Shown piece by piece: positions 1 through 47,451 of a stretch of 47,451 bases of DNA. Source of the DNA: Gemmatimonadales bacterium (GTDB taxonomy: Bacteria; Gemmatimonadota; Gemmatimonadetes; Gemmatimonadales; GWC2-71-9); contig JAZFYL010000025.1 in the NCBI GenBank assembly GCA_036443495.1, forward strand, positions 1 through 47,451. The letters are read 5' to 3'. Position 1 is the stretch's first letter; each line of letters begins with the position of its first letter. Both the position numbers and the translations under genes were made by a program. Below the pieces are notes generated by a model, which saw nothing but the letters and a program-made list of their open reading frames with translations, was not told the origin of the DNA and ran no database searches.

Positions 1-801
1 GTCGGCATCGACTCCACCTTTTACCGCCCCCCGTCGGAGAATACGCTGCGGCAGTATGCCCGCTACTTGCCGCCAGACTTCCCCTGCTGCAGCAAGGTGT
101 GGGACCAGATCACCGTTCACACCCACAGCGATGCCAGGAATCCGCGGTTGGGCGGCGAAAAAAACCCCGATTTCCTGAACGCCGGCCGCTTCCAAGCCGA
201 AGTCCTCGACCCCTATCTGCAGCACTTCGAGGGGCACATCGGCCCGTTCATCTTCGAGTTCCAAGCCATACGCGCCGAGGATCGCGTGTCGCCCCAGCGC
301 TTCGCCGACTGGCTGGATAGCTTCTTCACGCAGCTTCCGCGCACGGCGCCCTACGCCGTGGAAATCCGGAATCCCGAGTTTCTTCACCCAAGCTATTTCG
401 CGGTCTTGCGGGAGCACGGCGTGGCCCATGTCTTCAACAGCTGGACGCGCATGCCGGGCATCGGCGAGCAGCTCGCGCTCGATGGCGCAATAGGCGCACC
501 GTTCATCGTGGCGCGAGCGCTATTGCGGCCCGGCCGTGCCTACCAGACGGCGGTCGAGAGTTTCAAACCCTACGACCGGGTGCAGGACGTCAATCCGACA
601 TTGCGGGCTGACCTGGTCAGGCTCATCGAGACGGCCGTCGACGCCCGAATTCCGGCCTACCTGTTGGTCAACAACCGGGCCGAGGGAAGCGCGCCGCATA
701 CCGTGGCCGCAGTTGCCGAAATGGCCGTCGCCCGACTGGCCCAACGCACAACGGGGGCGAACGCCGAAGCATCCACCCCCGCCAGCCATCAGGAACGCTA
801 G
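1..801 (+). CDS. DUF72 family protein (5' end cut by window edge)
   Basis: Frame 1 is open from nt 1 (VGIDSTFYRPPSENTLRQYARYLPPDF...) and runs into ORF 67..801. The STFY motif and overall pattern match DUF72/YecE-like proteins. Confidence 0.8.
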   Translation, partial: VGIDSTFYRPPSENTLRQYARYLPPDFPCCSKVWDQITVHTHSDARNPRLGGEKNPDFLNAGRFQAEVLDPYLQHFEGHIGPFIFEFQAIRAEDRVSPQRFADWLDSFFTQLPRTAPYAVEIRNPEFLHPSYFAVLREHGVAHVFNSWTRMPGIGEQLALDGAIGAPFIVARALLRPGRAYQTAVESFKPYDRVQDVNPTLRADLVRLIETAVDARIPAYLLVNNRAEGSAPHTVAAVAEMAVARLAQRTTGANAEASTPASHQER

Positions 802-815
802 GCCGGGCCGGCCCG

Positions 816-2027
816 TTACTCCACCGCCAACGCCTGGTCGAGGTCCACACCGGCGACCTGGCATATCCGGACAATGGTCTCGCCGATCTTGTTGTTGGGG
901 GTCGACGCCCCGGCCGTGATCCCGATGACACGAGTGTCCACCATCCAGTCCCGGGTCGTGGTACGCACCTTCCCTTCCACTTCCTGGTGTTCCAGCGTGC
1001 CGGACTCGACATCGATGCAACCCGCGTCGGCGATGTGATACGTGCGGACGCCCCGTTCCAGGCACAGCGACGCCAGATGGTGGGTGTTGCTCGAGTTGAA
1101 TCCACCCACCACCACCATCAAGTCGGGCGGCGTCTCCAGCAGCTCCAGCACGGCATCCTGCCGGTCCTGGGTGGCGGAACAGATCGTGTCGAACGTCCGG
1201 AAGTGGTCGTCGATGGAAGCCTCGCCGTAACGTTCGATCTGGCTCTTCCGGAATTCGTCGGCGATCGCCAAAGACTCCCCTGCCAGCATGGTCGTCTGAT
1301 TGGCCAAACCGACCCGTTCCAAGTCCAGCCCGAAGTCGAAGCCGGGAGAAACCGCATGTCGGAACCGGTCTTGGAGGGTGGCCAAGTCACCGTGACCTTC
1401 GATGAAGTCGCACACGAACCGGGCCTCTTCCATGTTGAGGACGATGAGGTACCGCCCTCCCTGATACTTGCTGACCTGACTGGCGGTCGCCTTGGTCTCC
1501 TCATGGTAGTGCTTACCGTGGATGATCGCGGTGTAGCTGTCTTTGGCGTACCGCTCGACCCGCTTCCACACGTTGAGCACCGAACCGCAGGTGGTATCGA
1601 CCAGCACGCACCCGAGGTCCCGCAGTTGCTGGAAGTCCTGAATCGTCACCCCGAAGGCCGGAAGGATCACGACGTCATCGGGCTCCAATCGGGTGAAGTC
1701 GAATTTGCCGTCCGGTCCATGGCCCAACAACTGGATACCCATCTCTTCCATCTTGCGGTTCACATGGGGGTTGTGGATGATCTCCCCCACGAGAAACAAC
1801 CGACAATCGGGGAACTTGCGACGGGTCTCGTAGGCATACTCGACCGCCCTATCTACCCCATAGCAGAAGCCGAACTCGCGGGCCAGCCGGAACCGGAGCC
1901 CACCGACATCCAACGAGTAGTCGTTCGCCTTGACCGCGTCGACCACGTCACTGTGGTAGGCGTTGGTGAGTTCGCCCTGTATTTCCTTCTTGAGGCCGAA
2001 GCCTTTGCGATAGTATGTCGTCTCCAT
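816..2027 (-). CDS. ispH: 4-hydroxy-3-methylbut-2-enyl diphosphate reductase (long form)
   Basis: 403-aa ORF with IspH/LytB hallmarks (FGFCYGVDRA, VDTTCGSV, NSSNT, TAGASTP). The N-terminal extension resembles the long cyanobacterial-type IspH. Confidence 0.92.
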   Translation of the reverse strand: METTYYRKGFGLKKEIQGELTNAYHSDVVDAVKANDYSLDVGGLRFRLAREFGFCYGVDRAVEYAYETRRKFPDCRLFLVGEIIHNPHVNRKMEEMGIQLLGHGPDGKFDFTRLEPDDVVILPAFGVTIQDFQQLRDLGCVLVDTTCGSVLNVWKRVERYAKDSYTAIIHGKHYHEETKATASQVSKYQGGRYLIVLNMEEARFVCDFIEGHGDLATLQDRFRHAVSPGFDFGLDLERVGLANQTTMLAGESLAIADEFRKSQIERYGEASIDDHFRTFDTICSATQDRQDAVLELLETPPDLMVVVGGFNSSNTHHLASLCLERGVRTYHIADAGCIDVESGTLEHQEVEGKVRTTTRDWMVDTRVIGITAGASTPNNKIGETIVRICQVAGVDLDQALAVE

Positions 2028-2031
2028 CTCC

Positions 2032-2580
2032 TCAATCTACACCGCTATCGGTTGGGAAGCCGACATCGGCCGAGTCCCGCGGCGATTCGCACTCGATACC
2101 ACCCACCACGAGAGGTATACTCGAGACGCTCCCCTGCAGCTCCAGACTGTCGACCCCGAGAAGATCCTGAAGCCGCCCCACGAACCGGCCCGTTACCGAT
2201 TGACCTGCCTCCTCCAACAGCACTACTCCATCGCTCGCCACGAAGGCTATGACGCCATCTTCGGAGAACCAACGAACGGCGATGCTGGCCACCGACTTGG
2301 CCGAATCCTCACGCCACTCCGGCGGTTCGACCGCGTAGCGGCCGGCGACCTGGTTGCCCTCGGGAAAGACCACCATGCCAACCCCGGTGTCGCCGCTGGC
2401 GCCCACCACCTCGAGCCAGCCCAGATCGGGGCAGGAGACGGCGGTGGCCGACAGCTCCAGCGCAACCGTGTCTGATCCGTAGACCCACGACACCTGCATG
2501 GTCCCCTCGTCACCCCCGCCCTTGCACGCGGCCATGCCGATCAGGATCGCAACCATGGCCGGCCGGACGGAGGCGGTCAC
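2032..2580 (-). CDS. hypothetical lipoprotein
   Basis: 182-aa ORF with signal peptide and lipobox (AILIGMAAC). GTG start overlaps the upstream stop as GTGA, and it lies 4 nt upstream of ispH. No recognisable family. Confidence 0.6.
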   Translation of the reverse strand: MTASVRPAMVAILIGMAACKGGGDEGTMQVSWVYGSDTVALELSATAVSCPDLGWLEVVGASGDTGVGMVVFPEGNQVAGRYAVEPPEWREDSAKSVASIAVRWFSEDGVIAFVASDGVVLLEEAGQSVTGRFVGRLQDLLGVDSLELQGSVSSIPLVVGGIECESPRDSADVGFPTDSGVD

Positions 2581-3044
2581 GACGCCGACTCCTCCAACCG
2601 CAGGGAGCCGCGAGCGTCTGCCACCGACATCGTGTAGGGCTCCAGTCGTCGCACGAAATCCTGGGGCAGCGGGCGAGAGGCCAGCAGCTCGCGATCTGTT
2701 GCTACCAGCACCAGATGACCGTCGGCCGTCAACCGCCGCAGGTCCCGGTGGATGACGTCAAAATGCATGGTGATCGACCGGCGACCAACCCGCTCGACGT
2801 ACGCGGCGACCTCCAGGACATCGTCCAGGCGGGCTGGGTAGTGGAAATCGGTATGCACTTGAGCGCGCGGGAGGTACATGTCGTACTCATCGAACATGAT
2901 GCCATACGACAGGCCGACGGTCCGGAACAACTCCGTCTCGGCCAGCTCGAAGAAGCGGACGTAGGATCCGTAGAAGATGATCCCCGCGGCATCGACGTCT
3001 GACCACCGAACGCGCTCTTCTATCAGAAACGGCTGTGCTGTCAT
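2577..3044 (-). CDS. acyl-CoA thioesterase, 4HBT/YbgC family
   Basis: MTAQPFLIEERVRWSDVDAAGIIFYGSYVRFFELAE... is the typical hotdog-fold YbgC N-terminus. I chose the internal ATG at 3044 because the longer ORF (to 3155) adds an Arg/Ser-rich non-homologous extension. Confidence 0.8.
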   Translation of the reverse strand: MTAQPFLIEERVRWSDVDAAGIIFYGSYVRFFELAETELFRTVGLSYGIMFDEYDMYLPRAQVHTDFHYPARLDDVLEVAAYVERVGRRSITMHFDVIHRDLRRLTADGHLVLVATDRELLASRPLPQDFVRRLEPYTMSVADARGSLRLEESAS

Positions 3045-3099
3045 AGAGCGGGAAGGTAGGGTGAGGACCGCTCGCGCGGTAGGTTGTCGACGCCTGCGA

Positions 3100-5268
3100 C
3101 TAGCGGACCGCCCCGAAGACGATGTCGAAGCGGAGACCCTGCCCCGATCCGCCATTCAACGGACCACTGAGGTCGAACCGGACCAATCCGCCGAAGAAGG
3201 ACACACCGGCCCCGGCACCGACCAGCACCGACTCGTCCTGCAACGACCCCACCGGACCTGCTTGCCCGGCATCCAGGAACGCCACCGGTCGAATGTTGCC
3301 GTCGAATGGTGCCCAGTCGGCGCGAAGGGCCCAGAACGCTTGGCCCCGTTCCGTTCCGTAGGTGAGCCCGCGAACGGTCGGCAGACCGCCGACCCGAAAC
3401 AGGGCCTGATCGAGATCGCTCGAGGTAGCAACACCGGCGTCGAATCCCAACGTCAGCCTTGTCTTCTCGGGAAGCGGTTGCCGCCACGACGCATAGACGC
3501 GGCCAACCATCGAAGTCGACCCGACGAACACATCTGTGGCGGCTCGCCAGGAGGCTGGTCCGGAAGTCCCGTCGAAGCGCCAGCCGACCACACCGAACGT
3601 ACCCTCCGTCACCGTGGGATTCGGGGGGAAATTGTTGTCGCTCCACAGCCCGTTGACACCCGAGCCGACTTGCCGAGTGACGCTTTGCTGGTCCTCCACG
3701 CGACCGAAAAGCGTGAGCTGGAGACCCCGACTCAACGAGGTCTCGAATTCTACGGAACCGCCCACGGCCTGGTAGTAGTCCGCGTTGTCGTGACTGGTGA
3801 ACAGGGCATTCACGGAGTTGCCGAGCGTCTTCACCCGGAAGAAACGATCGACTTCGACCACTTCATAGTGGCCGCTAACAGTCAGGCGGCCCCCAGGCGC
3901 ATCCCGAATCAAGGACAGACGTCCGTTCAGCTTGCCATCGGCGATGCCGTAACGCACCGTGCCCATCACGTTGGTGAAGGACACCCCCGGGACCTTCACC
4001 TGGTAGCCCAAACCTACCGAGAGACCCTGGACACGATTGAATCGGAGAATGTCGGCGAAACGCTCGTAGGCAATCCCCCGGCGGCGGATGCCGGTCATGT
4101 CGCTGGACAGACCTTCCGCCAACCGCGCAACTTCGGCCTCGGCCTCCCGAATGCGCTCGTCGTCACCCTCCTCGGGATCGAGGGTCAGCGAATCGGTCCA
4201 GGCGTAACTGTCGAGCGAATCAGCCGGAGGACGATGGACTTGGAACCGCCCACCGGCCCAGTAGCCGGTGTAGTCGACCGTCTTGGTCGAGTCGTTGAAG
4301 TATCGACGCCCCCGTCCATCATTCGTGGACGAAATAACGATGTTGGCCTCACCCTCATCCCGCATTTCCGCTGAATCATCGTCCGGGACGGTGAACACCA
4401 CCGGTGTGCCGGTGTTGATCTCGTAATCCTGGAACGTAGTCTTGGCCTCGAAGGGGATCACGATGTCGCTGATGATGGGGATCTGGATCCGCCCGCTCAC
4501 CACCTGCCGGTAAGGCATCCAGTACCGTCCATCCTGGAGCGAATACTCGATGTCGGCGTCGACGCTCAGGATACGGTTGATGATCTTGTTGGCCGTCCGG
4601 GCACCGGACGAGTCCTCCGGTGATTCCGGAATCTCCCACATGCCGGTGCCGACAAACCGAAAGGTGAAGCGCACCACTTCGGCCGTCTCCGCGTCCAACC
4701 ACATATTGCCCACGATCAGCGATGCGCCCGTGCTCAGCGGCACAACTTCCACCTTCAGCATCCGGAGCTCTCTTCCGGAAGGCAGGAACAGGCGCACGCT
4801 GTCGGTCAGGGCGTAGTGGTACCAAGTGGGGCCATCGCTCGCCAAGGGATGCAGGGCCGCCCGCTCGGGGAACTCATTGCCGAAGAAAGAAACCGAATCC
4901 CCGATGCCACGCGGAAAAAACCACGGGGTCTCCATTACCGCTTTGATGTTCCAGTCTTCCCGACGGGCCTTGGAGCGCGTCCCCAGAACGTCCACGCGGA
5001 GGTCGTTGGGGAGTTGCCAATGGACGACCGCTTCCTGCTCCTCGACCGCGGCGATGGGAATGCGGGCCCACCGGCGACGTCCCAGGGAGAACGACAGTCG
5101 GTATCGGAGAAGTGCGCGGTAATCGGTAACCGCCGAGTCCTGAGCGTGATGGCGCTCGGCGGCGCGCCGGATCAGATCCCGGGTCGCCGCGTCGGCAAAA
5201 CTGGAGTCGGGGAGGTGGCTGGTGCCCTGGAGCGAGAGGGCTAGGACCGCTGCTGCGGCGAGGCCCAT
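3100..5268 (-). CDS. Omp85-superfamily outer-membrane beta-barrel protein with an uncharacterised N-terminal half
   Basis: 722 aa. The C-terminal roughly 300 aa show alternating beta-strand pattern, a VRG(L/Y) loop-6-like motif (TVRGLTYG) and terminal strands GAGAGVSFF...RFDIVFGAV. The N-terminus is signal-like. The gene overlaps the upstream gene by 28 nt. Confidence 0.7.
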   Translation of the reverse strand: MGLAAAAVLALSLQGTSHLPDSSFADAATRDLIRRAAERHHAQDSAVTDYRALLRYRLSFSLGRRRWARIPIAAVEEQEAVVHWQLPNDLRVDVLGTRSKARREDWNIKAVMETPWFFPRGIGDSVSFFGNEFPERAALHPLASDGPTWYHYALTDSVRLFLPSGRELRMLKVEVVPLSTGASLIVGNMWLDAETAEVVRFTFRFVGTGMWEIPESPEDSSGARTANKIINRILSVDADIEYSLQDGRYWMPYRQVVSGRIQIPIISDIVIPFEAKTTFQDYEINTGTPVVFTVPDDDSAEMRDEGEANIVISSTNDGRGRRYFNDSTKTVDYTGYWAGGRFQVHRPPADSLDSYAWTDSLTLDPEEGDDERIREAEAEVARLAEGLSSDMTGIRRRGIAYERFADILRFNRVQGLSVGLGYQVKVPGVSFTNVMGTVRYGIADGKLNGRLSLIRDAPGGRLTVSGHYEVVEVDRFFRVKTLGNSVNALFTSHDNADYYQAVGGSVEFETSLSRGLQLTLFGRVEDQQSVTRQVGSGVNGLWSDNNFPPNPTVTEGTFGVVGWRFDGTSGPASWRAATDVFVGSTSMVGRVYASWRQPLPEKTRLTLGFDAGVATSSDLDQALFRVGGLPTVRGLTYGTERGQAFWALRADWAPFDGNIRPVAFLDAGQAGPVGSLQDESVLVGAGAGVSFFGGLVRFDLSGPLNGGSGQGLRFDIVFGAVR

Positions 5269-5708
5269 TTGCTGCGACCGTCACGGTGGAGACCGTAGGC
5301 CTTGAGCCGTCGCCACAGGGTCGTCCGGCTGATACCCAAGTACTTGGCGGTGTCCGCCAGCCGCCAATTGTGAGCTTCCAGCGAATCCAGAATGGCGTCC
5401 TTCTCCCGGGCTGCCAGCGTCGTCGGGCTTGCTACGCCGGGAATGAACATCGCCTCACCCAGGTCCATGTTGCCAATCCGCAGAGGCTGAAGCCGTCCCC
5501 CCATAGCCGCGAGCCGCGGCTGCAGGTCCTCGGAGTCCTCGGACAGATCCGCATCCCGCATGGCTTCCCGCGCGGGATCGTTGGCGTATATGACCTTGCC
5601 CTCCCCGGAGAAGACCAAGACCCCTTCAGCAAAACCATCCAGCAGGGACTTGGCCAGCGGGGAAAAGAGAGACGGCGTCGTGCTGGTGGATTCCTCAGTC
5701 ATGATCAT
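5241..5708 (-). CDS. PAS-like sensor fused to Fis-type (HTH_8) DNA-binding domain, no AAA+ module
   Basis: The C-terminus DAILDSLEAHNWRLADTAKYLGISRTTLWRRLKAYGL is a classical NtrC/Fis-type HTH. The N-terminal FAEGVLVFSGEGKVIYANDPAREAM is PAS-like. Confidence 0.75.
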   Translation of the reverse strand: MIMTEESTSTTPSLFSPLAKSLLDGFAEGVLVFSGEGKVIYANDPAREAMRDADLSEDSEDLQPRLAAMGGRLQPLRIGNMDLGEAMFIPGVASPTTLAAREKDAILDSLEAHNWRLADTAKYLGISRTTLWRRLKAYGLHRDGRSKWASPQQRS

Positions 5709-5890
5709 ACCAGTAGTCTACGATTGGAGCACAAGTAGGGTTTCATAGAGAGACGTACAACAGTCGCGACCCCTGCACAAGCCTTTCACAAAGGAACGTC
5801 TCTTCGGCGGGCTCAGGTTCCGCCTGTCCGTCCTTACAAAGCCATGGTGATGTTCACTCCAGCTTGCGTAGAGTGGAGCTTTTGCGTATC

Positions 5891-5906
5891 CTGACTGAAC
5901 AGTCAG
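5891..5906. promoter_or_regulatory. perfect 7-2-7 palindrome CTGACTG-AA-CAGTCAG, candidate TetR operator
   Basis: Read directly in the sequence, ending 3 nt before the TetR-family ATG at 5910, in the divergent intergenic region. Confidence 0.5.
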
Positions 5907-5909
5907 TCA

Positions 5910-6443
5910 ATGGATATTATCTTGCTCAAGGACCAAATCTCCCAGGCAGCCCTCCAAGTCTTGGCGCGCGAGGGCCTTCAACAGTGGACTATCTCGGCGG
6001 TCGCTCGTGAAGCCGGCTGCGCCAAAGGCCTGGTCCATTACCATCATCGCACTAAGGAAGAGTTGCTGGGGACGGTTGCTGACCAGCTGGTCAGGGATCG
6101 TACGGAATCTCGGGTGCGGGCCCTCAGCAGGCGGAGCACGGCCGCGCTCGATAACCTGTGGACAGACCTCGCCCAGTCGGTGAAGACGGGCCGCACGGCC
6201 GCCTGGCTCAGCCTGATGGGACACCCGAGTCCGGCCGTGAGGTCCAGGATCATGCTCCCCGACAACTACCTCACCCGTTTGTCTGAAGCGGTCGCCGAGG
6301 CATTCGCCCTGGATGCTGTGGACGAAAGCGTCGCCAGAGCGATCGATGGCGGCCTCGATGGGATGGAAGTGGCCCTTCTTCGAGGAGATTCCGAGGACAG
6401 CGTGCACGAGGCATTTCACCGGATGTGGTTGTCGGTCCTCTAG
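5910..6443 (+). CDS. TetR/AcrR family transcriptional regulator
   Basis: N-terminal HTH (ISAVAREAGCAKGLVHYHHRTKEELL) is typical of TetR_N. 177 aa. Confidence 0.88.
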   Translation: MDIILLKDQISQAALQVLAREGLQQWTISAVAREAGCAKGLVHYHHRTKEELLGTVADQLVRDRTESRVRALSRRSTAALDNLWTDLAQSVKTGRTAAWLSLMGHPSPAVRSRIMLPDNYLTRLSEAVAEAFALDAVDESVARAIDGGLDGMEVALLRGDSEDSVHEAFHRMWLSVL

Positions 6444-6457
6444 CCCCGACGGTCGGA

Positions 6458-9025
6458 TCAGTGTCGGCGCCGTCGTCTCGGATGCCTGGGTCGTTCGCGC
6501 CGTTCGCGTCTCGGCAGGTTTCGTAGCGCCTGCTGCATTTCGTCTAACGACCTTGCCCTGAGCGCGGGCCCTTGTCCCCGGACGACAGTGAACCGCAGGG
6601 GCCGATCGAGCTCCGGCAGGTCTCTGGGTTTGAGGCGCCGGGCTTGCCCCTCCCTCAACCGCAAGCGAACGACCGGAACGCCGGATTCGAGATCGTAGTC
6701 CAAGGGTACGGCATCACCCAGCAACTGCACTTTGTCCGGTAGAGCCCAGAGCTTGTCGCTGACCTCGGGAGGAATCCGGTCCGCGGGGTCTAGACTCAGG
6801 CGGGTCCGCAGAAACGAAGCCCACCCTGTGACGTCCCTCAATTGCCTCCGAAGGTCCGCTTTCAGCGAAGCTGTTTCTGCCTGCGCCAAGTCACCACCCG
6901 ACCTGCGATGGAGCTCCCCCAACTCGCTCAGGTCCTGTCTGATGCGCACCTGCCCCGGATGTACGGTAGCGCCGGACAGCAGGGCTTCGATCAGGCCGTC
7001 CTTCATGGCTTCCCGCAATTGCGCGGGAACGTCGCCCTGCAGGCTGGATTGCTCGGTATCGAGGCTGAAGCCATGGAAGGTGAGCTGGCGGGAAATGACC
7101 AGTTGCTGACGTTTGCGAGTTCCGCGGACTTCTACGCGGGGCGGCTCTCTGACCGCAAAGCGTCGCACGAGGTCATACGGGAGGGTGGTACCCTCGATGG
7201 CGGCCCGGGGTACACCGAACCGGTCGGCGAAGTACCGAATGGTACCCGCCACTGCCCCCCAATCTCCTGCCATGGAGGTGCGCGAGACGCGAGCCGGTTC
7301 GCCATCGGCGGTCTGCTTGTCGATGACCAGATCAAACGGCATCACCTTGGCCAGCAATTCCGCAAACTGCTGCCGCATCGGTTTCGTCGTTTCGGGCAGC
7401 CGGTCGGGAAGGGGCAGTTCCAGTGAGCGATAAACGGCGGCTGTCCCCAAGGCCGCGTCTTCGATGGCCTTGACCAGGACGCCTCGATCTTCGGCCCAAT
7501 CCTCGAGTTCCGGGTGGAACAGATGGCGAGGGAGCCCGTACACCTGACCCACATAGCTGAATCGGTTCACCGCCTCGGCATAGATACTGTATGCCGTGAG
7601 ATGATCGCTCCCGTTGGCGATCAAGCCGCTCAAGTCAGGGTCGTCCCGGGTCATGCGGTGGAGCGAATCGATGTTGGCGGCCACCGCCAGAATGGGGACG
7701 AGCGGCGGCTCGGCTTGAACCAGCAATTCTCCCCAGGTGCGTTCGACCGGAAGGGCTTCGACCTCCCGGCCGTATTCGGTAAGGCGGCCGTCTCCGATCA
7801 GGCCACGCTCGGTCAACTCGGTGATGGCTGCATGGTAGGCCGCGCGATCGAGGGGGACCGGCAATTCCAGGTCGCCGGCGTCCACGCCGAGCGCAGCGCA
7901 GGTAAGGGCGACCCGTTCGGTGTCGCCGGCCAACTGAAACTCCGGCGGACCAGGCTGGAGTTGCTCGAATTTCAGATCACGATCGCTGAGGATATCGACT
8001 TCCCCCTGTGCTACGCGGCCATGCACCCGTCCCGCCATTTGCAGGATCTCGTTGGGCCCGAGATACCCCCGATGGAGAACGTTGCGGCCCCGATCGACGA
8101 CATTGCTGTAGCGCGCGTCGTAGATGACGACCGTGTTGAGGCCATGGATATTGAGCGCGGACTGCCCCGCAGCCGTCATGGCCAACAACCATGGACGATC
8201 GACCTCGCCTTCCAGAAACGGCCTGATGACGCGTATCGGCTCTCCCCCGTGATAGAACGCCGTCGTCAGGCCGGGCCACCGCTCGCCCAAAGCAGAGGCC
8301 AGCTGTTCGACCTCTCTACGAGTGGGAACGAACACCGCTACACCGCGTCGTTCCTTGATCATCCGTCGGATATAGCGATCGTCGAGGAAGTCGGCCGGAC
8401 GGCGCGCAACCACTGTCACTTTGGCCTTGAGTGAGGCATCGAAGGCATACGACTGGAGAACCTCGGCACTGTCCAGGTACTTCCGGTAGAAAGCTGGGTC
8501 CACCGTGGCGCTGAGCCAGATGAAGCGGCATCGAGCCCGCTTGCCCAGCGCCAGCACCAATTCCAGTTCGGCGCTGGTCTGGTGGATTTCATCCGCGATC
8601 AGGGTGTCCCGTCCCGTAATCAGGTCGTCCTGGAACCACCGGCGCGCGATCCCGGTCGTCACGATTACGACGTTCCACCCAGGTGTCTCGGGAGTCGCCT
8701 CTCGCTCACGATTGACCACGCCGACCTCGAGCGGCTCCTGGAGGATTTCCTCGGCGATGGACCGTATCCCCAGAGTCTTGCCCGTGCCCGTCCCGGCCAC
8801 GATACCGAATCCTTTCCCCTCGCGTGCCCATTGCCGCAGTTCCGTACCGTGTTCTCGTTCCAGGACCGTGTCCACGTGGGCGTGCAGCGCCAACTCTATC
8901 GTCTCACACGCGGCACGCGTAGGTGCGATCACGATGATCCGCCCGCGTGGGTGTGGAGCGCGGCGATAGGCATCGGGATCGGGAGGAAGGAGGTGATTTC
9001 GGGTCGGATGCACGCGGGGAAGCAA
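6458..9025 (-). CDS. DEAH/RHA-type ATP-dependent helicase (HrpA/HrpB-like) with long C-terminal extension and poly-Arg tail
   Basis: Walker A GTGTGKT, motif II DEIH, motif III SAT, helicase-C motifs (QMAGRVHG), then HA2-like region. The C-terminus ends RRERRERPRHPRRRRRH. Confidence 0.85.
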   Translation of the reverse strand: MLPRVHPTRNHLLPPDPDAYRRAPHPRGRIIVIAPTRAACETIELALHAHVDTVLEREHGTELRQWAREGKGFGIVAGTGTGKTLGIRSIAEEILQEPLEVGVVNREREATPETPGWNVVIVTTGIARRWFQDDLITGRDTLIADEIHQTSAELELVLALGKRARCRFIWLSATVDPAFYRKYLDSAEVLQSYAFDASLKAKVTVVARRPADFLDDRYIRRMIKERRGVAVFVPTRREVEQLASALGERWPGLTTAFYHGGEPIRVIRPFLEGEVDRPWLLAMTAAGQSALNIHGLNTVVIYDARYSNVVDRGRNVLHRGYLGPNEILQMAGRVHGRVAQGEVDILSDRDLKFEQLQPGPPEFQLAGDTERVALTCAALGVDAGDLELPVPLDRAAYHAAITELTERGLIGDGRLTEYGREVEALPVERTWGELLVQAEPPLVPILAVAANIDSLHRMTRDDPDLSGLIANGSDHLTAYSIYAEAVNRFSYVGQVYGLPRHLFHPELEDWAEDRGVLVKAIEDAALGTAAVYRSLELPLPDRLPETTKPMRQQFAELLAKVMPFDLVIDKQTADGEPARVSRTSMAGDWGAVAGTIRYFADRFGVPRAAIEGTTLPYDLVRRFAVREPPRVEVRGTRKRQQLVISRQLTFHGFSLDTEQSSLQGDVPAQLREAMKDGLIEALLSGATVHPGQVRIRQDLSELGELHRRSGGDLAQAETASLKADLRRQLRDVTGWASFLRTRLSLDPADRIPPEVSDKLWALPDKVQLLGDAVPLDYDLESGVPVVRLRLREGQARRLKPRDLPELDRPLRFTVVRGQGPALRARSLDEMQQALRNLPRRERRERPRHPRRRRRH

Positions 9026-9050
9026 CTGCCTTCACGCGGGTAATGGAAGG

Positions 9051-9090
9051 GGCACAAAGCGAGACACCCCCACGAACGCGGAGGTGTCTC
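9051..9090 (-). terminator. possible intrinsic terminator after the 9143..9610 gene
   Basis: 8-bp stem GAGACACC/GGTGTCTC (9061..9068 and 9083..9090) with a 14-nt loop, followed on the minus strand by GCTTTGTG. The loop is large and the U-tract weak. Confidence 0.35.
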
Positions 9091-9142
9091 ATCTATGAAT
9101 TCTGGTGCCCAAAGGCACTCTTTGGGAGGGGGCCCGATCGGT

Positions 9143-9610
9143 CTATCGCGCGCGGACCCGAGAGGAATGTCGTCTTACATGACGTTCCTCGATCCGATAG
9201 ACGCGCCCGTTTCGTACCCACACGACAACGGGCCTGAGCGTCGGGTTCCCCCGCGTTGGACCATCGGCCCAGACACGATGGTAATAGTGGCCGCCCCGGA
9301 CATAGAGCGTCATGGGACGAAAACCGCGTCGGCGCAGCCAGCGGCGCCCCTCACCGTACGACTTTCGCAGCGGGCGGACGCGCGAGCGGAACCGTTGGTA
9401 GCGCTCGACCACCACCAAACCGCGTCGCGGGAACCAGCGAACCACGTCGAGTCCGTTTCGGCGGTGGCGGAATCTCGGCCGCCTGTCAATCACCTCACTG
9501 TGGTATCGTGCGTCACTGATAACCACATCGGCAGTAATACGTTGACCTTGAGCGCTCGCCGGAAAGAGCATCATTCCCAGAGCCAAGGAGCGCACGATTT
9601 TCCCTTGCAT
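9143..9610 (-). CDS. secreted, extremely arginine-rich small protein (hypothetical)
   Basis: 155-aa ORF with a GGAGG Shine-Dalgarno upstream of the ATG and a clear signal peptide (MQGKIVRSLALGMMLFPASAQG). The mature part is very Arg-rich. No family recognised. Confidence 0.55.
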   Translation of the reverse strand: MQGKIVRSLALGMMLFPASAQGQRITADVVISDARYHSEVIDRRPRFRHRRNGLDVVRWFPRRGLVVVERYQRFRSRVRPLRKSYGEGRRWLRRRGFRPMTLYVRGGHYYHRVWADGPTRGNPTLRPVVVWVRNGRVYRIEERHVRRHSSRVRAR

Positions 9611-9706
9611 GGTAGCCTCCTCGTTCAGTCACACGACCTTGCATGAAAGCCAACTCCGTGCCAGAGGCGTAAGATCAATTGAATAAACGACTTATGGGGA
9701 CAATCC

Positions 9707-9865
9707 GCTTCTCGGGACCGTCCTCACGAGAGGACACCTCAGCAACTCATTGGAGGGTCTTTACGGATGATCGGGAGGCACAGCCCAGGGAAAACGATCA
9801 CAGATCGGCTTGTAATGACAACTCATTGTCGCGAAAGGAATTACATCTTTGGTGGCTTCTCGGGA
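9707..9865. repeat. two nested pairs of direct repeats in a lower-GC intergenic region
   Basis: GCTTCTCGGGA at 9707..9717 and 9855..9865. CAACTCATTG at 9743..9752 and 9819..9828. The order is R1-R2-R2-R1, all in direct orientation. Confidence 0.6.
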
Positions 9866-9913
9866 GACGAGCGATGGGCTGGGCGGGCCAAGTCTATTCC
9901 CCGTACGCAGCGC

Positions 9914-10492
9914 CTACCCAGAACTCGCACGGTGGTCCGCCAGCTCGGTCAGGATCATGTGGACCGGTATGTCGCGTGCCGTCATTGGGACCCGGTCCAC
10001 AATCTGGGACTCGAAGGCCAATCCGAGGAAGGTAGAGTTGGGGCCCGCGTTACCCAGCAGCGAGTCGTAATAACCGCGGCCGTAGCCGATCCTCCCGCCT
10101 CGCAGGTCGAAGGCCAGCCCCGGTACCAGAAAGAGATCCACCGCCCCTGGGGAGCATTGGCGCGCCGGATCCAGCCGGAGATCCTGCCTGGGCTCCCAAA
10201 GATCGAATGAGCCAAGCTCCAGCTCGTCGAGTGAGCGAATCAGGCATATCCCCAAGGTCGGACCGTCCCGGTACACGACGGCGGTTGGCGCCTGGCGGGC
10301 GAGCCGGCCCTCGAGGAGCCCACGGGTCTCCACTTCGGACCCGATCCCCACATAGCTGGCCACGACAGGTGCCACCCGATACTCCTGCAGGCCTTCCACG
10401 CGGCGCTGGATGGCCAAACTCTTGGCGGGTCGGCCCGGCTCGCGCTCACGTCGGTCGCGGGCTTCCTCACGTAGCCTCTGCTTTGCATCCAT
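9914..10492 (-). CDS. 5-formyltetrahydrofolate cyclo-ligase (MTHFS)
   Basis: VPGLAFDLRGGRIGYGRGYYDSLL is the signature C-terminal motif of the family. Start placed at MDAKQRLREE (the ORF extends to 10552). Confidence 0.85.
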   Translation of the reverse strand: MDAKQRLREEARDRREREPGRPAKSLAIQRRVEGLQEYRVAPVVASYVGIGSEVETRGLLEGRLARQAPTAVVYRDGPTLGICLIRSLDELELGSFDLWEPRQDLRLDPARQCSPGAVDLFLVPGLAFDLRGGRIGYGRGYYDSLLGNAGPNSTFLGLAFESQIVDRVPMTARDIPVHMILTELADHRASSG

Positions 10493-10635
10493 GGACGCAA
10501 TATGATCCAACCTGCCCGGAGCAGCGACCGTTTGCGGGCCCCGATCCTCCACTACCGCCCTCCCAGCCGCGACCGTACCTTTCCGCCATGGGCCACCACG
10601 GGGCCCATTGCTTTCTCACGTGAAGGACAAGAAGT

Positions 10636-11196
10636 GTGAACGGGACATTTCAGGTTACCGTCAGTAAAGACTATCTCGCATTCTCCGCGGCACATTTCAT
10701 CACGTTTCGGGGTCACAAGTGCGAGTCTCTGCACGGCCACAACTACCGGGTTGGTGTCACGGTAACTGGCCAGGTAGATCCCGAATGCCAGTTCGTCCTC
10801 GACTTCGCCATTCTAAAACAAATCCTCAAGCCGATGGTCGATACTATCGACCACAAGGTGTTGCTTCCTGCCAAGAGCACCAAGCTGGAGATCGAAGAGT
10901 CGGACGACGGCCTCACGGTTATCTACCTCGGTGCACCGCGTTTCCGCTTTCCGACATCGGATTGTGCGCTCTTGCCGATATCGAACACCACTGCTGAAAT
11001 GTTAGCTGAGTACTTCGCGATCCAAGTTCAAGGCGAGTTGGCACACCGGGGCTTCCATCATCTGGACTGGTTGGCCATCGAAGTTGAAGAGAGCCCCGGG
11101 CAGACCGCCACCTACCGCGCCGCTCTCGCGCCTGGCAACCGGGACCACGAAGAGACCCTTTCGTATTCGTCAGCATCGAGTCCGCACCACGCCTGA
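10636..11196 (+). CDS. COG0720 6-pyruvoyl-tetrahydropterin synthase / QueD family protein
   Basis: FSAAHFI...CESLHGHNYRV (Cys-x3-HGH zinc/active-site motif) and LDFAILK. GTG start. The subfamily (PTPS-I/QueD versus PTPS-III) is not resolvable by eye. Confidence 0.85.
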   Translation: MNGTFQVTVSKDYLAFSAAHFITFRGHKCESLHGHNYRVGVTVTGQVDPECQFVLDFAILKQILKPMVDTIDHKVLLPAKSTKLEIEESDDGLTVIYLGAPRFRFPTSDCALLPISNTTAEMLAEYFAIQVQGELAHRGFHHLDWLAIEVEESPGQTATYRAALAPGNRDHEETLSYSSASSPHHA

Positions 11197-11219
11197 CTGC
11201 GCGGAGGAGGACGGATAAC

Positions 11220-11570
11220 ATGGCTATTCCCGACATTCATACTGCTGAGACGATCGCCGGTCCGCTTGCCGAGCTTCCAGGATGGGCCTTCGGCGACAAC
11301 CTGATCTACCGTGAGTTTCAAACCGACGGATGGCCCACGACCCTGATGGTGGTCAACGCCATCGGATTCGTATGCGAGGCTGCCGACCATCATCCCGACC
11401 TCATGGTAACCTGGGGCAAAGTCGTGGTGAGCCTCAGCAGCCACCGGGCCGGTGGGGTCACGGACTTCGACCTGGCAATGGCACGTCACATAGACGAGGT
11501 GGTTCTGTGGAGGCCGGGGGCCGATTCGCCGCTGCAGGGTACTTCCCGTCCGTTCGTCCAGGGAGGCTGA
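11220..11570 (+). CDS. phhB: pterin-4-alpha-carbinolamine dehydratase
   Basis: 116 aa with LPGW, the EAADHHPDL motif and the typical PCD length. Confidence 0.88.
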   Translation: MAIPDIHTAETIAGPLAELPGWAFGDNLIYREFQTDGWPTTLMVVNAIGFVCEAADHHPDLMVTWGKVVVSLSSHRAGGVTDFDLAMARHIDEVVLWRPGADSPLQGTSRPFVQGG

Positions 11571-13063
11571 GGATCGACGGTCTTCCCCACATTGAAGCTC
11601 TTGCCCTGGAACTCGACCCGGTGCAGTGCGCGGCCCTGGTCTTGGATCTTCCCTACCCTCTTCTTCTCGACAGCAGTTCGCACGACCCGAATCTGGCCCG
11701 CTTTTCCTTCGTAGCGGCCGATCCGGCCGTCGTGATTCGGGGCCAGGGCCGGGACACCGCCGTCTGCCACCGTCACAAAGGATCGACTTGGCACCCCGTG
11801 CCCGGTGACGCACTTGCCGTCTGCCGCGATGTCATGGCCCCATTCGCCACCGATCCCGTTTCGTTCCTTCCCCCGTTTCAGGGAGGGATGGCGGGTTATC
11901 TCGGCTACGAGTTCGCTAGGGTGCTCGACCGTGTACCGCCTCCCCGGGTCCGGGACCTACCCCTGGCCGATGCGCTCTTGTGTCTCTACGACTGGGTGAT
12001 CGCTTGGGACCATCAAACCGGCGAGGCATGGATCATCTCGACCGGCATCCCGGCCACGGGTCATGAACGAGCCGAACGTGCGCGAGAGCGCCTGCGATCC
12101 ATCCGTAAGCGGCTGACTGATCAGTCGCCGGCCCGAATGAGCGGCGGGTCGGTGCCCATGACCTCGGGGGTGGCAAAGCCGCTCGTGGTCCCCCCCCCAT
12201 CCCCTGAGGGGCCACCGTTACGTTCGACATTCACTGCTGCCGACTACCGTAACGCGGTAGCCCAGGTACGGGAGTTCATCCTTGCCGGAGACATCTTCCA
12301 GGCCAACTTGTCGCAGCGTTTCGATGCCCCGCTCCCGCTCCCACCGTTCGACACATACCGTGAGCTGCGGGCTAACAACCCGGCACCGTTCGGCGCGTTC
12401 TTCCAGACCGGAGAAGCCGCCGTATTGAGCATCTCCCCCGAGCGGTTCCTCAGCTTGGATCCCAGGGAGGGTCGAGTGGAGACCCGGCCAATCAAGGGAA
12501 CCAGGCCGCGCGGCAGCGAGCCCGGCATCGATGAACGCCTGGCGCAGGAGCTTCTGGTAAGCGAAAAGGATCGGGCGGAAAACGTGATGATCGTCGATTT
12601 GTTGCGTAACGATCTCTCACGAGTGTGCCGGGCGGGAACGATAACGGTGTCGGAGCTTTGTTCCCTCGAGCGTCATCCTACGGTCCACCATCTCGTTTCC
12701 ACCATCATCGGTAGACTCACTCCGGGGGAGGACGCCTTCACCTTGCTCCGGGCGGCCTTCCCCGGGGGCTCGATTACGGGGGCCCCCAAGATAAGAGCCA
12801 TGGAGATCATCGCCGCCCTCGAACCAACGGCCCGCCATGTGTATTGCGGATCGATTGGTTACATCAGCCTGACCGGGGCGATGGACACCAGTATCGCCAT
12901 TCGAACGGCGGTGGCCGCCCGCGGGCGTCTGTACTTCAGTGCCGGAGGCGGGATCGTCGCCGATTCAGATCCGGAAGCGGAGTACCGCGAGACGCTCGAC
13001 AAGGCCCATGCCTTTCTCCATCTGCTCAAGGCGGAGAGCATTTCCAACATGGCGCCCTCATGA
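11507..13063 (+). CDS. pabB: aminodeoxychorismate (or anthranilate) synthase component I
   Basis: Chorismate-binding motifs (GDIFQANLSQRF, PAPFGAFF, SPERFL, RPIKGTRPRG, EKDRAENVMIVDL, FPGGSITGAPK, GGGIVADSDPEAEY). The start is uncertain. GTG 11507 follows GAGGTGG, and the ATG at 11330 would overlap phhB by 240 nt. Confidence 0.85.
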   Translation: MEAGGRFAAAGYFPSVRPGRLRIDGLPHIEALALELDPVQCAALVLDLPYPLLLDSSSHDPNLARFSFVAADPAVVIRGQGRDTAVCHRHKGSTWHPVPGDALAVCRDVMAPFATDPVSFLPPFQGGMAGYLGYEFARVLDRVPPPRVRDLPLADALLCLYDWVIAWDHQTGEAWIISTGIPATGHERAERARERLRSIRKRLTDQSPARMSGGSVPMTSGVAKPLVVPPPSPEGPPLRSTFTAADYRNAVAQVREFILAGDIFQANLSQRFDAPLPLPPFDTYRELRANNPAPFGAFFQTGEAAVLSISPERFLSLDPREGRVETRPIKGTRPRGSEPGIDERLAQELLVSEKDRAENVMIVDLLRNDLSRVCRAGTITVSELCSLERHPTVHHLVSTIIGRLTPGEDAFTLLRAAFPGGSITGAPKIRAMEIIAALEPTARHVYCGSIGYISLTGAMDTSIAIRTAVAARGRLYFSAGGGIVADSDPEAEYRETLDKAHAFLHLLKAESISNMAPS

Positions 13064-13674
13064 TCCTGTTGATCGACAACTACGATTCATTCGTCTACAA
13101 CCTCGCCCGGTACGTTACGGACCTGGGCGAGTCGGCAATGGTGTACCGTCACGATGCCATCACGGTGAGCGACATCGAAGGGATGGCGCCGAGCCACGTC
13201 ATCATCTCACCCGGCCCGGGTACCCCGGCCGAAGCCGGCGTATCCGTCGAGGTCGTGCAGCAGTTGGGCCCTCGGATTCCCGTTCTGGGCGTCTGTCTGG
13301 GCCACCAATGCATTGGGGCCGCATACGGGGCGCGCATCGTGCGAGCCCGCCATCCCATGCACGGGAAGTCGTCGCATATCGATCATCAGGGCAGCGGGCT
13401 GTTCGAGGGTCTGCCTAACCCCCTGGTAGCGGCGCGGTATCATTCCCTCGTCATCGATCCTGAGACGGTTCCGGGTGATCTGGAAGTGGTGGCCACGTCC
13501 GACGACGGAGAGATCATGGCAGTCCGGCACCGGGATCATCCCGTTTGGGGCGTGCAGTTTCACCCGGAGTCGGTCCTGACCCAGTGGGGCTACCATATGC
13601 TCCACCGGTTCCTCCGGCCCGATCGGGGCGTGCCCCGGGACGTGCCGAGTGAGGCGGATTGGGTTACGAGTTGA
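13060..13674 (+). CDS. pabA: glutamine amidotransferase component II of ADC/anthranilate synthase
   Basis: MILLIDNYDSFVYNLARY..., GVCLGHQ (catalytic Cys), VQFHPES. ATGA overlap with the pabB stop. Confidence 0.9.
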   Translation: MILLIDNYDSFVYNLARYVTDLGESAMVYRHDAITVSDIEGMAPSHVIISPGPGTPAEAGVSVEVVQQLGPRIPVLGVCLGHQCIGAAYGARIVRARHPMHGKSSHIDHQGSGLFEGLPNPLVAARYHSLVIDPETVPGDLEVVATSDDGEIMAVRHRDHPVWGVQFHPESVLTQWGYHMLHRFLRPDRGVPRDVPSEADWVTS

Positions 13675-13731
13675 GTTGCGACTGACAATAGACAAACGAC
13701 AGCGTTCCGGACGCGTCGATCGTCCCGTGTT

Positions 13732-14811
13732 TCAATCGCCCAGACTGACGCCTAGCTGACGGGCTGTGATGACGGTGTCGGAGTCGAGGGAGACAAGCTT
13801 TGGCTGACCGACGACATTGGCCAGCGGCACAAGCCCGATATCGGGTGGGTTGTAACACACCATGGTCCCGAACGCCCTGTCAGCCAGCGCACGAACGGCT
13901 GCGGTGCCGAACAGAAGGCCGAGCAATCGATCGGAACTGGTGGGGGCGCCGCCCCGTTGCAAGTGCCCAAGAACCAGGCAGCGGGTCTCCTTGCCGGTGA
14001 TCTTGGCGATGGCGTCGGCCACTTCGCTGCCGATTCCACCGAGACGAGTCGCGCCGCCAACTCGCTGGCCCTCCGCAATGACCTGTTCGCCGGCAACGGG
14101 CCGAGCACCTTCGGCGACCACCACGATGCTATAGCGCAAGCCCCGACCCTCACGTTCAGTGATCTTGTCGCACACCTTCTGAATGTCGAACGGGATTTCC
14201 GGAATGAGGATCACGTCGGCGGTGGCGGCCACCCCGGCATACAGCGCAATCCACCCGGTGTCTCGCCCCATGAGTTCGACAACCATGACGCGATCATGTG
14301 CCTCGGCCGTGGGGTGGAGTTTGTCGATCGCCTCGGTGGCCGTCGTCAAGGCCGTATCGAACCCGAAGGTCCGCACCGTCCCGGCGACATCATTGTCGAT
14401 CGTCTTGGGTACACCGACGATCGGCAACCCTTTTTGAGATAATTGATAGGCGATATGCAGGCTCCCGTCGCCGCCAATGGCCACGAGCGCCTCAAACCCT
14501 CGTTCCCGAAACCGGGCCAGGAGTTCGTCCGACCGGTCTACTTCGGTTTCCACTCCCTGGGCATCTTTTTCGACCCATCGGAACGGATTCCCCCGGTTGG
14601 TCGTTCCCAGGATCGTCCCGCCCAGGTGGGTGATCCCCCGCACCTCATCGGGTCCCAACCGGATCACCCCTTCGCCGGTCATGAGCCCCTGGTAGCCGCG
14701 ACGGATCCCGTAGCATTCCCAACCCAGGTTGTGCGCGGCGAGAACGACGGCTCGGATGACGGCGTTGAGCCCGGGGGCATCACCCCCACCGGTCGAGATC
14801 GCGATACGCAC
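13732..14811 (-). CDS. pfkA: 6-phosphofructokinase
   Basis: GGDAPGLNA, IGGDGS, PKTIDNDV, MGR, GHLQRGG motifs. GTG start 18 nt downstream of the SelW-like stop. Confidence 0.9.
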   Translation of the reverse strand: MRIAISTGGGDAPGLNAVIRAVVLAAHNLGWECYGIRRGYQGLMTGEGVIRLGPDEVRGITHLGGTILGTTNRGNPFRWVEKDAQGVETEVDRSDELLARFRERGFEALVAIGGDGSLHIAYQLSQKGLPIVGVPKTIDNDVAGTVRTFGFDTALTTATEAIDKLHPTAEAHDRVMVVELMGRDTGWIALYAGVAATADVILIPEIPFDIQKVCDKITEREGRGLRYSIVVVAEGARPVAGEQVIAEGQRVGGATRLGGIGSEVADAIAKITGKETRCLVLGHLQRGGAPTSSDRLLGLLFGTAAVRALADRAFGTMVCYNPPDIGLVPLANVVGQPKLVSLDSDTVITARQLGVSLGD

Positions 14812-14829
14812 GCTATTGCCGGTCCTTCC

Positions 14830-15060
14830 TCAACCGAGCTCGGCCCGCACCAAGTCCAGGACTTCGCCAGGGTTGGCGTGACGTCCAACCGACTTCTTGG
14901 AGAAGACAAGCTTCCCGTCGACCTCGACCTCGAACGCTCCGCCGGATGATTCCAGGAGCTGGACGTCGCATTTGGAAAAGGCCTGTTTCAACTCCGCCGC
15001 CAAACTGGCGGCGCGCGGTTGGTAGTTTCAAACGACGCAGTATTCGATGCTGATCTTCAT
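14830..15060 (-). CDS. SelW/Rdx-family thioredoxin-like selenoprotein with in-frame UGA (Sec) at codon 11
   Basis: ATG at 15058..15060 reads MKISIEYCVV-TGA(15028..15030)-NYQPRAASLAAELKQAFSKCDVQLLESSGGAFEVEVDGKLVFSKKSVGRHANPGEVLDLVRAELG, with stop at 14830..14832. It has a CxxU redox motif and GGAFEV, typical of the Rdx/SelW family. A hairpin lies 6 nt after the UGA. Confidence 0.8.
14989..15021 (-). promoter_or_regulatory. candidate bacterial SECIS hairpin
   Basis: mRNA sense CAAC-CGCG-CGCCGCC-AGUUU-GGCGGCG-GA-GUUG. It has a 7-bp perfect upper stem, a 5-nt GU-containing loop, an internal loop and a 4-bp lower stem, and starts 6 nt after the UGA. Confidence 0.65.
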
Positions 15061-15061
15061 A

Positions 15062-15089
15062 GGTGCGCGGTGCGCGGTGCGCGGTGGGC
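15062..15089. repeat. tandem heptamer (GGTGCGC)x3 plus GGTGGGC abutting the SelW-like start codon
   Basis: Read directly. On the mRNA strand it is GCCCACC GCGCACC GCGCACC GCGCACC U AUG, with no Shine-Dalgarno sequence. Confidence 0.85.
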
Positions 15090-15344
15090 AGGCCACCGGC
15101 CCGGCGCTGGGCTGAGGTTGGGCGTGCGGCGGTTCTCTCGAGACCGTGACGAACCAAGTCCTGCAGGGGAATCGTACCTCCGTCCAGAAAAGATGCCAAG
15201 GGTCCAGAGGCTGTCTTGCAGTCCGCCTCCCCACAAGGCAACCTGAGAGGGTGACCCGGGTGTTTCGGGTTGGGGCGGGCACGACCGGACGCTAGATTGG
15301 GAGACCTTGACCAGGGCACGGCGCTTGCCGGATCGACAGGTATT

Positions 15345-16568
15345 ATGGGCAGATTTCGATTCCTCTATCTCACCCCTCTTCTCCTCGCAGGCCTGTGGGG
15401 CACGGGCCTGACGGCACAGGGCTCGGCCAACTGGGGCAACGAGTTGGCTCTGCCTCCCGGGACAGAGGCAACGAGTGACAGCGCCGAGGCCGTCATCGCT
15501 TGGCCGGCGCCGCCGTTGCTGAAACCGCCGGCGAGTGTCAGGGCGCTCTACCTCAACGCCTGGGTCTTCGGCGGTCGCCGGTTTCACAATCTGGTTGCTC
15601 TCGCCGACACGACGGAGATCAACGCCTTCGTCATCGATGTGAAGGACGACACTGGCTATCTGACCTACCGATCGGCAGTGCCCACAGCGATCGAGATCGG
15701 GGCGAACAACGAGCGTCGGGCGAGGGACACCAGGGAGCGCCTCCGCCTGATGCACGCCAAGGGCATCTATCCGATTGCCCGCATCGTCGTCGCCAAGGAC
15801 CCTTTGCTGGCCCAACAGAAGATGCACTGGTCGGTCCGTCACGCAGACGGAGGCCTGTGGAGGGATCGCCTGGACTTCGCCTGGGTGGACGCCTTCAACG
15901 ACTCTGTGTGGATCTACGCCGCGGACCTGGCCGAAGAAGCCATGAGCATGGGGTTCAGCGAAGTGCAGTTCGATTACGTGCGCTTCCCGGACGAGCCCCA
16001 ATCCCGGCTGAAGAGTGCCATCTTTCCGGCCCGGGGCCAGGGGGAGAGTACTCGTAGCGGCGTGGCACGGAACCTCGAATTGCTGCGCGAGCGCATGCAC
16101 GCGCTGGGAGCACCCTTCACGATCGACGTGTTCGGCATGACCGCCAGCACCGACGTCGACCTCGGCATCGGGCAGGTATGGGAAGACCTCGTCACCACAG
16201 CAGATGTGGTGCTCCCCATGGTCTACCCCAGCCACTACTACCACAGTTTCTACGGGATCAAGCACCCCAACAGCCAACCGTACAAGGTCGTGCGGCACGC
16301 CATGCAGGACGCCCTCGAGCAAAACGAGCGCTACGGGGTCACGACCGAAATCAGACCCTATCTCCAGGCGTTCACCCTGGGAAAGCCCCGCTACACACCG
16401 TGGTACATCCGGGAACAGATACGGGCCGCAGAGGAGCTGGGCATTTATTCGTGGGTGTTGTGGAACCCTCGTGGCGTATATGCGCCGGGAATCTTCCGGC
16501 CGAAGGAGCCGGAGGGCAGCGGGGGCAGCGAGGGCAGCGAGGGCAGCGAGGGCAGCCCAAGGGACTAA
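15345..16568 (+). CDS. secreted putative glycoside hydrolase (DUF4015-like TIM barrel)
   Basis: INAFVIDVKDDTGYLTY, YPIARIVVAKDPLLA and GFSEVQFDYVRFPDE match the putative glycosyl hydrolase DUF4015 pattern. Signal peptide starts at MGRFRFLYLTPLLLAGL. The C-terminal tail is a GSE repeat. Confidence 0.75.
   Translation: MGRFRFLYLTPLLLAGLWGTGLTAQGSANWGNELALPPGTEATSDSAEAVIAWPAPPLLKPPASVRALYLNAWVFGGRRFHNLVALADTTEINAFVIDVKDDTGYLTYRSAVPTAIEIGANNERRARDTRERLRLMHAKGIYPIARIVVAKDPLLAQQKMHWSVRHADGGLWRDRLDFAWVDAFNDSVWIYAADLAEEAMSMGFSEVQFDYVRFPDEPQSRLKSAIFPARGQGESTRSGVARNLELLRERMHALGAPFTIDVFGMTASTDVDLGIGQVWEDLVTTADVVLPMVYPSHYYHSFYGIKHPNSQPYKVVRHAMQDALEQNERYGVTTEIRPYLQAFTLGKPRYTPWYIREQIRAAEELGIYSWVLWNPRGVYAPGIFRPKEPEGSGGSEGSEGSEGSPRD
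16514..16558 (+). repeat. 9-bp in-frame tandem repeat (GGGCAGCGA)x5, three copies perfect
   Basis: Encodes GSGGSEGSEGSEGS at the C-terminus of the 15345..16568 gene. Confidence 0.9.
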
Positions 16569-16607
16569 TCAGCCCAACCGCGTGCAGCACAACCCCCTTA
16601 CGACTCG

Positions 16608-18644
16608 TTATCGCTCGACGACGGCCTCCTGGGGCTCCCAGGCGGTGATGTATCCGGCGAGAGCGCTTGCGACGGTGGTGTAAGGACTGGCGAGGTAGAG
16701 TTGTCCGGGACCGGACCGCCCGGGGAAGTTGCGGTTGATGGCGCTGATGGTCACGGTCTCCCGATCGTAGGACACCCCGGGGCCGGCGTTGATGCAGGCG
16801 CCGCACGACGGTTCGATGATCTCCCCCCCGACCGCCTGGAAGATGTCGACATACCCCTGCTGTTCCGCATACCGTTTCACATCCTGGCTCCCGAACTGAA
16901 TGAAGAACTCGACGTCGGGATGGACGCGCTCCCCGGCTTCAGCAGCTTCGCGCAGGACCGTGGCATACATGTCCATGTCTTCTTTCTTGCCCGCGGTACA
17001 GCTACCGGCATACGCGATATCGACCTTGATCTTCTTACCCAACTCGTCGATGAATAGACCGTTGCCCGGGTCGCCGGGAAGGGCGATCATCGGCTTCAAC
17101 GAGGTGGCGTCGATCTCGATCACGGCCTCATACTCGGCATCCGGGTCGGAGTACAGCCCCTCGAGCAACGGCTCCACCTCGGATCGCCTCATGCCGCGCT
17201 CCGACACCAGATAATCCACCGTGACGCCGTCAGGTTTGATGATGCCGGTGAACGCACCCACTTCCGCCGCCATGTTGGTCATCGTGGCCCGCTCGTCTAC
17301 CGAGAGGGCTGCGACAGCCTCGCCGGCATACTCCACCACCTGGCCGATGGCCTGACCGTCCTTGACGTAGGGTTGCCGCAGGATCTGGAGCATGAAGTCC
17401 TTGGCAGTGACATTCACCGGTTTCGAGCCCCCAACGCGCACGAGAACCTGCGCGGGCACCTTGAGGCGGACATCCTTGGTGAGCCAGGAGTTGAAGATTG
17501 CCGTGGTCCCAACGCCGAACGCTACGCACCCGACGGCACCCGAATGCGGGGTGTGGCTATCGCTCCCGATGATCACTTGGCCGGGCAACGCGTGCTGTTC
17601 GAGCATCTTGGAATGGCAGATCGCTTCGGATCCCTGCACGACCACGTTGCGGCCCAGGCGCGGCAATTCCCCGTAGAGCTTGATCCCCTGCTCGGCCGAG
17701 AATTCCTCCTGCTTCTTCTTGAGCTCCAGCGCTACATCGAGGAGACCGGCGGCCTTGCGCTCGTCGGTCATCGCCAGTTCGAGAAAGGTGAGGTGATCCC
17801 GAAAGAAGAAGATTGATTCAGGGTCAACCACTTTTTCGTCGGGACCCACACAGTCGCGCCAAAAAATGGCCGACATCGGCGTCACATATTCGTGGCTGAA
17901 CCGGATGTCGGTTCGGATGAAGCCCTCGTCGCCCGGCTTGACCGACGCAATGCCGATCTGGTCACCGGCGAGATCGACCACCCAATGCCGGGCGATGATT
18001 TTCTCGGCGAGCGTCATCGGCCGCGGCCGGGTATCCGGCATGGGGACCGTGACCTTGCCCTGCAGGCGCGCCACGTTGTACTGCAACAGCCCCCCATACT
18101 CGATGATGCCTCGGGTGATATCCCCCTCGCCTTCCGTGAACACGGTGAGCGGGATCGCGTCGCCACGGCGCACGGCTTCCAGCAGGGAAAAATCGGTGGT
18201 GGTCAGGATGCCGAGGTTCTGGCAGTTCTCCCGGTAGATACGTTCGATGTTTTCCGCGACGACCAACTTGATACCGGCACACATTTCGGCGTACGGCGAC
18301 TGCTCGCGACTGGAGCCCTTCCCGCGGCGCTTGCCGCTAACCGACGCCACGAACCCCCCCTCCCTCACAGAGGACCGTGTGACCGGGAATTCCTCCCCAC
18401 ACTTGAGCCCCAAATAGGGGAAATCCCCCAGGGTTTCGTCATAGTAGTAGCAGATATAGGCAGGCGTGATTTCGTCGGTCGAGATATCATCCCGAAGTTT
18501 CATCGCCGGCTCCCACGCGAGGTCCACGCCCTCGAGTTGTTGCCGGACGAGCGCCGGGTCCCCCGTCAGAAACAGAATGCGACCTTTTAGGGTTACATGG
18601 TCGGGCCGTTGGTGCACTTCACGATTCTTCAGGCTTTCGAGCAT
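16608..18644 (-). CDS. aconitase-family Fe-S hydro-lyase with LeuD-like swivel domain N-terminal to LeuC-like catalytic domains
   Basis: The N-terminal roughly 200 aa carry DISTDEITPA and GKGSSREQSPYAEMCAGIKLVVAENIERIYRENCQNLG (small-subunit motifs). They are followed by TLAEKIIARH, GSDSHTP, AGSCTAG and PSCGACINAG (cluster ligands). Confidence 0.85.
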   Translation of the reverse strand: MLESLKNREVHQRPDHVTLKGRILFLTGDPALVRQQLEGVDLAWEPAMKLRDDISTDEITPAYICYYYDETLGDFPYLGLKCGEEFPVTRSSVREGGFVASVSGKRRGKGSSREQSPYAEMCAGIKLVVAENIERIYRENCQNLGILTTTDFSLLEAVRRGDAIPLTVFTEGEGDITRGIIEYGGLLQYNVARLQGKVTVPMPDTRPRPMTLAEKIIARHWVVDLAGDQIGIASVKPGDEGFIRTDIRFSHEYVTPMSAIFWRDCVGPDEKVVDPESIFFFRDHLTFLELAMTDERKAAGLLDVALELKKKQEEFSAEQGIKLYGELPRLGRNVVVQGSEAICHSKMLEQHALPGQVIIGSDSHTPHSGAVGCVAFGVGTTAIFNSWLTKDVRLKVPAQVLVRVGGSKPVNVTAKDFMLQILRQPYVKDGQAIGQVVEYAGEAVAALSVDERATMTNMAAEVGAFTGIIKPDGVTVDYLVSERGMRRSEVEPLLEGLYSDPDAEYEAVIEIDATSLKPMIALPGDPGNGLFIDELGKKIKVDIAYAGSCTAGKKEDMDMYATVLREAAEAGERVHPDVEFFIQFGSQDVKRYAEQQGYVDIFQAVGGEIIEPSCGACINAGPGVSYDRETVTISAINRNFPGRSGPGQLYLASPYTTVASALAGYITAWEPQEAVVER

Positions 18645-18710
18645 CGCATCGGTTCTCCTTGGGCCTGGAAAGATGCCCCGGTGTCAGAACCGGAGCAAGG
18701 AGTTGGCGCC

Positions 18711-19718
18711 GTGCGGGAGGGTGATTACCCTGCATTGAAGGCCTCTTTTGCCCCGTGGATCAAGGATCTAACCCTGCTCATTCCCAACACTCGGGCCCTG
18801 GGCTCCTGGTCGGTACTCGCCGCCGCGACGAGTTGCGCCATGACGCACACGACGCCGGGCGCGCCGGACCGGATCCATATCGGACCGGTGAGCCGGTTCG
18901 CGGAGCGGTCAATCACCGAGAGTTCCGGCGTGGCGGTGAGCCGACAGTTCCCCGGCGTCATCTGGACACACAACGACGGCGGGAGCGGGCCATTGGTGTA
19001 CGCCACCGACACCATGGGGCGGAATCACGGCTCGTTCGTCGTGGCCGATGTCAGGAATATCGACTGGGAAGCGATGGCCATCGGGGCCTGCGGGGACCAC
19101 CAGTGTCTGTACTTGGGTGACGTAGGCGACAACAAGGTGCGCCGGGAAAGCGTCACGATCTACCGGATACGTGAGCCGACTCCTCAATCCCCCGTCGCCG
19201 ACTCGGCCTTGCCCATCACCGGGGTAGAGCGATTGGAGTTCCGGTATCCCGATGGTCCGCGGGATGTAGAGGCGATATACGTCGACCCGGGAGGGGGTAT
19301 CTACCTCATCACGAAGACGACGAAAGAAGCCGTCCTGCGATACCGGCTACCGGCCACATGGTGGGATCAGAAAGACTCGAGGACTGCTGAGCCGTTAGGA
19401 CCATTTCCCATCGACCCCGGCACGAGCCGCCTCGCCGCCGTGACCGGCGCGGATCTGTCCCTCGATGGCTCGATGCTGGTGGTACGAACGTATCGTGAAC
19501 TGTTCTTCTACGCCGTCGAGGCCGACGGACATGTGGGAGATGGCCCGATGGCCACCTGTCCGATTCTCGGAATCGAATCTCAGGGAGAGGCGGTGGCCTG
19601 GCTCGACGACCGGCGGGTGGTCCTGACCAGCGAACGAGGGGTGATGGGCAGAGGTACCATCATGGTCGTGCATTGCCAGCTGTCCGCTTCGGCCAGCCAA
19701 ACCGGGGCTGTGCCTTGA
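18711..19718 (+). CDS. hypothetical secreted or lipoprotein, beta-propeller-like
   Basis: GTG start 8 nt after AAGGAG. The N-terminal hydrophobic segment ends AAATSC. ESSGVAVS...VIWTHNDGG resembles repeats in phytase-like/SdiA-regulated folds. Both the function and the start are uncertain. Confidence 0.55.
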   Translation: MREGDYPALKASFAPWIKDLTLLIPNTRALGSWSVLAAATSCAMTHTTPGAPDRIHIGPVSRFAERSITESSGVAVSRQFPGVIWTHNDGGSGPLVYATDTMGRNHGSFVVADVRNIDWEAMAIGACGDHQCLYLGDVGDNKVRRESVTIYRIREPTPQSPVADSALPITGVERLEFRYPDGPRDVEAIYVDPGGGIYLITKTTKEAVLRYRLPATWWDQKDSRTAEPLGPFPIDPGTSRLAAVTGADLSLDGSMLVVRTYRELFFYAVEADGHVGDGPMATCPILGIESQGEAVAWLDDRRVVLTSERGVMGRGTIMVVHCQLSASASQTGAVP

Positions 19719-19758
19719 GCGGTTTGAGCGCCCCTGAGCATCTGTCCCCGCGGCAATG

Positions 19759-20874
19759 TCACAACCATTCCGCCTTCAGCCAGTCGCGGATTCCAGCAGC
19801 CAGCACCGCATTGCCACGCACGTTGGGATGACCGTTGTCCTGGTAGTACAGATCGTCGAGCGACTCGCCGGTTTCGGCCATGTGGGTGAGCAGAAATTCC
19901 TTGGTATCGAAGACCGTGATGCCCAACTCCGCGAAAGTCTCCCGCAGGAACGACGCCCGCCACGACTCGTCCTCGAATTCCGAAAGACCATAGAAGATGA
20001 CGCCGTAAAGTGGCAACCCCAGCCCACGCATTTCATCACGCATAGCGCGCATGATCCGGGCATTCACCACCAGTTTTAGCTCCTGTTTCTTGGTGTACCC
20101 CCGGATCCGGTTGAACATCCGTTGGGGAAGAATGCCGCGGGCACGAAACAGGAGGAAGCGTCCCAGGTAGCTCTTCACGGCGGGCGGATGTTCCTCGATG
20201 TACGTCAGGGTGTTGGGCAAGATCGGGAGGTTTTCCAGCGCCAGGCTGTCGCCGTGCAGGCGATATACCGGCTTCTGCCCGCTCCGAAATCCCAGGATTG
20301 TGCGATCGAGATCAGCCGTCAGAATCCCCACGATCCCTATGGGGTGGTCGAACTGGCCGACGGTGTTCATCAGACGCAGATGGATCTGCCCAACACCGTA
20401 GCCGCCAACGCCATAGTTCAACACGGAGTAGGCCGGCAACAGCCGATCCAATACCTGGGGAAGCCGATCGGCGGCGGGCGTCGCACCACCCACGAAGGAG
20501 TTGCCGTAGAACAGGATCGGTCGTGCCAAGTCCTCGACCCGGTATGGTACAGCGCTGATCAACCCGAGGGGATTTTCCGGGGTCACCGCCGGAGCCCAGC
20601 CAAACAGGGGATGGTAGACGCCCACCCGCTGAGCTCGCTGACCCGTCCCGAATAGGAAGGCGAGTTTCCAGTAATCGTCGTCGAAGTCGGCATCCGCAAA
20701 CCGCCATGGGTACCGTAAGCGCTCGATTTGCAGGGACTCACTGAAGAGCCCGACCCGGAACACTCCTTCCAGGGCCCCTAGTGCCAGAGCCGTCGAGAAG
20801 AGAACCAGCCCGATCTTCACTGCGACTTCGCGCCTGTTGATCATGACCCTCATTTCGTAGCGGGATGTTGGCAT
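19759..20874 (-). CDS. membrane-anchored hypothetical protein, weak SGNH/GDSL-hydrolase-like features
   Basis: One N-terminal TM segment (VAVKIGLVLFSTALALGAL), a GNSF motif and a C-terminal DNGHPN. The start is uncertain (ATG at 20874, 20853 or 20844). Confidence 0.55.
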   Translation of the reverse strand: MPTSRYEMRVMINRREVAVKIGLVLFSTALALGALEGVFRVGLFSESLQIERLRYPWRFADADFDDDYWKLAFLFGTGQRAQRVGVYHPLFGWAPAVTPENPLGLISAVPYRVEDLARPILFYGNSFVGGATPAADRLPQVLDRLLPAYSVLNYGVGGYGVGQIHLRLMNTVGQFDHPIGIVGILTADLDRTILGFRSGQKPVYRLHGDSLALENLPILPNTLTYIEEHPPAVKSYLGRFLLFRARGILPQRMFNRIRGYTKKQELKLVVNARIMRAMRDEMRGLGLPLYGVIFYGLSEFEDESWRASFLRETFAELGITVFDTKEFLLTHMAETGESLDDLYYQDNGHPNVRGNAVLAAGIRDWLKAEWL

Positions 20875-20971
20875 AGGGTACGTCCGACCGGCGTCACTGA
20901 CAAGCAACCTCCAGCATTCAGGTCGGAAGCGAATGGTCCCATTTGCAGGGCAAGGATGCCAGATTCCGGGC

Positions 20972-21892
20972 ATGTCGAGACGCTGGTTGCTCGCCGTCCC
21001 ACTGCTGGCCGGATTGGTGTTCCTGCTGGACTGGGGCTCCTCGGAGCCCTCGCCCCATGTGGCGGAGCGTCTCCGAGCCGGTGATGTCTTCCTGCGGGGT
21101 ATTCGAGGCGGCGAGGGCGACACCACCTTGCTGCTGCTCCACGGGTATGCGGAGTCTCTCATGGCCTACCGACCGACGTTCGATCGATTGGCCAATCGGA
21201 CTGGCGTCGTGGCCGTCGATCTGCCAGGCTTCGGCCTGAGCGACAAACCCCCCGGGAATTACGACCTTGAGACCTATGTGGGCCGGATGTCCGCCTTCAT
21301 CGACCAACACATCCCCGGACCCGTGGTTGTGGTGGGCCATTCCCTGGGCGGCGAGGTCGCGGCGGCGCTGGCGCTGGACCGGCCTGACCGGATAGTGGGA
21401 GTGGTCCTGATCGCCTCGGCGGGTTACGGATTGGGTCCCACCGCCACCGCGATCACCCAGGATGGCGCCGGCGTTTTGGGATGGGTCAACGCAGCGGTGG
21501 GCGAACTGGTCGTTTCCCTGCACGATCCGGCCTGGATGTCGGAACCCGAGGCGTGGCGTGACTACGACCCACTCCTCGACCCGGCGTTTCGGTCCGCGTC
21601 AGCAAAAGTCCTGCGGGAATTTGACTTCGCGGCACTGCGCACGAGGTTCCATGAGATCCGGCAGCCCACGCTCATCATATGGGGTAGGCGCGACCCGACG
21701 ATTCCCTTTGCCTACGGCGAGGCGATGGCCAAAGCGATCGGCTGCAGCCGTATGATCCCGATCAACCGCACCTTGCACCGGCCACACCAGACCGAACCGG
21801 ACATGGTCGCCGACGCCATTCTCCGGTTTCTGGACGACCCCCCTGCGTGTGACTCGAACCGGGGTGCTCCTGCACCCGAGGAGCGCGAATGA
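20972..21892 (+). CDS. alpha/beta-fold hydrolase
   Basis: LLLLHG oxyanion region, GHSLGG nucleophile elbow, C-terminal His region. Signal/TM at MSRRWLLAVPLLAGLVFLL. Confidence 0.85.
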   Translation: MSRRWLLAVPLLAGLVFLLDWGSSEPSPHVAERLRAGDVFLRGIRGGEGDTTLLLLHGYAESLMAYRPTFDRLANRTGVVAVDLPGFGLSDKPPGNYDLETYVGRMSAFIDQHIPGPVVVVGHSLGGEVAAALALDRPDRIVGVVLIASAGYGLGPTATAITQDGAGVLGWVNAAVGELVVSLHDPAWMSEPEAWRDYDPLLDPAFRSASAKVLREFDFAALRTRFHEIRQPTLIIWGRRDPTIPFAYGEAMAKAIGCSRMIPINRTLHRPHQTEPDMVADAILRFLDDPPACDSNRGAPAPEERE

Positions 21893-23547
21893 GATGGCCT
21901 TCGTCAGTGATGGCCTTGGCATTGGCCGTAGCGGCGTGCGGGGACAACCCCGTCGTCACGCTGGTCGACAGCGCTGGAGACCGATTGGCCGACGCGGTCA
22001 ATCCCAACACCATGTGGGCGGCGTTGGAGTTTCTTTCGCACGATGCCCTCGAGGGACGTGCACCGGGCACGCGCGGGGGCGAACTCGCCGCCCTATACAT
22101 CGCCGCCGAGTTCAGGCGGCTGGGACTCGAACCCGCGGGCGACAACGGGTCGTTCTTCCATCAGATACCCGTCATTTCCCTCACCCCGACACCCGTGGTC
22201 TCCCTCACCCGACCAGGTAGACGCGCAGAACGACTCCGGTACCGGGAGGACTTCGTCCTATGGTCCATGCTGGATGAACCGTCGGTGGCCGCTCAGGGGG
22301 AGATTGTCTTCGTTGGCTACGGGATCGTCGCCCCCGAGTACCAGTGGAACGACTACGTCGACGTAGATGTAACCGGCAAGGTCGTTCTCGTTCTGGTCAA
22401 CGACCCCGGGCTGGTTGACACCACGCTGTTCCGTGGCGAGGCGCTCACCTACTACGGCCGGTGGACCTACAAGATCGAAGAGGCCGCCCGGCATGGAGCT
22501 GCCGGGATTCTTCTGGTACACACCCCCGAGAGCGCAACCTACGGCTGGGGCACGGTTGCGGGTTCGTGGACCGGTCCACAGGTCCGCCTCGAATCGTCGC
22601 CCACGTCCCTTCAGGTTGCAGGGTGGTTGTCGGAGGAGGTTGCCGCCCGTCTACTGGAGCCGATCGGCTCCTCGGTTGGCGAGGTGCTGGTGACCGCCGC
22701 ACGTGGTGACTTCAGCTCCGCACCGCTCGAGGCTCGAGCGGTCACCACCATCAGTAGCACCATCGAGCGCTCCACCACGGTCAATGTCGTCGCGCGACTC
22801 ACTGGGTGGGGATCCGATCCCGACGAAACGGTCCTGATCGGCGGCCACTACGACCACCTCGGCATCGGCATGCCGGTTGGCGGCGACTCGATCTACAATG
22901 GAGCGGTGGACAACGCGTCCGGGACTGCGGCTGTCATCACCGCGGCCGAAGCCTTCGTGACCAGCGGCGTCAGACCCGATCGCTCCATCCTCTTCATGGC
23001 GTTCGGTGCCGAGGAATCCGGGTTGTTGGGGTCCAAGGCGTTCGTCACCCGCCCTCCCCCCCCGATGGCACTCAGGGATCTGGCGGCGGTATTCAACCTG
23101 GACGAAATGAATCTGTACGGAATAACTGCGGACGTCTCTGCCCTGGGGATCGACCAGTCCTCCCTGGGTGACAATTTTGCTGCGGCGGCGAGAATCGAGG
23201 GCCTGGACGTATCGGTGAATCGGGACGCAATTCTCAAAGGCTACTTCTTCCGATCCGACCATTTCCCGTTCGTGCTTGCCGGGATTCCGTCGCTGTCCCT
23301 GCAGTTCGGCCAACATTACGTCAGCCGAGATCCAGGCTGGGGATCCCAAGTGGAAGCGGAGTACGGAACGACTCGCTACCACCAGCCGGGCGACGAATTG
23401 CTCACTTGGTACACGACGGATGGGGCCGTGCAGCAACTTCGGGTGGTCCTGCGCGCCGCCCTGCGAGTGGCGGAAGCGTCCCAGCCACCGACCTGGGTGG
23501 AGGGATCGGAATTCAAGGCCGCGGGGGATGCGAGGCTGCAGCCGTAG
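21889..23547 (+). CDS. M28-family aminopeptidase with PA domain, lipoprotein
   Basis: Lipobox LAVAAC, GGHYDHLG, NGAVDNASGTAAV, FGAEESGLLGS. ATGA overlap with the upstream gene. Confidence 0.85.
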   Translation: MRWPSSVMALALAVAACGDNPVVTLVDSAGDRLADAVNPNTMWAALEFLSHDALEGRAPGTRGGELAALYIAAEFRRLGLEPAGDNGSFFHQIPVISLTPTPVVSLTRPGRRAERLRYREDFVLWSMLDEPSVAAQGEIVFVGYGIVAPEYQWNDYVDVDVTGKVVLVLVNDPGLVDTTLFRGEALTYYGRWTYKIEEAARHGAAGILLVHTPESATYGWGTVAGSWTGPQVRLESSPTSLQVAGWLSEEVAARLLEPIGSSVGEVLVTAARGDFSSAPLEARAVTTISSTIERSTTVNVVARLTGWGSDPDETVLIGGHYDHLGIGMPVGGDSIYNGAVDNASGTAAVITAAEAFVTSGVRPDRSILFMAFGAEESGLLGSKAFVTRPPPPMALRDLAAVFNLDEMNLYGITADVSALGIDQSSLGDNFAAAARIEGLDVSVNRDAILKGYFFRSDHFPFVLAGIPSLSLQFGQHYVSRDPGWGSQVEAEYGTTRYHQPGDELLTWYTTDGAVQQLRVVLRAALRVAEASQPPTWVEGSEFKAAGDARLQP

Positions 23548-23555
23548 CGGGAGCC

Positions 23556-24104
23556 TCAAGAAGTCTGGTCTCGCGACTCCTCTTCCAGTTCGATGCCAAG
23601 CCCGTCAGCGATCCGGTTCACGAATGCGAAGTAGGCGGTCACGGTAGCGAGGTCATGAATGGCCACATCGTCAAACCCGTTCTGCCGCAACCGATCAACG
23701 TCATGGGCCGTCATGGCGCCGGGATCCTCGGTGAGCTTGAGGGCGTAGTCGAGTAACGCTCGGTCGGCCGGCGGCAGGGACATTTTCCGATAGTCGTCAA
23801 CCAACCCTCGTACGAAACCCGCCGCATCGAGGTCTTCTTCTTCCCGCTCCAGAATGCCACGGAGGCCCGCTCCGTGATGCGCCGTTCAGTAGCGGCATCC
23901 GTTGACGGCCGACACCACCACCGCCACCATCTCCCGCTGCCTCCGCGACAGTGGACTTGGTCGCCGCATGACCTCTATGTAGAGGTCGTAGTGCCGTCGC
24001 ATGACACGGGGATGCACCCCGTGAATCCGGATGATGTTGTCACGATCCTTCACCCGGTCTCGCTCGGGAATGTCCAATTCTGGAACGTACGGGATATAGG
24101 CCAT
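23556..24104 (-). CDS. AhpD/carboxymuconolactone-decarboxylase-family peroxidase-related enzyme, selenoprotein with in-frame UGA at codon 73
   Basis: ORFs 23886..24104 and 23556..23804 are in the same frame, and TGA 23886..23888 is the only stop between them. The joined protein reads ...VVSAVNGCRY-U-TAHHGAGLRGIL...LLDYALKLTEDPGAMTAHDVDRLRQNGFDDVAIHDLATVTAYFAFVNRIADGLG. This is the family motif N-x-C-x-Y-C-x-x-H-H with the second Cys replaced by UGA. Confidence 0.8.
23858..23876 (-). promoter_or_regulatory. candidate bacterial SECIS hairpin
   Basis: mRNA sense CACGGAG-CGGGC-CUCCGUG, a 7-bp perfect stem with a G-rich 5-nt loop, beginning 9 nt after the UGA. Confidence 0.6.
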
Positions 24105-24215
24105 GCTGTGCTCCCGGTAGTGTCCTGCCCACGGGCCAATGTTGGTACCTTCAACTTGTTGAAATAGTGCGAGTTACACAACTGGCCTAGTCCCAGGGCA
24201 ACTGTGTCACTATAA

Positions 24216-25361
24216 TTGCGCCCGTCCGCACCCATATCTTCACGGAGGCCGTCACTGGAACTCCCGAACCAGCACCACGTACCTCTGACCTGGCTCCTGG
24301 AACATGGTGGGCCGACCATCCGGCATCGGACCATCCGTGAATTGGCCCCCGAGGGGTCCGTTTCTCCCAAAACGGCCCAAGAGGCCGCGGATGGGGTCAC
24401 GGCCTACAAGGCGGCCAGCAGCATCGCCAAGAAACAGCGACCGGCGGGGGTGTGGGCGAGCAACATGATGGGGCTTGCCCCGTCGGCGGCTCTGGGGATT
24501 CGAGACGTCGGCACGATAGCCCAGTACCGGCGATTGCTGCAACTCGGCTGGCCTGCCGGAGATCGGACGTTCAAGTTGACCACCCGAGTCCTGTTCCGGC
24601 TCTTGTCGCGCGACCCGGATCCAGCGCTCCTGTTCGAGTTCCGCAAGGCGGTCAAAGCGGCTCCCCAGTCAGAGGGGTGGGCTCGCGACACGCTTCGAGA
24701 GTCGGCCTCAGCCGCTCTCGCAGAAGCAGGCTTCAACGCAGACCCCCGGCTCCGAGGTTCGGCCCACAGGATCATCTCGGCGGTCTCACAGTTCCTCCGC
24801 AGCCCACAGGCTTTGAAGCCTCTGGCAACAGTCGGCCGGCAGCGGGTGTTGGACGGAAACGCCTACCCCCCAACCTGGTACTCCGTGGCCATGATGGCCT
24901 CGATGCCGCGACTGCAGCGAGAGAGGGCCGGTTTCACCGAACGTCTGGGGCAGTACCTGGCTCATGCACCGCCCAAGCACACGTTCGCCCTAAAACTCGG
25001 CAAGAAATCGCTCAAGCCGGCCCACATCCTGCTTGGCAACCCGATTCAAGCCGACGGCAGGGGCGTGGCAAAAGACATCCCCCTGGCACTGTACTACATC
25101 GAACTCATGAGCAGGATCGGGATCCTCAATACCGCCCCGGTTGCCACGCGGGTCTTGGCAAGACTGCTCAAGGACTGTGACGGTACAGGCATCTGGCACC
25201 CCAAGAATTTGCGATCCCAGCCCAAGGCGAAGGATCCGGCATCGTACCACTACTATCCGCTATTGGCGGTGAGCAAGGTGGCCGAATCGCGGCAAGCGGA
25301 CATCACGTTCCGGCTGGCCTTGATCGCCAAACTCCTGGACTGGCAGCTCGCGTTCGACTAG
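24216..25361 (+). CDS. hypothetical protein, helical, no family recognised
   Basis: 381-aa ORF with coding-like composition. The TTG at 24216 overlaps a TATAAT hexamer (24211..24216). GGAGG at 24244..24248 precedes an in-frame CTG at 24255, so the real start is uncertain. Confidence 0.55.
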   Translation: MRPSAPISSRRPSLELPNQHHVPLTWLLEHGGPTIRHRTIRELAPEGSVSPKTAQEAADGVTAYKAASSIAKKQRPAGVWASNMMGLAPSAALGIRDVGTIAQYRRLLQLGWPAGDRTFKLTTRVLFRLLSRDPDPALLFEFRKAVKAAPQSEGWARDTLRESASAALAEAGFNADPRLRGSAHRIISAVSQFLRSPQALKPLATVGRQRVLDGNAYPPTWYSVAMMASMPRLQRERAGFTERLGQYLAHAPPKHTFALKLGKKSLKPAHILLGNPIQADGRGVAKDIPLALYYIELMSRIGILNTAPVATRVLARLLKDCDGTGIWHPKNLRSQPKAKDPASYHYYPLLAVSKVAESRQADITFRLALIAKLLDWQLAFD

Positions 25362-25418
25362 CGATAACCCACATAGTAGCTTGCCTATCCCAAGTTGGTA
25401 GCTCATACTACTACCACC

Positions 25419-26108
25419 ATGCCCAAGGTGGATCTCACTCCATTCGGTTTCACGCCGACCGAAAGCCTCGTGTACCATGTGCTGTTGGCGCACGGCCCCG
25501 GGACGGGCTACGCCATCGCTCGCGCCGCTCGCCTAGCCAGGGCCAACGCCTACGGCGCCCTGGAGGGCCTCAGGTCGAAAGGCGCCGCCAACGCCGATGA
25601 GGGACGGCCAAGGCGATACCGTCCCGAGCCTCCTCCCGTTCTTCTCGCCCGGATCGCTAGTCGCCAGAACAAAGCAATCGATAGCCTCGCGGCGGCGCTC
25701 GAAGATCTTTCCGCCCCGCATTCGCCCAGTTTGGTGGAGATCGATTCGGTCCGGGCGGCGCTGCGACTGATCAGCCACGACATAGCCAGGGCGGAGCATT
25801 CTGTTGAGCTGGTTGCCCCATCCGATGCATTTCCTCTGTTGACGCCAGTCTTGCGTCGGGCGGCCAGTGCGGAGTTGGCGATGCATTTGAGATCCGTAGG
25901 ACGTGTTGAAGGCTCGCCGTTCACCGCGCTCGAACCGATTGCAGGCGGTTATCGGTGGCCGGGCATGCCGCTCATATCCGTGGTGGATGATCGAACGGCC
26001 GTCATCGCTGCCCGCCAGGGTAACGATGTGCGAGGTCACTGGTGCCAAGCGCTGGCTTTTGTAGCCGCCGCACGACTCAGCATCGAACGTTTAGGAACAC
26101 AATCATGA
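25419..26108 (+). CDS. TrmB-family transcriptional regulator
   Basis: N-terminal winged HTH LTPFGFTPTESLVYHVLLAHGPGTGYAIARAARLARANAYGALEGLRSKG matches TrmB_N. Its stop overlaps the next ATG (ATGA). Confidence 0.75.
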   Translation: MPKVDLTPFGFTPTESLVYHVLLAHGPGTGYAIARAARLARANAYGALEGLRSKGAANADEGRPRRYRPEPPPVLLARIASRQNKAIDSLAAALEDLSAPHSPSLVEIDSVRAALRLISHDIARAEHSVELVAPSDAFPLLTPVLRRAASAELAMHLRSVGRVEGSPFTALEPIAGGYRWPGMPLISVVDDRTAVIAARQGNDVRGHWCQALAFVAAARLSIERLGTQS

Positions 26109-27772
26109 GCGATGTAGCGAACGACGAACTCAGCGTGGCGTTTCTGAGACTGCAGCGGGAATACATTGCCGAGTTTCCGGCGCGGCTCGCGGAACTGCGG
26201 AAGGATATCGCGGCCCTGGGTGCGGGCGAGCCGGACGCCGCCGTATCCATCAAGAGACGGCTTCACAAGCTGGCTGGTTCAGGAGGGTCGTACGGATTTC
26301 CGGAGCTGAGCCGTGAGGCACGCGATGCGGAGCAGTGGCTAGGCCAACCCGACGCGGGCCCCGATACTGTGGAACGTTTGGATCAGACCGTCGCCAAGCT
26401 GGCCGAGTTGATGGACGAGGCTCCCACGCCAGAGATGCCGGAGGATCAAGGCCGGCCGCTGGATTTTGGATGGCAAGCGCACATCATTGGCCGTGAGCAC
26501 GGGTTGATGGCCGCCTTGACGGAGACCCTGACGGCGGCGGGATTCAAGGTAACATCCGGTTCGGAATCGAACCAAGCCAACACCATCCCCATCTCGGCCC
26601 GACCCGACCTCTTGGTCATCGTCGGCAAGGCCAAGGACTTCGATACTCATGCAACGGCTGCAGCCTGGACCAGCGTACGATCCATCCGTCCTCGGGGCGT
26701 GGTGCTCATCGACACCGGGGACAGTTCTGACCGGTTTGGAGCGGTCGCGGCAGGGGTCGATGCGATCTTCCAACCGGGCCAGATCAACACGGACTTCCCC
26801 CAGTACGCCAAGACCTTGGCCCGCATCGGCGTTCCCCCTTCGAGCGTACTGTTGGTGGAGGACGACCTCGCGCAAGCGCAGTTGGTCGCGTCGGCCCTGG
26901 AGGCATCCAACATCAGGGTCAATCATGCGGAAGATGCGGCACGAGCCCAGGAACTCCTGGCACAAGAGGTTCCCGACCTCATCCTGCTCGACATCGGGCT
27001 ACCCGACATGGACGGGATCACGCTGGCCCGCCTGATCAGGCAGGACCCGCGGTACAGCCTGCTACCGATCGTCTTCCTGACAGCGCGGGCGTCGATGGCG
27101 AGTCATGTCGAAGCGCTGCGGGCCGGCGGGGACGACTTCCTCACCAAACCGATAGACCAGAGCCTCAACCTGTTGCTGCAGGTAGTCATCACCCGGGCCG
27201 AGCGCGGACGTCGCATCCGCGAGATGGTCCACAAGGATGGCCTCACGGGGCTGCTCAACCACGCGACTTTGATGACGGAGTTGGAGAACGCAGTGGAGTA
27301 CGCCAATCGCGGTATCGAATCGTTCACCTTCTTGATGATCGACATCGACCATTTCAAGCGCGTGAACGATCGATACGGACACCTGGTGGGGGATCAGGTC
27401 TTGCTCCACGTCGCCCGGATCTTCCAGAGCACGGCGAGGTCGAGCGATGTGATCGGGCGGTATGGCGGCGAGGAATTCGGGATAATCCTGCGACGCAGCA
27501 ATCAGATCGGGGCTGCCACCGTAGCCGAGAAGCTCCGAACCGCCCTGCGAGAACGGCCGGCCACCACGGAAGACGGCGAACCGATCCCCGTGCAGGTCAG
27601 CATTGGAATCGCCAGCTATCCGGAGGACGGCGCTTCCGCGTCGGTCTTGGCGCATGCTGCGGATCTTGCATTGTATCGGGCGAAGTCTCGTGGGCGGGAT
27701 CGGGTGGAATTGGCCGACCCCGAGGGAGTCGCTGCTACGACTCCCGAGGAGACGCCCGGCGGCGAGGCCTGA
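26105..27772 (+). CDS. HPt - degenerate receiver - REC - GGDEF diguanylate cyclase response regulator
   Basis: HPt (RRLHKLAGSGGSYGF). REC (VLLVEDD...DLILLDIGLPDMDG...LTKP). GGDEF with a GGEEF active site and an RSSD I-site five residues upstream. Confidence 0.88.
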   Translation: MSDVANDELSVAFLRLQREYIAEFPARLAELRKDIAALGAGEPDAAVSIKRRLHKLAGSGGSYGFPELSREARDAEQWLGQPDAGPDTVERLDQTVAKLAELMDEAPTPEMPEDQGRPLDFGWQAHIIGREHGLMAALTETLTAAGFKVTSGSESNQANTIPISARPDLLVIVGKAKDFDTHATAAAWTSVRSIRPRGVVLIDTGDSSDRFGAVAAGVDAIFQPGQINTDFPQYAKTLARIGVPPSSVLLVEDDLAQAQLVASALEASNIRVNHAEDAARAQELLAQEVPDLILLDIGLPDMDGITLARLIRQDPRYSLLPIVFLTARASMASHVEALRAGGDDFLTKPIDQSLNLLLQVVITRAERGRRIREMVHKDGLTGLLNHATLMTELENAVEYANRGIESFTFLMIDIDHFKRVNDRYGHLVGDQVLLHVARIFQSTARSSDVIGRYGGEEFGIILRRSNQIGAATVAEKLRTALRERPATTEDGEPIPVQVSIGIASYPEDGASASVLAHAADLALYRAKSRGRDRVELADPEGVAATTPEETPGGEA

Positions 27773-27785
27773 GGGGCCCGGCGCT

Positions 27786-30341
27786 CTAACCGGCTGCTCG
27801 CGCCGACAACTCGCCGACCGTTTCTCCGGGATCTTCCGGGAACAATAGCCGACCCTCATGCAACGTGGCACCGCGCAGGGTGAGCGCCAACGCCTCCCCC
27901 AACTCGTCCACCAAATGCACCTCGAGTGTCTTCCTGACCTCTTCCGGCAAGTCGTCGAGGTCCGCCTCGTTGTCGGCAGGCAGGACGACCCGGTTGATGC
28001 CGGCTCGGACGGCACCTAGAACCTTCTCCTTTACCCCACCGATCGGCAGAACGCGACCCCGCAGTGTGATCTCCCCGGTCATGGCGATGTCGTTGCTGGC
28101 GGGGCGCCCGGAGAGGGCGGACACCACGGCGGTGGCCATGGCGATCCCGGCGGACGGGCCCTCTTTCGGCACCGCGCCGGCCGGCACATGAATGTGGATG
28201 TCCCGTTCGAACATCTCTTCGTCGATCTGCAGGGCCGCCGCGTGCGTGCGGGCATAAGTCCAAGCCGCCCTGGCAGATTCCTTCATGATGTCACCCAGCT
28301 GACCGGTAAGGACGAGGTCACCCTTGCCACGCATCGTCGAGGCCTCGACGAACATGATGTCGCCGCCAACCGGGCTATAGTACATCCCCGTGGCCACACC
28401 GATTTGATCACGCTCGGCGGCATGCTCGGGATGCACCTTGGGGCGTCCGAGCACACCGCCGAGATCTTCCGCGTCCACCGTCAGGCGTACGACTTCACCG
28501 CTCGCGATACGGCGTGCGACCTTGCGTGCGAGTTTGCCCAGGGCACGCTCCAACTGCCTGACACCGGCCTCGCGCGTATAGGCGGTGATCGTCTCGGCGA
28601 TGGCCTCGTCGGTCACCTGGAGGCGATCCTCATCGAGGCCGCTTTCGAGAAGCTGGCGCGGCAGCAGGTAGCGCCGCGCGATATGCAGTTTCTCACTTTC
28701 AGTGTAGCCGGAGAATTCGACCACTTCCATCCGGTCAAGCAACGCTCCGGGGATGTTTTCGACGAAATTCGCGGTGGCGATGAACAGCACCTCGCTCAAA
28801 TCGAACGGCACACCGAGGTAGTTATCCGTGAAGCTGTCGTTCTGGGCTGGATCGAGCACCTCGAGCAGGGCACTCGCGGGATCGCCCTGGAACGACACGC
28901 CGAGTTTGTCGACCTCGTCGAGCAGGAACACCGGGTTCTTCGCGCCGGCCTGCTTCATCCCCTGAATGATGCGACCCGGCATGGCTCCAACGTATGTGCG
29001 CCGGTGTCCCCGGATGTCGGCTTCATCTCTGGCACCGCCCAACGAGATCCTGACGTACTCACGCCCCATCGCGCGGGCGATGGACTTGGCCACCGACGTC
29101 TTGCCGACGCCGGGGGGGCCGACAAACAGGAGAATCGGGCCTTTCGGTACTTTGTCATCCTCGTTACCCGTCGTGACGCGCTTGAATTCACCGGTGGCGG
29201 ACCCCGGAGCCTTGGGGGACTCGACCGCGGGAGCGGCCCCGTCCCCGTCAGAGTCTGACGGAGCCTCCGCAGGAACCTCGAATTCAGCCGATTGGGCCAA
29301 CTTTTCCTCTGCCTCCGCGCGGAGTTGGCGCACCGCCAGGAATTCGAGCACGCGGTCCTTGACATCGGCCAGGGCGTAGTGATCCTCGTCGAGGATATCG
29401 GCAGCCTTGATCAGGTCGAGGTGATCCTCGCTGCGGATCCCCCAAGGCAACTCGGCGACGTTCTCGAGGAACGTCCGGATCACCTGCGACTCCATCGATT
29501 CTCGCCCGATACGAGATAGCCGACCGAGTTCGCGATCGATCTCCTTGCGTGCCGCACTGGGAAGCGGAAGGTCATTTAACGTTTTGCGCAACTCATCGAG
29601 TTCGTCACCTTCTTCGTCTTCACCCAATTCCTGTTGGATCGTCTTCAGCTGCTCGCGCAGGATCATTTCCCGTTGGCGCTCACCCAGCTCCTCCTGTACA
29701 CGGGACTTGATGTCTTCCTGAGCGTCCAGCACCGTGACCTGCCGCTGAACATGGACTAGTACCCGCCGCAAGCGCTCCTCAACGGAGAGCGTTTCGAGTA
29801 ACAACTGCCGTTGTGCAGGTTCGATGTCGACGTATCCCGCAACCAGGTCGGCGAACTGCCCGGGGTCCGTCACGCCTTCGAGCACCTGCTGCACGATCGG
29901 CTCCGGCAGGCCGGACTTGTGTCCCAACTCGGCGGCCCGTTCACGAGCTTCGCGATATAGAGCGACAAACGCCGGGTCTTCGGGATTGATCGGCGGCAGA
30001 ATCTCCGCCTCCTGCACGATGGCCTCCAGGTAGCCCTCGTGCTCCGAGTACTGCATGGCAATACCGCGATGGTCCCCCTGCAGGAGCAACTGCATCCCAG
30101 CCAGACCTCGTTGGACCTGTCCGATCGTTGCCACGGTGCCGATAGTGTACAGGACTTCGGGGGTGACATCGTCGACGTTCTGTCGCTGCGAGACGGCGAA
30201 GATGAGCTTCTCTTCCGTAGCCAGCGCCGCCTCGATCGCACGGAGCGTCGCCGGGCGACCGGCCCCGATCGGTGCGGTCACTGAAGGAAACAGCACGACC
30301 TCTCGCAGAGGCAGCACCGGGATCGTCGTTCGTTCAGCCAT
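27786..30341 (-). CDS. lon: ATP-dependent Lon protease (LonA)
   Basis: LON N-domain (IPVLPLREVVLFP), AAA+ Walker A GPPGVGKTS, Walker B LLDEVDK, protease PKEGPSAGIAM (catalytic Ser). Start is ATG 30341 or TTG 30350. Confidence 0.93.
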   Translation of the reverse strand: MAERTTIPVLPLREVVLFPSVTAPIGAGRPATLRAIEAALATEEKLIFAVSQRQNVDDVTPEVLYTIGTVATIGQVQRGLAGMQLLLQGDHRGIAMQYSEHEGYLEAIVQEAEILPPINPEDPAFVALYREARERAAELGHKSGLPEPIVQQVLEGVTDPGQFADLVAGYVDIEPAQRQLLLETLSVEERLRRVLVHVQRQVTVLDAQEDIKSRVQEELGERQREMILREQLKTIQQELGEDEEGDELDELRKTLNDLPLPSAARKEIDRELGRLSRIGRESMESQVIRTFLENVAELPWGIRSEDHLDLIKAADILDEDHYALADVKDRVLEFLAVRQLRAEAEEKLAQSAEFEVPAEAPSDSDGDGAAPAVESPKAPGSATGEFKRVTTGNEDDKVPKGPILLFVGPPGVGKTSVAKSIARAMGREYVRISLGGARDEADIRGHRRTYVGAMPGRIIQGMKQAGAKNPVFLLDEVDKLGVSFQGDPASALLEVLDPAQNDSFTDNYLGVPFDLSEVLFIATANFVENIPGALLDRMEVVEFSGYTESEKLHIARRYLLPRQLLESGLDEDRLQVTDEAIAETITAYTREAGVRQLERALGKLARKVARRIASGEVVRLTVDAEDLGGVLGRPKVHPEHAAERDQIGVATGMYYSPVGGDIMFVEASTMRGKGDLVLTGQLGDIMKESARAAWTYARTHAAALQIDEEMFERDIHIHVPAGAVPKEGPSAGIAMATAVVSALSGRPASNDIAMTGEITLRGRVLPIGGVKEKVLGAVRAGINRVVLPADNEADLDDLPEEVRKTLEVHLVDELGEALALTLRGATLHEGRLLFPEDPGETVGELSARAAG

Positions 30342-30712
30342 ATCCCTCAATCACTCCTCGGACGCCACGCTCCGGCGGCCGTGTTTCTGAGATGTTCGTG
30401 CGCGTACCATACCGCCCACCTTACATGCACCGGCGATGCCAGCGGGCCGGACCGTGCGACTACACGGCCGGAATCCCGCATGATGGCTGGCCTTTTCGGG
30501 CTCCGGAGCGATCCATCCAGGCCTCCGGAACAACCACATCCTGCCAATATGACCGATCTTCCCGGCAGAGCCAGGGGCAGAAACCTGCCGATTTGGACCC
30601 GGCGGGCGGATTGGGCGGGGCCAAATCGTTGCTCACTGGACGATCCGCATACAGATTAGGTGGTTACCGAGCAGTGGTAGTTTCCCGCTCCGGCAAGAGG
30701 GCACCCAAGGCA

Positions 30713-32629
30713 ATGACCGACTCGAGCAACTCAGCGCTTCCACAACGCCTGGCCGCGGCGCTGGATGGTTCGTTCACCATCGAAGGCGAAATCGGTCGCG
30801 GTGGGATGGGGGTCGTGTATCGAGCGCGCGACAACCGGCTGAAGCGGCGCGTCGCGATCAAGGTGCTGCCTCCGGAGTTGGCCTTTCAGCAAGAGATTCG
30901 CGAGCGATTCACGCGGGAAGCGCAGACGGCCGCTCGACTCCAACATCCCCACATCGTGCCCATTCACACCGTTGGTGAAGGCGAGGGGTTGGTCTACTTC
31001 GTAATGGGATTGGTTGAAGGCGAGCCCTTGTCCCACCGGATGAAACGGCGGGGACCGCTCCAGATCGAAGAAGTGCGCCGCATCATGAGAGAGACGGCCG
31101 ATGCGTTGAGCGCCGCGCATGCGGTGGAGATCGTCCACCGGGATATCAAGCCCGACAACATCCTGTTGGAGGGTACTCGCGGCCGGGTCATGGTCACCGA
31201 TTTCGGAATCGCGAAGGCGCTTTCCGGGGCATCGGGCGCGACTTTGACCGGCGCCGGCGTCGCGATCGGCACGCCCTCCTACATGAGTCCGGAACAGGCC
31301 GCCGGCGAGCGAGACATCGACGGCCGCTCCGACATCTACAGTCTGGGGATCTGTGCCTATCAGATGGTTACCGGCAAGTTGCCGTTCAAGGCGCCGAACG
31401 TGGCCGGCATCCTGATGAAGCAGATCACCGAGCCGGCTCCCCTGGTTACGTCCTCTCGACGCGACGTCCCGGAAGACCTGTCCCTGGCGATCAGCCGTTG
31501 TCTCGAGAAGGACCCGCAAAACCGGTGGCCGACCGCGGACGGGTTGCGGCGGGCCCTGGAGAGCCGGACCGTTACCGGATACCAGCCGACCGGATTGGGG
31601 TGGAAGGCTGCCAGCCTCCCAGAACCACCGTCCCGGCGCCCCGAGCGGACGTCGCGGGAACGCACCCGCCCGGGGCACCGTCCCCAGAGCCGCAGCAGGT
31701 CACGCCGGCCCTCCGGCGACCGTGCCCTGCCCGTCCGGCGTGCCGGCGAGCGTTCTCCACGGCGCCGACGTTCATGGGACAGCGAGAGAGAGGCCAGCAA
31801 GAAACTCGTTCGTGACACCGGCGAGCCAAAGATCGTCCAGCGGATGCGGGCGCAGTTCGCAGCGTGGGCATCGGTCAACGGCGGCCTGTTCCTTCTGAAC
31901 ATTGCCACGACCCAACTGGACCCTCCCTGGTTCCTTATCCCGGCTGCTGGATGGGGCATCGGCATTCTATCCAGCTACGCCAAGGTGTGGCAGGCCGGGT
32001 ACAGCTGGCGCGACGTCCTGCGCCGGCCTCCCGCGCCGGATTCGGTGGAGCACCAATTGGCCAGCCGCCAGGGCAAGGCCCTGCGGATGTCTCGGCCCAC
32101 GGTACAGGAGTTCGGCGCCCACACGGAAACGATGCTGCAGATGGAGCGCGATCGGGGGGCAATCCTCAAGCAGCTCGAGTCCATGCCGGCCTCGGAGCGC
32201 GACCTGCTGCCGGACGTCTCAAAGACCATCGACGGGTTGTACCAGCGAGCGCAGTATCTCGCCCTAACCCTGGTCGAACTGGACAACCAGGTCGACCCGA
32301 AGGAACTGCGCCGGATCGATCAGCGCCTCGAGACCCTGGAAAGCGAACCGGACGATGAAGAGCGGCAACGCCGCATGAGCTTGCTGGAGCGGCAGCGTGA
32401 CTCGATAGCTTCCTTGAGCAAGCGCCGCAGGAAGACTTCACGCAATCTGGAATCGTGCGTGCTCGCCATTCAGAACGTGCGGTTCGATCTGTTGCGGCTC
32501 AAGTCGGCCAACATGCAGGAGGTGTTGGGTGACCTCACGCAAGCCACCCAACAGGCCCGAGCGCTGTCGCGGGACGTGGACAACGCGATCGGCGCGGTGG
32601 ATGAGGTGAAAGACGCGCTGAGGGGCTAG
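30713..32629 (+). CDS. Ser/Thr protein kinase with Arg/Ser-rich linker, 2-TM segment and coiled-coil C-terminal domain
   Basis: GRGGMGVVY...AIKVL, HRDIKPDNILL, DFGIAK, GTPSYMSPEQ. Then an RS-rich stretch, hydrophobic FAAWASVNGGLFLLNIA...FLIPAAGWGIGILSSY, and a helical tail. Start placed at MTDSSNSA. Confidence 0.88.
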   Translation: MTDSSNSALPQRLAAALDGSFTIEGEIGRGGMGVVYRARDNRLKRRVAIKVLPPELAFQQEIRERFTREAQTAARLQHPHIVPIHTVGEGEGLVYFVMGLVEGEPLSHRMKRRGPLQIEEVRRIMRETADALSAAHAVEIVHRDIKPDNILLEGTRGRVMVTDFGIAKALSGASGATLTGAGVAIGTPSYMSPEQAAGERDIDGRSDIYSLGICAYQMVTGKLPFKAPNVAGILMKQITEPAPLVTSSRRDVPEDLSLAISRCLEKDPQNRWPTADGLRRALESRTVTGYQPTGLGWKAASLPEPPSRRPERTSRERTRPGHRPQSRSRSRRPSGDRALPVRRAGERSPRRRRSWDSEREASKKLVRDTGEPKIVQRMRAQFAAWASVNGGLFLLNIATTQLDPPWFLIPAAGWGIGILSSYAKVWQAGYSWRDVLRRPPAPDSVEHQLASRQGKALRMSRPTVQEFGAHTETMLQMERDRGAILKQLESMPASERDLLPDVSKTIDGLYQRAQYLALTLVELDNQVDPKELRRIDQRLETLESEPDDEERQRRMSLLERQRDSIASLSKRRRKTSRNLESCVLAIQNVRFDLLRLKSANMQEVLGDLTQATQQARALSRDVDNAIGAVDEVKDALRG

Positions 32630-32772
32630 TGGCTGGTGGCTAGTGGCGGGTAGCTGGTGGCTATGAGACAAGAGAAAGAACGGCCCTCGGGATGAACACC
32701 CTGACGGCCGCTTTGTGATACAACAGTTCTTTGTCCACCGTCCACCGACCACCACCAGCCACCAGCCACTAG
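32626..32772. repeat. 16-bp perfect inverted repeat CTAGTGGCTGGTGGCT covering the stop codons of two convergent genes, embedded in GGTGGC-type degenerate repeats
   Basis: Arms at 32626..32641 and 32757..32772. Each gene's mRNA reads UAG UGG CUG GUG GCU at its stop. Confidence 0.85.
32671..32717. terminator. probable bidirectional intrinsic terminator
   Basis: A-rich tract AGAGAAAGAA, then an imperfect GC hairpin CGGCCCTCGGG-ATGAACA-CCCTGACGGCCG, then CTTTGTG, between the convergent kinase and E1 genes. Confidence 0.5.
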
Positions 32773-34901
32773 AACGCCGTCAGATCCACCATGGCAGCCT
32801 TCAGCCCCTCGACTTGGGGCAGGATGACATCCTCCAGGTCGGGGGCATAGGCGACGAAAGTGTCGGTCGCGGCCACACGACGCACAGGCGCATCGAGCCA
32901 GGCGAAGCAATCGTCGGCAATCCGACTCGCGATCTCGGCGCCATAGCCCCAGGAGAGGGAATCCTCGTAGGCCACGACTACCCTGTTCGTCTTGCGGACC
33001 GAATCGAACACGGTGTCCCAATCCACCGGTGCCAACGACCGGAGGTCGATGACTTCGACGCTGGTGCCCCGCTCTTCTTCCACCTGTTTGGCGGCCGTAA
33101 GGGCCCGTTGAACCACGGCGCCGTAGGTCACCACGGTCAGGTCGGTACCGGCCCGAACGATCTTGGCCTTGCCGAACGGCACCATGAAATTGGGGCCCGG
33201 GTTGGGGGCCTTGTTGTAGGTCTGGCGGTAGAGGTGCTTGTGTTCCAGGACCAACACCGGGTCATCGCAGCGGATGGCCGTCCGCAGCAAGCCGTTGGCG
33301 TCCAATGCGGTCGAGGGACACACGACCCGCAGGCCAGGGATCTGGGTAAACACCGATGCCCCCGTCTGGGAGTGATAGATGGAGCCGCCCTTGAGGTACC
33401 CGCCGTAGGTGACGCGCATCACCACGGGTGAAGCGAAGTCGCCGTCGGACCGCCAGCGCATGAGCGCCAGCTCGTTCCGGATCTGCATGTAGGCCGGCCA
33501 GATGTAATCGAAGAACTGGATCTCGACAACGGGTTTCAGCCCTCGTGTGGCCAGGCCGATGGCCCGACCCAGGATATTGGCTTCGGCAAGCGGCGAATTG
33601 TAGACGCGGTCTGAGCCAAACTCTTTTTGCAGACCCCAGGTGACTTTGAACACGCCACCCTTCCCCTTCACATCGTCGAGGTACTCATCGCGGCTGACGT
33701 CTGCGACGTCTTCGCCAAACACCAGTACATGGGGGTCGCGCCGCATCTCGTCCTTGAGGCAGACGTTGAGGAGATCGACCATTGTTGTGGGGTTGCCGGA
33801 GAACTTGGGATCTTCCTCGGTATCGAATTGTTCTGACGTCGGGTCGACATCCGGAGAGTAGACGTTCCGGTAGATCGTGTCGGGAGCGGGCTGGGGTGAG
33901 GCCAACGCGGTAGCGGCGGCCACCTCGACTTCTTCGTCGACCTCTTGCTGAATGCGCTCGATCTCAGCCTCGGTGGCGATTCCTTCACTCATCAGGTACC
34001 GGGGGAACGTGACGAGCGGATCGCGCTCGGCCTCCGAGTCCCGCTCCGTCGACGGTCGATAATGTTTTTCGTCGTCCGAGAGGGAATGGCTGTAGGGCCT
34101 GATGACATGGGCATGCACCAGGGCAGGGCCCCGGCGCCGTCTCGTCCATTCCGCCGCGTCGGTGAGGGCATCGTATGAGGCGAGCGGGTCGCAACCGTCA
34201 ACTTCGATCACTTTGAGGTCCGGAAACCCTTCGACCAGACGGGAGATGGACCCTCCGGGGGTGTTGACCTCGACCGGGACCGAAATGGCGTAGCCGTTGT
34301 CCTGGATGAGATACACGACCGGCAACTTTAGGGTGCAGGCGGTATTGAGGGACTCCCAGAACTCGCCCTCCGAAGTCGTACCATCGCCAGCCGTCACTAG
34401 CACCACCTCGTCCGGCTTGATGCGCTGGTCGCGATCTTCGATCTCCTCGTTCTGGGTGTAGCGGAGCCACGCCTCGGCACACCCGACGGCCTGCAGGAAC
34501 TGGGTGCCCGTCGGACTCGATGAACTGACGATGTTGAGTTCCTTGTGGCCCCAGTGGGACGGCATCTGCCGGCCACCCGAATTCGGATCGTCGGCCGCCC
34601 CCACCGCCGATAGCAACTGCTCCGTGGCCGTCATCCCCAACCCGAGACAAAGTGTCCGGTCGCGGTAGTAGGTGTAGAACCAATCGTACGACGGCCGGAA
34701 AACCTTCGCGGCGGCGGCCTGGATGGCCTCGTGGCCAGCGGCGGAAATCTGAAAGAAGATCTTGTTCTGGCGTTTGAGTTTGATCTCCTTGTCGTCCAGC
34801 ATGCGGGACAAGTAGATCAGGCGATAGATATCGAGTAACTCCGCCTTGCCGAGCTTGGTGGCGTGGGTCAGAGCACGTTCGGAAGTCGTTGGTATTGCCA
34901 T
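32769..34901 (-). CDS. 2-oxoacid (branched-chain/pyruvate-type) dehydrogenase E1 component, fused alpha and beta subunits
   Basis: The N-terminal half has the TPP-binding E1-alpha pattern ([15 protein letters not shown]). The C-terminal half has E1-beta transketolase-like pyrimidine-binding and C-terminal domains ([20 protein letters not shown]). Confidence 0.88.
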
Positions 34902-35042
34902 AGATAGGGGTGCGGCCAGTGGTCCGGGTCGAGTGAGATTTAGCCTTGAAAGATACTCGCCCCGAATGATCGGGGTAAGTGGAACTCAGGGTCGCGGATT
35001 GCCAAAAAACCTTTCAGCAATAGGCCCGCGGCGTTGTTTGGG

Positions 35043-36719
35043 TCATGATCCCCTGCGGTAGACCACTCGGCCGCCGACGATGGTCGCCTCTACCCGCACC
35101 TGGTCCAGTGATTCGGGCGGGATCTCCAAGAGGGACCGGTCAAGCACCACGATGTCCGCGGCGTATCCAGGCATCAGCCGTCCCAGACGATGTTCGAGAA
35201 AGACGGCGTAGGCATTGGTCGCAGTGTAGGCGCGCAAGGCGTCCTCCACCGACACCTTCTGCTCCGGAACCCAGCCGTCGGGGTTGGCGCCGTCGATGGT
35301 CCGCCTGGTGACCGCGGCGTAGATGCCGAGTAGGGGGTCCAAGGGCGCCACCGTCCAATCGGATCCGAAGGTGAGGAAAGCGTCGGCGTCCAACAGAGAT
35401 CTGAACGCATAGGTCGTCTTGATCCGCTCGGGACCGATACGCTTTTCCGCCCAGCGGCCGTCGTCGATGGCATGGTACGGCTGCATGGAGGCAATCACAC
35501 CCAACCGAGCGATGCGCTCGAAATCGGCCGACCGGAGGTGCTGGGCATGTTCGATACGCCAGCGGCGATCGCGGACGCCATGCGCCGTCGCCAGGCTGTC
35601 CAAGACGTCGAGCAGCAGTCCGTTGGCCCGGTCGCCGATGGCGTGGATGGCGAACTGCAAACCGGCCGAGTCGGCCGCGCCGAGGGAACGCCGCAAGTTG
35701 TCTTCGGACACGACCATGGTGCCGGGGGTGGACGGGTCGTCGGTGTAGGGATCGTCGAAGGCCGCCGTGGTGCTCCCCAGTGAGCCGTCGACAAAGCCTT
35801 TCACGCCTTGCAGGCGCAACCATTCGTCGCCTGGCCCATACTCGGCTATGGTATCCGCCAGCCCCCGCCAATCGGCCAGGTTGTGGAACAGCGCCACGCG
35901 CAGCGTGAGCCGTCCATCGGCGCGTGCACGTTGGTAGGCGGCCCGGTTTCCCCATGAGCCGTTCATCTCCGTCACCATGGTGACGCCAAGCTCGGCGGCA
36001 TGCCGCATGGCTCGGGCCAGGGCAGAGTCCTGTTGAGAGTCCGACGCGGCCGGGATCGCGCTCCACATGACGTCCATGGCGTTGTCTTTGAGCAATCCGG
36101 TGAGACGGCGGGAGTCCGGGTAACGGATGATGAGCCCCCCTGAAGGGGCTTCGGCCGCCTCCGTCAGGCCGGCACGTTCCAGCGCCAGGGCGTTCGCCAG
36201 ACCCATGTGTCCATCCAGGCGAGTGACGAACACCGGGTTGTCAGGGGTGAGCGAATCGATCCAATCGCGCTGGGGCAGGATGGCATCGGGCCACAGTTCG
36301 TGGTCCCAGTCCCCGCCGAGTATCCACTCCCCGGGACCGAGTGACCGCGCGTAGGCTACCACCCGGCGGGCGAACTCCTCAGGTGTCGCGGCGTCGCGGA
36401 GATCGACCGAGGCCAGTTGAAAGCCCCCGCTCATGAAGTGGGCGTGATTGTCTATGAACCCCGGCATGACCATGCCGGTCGTGACGAGCACCTCCGTCCC
36501 CTCGCCCACGAGGAGGGCCACGTTCTGGCTGTCGTCGACGGCGACGATTTCCCCGTTTCGAACGGCCACCGCTTCAGCCCAAGGTCGAGCCGCTTCTCCA
36601 GTCCACGTCGGTCCGTAGATGACGAGTTCCGCAGGCGGATCGCCGGCACAAGCCACGACGGTCGCCAGCATGCCCGCGGCGACCGTGTGGCTGACAACGG
36701 ATAGTCGAGGGTTACTCAT
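35043..36719 (-). CDS. amidohydrolase-3 family metal-dependent hydrolase (YtcJ-like), lipoprotein
   Basis: PGFIDNHAHF metal-binding motif, HAIGD, C-terminal ADIVVLD. Lipobox VVAC. Confidence 0.85.
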   Translation of the reverse strand: MSNPRLSVVSHTVAAGMLATVVACAGDPPAELVIYGPTWTGEAARPWAEAVAVRNGEIVAVDDSQNVALLVGEGTEVLVTTGMVMPGFIDNHAHFMSGGFQLASVDLRDAATPEEFARRVVAYARSLGPGEWILGGDWDHELWPDAILPQRDWIDSLTPDNPVFVTRLDGHMGLANALALERAGLTEAAEAPSGGLIIRYPDSRRLTGLLKDNAMDVMWSAIPAASDSQQDSALARAMRHAAELGVTMVTEMNGSWGNRAAYQRARADGRLTLRVALFHNLADWRGLADTIAEYGPGDEWLRLQGVKGFVDGSLGSTTAAFDDPYTDDPSTPGTMVVSEDNLRRSLGAADSAGLQFAIHAIGDRANGLLLDVLDSLATAHGVRDRRWRIEHAQHLRSADFERIARLGVIASMQPYHAIDDGRWAEKRIGPERIKTTYAFRSLLDADAFLTFGSDWTVAPLDPLLGIYAAVTRRTIDGANPDGWVPEQKVSVEDALRAYTATNAYAVFLEHRLGRLMPGYAADIVVLDRSLLEIPPESLDQVRVEATIVGGRVVYRRGS

Positions 36720-36964
36720 TTCAGTTTGGCAATGCGGCGCAGGGTCTGGAGCTTCTCGAGTGCGCTGGAACCTTCCGTCTTGGCGGCGGGCGCCACCGTG
36801 AACAGATCCCGGAGATCGAGCAATACCTCGTACAGCAACTGGTCGCGCATGTAGGCGTTGTCCAACTCAGCCATGCGATCGACATGTCCTTCTTCCCGGG
36901 CACGATCGTACGACTCGCGATAAAGGCTTTCCAGGTTCTCGAGGATGCGTTTGCGGTTGCGCAT
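36716..36964 (-). CDS. small hypothetical helical protein
   Basis: 82-aa ORF whose stop overlaps the ATG of the downstream amidohydrolase gene (ATGA). Composition is charged and helical. Confidence 0.5.
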   Translation of the reverse strand: MRNRKRILENLESLYRESYDRAREEGHVDRMAELDNAYMRDQLLYEVLLDLRDLFTVAPAAKTEGSSALEKLQTLRRIAKLK

Positions 36965-37135
36965 GGCTTAGGGACGGTGGACGGTGGCTTCTGGCTTGGC
37001 CAAGGTATACCCTTTACGGCCATGGGCCAAGCATCGGGCCGACGCGTGGGAGGCGAGAGATGAGGCGGTTTGCCTCCTCGCTGCGCGGTCCCCCATCAAG
37101 CCGCACTCTCTCACCTGTGACCGATTGAGGACTTC

Positions 37136-37660
37136 ATGTCGCTCGCTGGCAAGCACGTCCTGTTCTTTGCGGGTCCGTTGTACGAAGACCTTGAATTGTG
37201 GTATCCCAAGATCCGTCTGGAAGAGGAAGGCGCCGAAACCACCGTTGCCGGGACGGGGGAGAAGACCTACCAGGGGAAGCGAGGGTATCCGCTCACGGTG
37301 GACACCGATGTCGATCACGTGGATGCGGACGCCTTCGACGGGTTGGTCATTCCCGGCGGCTACGCCCCCGACATCATGCGGCGCTCACCACGTCTGTTGG
37401 AACTCACCAGACAGATCTACCACGCCGGGAAACCCGTGGCGTTCATTTGCCACGCCGGGTGGGTTCCCATCAGTGCGGGAATCGTTCGGGGCAGACGGGG
37501 GACCAGCGTGGGTGCCATCAAGGACGACTTGGTCAACGCCGGCATGTTGTGGGAGGACAGCCCGGTAGTGGTGGACGGGAACCTGATTTCCTCGCGCACG
37601 CCCAAGGACCTACCACAGTTCATGGGAGCGATCATCGCGGCGCTCCGGGGAGAGGGGTAG
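37136..37660 (+). CDS. DJ-1/PfpI family protein
   Basis: GLVIPGG, nucleophile elbow AFICHAGW, VDGNLISSR. Confidence 0.9.
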   Translation: MSLAGKHVLFFAGPLYEDLELWYPKIRLEEEGAETTVAGTGEKTYQGKRGYPLTVDTDVDHVDADAFDGLVIPGGYAPDIMRRSPRLLELTRQIYHAGKPVAFICHAGWVPISAGIVRGRRGTSVGAIKDDLVNAGMLWEDSPVVVDGNLISSRTPKDLPQFMGAIIAALRGEG

Positions 37661-37663
37661 AGC

Positions 37664-37984
37664 ATGCCGTGGGCCGACGCTCAAGCGCGGGTCGATCAAT
37701 GGATCAGTGGTTTTGAAGAGGGCTATTTCCATCCACTCACGAACGTCGCGCGGCTCGCCGAGGAAGTCGGCGAGCTGGCTCGCGAAATCAATCATCAATA
37801 TGGCGAGAAGACCAAGAAGCCCGAGGAACCGGCAGGCGACATGGCCATGGAGCTGGCCGACATTCTGTTCGTGGTGATCTGCATCGCCAATCGGGAGGGC
37901 ATCGACCTGGACGAAGCCTTCGAACGCATGATGGCAAAAGTCGAGACCCGCGACGAATCGAGATGGACGCGGAAGAGGGAGTAG
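37664..37984 (+). CDS. MazG-like nucleotide pyrophosphohydrolase domain protein
   Basis: LAEEVGELAREI and ELADILFVVICIAN are the EExxE/ExxD helices typical of small MazG/YpjD proteins. Confidence 0.85.
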   Translation: MPWADAQARVDQWISGFEEGYFHPLTNVARLAEEVGELAREINHQYGEKTKKPEEPAGDMAMELADILFVVICIANREGIDLDEAFERMMAKVETRDESRWTRKRE

Positions 37985-37990
37985 GGAGTC

Positions 37991-38905
37991 CTACTCCCAC
38001 GCCTTGGGCGCGGCCTCCAATTCCTCCAACAGCGTCAGGTAGCTCCGGTAGCGCTCCCCGTCGATCCGCCCCTCCTCCACCGCCTCACGGATGGCGCAGT
38101 CGGGCTCCTGGCGATGGACGCAATCGGCAAAGCGGCAGCCATCATGGTAGTCCCCGAATTCCGGGAAGCATTCGCCGAGTGCACGCGGCGGGAGCCCCCA
38201 CAGTCCTACCTCACTGAACCCCGGAGTGTCGACCAGATACCCGCCGTCGGCCAATGGGATCATGATCGACGATACGGTCGTGTGCCTCCCGCGGCGGACC
38301 CGGGAGCTCACCTCCCCGACCCTGAGTTTTAGACCGGGCTGAATGGCATTCAGCAAGCTGGTCTTCCCGACTCCGGATGGGCCGGTGATCACGCTGGCCC
38401 TCCCTTTCAACAAAAGATGAACGGCCTCGACGCCGTCACCGGTAGTCGCGCTGGTGGGGAACACGGTGTAACCCGCATCGCGGTAGCGATGGATCAAGTC
38501 GTCGGCCAACGCGAGATCGATCTTGTTGACGACGAGCACCGGCGCAAGACGGTTGGCTTCGGCGATGACCAAGAGCCGGTCGATCAATTGCGGGATGGGA
38601 GGTGGGTCTTGGGAGGCGGTCATGACGAGAACCTGATCCACATTCGCCACGATGGGACGCTCGCCGCGTCCTTCCGGAACTCTCCGCGCCAAAAGACTCC
38701 GTCGATCGGCGACCGCGTGAATGGCGTACAAATCGCCCTGCGGCTCCGGCTCGAGATGCACGACATCTCCCACGATCACCTTGGGAGTTCCGCGCTTGGT
38801 CTTGCCCCTCAGCACGGCCTGCACCTCGCCCGCTGAGGTGGAGACGCGGTATACGGCTCCTTCGCGCTCGAGTACGGTACCGATCAGGGATATCTCACCA
38901 TTCAT
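37991..38905 (-). CDS. rsgA: ribosome small-subunit-dependent GTPase A
   Basis: Circularly permuted GTPase motifs NKIDL, GPSGVGKTSLLN and DTPGF. C-terminal zinc motif CRFADCVHRQEPDCA. Start placed at MNGEISL. Confidence 0.9.
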   Translation of the reverse strand: MNGEISLIGTVLEREGAVYRVSTSAGEVQAVLRGKTKRGTPKVIVGDVVHLEPEPQGDLYAIHAVADRRSLLARRVPEGRGERPIVANVDQVLVMTASQDPPPIPQLIDRLLVIAEANRLAPVLVVNKIDLALADDLIHRYRDAGYTVFPTSATTGDGVEAVHLLLKGRASVITGPSGVGKTSLLNAIQPGLKLRVGEVSSRVRRGRHTTVSSIMIPLADGGYLVDTPGFSEVGLWGLPPRALGECFPEFGDYHDGCRFADCVHRQEPDCAIREAVEEGRIDGERYRSYLTLLEELEAAPKAWE

Positions 38906-39212
38906 CGGGTGCGTCCTTGATGGCCCCATCGAGGGCCTCTTTGACGTCGAAGAGTGACAACCCTTTCACGCGCGCCTCGGCCAGGGCGGGCGTCCGGCCC
39001 CAGGCCAGATAGCCGGTTTCCACGTGGCCCACGGGGGCATCCCCTGCCGGCGACCACCGAACGAAGAGGAGGGCGGCTCCGAAGCGGCCTTCGCTGTCCG
39101 GCTCATCGTCCACGAGTACTCCCACGGAATAGGCGTGACCATCGCCCCCCTCGAACGCCGCGGCCCGGCCGTGCTTCTCCATGTAGCCGCCGAGCGTGAT
39201 CTCGTCATTCAC
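38895..39212 (-). CDS. hypothetical protein
   Basis: 105-aa ORF overlapping its neighbours by a few nt, in an operon-like arrangement. No family recognised. Confidence 0.5.
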   Translation of the reverse strand: MNDEITLGGYMEKHGRAAAFEGGDGHAYSVGVLVDDEPDSEGRFGAALLFVRWSPAGDAPVGHVETGYLAWGRTPALAEARVKGLSLFDVKEALDGAIKDAPDEW

Positions 39213-40138
39213 CGGCGTGCGGACTCACGAACGATATTGCCCAGGATGAAGGCGATGTTGGCCGGTCGCTCGGCCAGGCGCCGCATGAGGTAGGGGTACC
39301 ACTGACGCCCAAACGGGATGTATACCCGCACGCGGTGACCCGCGGCGTGGAGTTCGCGTTGTATGTCCCGACGAACGCCGTAGAGCATCTGGAACTCGTA
39401 GCGTTCGGGGGCGATGCCCTTCTGCTCGATGAAGGACCGGGCGTGCTTAATGATGGTCGAGTCGTGCGTGGCGATACCAGGACAGTTCCCCTCCGACACA
39501 AGCCGCTCCATCATTTCGACGTAGGTCCGATCGACGTCGCGTTTGTCGGGGAAGGCGACGGTCGACGGCTCGAGATACGCGCCCTTGCACAGCCGGACGC
39601 GCACCTGCCGGTCGATCAGGTTGGCGACATCGTCCGCCGAGCGCCGCAGGGCCGATTGAATGACCAAGCCGCAATTCTGTCGGTAGGTGTCCGCAATGTG
39701 CTTGAAATAGAAATCCACGGTCCGCTGCGTGTAGGCCGAGCTTTCCATGTCAATGCGGACGAAGCCATCCCGTTGGGCGGCACGCTCGACAATGCTCATC
39801 ACGTTGTCGGCGCACAGCTCTTCGTCGATATCGAAGCCCATCTGGGTGAGCTTCATCGAAACGTTGGCTTCGAGGTTGGCTGCTTCCAGCCGATCCAGCA
39901 TTCCCAGATACTGGTCCTTGGCGGCCGAGGCCGTCTCGGGTCGATTGACGCTCTCCCCGAGAAGGTCCAGTGTCGTGAGCATGCCTTGCCGGGCGAGTTC
40001 AGCAGCAGCCGCTACCGCATCGTCGACCGACTCTCCCGCAACGAAGCGGGAGGCAAATGAGCGGGCCACCTGATTCTGGCGGACGAAATTGAAGATGCCC
40101 TGTTGCTCGGAGAGCCAGAGCAGGCCTTGGCGGAGCAT
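39209..40138 (-). CDS. proline dehydrogenase (monofunctional PRODH)
   Basis: 309 aa. VSMKLTQMG, RVRLCKGAY, IATHD, EFQMLYGV and YIPFG..WYPYLMRRLAERPAN are typical of the Pro_dh family. Confidence 0.88.
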   Translation of the reverse strand: MLRQGLLWLSEQQGIFNFVRQNQVARSFASRFVAGESVDDAVAAAAELARQGMLTTLDLLGESVNRPETASAAKDQYLGMLDRLEAANLEANVSMKLTQMGFDIDEELCADNVMSIVERAAQRDGFVRIDMESSAYTQRTVDFYFKHIADTYRQNCGLVIQSALRRSADDVANLIDRQVRVRLCKGAYLEPSTVAFPDKRDVDRTYVEMMERLVSEGNCPGIATHDSTIIKHARSFIEQKGIAPERYEFQMLYGVRRDIQRELHAAGHRVRVYIPFGRQWYPYLMRRLAERPANIAFILGNIVRESARR

Positions 40139-40321
40139 GCAAGCGATCCTGTAGCGATGGTGAAGCGGGTCCCTGCGGCGCCACCGAAGGTACTACCCCG
40201 GTGGGGCGGCTACAAGTTGAACGGCGGGCACGATACAACCATGCAAGCTGCCAGATCGTGGGCCCGTGCCAGGAATTGTGCTGGTGGTGTAACCTATTGA
40301 CAATAAATCAGTTAGCGCCAG

Positions 40322-40337
40322 TGGCACGACTCTGGCA
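40322..40337 (+). promoter_or_regulatory. sigma54-like -24/-12 element TGGCACGACTCTGGCA
   Basis: Matches TGGCAC-N5-TTGCA at 15 of 16 defined or spaced positions. GG and GC are spaced exactly as in the consensus. Confidence 0.4.
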
Positions 40338-40339
40338 AT

Positions 40340-40551
40340 GCTAATGGGCACAAGAGAGGGGGCCAGAGCCCCCCAGTAAGAACAACGGACATACGATCCG
40401 CCCGATAAGAGCACACCCGGAGCGATCCGGGGCCGCAAAACCAGAGGTCTCGACCAATCGAGATAGCTCGGTGCCGAAGGTGGAACCAGCAATGCGGAGC
40501 GTAATGCCTGAGCCAGTGCCCCTGAGGGGCCTGTGCGCATTACGCTTTTTT
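40340..40551 (+). ncRNA. candidate structured RNA: sRNA or cis-regulatory leader of unknown class
   Basis: Non-coding 438-bp gap. Perfect hairpins at 40358..40373 (GGGGGC-CAGA-GCCCCC), 40416..40431 (CCCGGA-GCGA-TCCGGG, GNRA loop) and 40448..40463 (TCTCGA-CCAA-TCGAGA), ending in a strong terminator. Confidence 0.4.
40499..40551 (+). terminator. intrinsic terminator
   Basis: Outer stem GCGTAATGC/GCATTACGC encloses an inner stem GCCCC-TGA-GGGGC and is followed by TTTTTT. It ends 26 nt before the next ATG. Confidence 0.75.
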
Positions 40552-40576
40552 GTGTTTATCGGGCGTGGGAGAGAGC

Positions 40577-41026
40577 ATGACTTCCACGCAAGCGCAGTTC
40601 TCCAAGACCTTCGGGTCACGTCTAGCCGGCATCGCCCTGATGGCACTGGGTTGTGCGCCGGCGGCCTTGAGTCCCAGTTCCCTACCTGACGGTGCCGTTT
40701 CGTTCACGGCACCCTCGGAGTACCGGGTGTGGTGGGCCAGCACCGAGTCGTGCTCCGGTCGGACCGGTGACTTCGACCGGATTGCCTGGTACGCCGTCCC
40801 GGGGGCCAGCACCATGGAGACGGAGATCGGCGAGAAAGTTGGAATCTGGGCCAGCCATGACGGCCAGAGCACCATCACAATCGCCGGCGAGTACCTCGAC
40901 AACGAATTGGTCATCCGGCACGAGATGTTGCACGAGCTGCTGGGTCGTGACGGTCACCCCGACGAGTACTTCGTAGCTCGGTGCGGACTGACCTGGGAGA
41001 GTTGGCAGCTGGCCAGTAGCGAGTAG
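40577..41026 (+). CDS. small lipoprotein with HExxH zinc-metallopeptidase-like motif
   Basis: GGGAGAGAG precedes the ATG. Lipobox LMALGC. Contains IRHEMLHELLG. About 149 aa. Confidence 0.65.
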   Translation: MTSTQAQFSKTFGSRLAGIALMALGCAPAALSPSSLPDGAVSFTAPSEYRVWWASTESCSGRTGDFDRIAWYAVPGASTMETEIGEKVGIWASHDGQSTITIAGEYLDNELVIRHEMLHELLGRDGHPDEYFVARCGLTWESWQLASSE

Positions 41027-41037
41027 CCCCCCAAACA

Positions 41038-41117
41038 GAAGGTGCCAAGGGCCCGACGTCAGGTGCCAGAAGCCAAGTGCCAGAAGCCCGGAGCCAGGGG
41101 TCAGATGTCAGGGGCCG
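41038..41117. repeat. degenerate roughly 13-14-bp tandem repeat (GTGCCAGAAGCC core, two perfect copies)
   Basis: GTGCCAGAAGCC at 41063..41074 and 41077..41088. Related units (GGTGCCAAGG, GGAGCCAGGGG, GATGTCAGGGG) flank them. Confidence 0.7.
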
Positions 41118-41126
41118 GAAGCGAAC

Positions 41127-41160
41127 AAAGAGACCCGCACCTGATGGTGCGGGTCTCTTT
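41127..41160. terminator. bidirectional intrinsic terminator
   Basis: Perfect 15-bp stem AAAGAGACCCGCACC-TGAT-GGTGCGGGTCTCTTT. The stem supplies A/T tracts at both ends, and it sits between convergent genes. Confidence 0.8.
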
Positions 41161-41181
41161 GGATACTTGCCCGGTTCGTGA

Positions 41182-42015
41182 CTAGCGCGTGAAGATCGTC
41201 AGCGTGTCGATGTCCACCCCGGCTCCGGACGGGCCCGTGAACGTGCCGCTGAAGATCTGGGGCTGCTGTCCGGCCGACTGCACCGTCACGACCCAGTTGC
41301 TCTGCGGCTGGCTGCAGTCGGACCAGTAGTCGAGGGACACCTTGTAGGTACCAGATGGCGCCTCACCGGCCAGCCACACGATGTTCTCGTTGTTGACCCC
41401 GTCGATGCTGCACCCCGGGTTGGAATCGAGATCCAGGAAACCGCCACTCTGGGCGGTGAGATTGCCGAAATAGACCTCTTCACCCATGGGGTCGGTCACG
41501 CGGAGGTCGACGTCGGTGGGAGCGTCCCATACAACGCTCACCTGGACGTCACCGGTGGCGACGCGGATGATTCGGACCGGATGGTCGGCATAGTCGCCGA
41601 GTCCGCTGCCGTCCGACAGGCCGTAGCGCATGGTCATATTGTCGGTCGCGTTGGCGTTGGGCCGGATGGTGGCTACCATCTCAACGGACGTCACGCTCGC
41701 GGGCAGGATCAACTCGTAGTGGTTGTCCAGTCCGTCGACCGCCAGGATCACGCGATTGAACGGCGTCGCGCTCGAGACGGTGATTGGAAGGCTGCCGCCA
41801 TTGATGCCTACGTTGATCCCGTCGAGCGAGGCCACCGGGCCACCGCTCGCCGCCGGGCGATCCGCACTAACCAGCGTGGCCACGACCGACCCGTCCAGCG
41901 TGGACACCGCGCTGAAGACGTTGTTGATCGCCGGCAAGGCATTGGGCTTCAATTCCCCATCCCCGCATGCGGCCAGCACTAGCGCCAGGGCCGCCAGCCC
42001 CATCTTGGGAGCCAT
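41182..42015 (-). CDS. hypothetical lipoprotein
   Basis: MAPKMGLAALALVLAACGDG lipobox. The C-terminal beta-rich domain (VSVVWDAPTDVDLRVTDPMGEEVYFGN...GGFLDLDSN) resembles YfaP/DUF2135-type domains. The ORF extension to 42174 looks non-coding. Confidence 0.6.
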   Translation of the reverse strand: MAPKMGLAALALVLAACGDGELKPNALPAINNVFSAVSTLDGSVVATLVSADRPAASGGPVASLDGINVGINGGSLPITVSSATPFNRVILAVDGLDNHYELILPASVTSVEMVATIRPNANATDNMTMRYGLSDGSGLGDYADHPVRIIRVATGDVQVSVVWDAPTDVDLRVTDPMGEEVYFGNLTAQSGGFLDLDSNPGCSIDGVNNENIVWLAGEAPSGTYKVSLDYWSDCSQPQSNWVVTVQSAGQQPQIFSGTFTGPSGAGVDIDTLTIFTR

Positions 42016-42201
42016 CTCTCGGATTCGTCCTAGAATTAGCACGGGACCACTCCTGCTCAGAATTAGTCGGGTGGAGTCGCGCCACATGGAGGCGCGTTCC
42101 GATCTTGGTCGAGCAACGAGCGTGCCGTACCAAATACACCGAAAAAACGGACGACCTACCGACTGATAAGTCATTTGTTATCAAGATATTAACGAGAGAG
42201 A

Positions 42202-42217
42202 CTGCAATAAATTGCAG
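42202..42217. promoter_or_regulatory. perfect 7-2-7 palindrome CTGCAAT-AA-ATTGCAG in an AT-rich intergenic stretch
   Basis: Read directly. It lies about 190 nt upstream of the lipoprotein start and downstream of fadJ. A 2-nt spacer argues for a protein-binding site rather than an RNA hairpin. Confidence 0.35.
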
Positions 42218-42286
42218 TTACATCTGGATACTATCGAAAGCTAGGCGGTCAGGCGATCTGCACTCGGCCTGGGCGGTCCTGCAGGA

Positions 42287-44419
42287 TCAATCGGGATAGT
42301 ATTTCAGCCCGTTTCCGGCACGCTCGACCAGGACCTCGGCCGGGCTGAACCGAGCGCCGAAAGCCCCCTCCAGGCCTCGAAGGGTATCGACCACCCTGGC
42401 GGCGCCAAGGCTGTCGATGAGCCGGAGCGGCCCGCCCCGGAACGGCGGAAAACCGATCCCGAAGATGGCGCCGATGTCCCCGTCCCGAGGGGACCGAACG
42501 ACACCTTCCCCGACGGCCATCGCGGCTTCGTTCAACATGGCGTAGAGCAGGCGCTGCTCGATGGTCTCCGGGGAAACTTCCTCCACTGGGCGTACCCCCA
42601 ATAGTCGGTACACCGCCGGGTCGGGTCCCTTCTTCTTTCCCTTCTCGTATCGGTAGATGCCACGGCCGTTCTTCCGCCCCAAGCGGTCGTCCCTGATGAG
42701 AGCGGAGACGACCGGTGCAGGCTTCAACCGTTCGCCGTAGGCCTCGTACATCACGCTGGAGGCCTTGTCGGCCACGTCGATGCCCACCTCGTCCAGCAGG
42801 GCCAGGGGCCCGACGGGGAATCCGAACCGGGTCATGACGCGGTCGACAGTATCGATCGGGGCACCTTCCGCCACCAGGTAACCGGCTTCGTTCATGTACG
42901 GGGACAGAATCCGGTTGACCCAAAACCCCGGCCGATCGGCAACCACGATCACCGTCTTGCCCAGCCGTCGGCCGAACTTCACCGCCGTCACGATGGTGTC
43001 GGCATCGCTCGCCTCCGCGGGGATGACCTCGAGAAGCGGCATCTTCTCGACGGGGGAGAAGAAGTGCATCCCGATCACCCGTTCAGGCCTGGTCGCCTGC
43101 GCGGCGATATGTCCTATGGGAATGGTGGACGTATTCGTGGCGAGCACGCTATCGGGGCCGACCACCGACTCCACCTCGGCCAACACTTGCCGTTTGACCT
43201 CGAGATCCTCGAACACCGCTTCGATGATCAGGTCCGCCCGGCGAAAGCCGGACAGATCGGTCGTCCCGGAAAGCAGGGCGACCGTCCGATAGTGTTGGTA
43301 CTTGGTCATACGGCGTCGCGCCAGCCGCCGGTCCAGCTGAGACTTGGCCGCTTCGACTCCCTTCGTCACCCGGTCGAGATCGGTGTCCTTCATGCGGACT
43401 TCGACCTGGGCCCGGGTCACTGCCGTTCCGGCGATCCCGGAACCCATGAACCCGGATCCCAACACCCCCACGAGGTTGATGTCGTGTGCGGATCCGGTTC
43501 CCGGCGGCACCCCGTCGTCCTTCTTGAGCGCCGTCGTCGCGAAGAAGATCTGGACCAGTTTCCTGGAAACATCCGTCACAGCCAATCGCCCGAACTCCCG
43601 ATGCTCGACGACGAGGCCGGCTGCCATGCCGCGCTCCAGTCCAGTACGGACGCAATCCAGGGCCGCGAGGGGTGCGGGGTAGTGGCCGCCGGTCTTCCGC
43701 TTCACTTGCTTTGTCGCCTGCCCGTAGACGATGCGCCGACCCAGTGGGTTTCGATCTAGCAGCAGGCCGGCAAAACCGGTGCGAGGGGCACGCTCCACGC
43801 GGCTATTTCGCACCAAGCGGTGCGCTGCGGCGAGCGCGGTTCGGCGCAGGATGCTGGATGGCACGAGTTCGTCGACCATGCCCAGCCGAAACGCCTTCTT
43901 GCCGGGGACACTCTTCCCCTGCAGGATGATGTCCAGCGCGGCACGGAGGCCTATCAAACGCGGCAGCCGTTGGCATCCGCCGGCTCCGGGAAGCAATCCC
44001 AGTTGGATCTCGGGCAGCCCCAGTTGGGTCTTGGGATCGTCCGTCGCCACCCGGTAGTGGCAGGCTAGGGCAAACTCGAGTCCTCCTCCCAAACAGGCGC
44101 CGTTGATCGCTGCGACTACCGGTTTGGGGAAATCGGCCACCCGGCTGAGCATTTCCTGACCGCCCCGACTCAAGGCCTCGGCCTCTTCCCGACTCTTGAC
44201 CTGGGTGAATTCCTCGATATCCGCCCCGGCGATGAACGTGTCGGGCTTAGCGGAAATGAACAGCACGGCCTTCACTGCCTGATCGTCGCGCAGAGCCGCG
44301 AACACGTCCTCGAATTCGGCCTTGGCGGCGGCGTTCAGCTTGTTGACCGGCTCCCCGGGCAAGTCCATGGTGATGACGGCTACGCCGTCTTCCTGCGTGA
44401 CCGTGAAGATCGGCATCAC
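42287..44419 (-). CDS. fadJ: fatty-acid oxidation complex alpha subunit (enoyl-CoA hydratase / 3-hydroxyacyl-CoA dehydrogenase)
   Basis: N-terminal crotonase fold (AAINGACLGGGLEFALAC), NAD-binding GVLGSGFMGSGIA and the 3HCDH C-terminal domains. 710 aa. It overlaps the thiolase gene by 4 nt. Confidence 0.9.
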   Translation of the reverse strand: MMPIFTVTQEDGVAVITMDLPGEPVNKLNAAAKAEFEDVFAALRDDQAVKAVLFISAKPDTFIAGADIEEFTQVKSREEAEALSRGGQEMLSRVADFPKPVVAAINGACLGGGLEFALACHYRVATDDPKTQLGLPEIQLGLLPGAGGCQRLPRLIGLRAALDIILQGKSVPGKKAFRLGMVDELVPSSILRRTALAAAHRLVRNSRVERAPRTGFAGLLLDRNPLGRRIVYGQATKQVKRKTGGHYPAPLAALDCVRTGLERGMAAGLVVEHREFGRLAVTDVSRKLVQIFFATTALKKDDGVPPGTGSAHDINLVGVLGSGFMGSGIAGTAVTRAQVEVRMKDTDLDRVTKGVEAAKSQLDRRLARRRMTKYQHYRTVALLSGTTDLSGFRRADLIIEAVFEDLEVKRQVLAEVESVVGPDSVLATNTSTIPIGHIAAQATRPERVIGMHFFSPVEKMPLLEVIPAEASDADTIVTAVKFGRRLGKTVIVVADRPGFWVNRILSPYMNEAGYLVAEGAPIDTVDRVMTRFGFPVGPLALLDEVGIDVADKASSVMYEAYGERLKPAPVVSALIRDDRLGRKNGRGIYRYEKGKKKGPDPAVYRLLGVRPVEEVSPETIEQRLLYAMLNEAAMAVGEGVVRSPRDGDIGAIFGIGFPPFRGGPLRLIDSLGAARVVDTLRGLEGAFGARFSPAEVLVERAGNGLKYYPD

Positions 44420-45711
44420 ACTCGCTCCAGCACCATGGCGAACCCCATGCCGCCCTGGGCGCAGATGGAAATCAGGCCGAATTGGGTGTCGCGGCGTCGC
44501 ATCTCATTGGCCAGGGTGGTCACCAACCTCGCACCCGTGGCCCCAAAGGGGTGGCCGATCGCCAAGGACCCACCGTACACGTTGGTAACGTCCCAATCCA
44601 CCTCGCCCACGGGTTGGCTGCGGCCCAGCTTCTTGGCCCACGCCTTGGAAGCCCATGCCTGTTCGTTCGACAGCACCTGTGAGGCAAACGCCTCGTGTAT
44701 CTCCACCAACCCCAGATCCTTCCAGGTAATCCCGGCACGATCCAGCGCCATCGGCACGGCGTAGGCCGGACCCATGAGGAGCTGCCAGCCCGGATCGACC
44801 GCGCTGACGGCGTAGCTCCGAATTAACGCGAGGGGCTCATAGCCCATCGCTTTGGCGCGTTCCGACTCCATGAGCAGCACCGCAGCCGCACCGTCCGTCA
44901 GGGGAGACGAATTGCCGGCAGTGACAGAGCCGTATCGTCGATCGAAGACCGGTTTCAGTTTGGCGAGCGCTTCCAGGGACGAGTCGGTCCTGATGCCGTT
45001 GTCGCTGGCTACCACGGAACCGCCCCGTTGGGCTTCGAACCACGGAACTATTTCCTCGCCCAGGATGCCGTCCGAAGTCGCCCGAGCAGCCCGCTGATGA
45101 CTCATCAGCGCGTAGCGGTCCTGGTCTTCCCGGCTGATGTAGTTCTCCTTGGCCATCTTCTCCGCGGACTGCCCCATCGACTCGCCGGTGGATGGTTCGG
45201 CGATCGCCGGGGCCACCGGGACGAGGTCACGAGGACGGAGGCGACTGAACGCTTTGAGGCGTTGGCCGAGCGACTTGGCCTTGCTGGCCTGAACCAGGAT
45301 CTCACTGAAACGCTTGGAAAAAAGGATCGGGATGTCCGAAAGGGACTCGACTCCGCCCGCGAGGACGATATCGGCATGATTCCGCACGATCTGGTCGGCG
45401 CCGGACGTCACGGCTTGCGCGGCCGAGGCACAGGCGCGATTCAGCGAGTAGGCTGGTATCGTTCGCGGGAATTGGGGCAGGAGACTCACTTCCCGGGCCA
45501 CGTTCGGTACCAGAGCCGAGGGCACCACTTGCCCAAATATGACTTCATCGACCTCTGAACCCCGCAACTCCGTCCGATACAGCAGTTCCCGAGCAGCGAA
45601 CCGCGCCAACTCGACAGGGGAAGTCTCCTTCAGGACCGTCCCACTCTTGGCGAATGGGGTGCGGACCCCGGCGACTACGGCGACACGTCGTCCTTTCACG
45701 AAATCATTCAT
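44416..45711 (-). CDS. fadI: acetyl-CoA C-acyltransferase (3-ketoacyl-CoA thiolase, FadI-like)
   Basis: Active-site NRACASAAQA, NVYGGSLAIGHPFGATG, CAQGGMGFAMVLE. 431 aa, upstream of fadJ as in fadIJ operons. Confidence 0.9.
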   Translation of the reverse strand: MNDFVKGRRVAVVAGVRTPFAKSGTVLKETSPVELARFAARELLYRTELRGSEVDEVIFGQVVPSALVPNVAREVSLLPQFPRTIPAYSLNRACASAAQAVTSGADQIVRNHADIVLAGGVESLSDIPILFSKRFSEILVQASKAKSLGQRLKAFSRLRPRDLVPVAPAIAEPSTGESMGQSAEKMAKENYISREDQDRYALMSHQRAARATSDGILGEEIVPWFEAQRGGSVVASDNGIRTDSSLEALAKLKPVFDRRYGSVTAGNSSPLTDGAAAVLLMESERAKAMGYEPLALIRSYAVSAVDPGWQLLMGPAYAVPMALDRAGITWKDLGLVEIHEAFASQVLSNEQAWASKAWAKKLGRSQPVGEVDWDVTNVYGGSLAIGHPFGATGARLVTTLANEMRRRDTQFGLISICAQGGMGFAMVLERV

Positions 45712-45808
45712 CGATCGTTAGCCACGAAATCGAGGGTTGTCCCCATGGGCCCAACCGGTTGTCTTTCAAAATCACGATGCGGCCCGCATGGCTGGCCGCC
45801 GAGGTGAT

Positions 45809-46354
45809 TCAGGGCAAGTGTCGTTCGGCGACCACACTGGCCACGGCCCGCCACCGTTCGGAGTCGACCGGTTCCAACACTTCCCGGCCGTGAAGGATCT
45901 CCAGCGGTGCGACCAGACGGGAGAGTTCACCGGGGTGCAGAAGATATTCATCCGACTGTGGTCCCCAGCCAAGATCCTTCTGAGCGGTGAGAAACGTCTC
46001 GGCGATCAAAACCCCGCCGGGAGCGACCGAGTCGAGAAACCGGCTCCAGCGTTTTCGGTCGAGGTAGTTGAACACCAGCACTACATCGAACTGCCCCAAG
46101 TCCGGCCAGTCCGCTTCCAGGTCGACGGTATGCCAGTCGATGGACAGTCCCCGTTGTTCCGCCGACGCCTGGCCGGCGAGGATCCTGGCGGGATCACCAT
46201 CCAGCGCGACGACATCGGCACCCAGTTCGGCAGCGGCCAGGCTGTGGCGTCCTTCACCGCAGGCGACATCGAGTACCCGAACGCCCTCGCCGAGGAGGAA
46301 GTCGTGCCACGTCAACCAACTGCTGGGTGGCGGGACGAGGGGAGGGGGAGGCAT
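45809..46354 (-). CDS. class I SAM-dependent methyltransferase
   Basis: Motif I VLDVACGEGRH and motif II DVVLVFNYL. The start is uncertain: ATG 46354 lies head-to-head with the glpD ATG, and a GTG at 46444 is also possible. Confidence 0.75.
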   Translation of the reverse strand: MPPPPLVPPPSSWLTWHDFLLGEGVRVLDVACGEGRHSLAAAELGADVVALDGDPARILAGQASAEQRGLSIDWHTVDLEADWPDLGQFDVVLVFNYLDRKRWSRFLDSVAPGGVLIAETFLTAQKDLGWGPQSDEYLLHPGELSRLVAPLEILHGREVLEPVDSERWRAVASVVAERHLP

Positions 46355-47451
46355 GGACACGGGTAGGCTATCCTCGCGACGTGCTACGGTCGACGTGCTC
46401 GCGGCACAACCGTTGGATGTGTTGGTGATCGGAGCCGGCATCACAGGGACCAGTATTGCGCACGAAGCTGCTTCCCGGGGCCTGAAGACAGCCCTGGTTG
46501 ACCGGGGCGATATCGCCGGGCGTGGTCACACGCAGTCGAATCCCCTCGTTGCCATAGGTCCGCGATCTCCCGGCCAGAAACACCTCCGACAGTCCTTTCA
46601 AGCGAGCCGGGCGCTGCACAAGCTGCGCAACGCTGCTCCCCACCTCGTCCGACGAACCCCGTTCATCTACCCGGTGTACCGGCACGCCAAGGTAGCCCCA
46701 TGGCGGCTCGCTTGGGTAGTGGGGATGGACGCAATTCTCTCCTCGTTCAGGAATGTGTGCCAGCACCGCCTGCTCGGCAAGCGCGCCATGTCGGAGCGCG
46801 AGCCACTCTTGAGGGATCCAGGGCTCATAGGGGGAGTCTTATTCCAGGACATGACCTGTGACATGGAGCGGCTCACTGTGGCCATGGCCCGGGCGGCCGC
46901 GCGCCACGATGCTTTGATCGCCACGTACACCATGGTAGAGAAGCTGGAACTGCGCGACGGCGGAATCCGGGGAGCGACGGTGCGGGACCTGCGGGGAAAC
47001 ACGCGGGGACACATCACCGCCGGCGTGGTGATCAACGCTGCCGGAGCGTGGGCTGACGACCTCCGGCGTCTCGAAGCGCCAGACGCTTCCCCCCTGTTCC
47101 AGTTGTATCGGGCAACGCAGATAGTAGTTCCACAGGGACGGCTGGGAGCCCGGCACGCACTCAGACTTCAGAGTCCGTTGGACGACCGCATGCTATTCAT
47201 GCTGCCCGCGGGGGATCGCGTTGTCCTCGGCACCGCGGAAACGCCGGTCGACCATCCATCGGCGGTCGAACCCACCGGCGAGGAAATCGCCTACCTGGTG
47301 CGCTCGGCCAACGCGTACTTCCCCAACGCCCATCTCACGCCGGAGGACATCCAGGACATCAGGACGGCGGTGTGGCCGTCACCGCTGGTGGCATCCGGGA
47401 AAGGGTCAAGCGGTGATGCCGAAATCGCGACAGGCCGCTACGGAATGGTCA
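46353..47451 (+). CDS. glpD: FAD-dependent glycerol-3-phosphate dehydrogenase/oxidase (3' end cut by window edge)
   Basis: My own translation, since the ORF is absent from the track because no stop lies in the window: MDTGRLSSRRATVDVLAAQPLDVLVIGAGITGTSIAHEAASRGLKTALVDRGDIAG...VINAAGAWADDL. It has a Rossmann GxGxxG and a DAO-family layout, and GGAGG lies 7 nt upstream of the ATG. Confidence 0.75.
   Translation, partial: MDTGRLSSRRATVDVLAAQPLDVLVIGAGITGTSIAHEAASRGLKTALVDRGDIAGRGHTQSNPLVAIGPRSPGQKHLRQSFQASRALHKLRNAAPHLVRRTPFIYPVYRHAKVAPWRLAWVVGMDAILSSFRNVCQHRLLGKRAMSEREPLLRDPGLIGGVLFQDMTCDMERLTVAMARAAARHDALIATYTMVEKLELRDGGIRGATVRDLRGNTRGHITAGVVINAAGAWADDLRRLEAPDASPLFQLYRATQIVVPQGRLGARHALRLQSPLDDRMLFMLPAGDRVVLGTAETPVDHPSAVEPTGEEIAYLVRSANAYFPNAHLTPEDIQDIRTAVWPSPLVASGKGSSGDAEIATGRYGMV

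Follow-up and report, generated by a model that had tools for sequence, protein, structure and literature searches.

Introduction

Bacterial SelW-like selenoproteins with a CXXU motif have been a known family since 2005 (PMC1088965; see also PMC1794560). In the Sargasso Sea data they ranked first in abundance among selenoprotein families, with 48 genes (PMC1088965), and a 2006 list for sequenced bacterial genomes contains 10 (PMC1794560). The proteins described in these surveys (Zhang, Fomenko and Gladyshev 2005; Zhang et al. 2006) have ~75-85 residues, an N-terminal CxxU motif and a thioredoxin-like fold, and their in-frame UGA directly precedes a stem-loop whose small apical loop carries a G. 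For a bacterial SECIS element, PMC1088965 asks for a stem-loop just after the UGA, with a G among the few nucleotides of its apical loop. Few Cys homologues of the family occur in Sec-using lineages. In Escherichia coli fdhF, the SECIS element is a SelB-binding hairpin after UGA140, with a bulged U in its upper stem.

Here we analyse a selW-like gene in a 47,451-nt stretch of DNA from a Gemmatimonadales bacterium (the whole stretch is referred to as the window), which shares all these features of the published bacterial SelW-like selenoproteins. It differs from the published cases in its Gemmatimonadota host, a phylum unmentioned in the papers that we searched, and in a tight, conserved, putative selW-pfkA operon, neither of which is a difference in kind. 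In the literature that we searched for selenocysteine use in Gemmatimonadota, to which the ISME J 2016 survey belongs, we found nothing. We conclude, with a probability of roughly 0.9, that the locus is a true selenoprotein gene, whose product is a SelW-like (Rdx family) protein of 76 residues and thioredoxin fold with the redox centre Cys8-x-x-Sec11.

Results

Reading frame and annotation of the selW-like gene

The selW-like (Rdx family) coding sequence occupies positions 14830..15060 on the minus strand and comprises 76 sense codons, Sec11 included, followed by the stop codon TGA 14832..14830. In the minus-strand translation of 14827..15282, the ATG at 15060..15058 opens the sequence MKISIEYCVV, which runs into an in-frame TGA at 15030..15028, i.e. 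codon 11; beyond it the frame continues for 65 sense codons, NYQPRAASLAAELKQAFSKCDVQLLESSGGAFEVEVDGKLVFSKKSVGRHANPGEVLDLVRAELG, up to the terminal TGA. The redox motif Cys8-Val-Val-Sec11 (TGC GTC GTT TGA) lies at 15028..15039 on the minus strand, with UGA 15030..15028 as the putative Sec codon. The initial annotation had proposed this layout of ATG, in-frame TGA, 76 codons and an 18-nt interval to pfkA, and every coordinate was reproduced by translation.

Gene finders miss or truncate such a gene because its Sec codon UGA resembles a stop. In the list of open reading frames (ORFs) of the window, an 84-aa ORF with a GTG start (15028..15282) stops at the first TGA, and a 57-aa ORF starting with TTG (14830..15003) spans the part of the gene after the UGA. 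It had been predicted that gene callers would treat the locus in this way, and public records bear this out: the gene is absent from the calls between DUF4015 and PFK in four metagenome contigs near-identical to the window, and elsewhere NCBI/JGI records annotate a fragment of ~57 aa, to which some NCBI entries give the name ‘SelT/SelW/SelH family protein’.

Protein family and fold

For family searches, the joined 76-residue protein was used with U replaced by C. It matched Pfam Rdx (PF10262) with 78.7 bits (cut-off 22.6, E = 3.9e-22), residues 2-72 aligning to positions 1-73 of the 74-position model, as well as NCBIfam NF041051 ‘SelT/SelW/SelH family (seleno)protein’ with 104.3 bits (cut-off 88) and TIGR02174 with 67.3 bits (cut-off 34.2). 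The assignment to Rdx/SelW that had been made from the layout of the protein was therefore upheld by all three models, each above its cut-off. Among PDB sequences, the protein matched 2fa8 at 2.5e-10 and mouse SelW (2npb) at 1.3e-3, and codon 11 was aligned with the second Cys of the CxxC motif, CTQC in 2fa8 and CEPC in 2ljk.

The fold was assessed on an AF2 model of a Cys-containing homologue (P0003), which is 63% identical to the window protein and whose first 21 residues are identical to it except for C in place of U. This model (pLDDT 95.6) has the order β1(2-8)-CxxC-α1(14-27)-β2-β3-β4-α2 and places the redox motif at the β1/α1 junction, between strand 2-8 and helix 14-27. Its best Foldseek matches were 2fa8, 2ojl, 2oka, 3dex, 2obk and 2p0g (TM 0.87-0.93, rmsd 1.1-1.3 Å), next came MIEN1 and mouse SelW (TM 0.74), and after these thioredoxins. 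Thus, the model shares its fold (TM ~0.9) and the position of the motif with Atu0228 of Agrobacterium tumefaciens (2fa8), SAV_2001 of Streptomyces avermitilis (3dex) and the Vibrio cholerae protein 2p0g, and the same fold and motif position are found, at TM 0.74, in mouse SelW (2npb). Whereas the solved bacterial SelW-related proteins carry CxxC and have ~100 residues with short extensions, the window protein is a minimal Sec form of 76 residues. With its full-length HMM match, its CxxU motif and the thioredoxin-like fold of its close homologue, it is a member of the Rdx family.

Conservation of the UGA and coding constraint on its two sides

Relatives were collected in a scan of one genome per species, which gave 516 relatives confirmed by tblastn; the best 80 of these 516, almost all of them Gemmatimonadota metagenome-assembled genomes, were analysed. 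All 84 loci, namely these 80 species-level relatives and the four contigs near-identical to the window, have TGA in the Sec column, and the occurrence of TGA in the same column of all related loci shows that the UGA is there beyond chance. The flanking residues in the relatives follow the pattern M-x-[VI]-x-I-[EQ]-[YF]-C-V-V before the column and N-Y-x-P-R-A after it, and of 81 genes, namely that of the window and those of the 80 species loci, 78 start with ATG and 3 with GTG. Over the ten codons that precede the UGA, the summed entropies at codon positions 1, 2 and 3 were 3.5, 2.9 and 9.1; downstream of the UGA they were 36.4, 20.8 and 71.6. Variation is therefore dominated by third positions both upstream and downstream of the UGA, which indicates purifying selection on both sides in a single reading frame.

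More distant or variant homologues carry Cys at the Sec column (P0003, P0005, P0013, P0016 and P0017), encoded by TGT in the first two and by TGC in P0013 and P0016; at the level of loci, TGT was read in L087 and L088 and TGC in L089, L090 and L091. One close variant, P0010, has AGA at this position. The expectation of the initial annotation that Cys or Sec would align at codon 11 is thereby confirmed, with Cys in the five homologues named and TGA in all 80 relatives.

A conserved hairpin after the UGA

The core of the putative SECIS element lies at 14995..15013 on the minus strand and consists of an 8-bp apical helix, 15013..15006 pairing with 15002..14995, capped by the loop GUU at 15005..15003. 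With the A-U pair that closes it included, the loop reads AGUUU, and it starts 22 nt after the UGA. In the full bipartite hairpin (14989..15021, minus strand), an internal loop separates this core from a lower helix formed by CAAC (15021..15018) and GUUG (14992..14989). The minimum free energy structure predicted by RNAfold for 61 nt was CAAC....CGCCGCCA-GUU-UGGCGGCG..GUUG, with -19.3 kcal/mol and starting 6 nt after the UGA. Judged by the description of SECIS elements in PMC1088965, the window hairpin is of the bacterial type, having an 8-bp helix, a loop of 3-5 nt and an invariant G (G35), 22 nt after the UGA. As for the E. coli fdhF SECIS (sequence taken from the E. coli genome), the stem-loop is located within the coding sequence just 3′ of the UGA, and the clade consensus shares GGUCUG with it. 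In contrast to fdhF, the loop begins 22 rather than 19 nt after the UGA, i.e. one codon further, and the upper stem extends over more pairs (7-8 bp), with perfect pairing and no bulged U, the loop in the window being AGUUU.

The fold of this single GC-rich sequence was no better than that of shuffled sequences (z = -0.87), and hence the significance of the hairpin comes from comparative data only. These were obtained from an ungapped alignment of 81 sequences (A3), in which the UGA occupies columns 10-12 and the upper helix pairs columns 27-34 with 38-45. Over 80 distinct sequences, the upper helix was paired in 96.4% of cells. When the 3′ partners were slid by 1-3 columns as a register control, pairing fell from 87% to 14-51%. 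The covariation score of the whole structure was 0.181 as against 0.097±0.007 in shuffles (reached in 0 of 500), and RNAalifold independently recovered the upper helix. In the apical loop, G35 is invariant and U36 is conserved in >90% of sequences; the clade consensus of the loop is GGUCU, while AGUUU, the loop of the window, occurs in about one species in four. Across species, pairing in the lower CAAC/GUUG helix was only 68%, with some covariation (pair 19:51 is GC in 37, GU in 14 and CG in 13), and this helix is therefore best treated as a weak or lineage-specific, optional extension of the hairpin. Of the bipartite SECIS element that had been suggested from the window sequence, the upper helix with its G-U apical loop has thus held up as conserved and covarying, but the lower helix is only weakly conserved. 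A search with Rfam, over the whole window at gathering thresholds and permissively on 14700..15300, matched no SECIS-type family. Elsewhere in the window, Rfam matched a c-di-GMP-I riboswitch, and there was also a chance match to a snoRNA.

Part of the hairpin conservation is constraint on the protein, because the peptide A-A-(S/G)-L-A-A is prone to be encoded by a GC-rich palindrome. The gene could then encode a selenoprotein while the hairpin is only a by-product of this peptide in a GC-rich genome, the real SECIS element lying elsewhere. Such an origin would be consistent with the position of the helix wholly within highly conserved codons, with the insignificant z-score of the single sequence and with the close TGT and AGA variants, which retain a perfect hairpin, although the last of these is also the ‘remnant SECIS’ situation of PMC1794560 (Fig. 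4). Several observations at the level of synonymous sites argue against it. The closing pair 27:45 joins the third positions of an Arg and an Ala codon; both sides are therefore synonymous, yet the two partners covary: GC in 44, AU in 19, CG in 7-8 and UG in 1. This pair is formed in 72 of the 81 sequences, whereas the maximum in 20000 shuffles was 57 and none reached 72, and its state changes at least ~22 times when traced on a neighbour-joining tree of the remaining gene sequence. Pair 30:42 likewise varies (CG 70, UG 8, GC 2). Moreover, third-position entropies of codons 18-21 in the helix are 0.00-0.23, being ~0 at 18, 20 and 21, whereas similarly conserved residues elsewhere in the gene typically have 1-1.9, i.e. 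the same amino acids vary freely in codon choice outside the helix. The divergent Cys forms P0013 and P0016 serve as a control, since their PRAASLAA peptide is unchanged but is written with other synonymous codons (e.g. UCG for Ser); in these, only 6 of the 8 pairs are kept, the G-U loop is lost, and the folding energy is -7.5 to -9.1 as compared with about -13.6 kcal/mol. In the alignment of relatives RNAalifold showed no alternative conserved structure that could take the place of the hairpin. On this balance, a mere by-product of the peptide is quite improbable.

A second gene with an in-frame UGA at a catalytic cysteine

A scan of the window for in-frame TGAs flanked on either side by sequence that looks coding led to an AhpD-like (peroxidase-related) candidate selenoprotein gene of 182 codons at 23556..24104 on the minus strand, with ATG at 24104 and stop codon 23558..23556. 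The scan is not exhaustive, because the selW-like gene itself was not picked up by it. The in-frame TGA of the AhpD-like gene (23888..23886) is codon 73, in the motif C-R-Y-U-T-A-H-H, and so falls in the C-x-x-C-x-x-H(H) centre of AhpD-type proteins. The joined protein matched TIGR01926 ‘peroxidase-related enzyme’ with 121.9 bits (cut-off 81.8), and also Pfam CMD. It belongs with the AhpD-like (COG2128/TIGR01926) proteins, another family of CXXU selenoproteins recorded in the Sargasso Sea survey (PMC1088965), and shares with them CxxU followed by xxH(H) and a hairpin after the UGA.

In the window, this hairpin is CACGGAG-CGGGC-CUCCGUG at 23876..23858, with 7 bp, starting 9 nt after the UGA and with its loop 16 nt after it. 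As a single sequence it folded no better than shuffles (z = -0.52); in the best metagenomic relatives of the gene, TGA was present in 80 of 80 and the hairpin was conserved as ACGGRG-CGGGN-CUCCGU. Homologues of the protein have C or W at the UGA column, and many are fragments of 102-112 aa that start just past this column. Like the selW-like gene, the AhpD-like gene is split into two ORFs in the window. The contig L094, from Gemmatimonadota and syntenic with the window, contains both genes and both are mis-called there, the AhpD-like gene as 72 + 102 aa and the Rdx gene as 57 aa. In L094 as well as in L095, codon 73 of the AhpD-like gene is TGA and is followed by the same hairpin. Since two unrelated genes have UGA at the position of a catalytic Cys, each with a conserved hairpin after it, the sequences indicate that the organism very likely decodes Sec.

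Other readings of the in-frame UGA

The UGA might be recoded or read through as an amino acid other than Sec, e.g. by near-cognate decoding as Trp or Cys, or by a lineage-specific change in the meaning of UGA of the kind seen in genetic codes 4 and 25. Some pipelines translate the column as W in P0001, P0002 and P0040, but the DNA of P0001 reads TGA, so the listed Trp is itself a reading of the codon in question. In the window TGA is the commonest stop codon and terminates 9 of the 18 Pfam-supported genes, and it is used as terminal stop by 68 of 81 selW genes. As TGA ends half of the well-supported genes of the window and most selW genes, a global reassignment is ruled out, and TGA is not reassigned in this genome. 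Non-Sec decoding would also be in line with our searches for the Sec machinery: ARAGORN found no tRNA genes in the 47-kb window, and tRNA-Sec was absent from 777 kb of related DNA; Pfam detected none of SelA, SelB and SelD among 30 ORFs of the window; and tblastn with the E. coli SelA, SelB and SelD gave no match in the 777 kb of related loci. The window and these loci are parts of genomes only, and such negative results carry no weight against Sec decoding. Against such decoding, the UGA stands exactly at the catalytic Cys/Sec of the CxxC redox motif, where Trp would be inactive; it is followed by a conserved hairpin at the distance of a bacterial SECIS element and with its type of loop; and the second gene of the window has a UGA at a catalytic CxxC site of its own. 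We therefore hold non-Sec decoding to be very improbable.

Alternatively, the UGA could be a true stop, the product being the 57-aa ORF from TTG 15003 and the ten upstream codons a leader or a tiny upstream ORF. NCBI and JGI annotations call exactly this 57-aa fragment, and TGA is a normal stop in this genome. However, the fragment lacks β1 and the entire CxxU/CxxC centre that defines the family, and the ATG and the ten codons after it are conserved in frame in 80 species, changing mainly at third positions. In addition, Cys homologues read continuously across the point of the UGA, and the supposed TTG/ATG restart does not have the context of a start codon in some relatives, the annotated fragments beginning inconsistently with L or M. 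Termination at this UGA is hardly credible in the face of these data. Lastly, a pseudogene, i.e. a Cys-type Rdx gene in which mutation has turned TGC or TGT into the nonsense codon TGA, or in which a sequencing error mimics this, might be suggested by the single base that separates TGA from TGT and TGC and by the close variants with TGT (P0003, P0005) and AGA (P0010), but it is effectively refuted by TGA in every one of the 84 loci, which include 80 species and four independent assemblies of the same population, and by the purifying selection that persists downstream of the UGA.

Linkage of the selW-like gene to pfkA

Immediately downstream of the selW-like gene, and on the same minus strand, lies pfkA (13732..14811), encoding a 6-phosphofructokinase of 359 aa. 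Its start codon is GTG at 14811, and its product is identical to that of genes called in the four public metagenome contigs, where it matches Pfam PFK. The two genes are separated by a spacer of 18 nt, ggaaggaccggcaatagc (14812..14829, minus strand), which contains the purine-rich sequence GGAAGGA, likely the ribosome-binding site of pfkA. We found no terminator-like site between selW and pfkA in the window. A candidate sigma-70-like promoter, TTGGCA-17-TACGAT (15171..15199, minus strand), is located ~110 nt upstream of the selW ATG; it comes from a consensus scan, which is weak evidence at one site against 0.3 expected.

Among the best 80 of the 516 relatives, pfkA is directly downstream of selW on the same strand in 56 species, with a gap that ranges from -16 to +99 nt and has its mode at -4, i.e. 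an overlap of stop and start codon. Co-transcription of the two genes, which the initial annotation had predicted from the short spacer, is supported by this conserved order and the frequent 4-nt overlap. A PFK gene is also found downstream of Cys and Arg forms of the gene (L088, L089, L090 and L093) and of the TGA form P0001 (L092).

Discussion

According to the selenoprotein reading, selW and pfkA would be transcribed as one bicistronic mRNA, and translation of selW would begin at AUG 15060. When the ribosome arrives at UGA 15030..15028, the stem-loop at 14995..15013 within the coding sequence would act as a bacterial SECIS element and, by analogy with E. coli, recruit SelB-GTP-Sec-tRNA(Sec), so that selenocysteine is inserted in place of termination. 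The same UGA triplet, with no hairpin after it, would terminate selW 65 codons further on. Binding of SelB and incorporation of selenium at the UGA are thus what we infer from the resemblance to the E. coli system. The same applies to the function of the protein, which would cycle between selenol/thiol and selenenylsulfide and thereby reduce a thiol-based substrate.

As the selW-pfkA operon is tight and often overlapping, and the linkage is also seen with Cys forms, a selenenylsulfide/thiol switch might tie the flux through glycolysis to the redox or selenium status of the cell. That the SelW-like protein is a dedicated redox partner of phosphofructokinase in Gemmatimonadota is nevertheless unlikely in our estimation.

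The selW-like gene adds a member to a known selenoprotein family and reveals an annotation gap; it constitutes no new mechanism and no new family, and the conserved, putative selW-pfkA operon is its sole, mildly novel aspect. At least 80 species of Gemmatimonadota carry the gene, and public records either omit it or give a 57-aa fragment without the catalytic centre. Correcting the annotation would show the use of Sec in this abundant soil phylum and would sharpen estimates of the selenoproteome and of selenium demand for soil metagenomes. Moreover, the conserved pairing of selW with pfkA is a testable lead to the function of bacterial SelW-like proteins, which PMC1088965 describes as unclear, and if PfkA did turn out to be the redox partner, no physiological substrate would have been assigned to a bacterial protein of this type before it.

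A second selenoprotein gene in the window

Besides selW, the window holds another unannotated selenoprotein gene, encoding an AhpD-like/peroxidase-related protein of 182 codons (23556..24104, minus strand; TIGR01926, Pfam CMD). Its in-frame UGA (23886..23888, minus strand) lies in the motif C-R-Y-U-T-A-H-H and is followed on the 3′ side by a hairpin at 23858..23876 on the same strand. Both the TGA and the hairpin after it were kept in all 80 best metagenomic relatives, and also in the Gemmatimonadota contig syntenic with the window (L094) and in another relative, L095, and public calls split the gene in relatives into two ORFs, of 72 aa and ∼102–111 aa. In L095 (3722..4126), redox-repair genes can be placed near the AhpD-like gene, since an MsrB gene (PF01641 SelR) and a radical-SAM gene lie ∼2 kb from it in this one relative.

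Genomic context of selW

selW and pfkA (13732..15060 in the window) form a conserved and frequently overlapping pair, which was found in 56 of the 80 Gemmatimonadota species whose selW loci were the best among 516 relatives, with a modal gap of −4 nt. Directly before the ATG, the selW 5′ leader in the window sequence carries three tandem copies of the heptamer ACCGCGC (15065..15085, minus strand; …CACCGCGCACCGCGCACCGCGCACCT-ATG), and no obvious Shine–Dalgarno sequence was seen in this leader segment. pfkA is adjoined by a folate/pterin cluster (9914..13674), with genes for 5-formyl-THF cyclo-ligase, 6-pyruvoyl-tetrahydropterin synthase, PabB-like and PabA-like proteins and, from public calls, pterin-4a-carbinolamine dehydratase.

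Elsewhere in the window are a GGDEF response regulator gene (26042..27772) and a c-di-GMP-I riboswitch aptamer (40400..40478, plus strand; Rfam RF01051, 54.1 bits against a gathering score of 35), ∼70 nt downstream of which a 158-aa ORF begins (40550..41026, plus strand).

Distribution and variants of selW

Among the 80 selW loci that ranked closest, three (L006, L056 and L064) lie in MAGs that carry the labels Acidimicrobiia, Methylomirabilota and ‘delta proteobacterium’, although by sequence they fit well within the Gemmatimonadota set. These labels probably reflect binning contamination; transfer is a possible alternative.

Pairing with pfkA was also seen in metagenomes (L088–L093) for Cys- and Arg-form SelW homologues and for the TGA form P0001. 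In the close relatives P0003, P0005 and P0010 (loci L087, L088 and L093), the Sec TGA is replaced by TGT (Cys) or AGA (Arg), with the SECIS hairpin still perfect (8/8 pairs). These loci look like either assembly variants or recent Sec-to-Cys or Sec-to-Arg conversions that would retain a fossil SECIS.

Follow-up and report, generated by a model that had tools for sequence, protein, structure and literature searches.

A predicted selenocysteine codon in an AhpD-like, peroxidase-related gene of a Gemmatimonadales bacterium

A gene on the minus strand of a Gemmatimonadales contig (JAZFYL010000025.1, assembly GCA_036443495.1) carries an in-frame UGA at codon 73, and we consider it highly probable that it is a single, functional gene encoding an AhpD-like thiol/selenol oxidoreductase (TIGR01926) of 182 residues, in which this codon (UGA73) is decoded as selenocysteine (Sec). 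The stretch analysed, hereafter the window, comprises 47,451 nucleotides, and all coordinates refer to it unless a homologous locus is named (Table 1). An earlier note on this DNA had proposed the gene as a second selenoprotein; the first is presumably a SelW-like/Rdx gene, also present in the window and described below. Translation of the minus-strand frame from 24104 to 23556 gave one internal stop only, the TGA at 23888..23886. This agrees with the earlier reading that two ORFs (23886..24104, 72 aa, ending SAVNGCRY, and 23556..23804, 82 aa) share one frame and that the 81-nt gap between them holds no further stop. The peptide around the codon reads VNGCRY-TGA-TAHHGAGLRG, and the frame 3' of the TGA is open for 109 codons. 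The N-terminus (MAYIPYVPE) agrees with the starts of the homologues (MAFI...). A scan for promoter and terminator consensus sequences around the gene found none.

Table 1. Features of the two UGA-containing genes, with positions in the window.
Feature	Position	Strand	Remarks
AhpD-like / peroxidase-related selenoprotein gene (TIGR01926, CMD PF02627), predicted, complete	23556..24104	-	182 codons + TGA terminator
ATG start of the AhpD-like gene	24102..24104	-	homologues begin at the same position
Shine-Dalgarno-like GGGAG, 6 nt 5' of the ATG	24111..24115	-	sequence read; function putative
Glu58 codon, equivalent to AhpD Glu118 / PA0269 Glu36, predicted proton relay	23931..23933	-	invariant, 81/81
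Cys70 codon TGC, first residue of CxxU, equivalent to AhpD Cys130 / PA0269 Cys48	23895..23897	-	invariant, 81/81
Tyr72, at AhpD position 132 (His132), PA0269 Tyr50		-	invariant, 81/81
In-frame UGA, predicted Sec73 (codon 73), equivalent to AhpD Cys133 / PA0269 Cys51	23886..23888	-	TGA in 82/83 homologous loci, TGC in 1
Spacer between UGA and hairpin (9 nt)	23885..23877	-	
His77 codon CAC, equivalent to AhpD His137 / PA0269 His55	23874..23876	-	invariant, 81/81; also first 3 bases of the hairpin 5' arm
Putative bacterial SECIS-type hairpin in the coding sequence, encodes H-G-A-G-L-R	23858..23876	-	synonymous constraint, covariation, RNAalifold, centroid fold
Hairpin 5' arm CACGGAG	23876..23870	-	
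Hairpin loop CGGGC	23869..23865	-	
Hairpin 3' arm CTCCGTG	23864..23858	-	
TGA terminator of the AhpD-like gene	23558..23556	-	sequence read
SelW-like/Rdx gene, 76 residues	15060..14830	-	PF10262, 81.6 bits, full length
In-frame TGA of the SelW-like/Rdx gene, C-V-V-U motif	15028..15030	-	

The joined product, with U replaced by C, was scanned against the Pfam and NCBIfam profiles. TIGR01926 ("peroxidase-related enzyme") matched with 121.9 bits, above its curated cutoff of 81.8, and residues 22–172 aligned with profile positions 30–174 of 178 across the TGA, so the end-to-end family match that had been claimed holds. The Pfam CMD profile (PF02627) was likewise passed (53.3 bits, cutoff 23), and TIGR00778 gave 40.5 bits. 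The model for true AhpD, TIGR00777, was failed (19.4 bits, cutoff 191.95); because this score is far under the cutoff, the gene is, on profile evidence, not an AhpD orthologue. No AhpC/Prx gene was found adjacent to it in the window. The score against NF041238 (AhpD_rel_CFYUT (seleno)protein) was also below the cutoff (70.7 vs 175 bits). That family is a CMD-domain CxxU selenoprotein as well, and the C-terminal half of its 357-position model aligns with the protein described here; however, it is about twice as long (∼357 aa), and the present gene is not a member.

Residues of the active site were mapped through the TIGR00777 alignment, in which residues 56–84 fall on profile positions 116–144 with no indels. 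Sec73 aligns with Cys133 of AhpD and with Cys51 of PA0269, which bears out the claim that the UGA replaces the second Cys of the CxxC motif. A proton-relay set of Glu118, Cys130, His132, Cys133 and His137 has been described for Mycobacterium tuberculosis AhpD, with a Tyr variant in Pseudomonas aeruginosa PA0269 (PMC3141380). The gene shares with both proteins the all-helical CMD/AhpD family and the spacing Glu-x11-Cys-x-(His/Tyr)-Cys-x3-His, whereas the second redox position is Cys in those two proteins and predicted Sec here. A Glu precedes the first Cys of the C-x-x-C/U motif by 12 residues and a His follows the motif at +4. None of the 81 distinct homologues with TGA departs from E58, C70, Y72, H76 or H77. 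The closest solved structures by sequence were 3C1L (Mlr4105), 2PRR, 2PFX, 2OYO and the AhpD structure 6K40 (E = 9e-23 to 6e-16 over residues 22–175), and the matches to these five homologues settle the fold. All five share the motif N-x-C-x-Y-C-x-x-H-G-A and have Cys at the Sec column. The first four are structural-genomics entries labelled "uncharacterized peroxidase-related proteins", and only 6K40 was deposited with a function (AhpD).

Conservation of the TGA was assessed with one genome per GTDB species, which yielded 80 loci from Gemmatimonadota, Acidobacteriota, Chloroflexota, Planctomycetota, Synergistota, Marinimicrobia/Fidelibacterota, Calditrichota, Eisenbacteria and others; the window and two added loci (L001 and L002) brought the set to 83. 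The Sec column is TGA in 82 of the 83, across at least 8 phyla, and TGC in the remaining one (L070). The earlier note had asked whether homologues carry Cys or TGA at this column: they carry TGA, in intact frames and with purifying selection downstream. Estimates of dN/dS against six relatives were 0.10–0.23 for the 75 codons 3' of the TGA, comparable to the 0.06–0.23 obtained 5' of it. L001, a 22-kb Gemmatimonadota contig (also recovered as L004), is syntenic with the window, has TGA at the same codon and shows the same split of the gene into a 72-aa ORF and a fragment. The gene order common to the two is M28 peptidase, split AhpD-like gene, 360-aa protein, TrmB, Hpt-REC-GGDEF and Lon. The protein next to the AhpD-like gene (24216..25361, plus strand, in the window; 4481..5563 in L001) is conserved, has ∼360–380 aa and no Pfam hit, and is encoded divergently from the AhpD-like gene, followed by the TrmB-family regulator, an arrangement kept in both.

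These data bear directly on the possibility that the locus is a pseudogene, in which a nonsense mutation would have turned the TGC or TGT codon of a CxxC AhpD-like gene into TGA and the downstream part would be decaying. Such a history would fit the splitting or truncation of the gene by gene callers, as well as the failure to find Sec machinery in the window. It would also demand that one and the same codon had mutated to a stop independently in ∼80 species, which is not credible given a TGA at the identical codon in nearly every locus of at least 8 phyla. Furthermore, the 109 open codons downstream evolve with dN/dS of 0.10–0.23, frame disruptions are absent in close relatives, and the TIGR01926 match extends to residue 172. 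The pseudogene reading was rejected on the conserved TGA and the purifying selection downstream; it is effectively refuted and retains only a very slight probability. The preference for Sec recoding over a pseudogene expressed in the earlier note therefore stands, on TGA in 82 of 83 loci, dN/dS of ∼0.1–0.2 and invariant catalytic residues. A separate observation concerns a Marinimicrobia locus (L041, ∼3001–3540), which contains a second in-frame stop (…DVE*LRV…) besides the Sec TGA; this stop may reflect a sequencing error, or the locus may be a true pseudogene.

Other residues at the Sec column were informative. Cys is found in L070, in the database entries P0005/7/9/13 and in all of the PDB homologues, with the ORF conserved on both sides, so that the column forms a Sec/Cys pair. 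L070, a Planctomycetota MAG (JBDRKQ01, ∼position 3246) and the only TGC form among the 83 loci, has kept a hairpin of the type ACGGAGCG-UCG-CGCUCCGU (-10.5 kcal/mol), which fits a recent Sec-to-Cys conversion leaving a remnant SECIS; such remnants have been documented where Cys forms arose from Sec forms (PMC1794560). Two further loci have CGA (Arg; L089, 501–1073) and TTA (Leu; L090, 238–786) at the column, each one base from TGA and each with an intact hairpin; they result either from mistakes in assembly or sequencing or from a recent loss of Sec that was probably inactivating. Since L070, L089 and L090 all keep it, the hairpin is not strictly diagnostic of a UGA. Among Cys forms, a closer one (L083) encodes HHGANLR and has a degraded hairpin, and a distant one from Rhodanobacter (L084) encodes HHLEALQ and has no hairpin. 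Across the database matches, HHGAGLR accompanies TGA and HH-x-EAL accompanies a true Cys, a pairing which suggests that the SECIS may constrain the encoded peptide.

The earlier note described a 7-bp stem with a G-rich loop, 9 nt 3' of the UGA. The hairpin is present in the window as described, but only its inner 6 bp are conserved among homologues, the outer C-G pair occurring in 13 of 81. When the 60 nt after the UGA were folded alone, the centroid structure was the hairpin, yet the fold was not more stable than shuffled sequences (z = +1.15); the hairpin is thus supported by comparison and not by thermodynamics. Its stem overlaps the codons of the conserved peptide HGAGLR, so that the protein accounts for some of its conservation. 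Codon choice was compared, over the 81 distinct TGA genes, with a background drawn from the rest of the same genes. Within the stem, Gly is GGA or GGG in 66 of 69 cases (background 46%), Ala is GCG in 69 of 70 (33%), Leu is CUC or CUU in 78 of 81 (40%), and Arg is CGU in 65 of 75 (11.5%). The Gly codon of the loop is free (GGU 34, GGG 24, GGA 17, GGC 3). Codons flanking the hairpin are synonymously diverse, and low divergence thus cannot account for the constraint.

Covariation pointed the same way. On a 72-column alignment (A1), 81.8% of the cells of the 7-pair structure were paired, as compared with 25–48% for slid registers, and the 10 double-sided compensatory cells were reached by none of 500 shuffles. 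The inner six pairs form in ∼84–95% of the sequences, and RNAalifold run on the homologues recovered the inner four. A G-C to A-U change (GAR together with CUU) occurs in seven loci of different phyla, and one locus (L054) has the stem AUCGGG/CUCGAU. Three Planctomycetota/Pirellulaceae loci (L047, L050 and L062; A1 columns 22–42) have differing stems and amino acids and a GGUCU loop, e.g. CAGCCGC-GGUCU-GCGGCUG. Taken on these sequence comparisons, the hairpin is under selection at the RNA level.

Published features of bacterial SECIS elements are a stem-loop that follows the UGA directly, lies inside the ORF and has a small apical loop containing G (PMC1088965). The element found here has a stem of 6–7 bp placed 9–10 nt after the UGA and a 5-nt loop, CGGGC. 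An Rfam scan of the window at gathering thresholds found no family at the hairpin. In the minimal Escherichia coli fdhF element the spacing between UGA and hairpin is ∼11 nt and the apical loop is GGUC. The fdhF SECIS is thus alike in being an intra-ORF hairpin soon after the UGA with a G in a small apical loop; the 9–10 nt spacing is close, and the GGUC loop resembles the GGUCU loop of the Planctomycetota homologues. The predicted hairpin differs from it in its short stem of 6–7 bp, in having no evident bulged U and in its CGGGN loop, as well as in the lack of an Rfam match. The only Rfam match in the window lies elsewhere, a c-di-GMP-I riboswitch (RF01051) at 40400..40478 on the plus strand (54.1 bits, gathering threshold 35), just 5' of an ORF for 158 aa without a Pfam hit (40550..41026, plus strand); the window also contains a gene for a Hpt-REC-GGDEF diguanylate cyclase (26042..27772).

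The SelW-like/Rdx gene has its own hairpin, an 8-bp stem (CGCCGCCA-GUU-UGGCGGCG) 16 nt 3' of its in-frame TGA, and its true terminator is also TGA. Searches for the Sec machinery itself were negative in the sequences available. ARAGORN found no tRNA-Sec in the window (which contains no tRNA at all) or in 60 homologous loci, and Pfam found no SelA, SelB or SelD domain in the ∼40 window ORFs that were scanned. Searches with E. coli SelA and SelB (tblastn) against the window and all loci returned GTPase-domain matches only; these were rejected as SelB, those in L042 and L045 being EF-G-like and that in L020 TypA/BipA-like. Extension through identical proteins added 7.7 kb beyond the right edge of the window, which contained no sel genes, and a 2-kb contig at the other edge; the flanks of the 80 homologous loci contained no sel genes either. 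A literature search for the Sec trait in Gemmatimonadota/Gemmatimonadetes returned nothing specific. Nevertheless, because the 47 kb hold two CxxU genes, independent of each other and both with a hairpin, Sec decoding in the source organism is very likely, and we infer its machinery on that ground.

Low-level suppression of UGA73 by a near-cognate Trp- or Cys-tRNA, independent of any SECIS, was also considered; the hairpin would then only slow the ribosome or reflect the peptide. Several of the observations above are compatible with this, namely that the Sec machinery was not found in the sequences searched, that the hairpin overlaps a conserved peptide and persists in some non-UGA variants, and that the single-sequence fold is not significant. 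They are outweighed by the synonymous choices, which are those needed for pairing (the rare CGU, the exclusive GCG) with wobble left free in the loop, and by compensatory doubles that keep the stem despite amino acid changes (GAR/CUU in seven loci, L054 and Planctomycetota). In addition, a small G-rich apical loop just after the UGA fits the published bacterial features, the SelW-like/Rdx gene adds another CxxU motif and hairpin to the window, and the column is a Sec/Cys pair of a recognised selenoprotein family. Near-cognate read-through is accordingly improbable, and SECIS-directed insertion of Sec is the reading adopted here.

Database records of the homologues raised a different possibility, that every UGA in these genomes is a sense codon for Trp (code 4) or Gly (code 25), giving W or G at position 73. 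The matches include many C-terminal fragments of 102–120 aa that start right after the Sec column (MHHGAG..., VVHHGAG...), as well as "full-length" entries with W at this column and one with G. Calls of W, G or a split gene were seen in P0001–P0004, P0006, P0008, P0015–P0020, P0029 and others. The underlying DNA is TGA (e.g. for the W of P0001), so the W and G readings are artefacts of gene callers, and the W, G and split calls together amount to a systematic error in the annotation of short metagenomic contigs. The GC content of the window (63%) speaks against a reassigned code as well. Moreover, its 24 Pfam-supported genes stop at TGA (14), TAG (8) or TAA (2), with TGA where homology predicts, and TGA is likewise the terminator in 45 of 81 homologues. 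Finally, W or G at the Cys133 equivalent would destroy the redox centre, yet the other catalytic residues are invariant. We assign code reassignment a negligible probability. TGA being both the commonest genuine stop in the window and the terminator of the AhpD-like gene itself, the reading of UGA in two ways within one mRNA is a context-dependent (local) recoding and not a changed code.

For Sec insertion at UGA73, SelB binding and the enzymatic role, we infer the following course from the established bacterial Sec pathway. With the ribosome at UGA73, the hairpin 9–10 nt downstream (core ACGGAG-CGGGC-CUCCGU) would be bound by SelB-GTP-Sec-tRNA(Sec), and Sec delivery would compete with release factor 2. 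Translation would then run on to the true TGA terminator, which is without such a hairpin. In the protein, Sec73 would occupy the place that the second Cys has in the CxxC centre of AhpD, among a relay of Glu58, Cys70, Tyr72, Sec73 and His77. Together with Cys70 it probably alternates between a selenol/thiol pair and a selenenylsulfide, and this cycling would reduce a peroxiredoxin partner, or hydroperoxides directly.

AhpD-like proteins had been called a recognised prokaryotic selenoprotein family, and the literature confirms it, from a first description in 2005 to current reviews and BSepDB. Zhang, Fomenko & Gladyshev introduced the "AhpD-like protein" (COG2128, CxxU) in 2005 as a new selenoprotein family of the Sargasso Sea metagenome, giving 27 sequences and illustrating the SECIS (PMC1088965). 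In the GOS data, "AhpD-like 1" ranked fourth in abundance among prokaryotic selenoprotein families, with 299 Sec members as compared with 902 Cys homologues (PMC2398784), and the selenoprotein occurs in cultured genomes, e.g. Alkaliphilus metalliredigenes (PMC1794560). A 2022 review places it under COG2128/YciW (PMC9312934), a 2026 review has "AhpD-like protein, TIGR01926, CxxU" (PMC13188914), and it is the worked example of BSepDB (PMC13326102). The gene described here shares with this family (COG2128/TIGR01926) the profile model, the CxxU motif with predicted Sec at the second redox position, an intra-ORF hairpin with a G-containing loop and a length of ∼180 aa. Nothing substantive differs, except that this copy lies on a metagenome contig of an uncultured organism whose phylum, Gemmatimonadota, is not discussed in the selenoproteome literature searched. 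Judged from the sequence data, the gene agrees with the AhpD-like CxxU family on every point of membership that could be tested, and beyond what is established for that family it brings nothing biologically new.

Three aspects are mildly new: the near-universality of Sec in the subclade, the unusually clean dual RNA and protein constraint on HGAGLR, and the systematic mis-annotation of the gene in MAGs. We favour, with moderate confidence, the view that Sec is near-universal and probably ancestral in this TIGR01926 subclade, and not sporadic; that a near-invariant SECIS (ACGGRG-CGGGN-CUCCGU) in the codons of the active-site helix may fix H-G-A-G-L-R; and that the Cys, Arg and Leu variants keep a remnant hairpin. 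Standard gene callers give either a stub of 72 aa and a fragment truncated at its 5' end, or a Trp- or Gly-containing protein under the wrong code, and because of such miscalls the antioxidant function and the selenium dependence are overlooked. Together, the AhpD-like and SelW-like genes would mark the source organism as a selenocysteine user. If this view of the subclade is right, thousands of MAG annotations would split or truncate the AhpD-like gene, and the clade would offer a clean natural system for studying Sec loss and the constraint that a recoding signal places on protein sequence.

What the first reader, a model, noticed from the sequence alone, without database searches (positions are those of the whole stretch)
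40290..40576. Roughly 200-nt structured RNA (sRNA or riboswitch-like leader) with a sigma54-type promoter, ending in a strong terminator 26 nt before a lipoprotein gene
The 438-bp gap between proline dehydrogenase (minus) and the HExxH lipoprotein gene (plus) has no convincing ORF. It contains TGGCACGACTCTGGCA (40322..40337), one mismatch from the sigma54 -24/-12 consensus with correct GG/GC spacing. It also contains three perfect short hairpins, one with a GNRA loop, and a compound terminator (40499..40551) with a six-T run directly upstream of the gene's ribosome-binding site. That layout is typical either of an independent sRNA or of a termination-controlled leader. In addition, GCTAATGGGCAC (40340..40351) can pair with 11 of 12 positions of GTGCGCATTACGC (40533..40545), the 3' arm of the terminator. 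This offers an antiterminator alternative. There is a tension, however. A sigma54 start about 12 nt after the GC would remove part of that segment, so both ideas cannot be fully right. I could not match it to RNase P, tmRNA, SRP, 6S or any riboswitch class I know.
Basis: partly seen in the sequence, partly recalled or inferred. Interest (0 to 1): 0.6.

Follow-up and report, generated by a model that had tools for sequence, protein, structure and literature searches.

The report
Cyclic-dinucleotide riboswitch behind sigma-54 promoter
The "unknown structured RNA" is a member of a well-known riboswitch class (c-di-GMP-I / GEMM-I) that most likely shuts off a small lipoprotein gene when a cyclic dinucleotide signal rises; it is ordinary in kind but has an adenine at a ligand-contact position and a conserved sigma-54-type promoter.

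Summary
Window 40400-40478 (+) matches Rfam RF01051, the c-di-GMP-I (GEMM-I) riboswitch aptamer, at 54.1 bits against a gathering score of 35.

The organism is a Gemmatimonadota MAG with three copies of one near-invariant subtype. The other two sit upstream of a pilin-like gene and a STAS gene. In 401 genomes sampled from the phylum, this subtype occurs in one family only (75 of 166 genomes).

The ligand-contact position equivalent to Vc2 G20 is A (40410). That is the GEMM-Ib signature, so the ligand is c-di-GMP and/or 3',3'-cGAMP and remains undecided.

The sigma-54-like motif (40322-40337) is conserved in 47 of 60 instances at a fixed distance and in 0 of 60 control windows. rpoN is missing from this 88%-complete assembly but present in 58 of 61 relatives.

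Comparative data instead support an OFF switch. The aptamer's 5' strand pairs with either P1, an antiterminator partner (40494-40502), or a segment next to the ribosome-binding site (40556-40565).

The parts
40322..40337 (+). Sigma-54-type promoter motif TGGCACGACTCTGGCA. The -24 GG is at 40323-24 and the -12 GC at 40335-36. The predicted transcription start is about 40348.
   Evidence: Sequence. The motif TGG[CT][AC][CT]-N5-T[TGC]GC is present in 47 of 60 distinct instances of this riboswitch subtype at -100..-50 from the A20 position. It is absent (0 of 60) from five upstream control windows and from the opposite strand. None of 15 G20-type GEMM-I copies in relatives carry it.
40358..40373 (+). 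5'-proximal leader hairpin (GGGGGC CAGA GCCCCC), about 10 nt after the predicted start.
   Evidence: Folding. A hairpin of different sequence occupies the same place in paralogs and orthologs.
40393..40402 (+). Switching 5' strand. ACG.UCCGC (40393-40401) is the 5' half of the predicted antiterminator. UCCGCC (40397-40402) is the 5' strand of P1.
   Evidence: P1 pairs are 88.5% kept with double changes U-A to A-U and to C-G. The antiterminator is 90.4% paired in 13 leaders but invariant. The antiterminator fold is 6-8 kcal/mol better than the aptamer fold for transcripts ending at 40502-40536.
40400..40478 (+). c-di-GMP-I (GEMM-I) aptamer. A at the position of Vc2 G20 = 40410. P1a spans 40411-40436 with a GCGA tetraloop. 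The A47 equivalent is 40437. P1b spans 40439-40472. The C92 equivalent is 40474.
   Evidence: Rfam RF01051 scores 54.1 bits (gathering score 35), E = 6.6e-08 over the whole window and 4.2e-10 locally. The alignment shows A opposite the model's G at position 11, with A and C kept at the other two contact positions.
40479..40484 (+). 3' strand of P1 (GGUGGA).
40494..40502 (+). GCGGAGCGU. This is the 3' half of the predicted antiterminator and overlaps the base of the terminator's 5' arm.
   Evidence: Conserved in lipoprotein and pilin leaders across genera.
40498..40551 (+). Intrinsic terminator. It has a 10-bp outer stem (40498-40507 with 40537-40546), an inner hairpin (CAG.GCCCC UGA GGGGCCUG) and a T run at 40546-40551.
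   Evidence: The outer stem is 92.9% paired in 13 leaders. Two pairs change on both sides: G-C to A-U in 4 sequences and U-A to C-G in 2.
40556..40565 (+). UUAUCGGGCG. This is a perfect 10-nt complement of the aptamer's 5' strand and junction, CGCCCGAUAA (40399-40408), and lies immediately 5' of the ribosome-binding site.
   Evidence: The MFE of the full leader forms it. The 3' strand is kept in 19 of 19 lipoprotein leaders, with 7-10 of 10 pairs. It is 90% paired on the alignment but without covariation, because the 5' strand is invariant. In G342 it directly follows P1 with no terminator in between.
40563..40589 (+). Hairpin that sequesters the ribosome-binding site: GCGUGGGAG (containing the SD GGGAG, 40567-71) pairs with CUUCCACGC (codons 2-5), with the AUG in the loop. 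It overlaps the previous element by 3 nt.
   Evidence: aptamer-enforced fold. It is 88% paired, and two pairs change on both sides, for example G-C to A-U in 4 sequences.
40577..41026 (+). Regulated gene: a 149-aa lipoprotein (lipobox LMALGC). Invariant residues are HEMLH (115-119), H127, C59 and C136.
   Evidence: There is no Pfam or NCBIfam match. All 21 homologs found are unnamed or 'hypothetical'. The AF2 model has mean pLDDT 78.6, and no PDB fold match reaches E <= 0.001; the best are zincins at E = 0.08. Homologs are preceded by the same riboswitch subtype in 20 of the 30 best loci across many genera.

Best explanation
The 438-bp gap encodes the 5' leader of the lipoprotein mRNA. Transcription most likely starts about 12 nt after a sigma-54-type promoter (40322-40337), so it would need an enhancer-binding activator.

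The leader carries a c-di-GMP-I (GEMM-I) riboswitch aptamer (40400-40478). Its first ligand-contact nucleotide is A instead of G, so it senses c-di-GMP and/or 3',3'-cGAMP.

The aptamer's 5' strand (40393-40408) has three mutually exclusive partners.
1. With ligand, it closes helix P1 with 40479-40484. This frees GCGGAGCGU (40494-40502), which completes the intrinsic terminator (40498-40551). Transcripts that still read through fold a hairpin that buries the Shine-Dalgarno sequence (40563-40589).
2. Without ligand, during transcription, it pairs with 40494-40502. This antiterminator occupies the base of the terminator stem.
3. Without ligand, in the full-length mRNA, it pairs with UUAUCGGGCG (40556-40565). 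This removes 3 bp from the Shine-Dalgarno-sequestering hairpin.

The net effect is that the cyclic dinucleotide turns the gene OFF at both transcription and translation.

Shown here: the aptamer identity, the A at position 20, the conserved promoter motif, and the conserved and covarying P1, terminator and SD hairpin. Inferred: the transcription start, sigma-54 dependence, the ligand, the direction of switching, and the roles of the two invariant long-range pairings.
For: Aptamer identity:
- RF01051 scores 54.1 bits against a gathering score of 35.
- The sister variant model c-di-GMP-I-UAU scores below its own gathering score, 53.4 against 65.9.
- There are three copies in the genome. The family occurs in 45 of 61 relatives.

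Position 20:
- A is aligned to the model's G. The same position is the conserved U in the UAU variant model.
- No A20 deviation appears in the 103 subtype matches found in 76 genomes.
- The literature says G20 is replaced by A in cGAMP riboswitches and that Vc2 G20A binds both ligands (PMC6140456).

Promoter:
- The motif is present in 47 of 60 instances against 0 of 60 in each control window.
- rpoN is present in 58 of 61 relatives, and the own genome has at least 7 activator genes.

Structure:
- The ligand-bound structure is 93.9% paired against 36-42% for slid controls.
- Seven pairs change on both sides, and 0 of 500 shuffles reach the observed covariation score.

OFF direction:
- In one related genus (g24), STAS-gene leaders use the P1 3' strand itself as the Shine-Dalgarno (GGAGGA, with AUG 4-6 nt later).
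- In G342 the lipoprotein leader has no terminator, and the RBS-adjacent complement follows P1 directly.
- In G010 (locus L025) the same complement overlaps an explicit anti-SD hairpin.
- The antiterminator fold beats the ligand-free aptamer fold by 6-8 kcal/mol at transcript ends 40502-40536.
- The same architecture, in which aptamer and terminator coexist and an antiterminator competes, is documented for the Cd1 c-di-GMP OFF switch (PMC9262584).
Against: - The start site, termination and regulation are therefore unobserved.
- The antiterminator and the RBS-adjacent pairing are supported only by conserved complementarity. Both sides are invariant, so there is no covariation.
- Once the full terminator is transcribed it is thermodynamically favoured in both states, so the antiterminator can only act kinetically.
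- Calculated costs of opening the ribosome-binding site differ by at most 2.5 kcal/mol between states and change sign with the footprint assumed. The translational arm is therefore not resolved for this particular leader.
- rpoN itself was not found in this assembly.
- Genome-wide, the strict motif is no more frequent than spacing controls: 27 hits against 14-45.
Confidence: 0.62

Rival explanations
1. The aptamer is the same, but the switch works in the opposite direction, at least for translation. Without ligand, the 10-bp pairing 40399-40408 / 40556-65 places a bulky structure directly against the Shine-Dalgarno and blocks 30S loading. Ligand binding releases it and turns translation ON, and the terminator acts only as a constitutive attenuator.
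For: If the ribosome needs 40560/40562-40592 single-stranded, the opening cost is higher in the ligand-free ensemble: 23.0 against 17.5 kcal/mol, and 20.0 against 17.5 kcal/mol. Geobacter GEMM-Ib riboswitches, which also have A20, are ON switches (PMC9262584).
Against: P1 formation cannot prevent this terminator, because it frees the terminator's 5' arm. The simplest relatives bury the SD in P1 itself or in an anti-SD hairpin that forms when the aptamer is closed. With narrower footprints the cost difference reverses.
Confidence: 0.13
2. The conserved TGGCAC-N5-T(C/G)GC element is not a sigma-54 promoter. It is the operator of another DNA-binding protein, and transcription starts from an unrecognised promoter of another type.
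For: The -12 element deviates from TTGC at one position in almost all copies. rpoN is not in this assembly. The strict motif is not enriched genome-wide. A minority of instances (for example the G021/G120 type) have only a weaker GG-N10-GC match at -58.
Against: The invariant positions are exactly the GG and GC dinucleotides at 10-nt spacing, plus TGGCAC, on the sense strand only. The element sits at a fixed 70-90 nt from the aptamer, while everything around it varies. rpoN and many activators are present in the lineage. No sigma-70-like site was found on the + strand.
Confidence: 0.17
3. The roughly 200-nt terminated leader (about 40348-40551) is the functional product. It would be a trans-acting small RNA, or a cyclic-dinucleotide sponge, rather than only a cis-regulator.
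For: The ligand-bound state would release a stable, structured RNA ending at a strong terminator.
Against: The element is always directly upstream of, and co-oriented with, a gene. Its 3' platform is tailored to each gene's ribosome-binding site. Relatives without any terminator keep the aptamer. No trans target is indicated.
Confidence: 0.06

Closest known systems
c-di-GMP-I riboswitch (GEMM-I; Rfam RF01051), e.g. Vibrio cholerae Vc2 and Clostridioides difficile Cd1
   Same: The fold is the same: P1, a P1a hairpin with a GNRA tetraloop, and P1b, with the conserved junctions GCA.A / CGCAAA / GCCGAA. The score is above the family's gathering score. Like Cd1, the aptamer is followed by a terminator that can coexist with the folded aptamer and competes with an antiterminator, which makes an OFF switch (PMC9262584).
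   Different: A replaces G at the first ligand-contact position. P1b lacks the internal-loop tetraloop receptor of the model (those positions are deleted), and the tetraloop is GCGA/GUGA rather than GAAA. The antiterminator uses the 5' strand of P1. A second, RBS-adjacent complement adds a translational layer. The promoter motif is sigma-54-type.
GEMM-Ib (3',3'-cGAMP) riboswitches of Geobacter, e.g. Gs1761, Gm0970, pilM
   Same: Both have A at the position of Vc2 G20 with A47 and C92 kept, which is the hallmark of the cGAMP-binding subclass (PMC6140456; PMC5888326). Both have multiple copies per genome upstream of surface or pilus-type genes. G20-type copies coexist in the same genus.
   Different: The phylum is different: Gemmatimonadota, not Desulfobacterota. 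No Hypr GGDEF (Ser/Thr at the GacA-348 position) or SMODS/CD-NTase was found. The predicted logic here is OFF, whereas the Geobacter examples are ON. Selectivity is untested, and A20 alone can give dual specificity, as in Vc2 G20A and Cbe 1-2.
Sigma-54 (RpoN) -24/-12 promoters
   Same: Both have TGGCAC, a 5-nt spacer, then T.GC with invariant GG and GC 10 nt apart. The lineage has rpoN and many activators.
   Different: Position -14 is C or G instead of T. No start-site or rpoN-dependence data exist. I found no paper in the searched library describing a sigma-54 promoter combined with a c-di-GMP-I riboswitch.

Membership tests
c-di-GMP-I riboswitch (RF01051) | Covariance-model score at or above Rfam's gathering score | tested here: met
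   54.1 bits against 35, with full model coverage 1-87.
c-di-GMP-I riboswitch (RF01051) | P1a hairpin capped by a GNRA tetraloop, and a P1b helix, joined by the conserved junctions | tested here: met
   P1a is CCCGGA-GCGA-UCCGGG plus the G-C/C-G closing pairs. P1b has 13 pairs. These helices are 98.5-100% paired in 13 leaders, with double changes in P1a and P1b.
c-di-GMP-I riboswitch (RF01051) | Tetraloop receptor in P1b | tested here: inconclusive
   The model's internal-loop positions (CUAA / uAu) are deleted in this RNA. From my own knowledge of the family, GYRA loops are known to dock on plain helices. Docking itself cannot be tested here.
c-di-GMP-I riboswitch (RF01051) | Ligand-contact nucleotides G20, A47, C92 (Vc2 numbering) | tested here: not met
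   A47 (40437) and C92 (40474) are kept, but position 20 is A (40410). This is the known GEMM-Ib variation within the same Rfam family.
c-di-GMP-I riboswitch (RF01051) | Binds c-di-GMP | not testable with these tools
   This needs in-line probing or ITC. The genome does encode canonical diguanylate cyclases with Asp at the PleD-D344 position.
GEMM-Ib (3',3'-cGAMP riboswitch) | Adenine at the position of Vc2 G20 | tested here: met
   It is invariant in 103 matches of the subtype.
GEMM-Ib (3',3'-cGAMP riboswitch) | Selective binding of 3',3'-cGAMP over c-di-GMP | not testable with these tools
   A20 alone can give dual specificity (PMC6140456).
GEMM-Ib (3',3'-cGAMP riboswitch) | A cGAMP synthase in the same genome (Hypr GGDEF with Ser/Thr at GacA-348, or a DncV-type CD-NTase) | tested here: not met
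   No Ser/Thr variant appears among the 6 GGDEF domains read in the own genome or the 26 read in four relatives. There is no SMODS hit. The own genome is only 88% complete. One conserved paralog has Asn at this position, and its activity is unknown.
Sigma-54-dependent promoter | -24 GG and -12 GC elements with correct spacing and flanks | tested here: met
   TGGCAC-N5-TGGC has one mismatch to TTGC. It is conserved in 47 of 60 instances against 0 of 60 controls.
Sigma-54-dependent promoter | rpoN and enhancer-binding activators in the genome | tested here: inconclusive
   No rpoN domain reaches threshold in the 88%-complete MAG. rpoN is present in 58 of 61 relatives, including 5 of 5 in the same genus. 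Seven strong PF00158 activators are in the own genome.
Sigma-54-dependent promoter | Transcription start about 12 nt after the GC, and loss of transcription without RpoN | not testable with these tools
Intrinsic (Rho-independent) terminator | G+C-rich stem followed directly by a U run, kept by compensatory change | tested here: met
   There is a 10-bp stem plus an inner hairpin and six T. Two stem pairs change on both sides across 13 leaders.

The most novel reading that the evidence does not exclude
The near-invariant A20 subtype, with its own sigma-54-type promoter, may be a second cyclic-dinucleotide regulon in this Gemmatimonadota family, separate from the G20-type c-di-GMP riboswitches found in the same genus. 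It would respond to 3',3'-cGAMP or another mixed dinucleotide. The signal might be made by the family's conserved non-canonical GGDEF enzyme, which has Asn at the base-specifying position, strictly GGDEF, and an Fe-S/hydrogenase-like sensor. That would be a cGAMP-type riboswitch pathway outside the Geobacter lineage with a new kind of synthase.
Probability: 0.18. Interest if true: 0.7.

Novelty: new member of a known kind. Interest (0 to 1): 0.36.

Why it matters
The finding closes an apparent 'orphan structured RNA' as a member of a class described in 2008 and held in Rfam, so it is mostly routine annotation.

Three aspects go a little beyond routine.
- A whole Gemmatimonadota family carries an almost sequence-invariant A20 (GEMM-Ib-like) subtype. 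This is a ready test case for whether A20 predicts cGAMP sensing outside Geobacter.
- The subtype is coupled to a conserved sigma-54-type promoter. That implies a two-input gate: an activator turns it on and a dinucleotide turns it off.
- Relatives show a graded series of expression platforms built on one aptamer: SD inside P1, an RBS-adjacent complement, then an added terminator. This is useful for understanding how riboswitch platforms evolve.

It also identifies an unnamed small HExxH lipoprotein family, a STAS-domain gene and a pilin-like gene as dinucleotide-controlled targets in a poorly studied phylum.

Tried and rejected
1. The pairing exists, but the 5' segment is not conserved in the same-genus orthologs L040, L043, L045 and L048. 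It also lies before the predicted start, so I rejected it.

2. Other Rfam families on either strand. The only other hit was a spurious U1A_PIE match at E = 0.26 on the minus strand.

3. My first ruler for the GGDEF base-specificity residue. I used Asn of LTGLxNRR + 9, which was wrong because the position varied freely. I corrected it to the Asp of GHxxGD by alignment to PleD. Conclusions are withdrawn.

4. Genome-wide enrichment of the sigma-54 motif. There is none: 27 hits against 14-45 for other spacings. The promoter argument therefore rests on positional conservation only.

5. Thermodynamic modelling of ribosome-binding-site accessibility in the two states. The result was ambiguous.

6. 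A link between the Asn-variant GGDEF and the riboswitch subtype by distribution. The enzyme is in 154 of 166 genomes of the family, plus two other families. The subtype is in 75 of 166 genomes of one family. These are compatible but not discriminating.

7. Function of the lipoprotein. There is no Pfam or NCBIfam family, no named homolog and no significant PDB fold match.

8. RNA-seq and run search.

9. The original PNAS papers on GEMM-Ib are not held in the library.
Full report
**What is there**

- The motif TGGCACGACTCTGGCA is at 40322-40337.
- There are three perfect hairpins.
- There is a compound terminator with a six-T run ending 25 nt before the start codon.

The region folds far better than shuffled sequence, with z = -5.15 and 0 of 200 shuffles as good.

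**Identity**

A scan of the whole window against Rfam gives a single hit at or above a gathering score. It is RF01051, the c-di-GMP-I (GEMM-I) riboswitch aptamer, at 40400-40478 on the plus strand. It scores 54.1 bits against a cut-off of 35 and covers all 87 model positions. The related variant model c-di-GMP-I-UAU aligns equally well but stays under its own cut-off, 53.4 against 65.9. The third hairpin is the top of P1b.

**Ligand-contact positions**

In the Rfam alignment, the G immediately 5' of the paired 'GC' of GCAAA is an A here (40410). In the UAU variant model the same position is the conserved U. The A after CGC (40437) and the C after UG (40474) are kept.

By the Vc2 numbering these are positions 20, 47 and 92. 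G20 pairs with one guanine of c-di-GMP and C92 with the other, and A47 contacts the ligand as well (PMC5888326). In the 3',3'-cGAMP-binding subclass GEMM-Ib, G20 is replaced by A. [quoted passage not shown]

My assignment of model position 11 to G20 rests on the two Rfam alignments plus my memory of the Vc2 and Gs1761 sequences. It agrees with the papers' statement that Gs1761 A14 corresponds to Vc2 G20. The ligand is therefore c-di-GMP, cGAMP or both, and sequence alone cannot decide.

**Organism and distribution**

Orthologous loci retrieved from public genomes are titled 'MAG: Gemmatimonadota bacterium'. The window's own assembly has 2.5 Mb in 363 contigs and is 88% complete.
- It has three RF01051 hits: this one, one before a gene with a prepilin-like N-terminus (MNRKGFALE...), and one before a STAS-domain gene followed by a receiver-domain gene.
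- All three share the almost identical 5' half GCCCGAUAAGAGCACACCCGGAG(C/U)GAUCCGGGGCCGCAAA.
- In 401 genomes sampled across the phylum, this 31-nt signature (up to 2 mismatches) occurs in 76 genomes. All belong to one family (75 of 166 there, 0 of 234 elsewhere), and the reversed-pattern control gives no hits.
- None of the 103 matches deviates at A20.
- RF01051 in general is found in 45 of 61 close relatives. Both G20 and A20 types occur, including a G20-type copy in the same genus.

**Promoter**

Across 60 distinct instances of the subtype with enough upstream sequence, TGG[CT][AC][CT]-N5-T[TGC]GC is present in 47, within -100..-50 of A20. It is present in 0 of 60 in each of five upstream control windows and in 0 of 60 on the opposite strand. 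The invariant letters are T, GG, then T, G, C at the canonical spacing. The consensus is TGGCAC-N4-CT(C/G)GC, one position off TTGC. The surrounding sequence varies freely. None of 15 G20-type riboswitches in relatives has the motif.

On the rpoN test:
- rpoN domains were not found in this MAG. PF04552 and PF00309 gave nothing, and PF04963 gave only a sub-threshold hit.
- PF04552 is present in 58 of 61 relatives, including all five of the same genus.
- The MAG holds seven strong sigma-54 activator genes.

A start 12 nt after the GC falls at about 40348, 10 nt before a leader hairpin whose position, but not sequence, is conserved. Genome-wide, the strict motif is not enriched over other spacings, so the case rests on positional conservation. 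No sigma-70-like site was found on the plus strand. One on the minus strand (40303-40275) probably serves the divergent proline dehydrogenase gene.

**Expression platform**

I reject it. Comparison of 63 leaders suggests a different scheme, centred on the aptamer's 5' strand (40393-40408).

- (a) P1: UCCGCC (40397-40402) pairs with GGUGGA (40479-40484). Relatives show U-A changing to A-U or C-G, and G-U to G-C.
- (b) Antiterminator: ACG.UCCGC (40393-40401) pairs with GCGGAGCGU (40494-40502). The last five of these nucleotides are the base of the terminator's 5' arm. For transcripts ending at 40502-40536, this fold is 6-8 kcal/mol more stable than the ligand-free aptamer fold.
- (c) Long-range pairing: CGCCCGAUAA (40399-40408) pairs with UUAUCGGGCG (40556-40565), directly before the Shine-Dalgarno GGGAG. 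The unconstrained fold of the full leader forms it. Its 3' strand is kept in all 19 lipoprotein leaders examined.
- (d) SD hairpin: GCGUGGGAG (40563-40571) pairs with codons 2-5, CUUCCACGC (40581-40589). This buries the Shine-Dalgarno and overlaps (c) by 3 nt.

On a 13-sequence alignment from about eight genera (A1), the ligand-bound structure (P1, P1a, P1b, terminator, SD hairpin) is 93.9% paired, against 36-42% when partners are slid. Seven pairs change on both sides: two in the terminator, two in the SD hairpin, and one each in P1, P1a and P1b. None of 500 shuffles reaches the observed covariation score. Pairings (b) and (c) are about 90% paired against 17-49% when slid, but both sides are invariant. 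They are therefore supported by conserved complementarity only, not by covariation.

**Direction of switching**

P1 formation liberates the 5' arm of the terminator, so the ligand can only favour termination. Three simpler relatives point the same way.
- In one genus (g24), the STAS leader has no spacer at all. The 3' strand of P1 is GGAGGA, with the AUG 4-6 nt further on, so ligand-stabilised P1 hides the ribosome-binding site.
- In G342, the lipoprotein leader lacks a terminator, and UUAUCGGGCG follows P1 directly, overlapping the SD hairpin by 4 nt.
- In G010 (locus L025), the complement GUCGGGC overlaps an explicit anti-SD arm, CUCCGUC...GACGGAG.

All three read as OFF switches. The window's leader looks like the G342 design with a terminator inserted, which would give repression at two levels. 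This matches the documented logic of the C. difficile Cd1 c-di-GMP riboswitch, where the aptamer and terminator coexist and an antiterminator competes (PMC9262584).

Several caveats apply.
- The full terminator is thermodynamically favoured in both states, so the antiterminator must act kinetically.
- Computed costs of opening the ribosome-binding site differ by at most 2.5 kcal/mol for the narrower footprints and change sign with the assumed footprint.

I put the OFF reading at about two in three.

**Which ligand**

The own genome has seven GGDEF matches, one of them in this window (27230-27703). After correcting an initial error in my ruler (see Tried and rejected), I read the base-specifying residue (PleD D344, GacA S348). 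It is Asp in five of the six domains readable in the own genome and in 24 of the 26 read in four relatives. No Ser/Thr 'Hypr' variant (the signature per PMC6456294) and no SMODS/CD-NTase was found. This favours c-di-GMP, or dual specificity.

One paralog is unusual. It is a 581-608-aa protein with two 4Fe-4S motifs and a hydrogenase-like region fused to a GGDEF domain. That domain has Asn at this position (alignment to PleD) and strictly GGDEF. All 16 orthologs I could read share both features. The protein occurs in 154 of 166 genomes of the family and in two other families, but in none of 93 and 70 genomes of the two other large families. Its product is unknown. That leaves room for the more novel reading at about 18%.

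**The regulated gene**

The 149-aa product has a lipobox. Its invariant residues are C59, HEMLH (115-119), H127 and C136. It has no Pfam or NCBIfam family, and its homologs are only unnamed or 'hypothetical'. The AlphaFold model (mean pLDDT 78.6; residues 1-32 disordered) has no PDB match at E <= 0.001. The best, non-significant hits are zinc proteases. Homologs occur in 92 of 201 genomes of the family, and 20 of the 30 best loci carry the same riboswitch subtype upstream.

**Verdict**

This is a correct observation of a real, functional RNA and a partly correct interpretation. In kind it is a new member of a known riboswitch class. The points of modest interest are the A20 subtype confined to one Gemmatimonadota family, its tight coupling to a sigma-54-type promoter, and a nested series of expression platforms. 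I found no paper on c-di-GMP riboswitches in Gemmatimonadota, or on sigma-54 plus c-di-GMP-I combinations, in the searched library.

Noticed in passing
own genome contig C15:169-1911 (+), outside the window; orthologs L144-L172: This is a conserved GGDEF protein with an N-terminal 2x[4Fe-4S]/hydrogenase-like region. Its domain has Asn at the base-specifying position (PleD D344 / GacA S348) and always GGDEF, and LTGL(S/A)T(Y/F)RV replaces LTGLxNRR. It is present in 154 of 166 genomes of the family. Altered nucleotide specificity is possible but untested.
   Followed up: partly
own genome C114:263-341 (-) = L001, and C86:31118-31203 (+) = L003: There are two further copies of the same riboswitch subtype, each with the sigma-54-like motif and a terminator. 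One precedes a prepilin-like gene (MNRKGFALE...). The other precedes a STAS-domain gene followed by a receiver-domain gene and an ABC ATPase.
   Followed up: partly
window 40275-40303 (-): A sigma-70-like site (TTGTCA-17-CACAAT) lies on the minus strand. It is a plausible promoter of the divergent proline dehydrogenase gene, so the two promoters would be back to back.
   Followed up: no
L015 (G004:C147, same genus) 1500-1585: This is a G20-type GEMM-I aptamer with a GAAA-like loop, and it has no sigma-54 motif upstream. The genus therefore carries both G20 and A20 riboswitch types, as Geobacter does.
   Followed up: partly
window 40577-41026 (+): The unnamed lipoprotein family has invariant HEMLH...H127 and two invariant Cys (59, 136) outside the lipobox. 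It is a possible minimal zincin with a disulfide. No family, name or significant fold match was found. A 42%-identical paralog lies at own C223:1207-1578 without a riboswitch hit.
   Followed up: partly
L060-L082 (genus g24 STAS leaders): This is a minimal riboswitch design in which the P1 3' strand is itself the Shine-Dalgarno (GGAGGA), with a G·A mismatch in P1. It is a compact natural example of direct SD sequestration by the aptamer's closing helix.
   Followed up: partly
orthologs of the C15 GGDEF protein (table): Most orthologous matches report one in-frame TGA (or TAA/TAG) near query residues 563-570, where the own protein runs on. This is probably just the orthologs' natural stop inside the aligned tail, but I did not inspect it. 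The genome is noted elsewhere as decoding selenocysteine.
   Followed up: no
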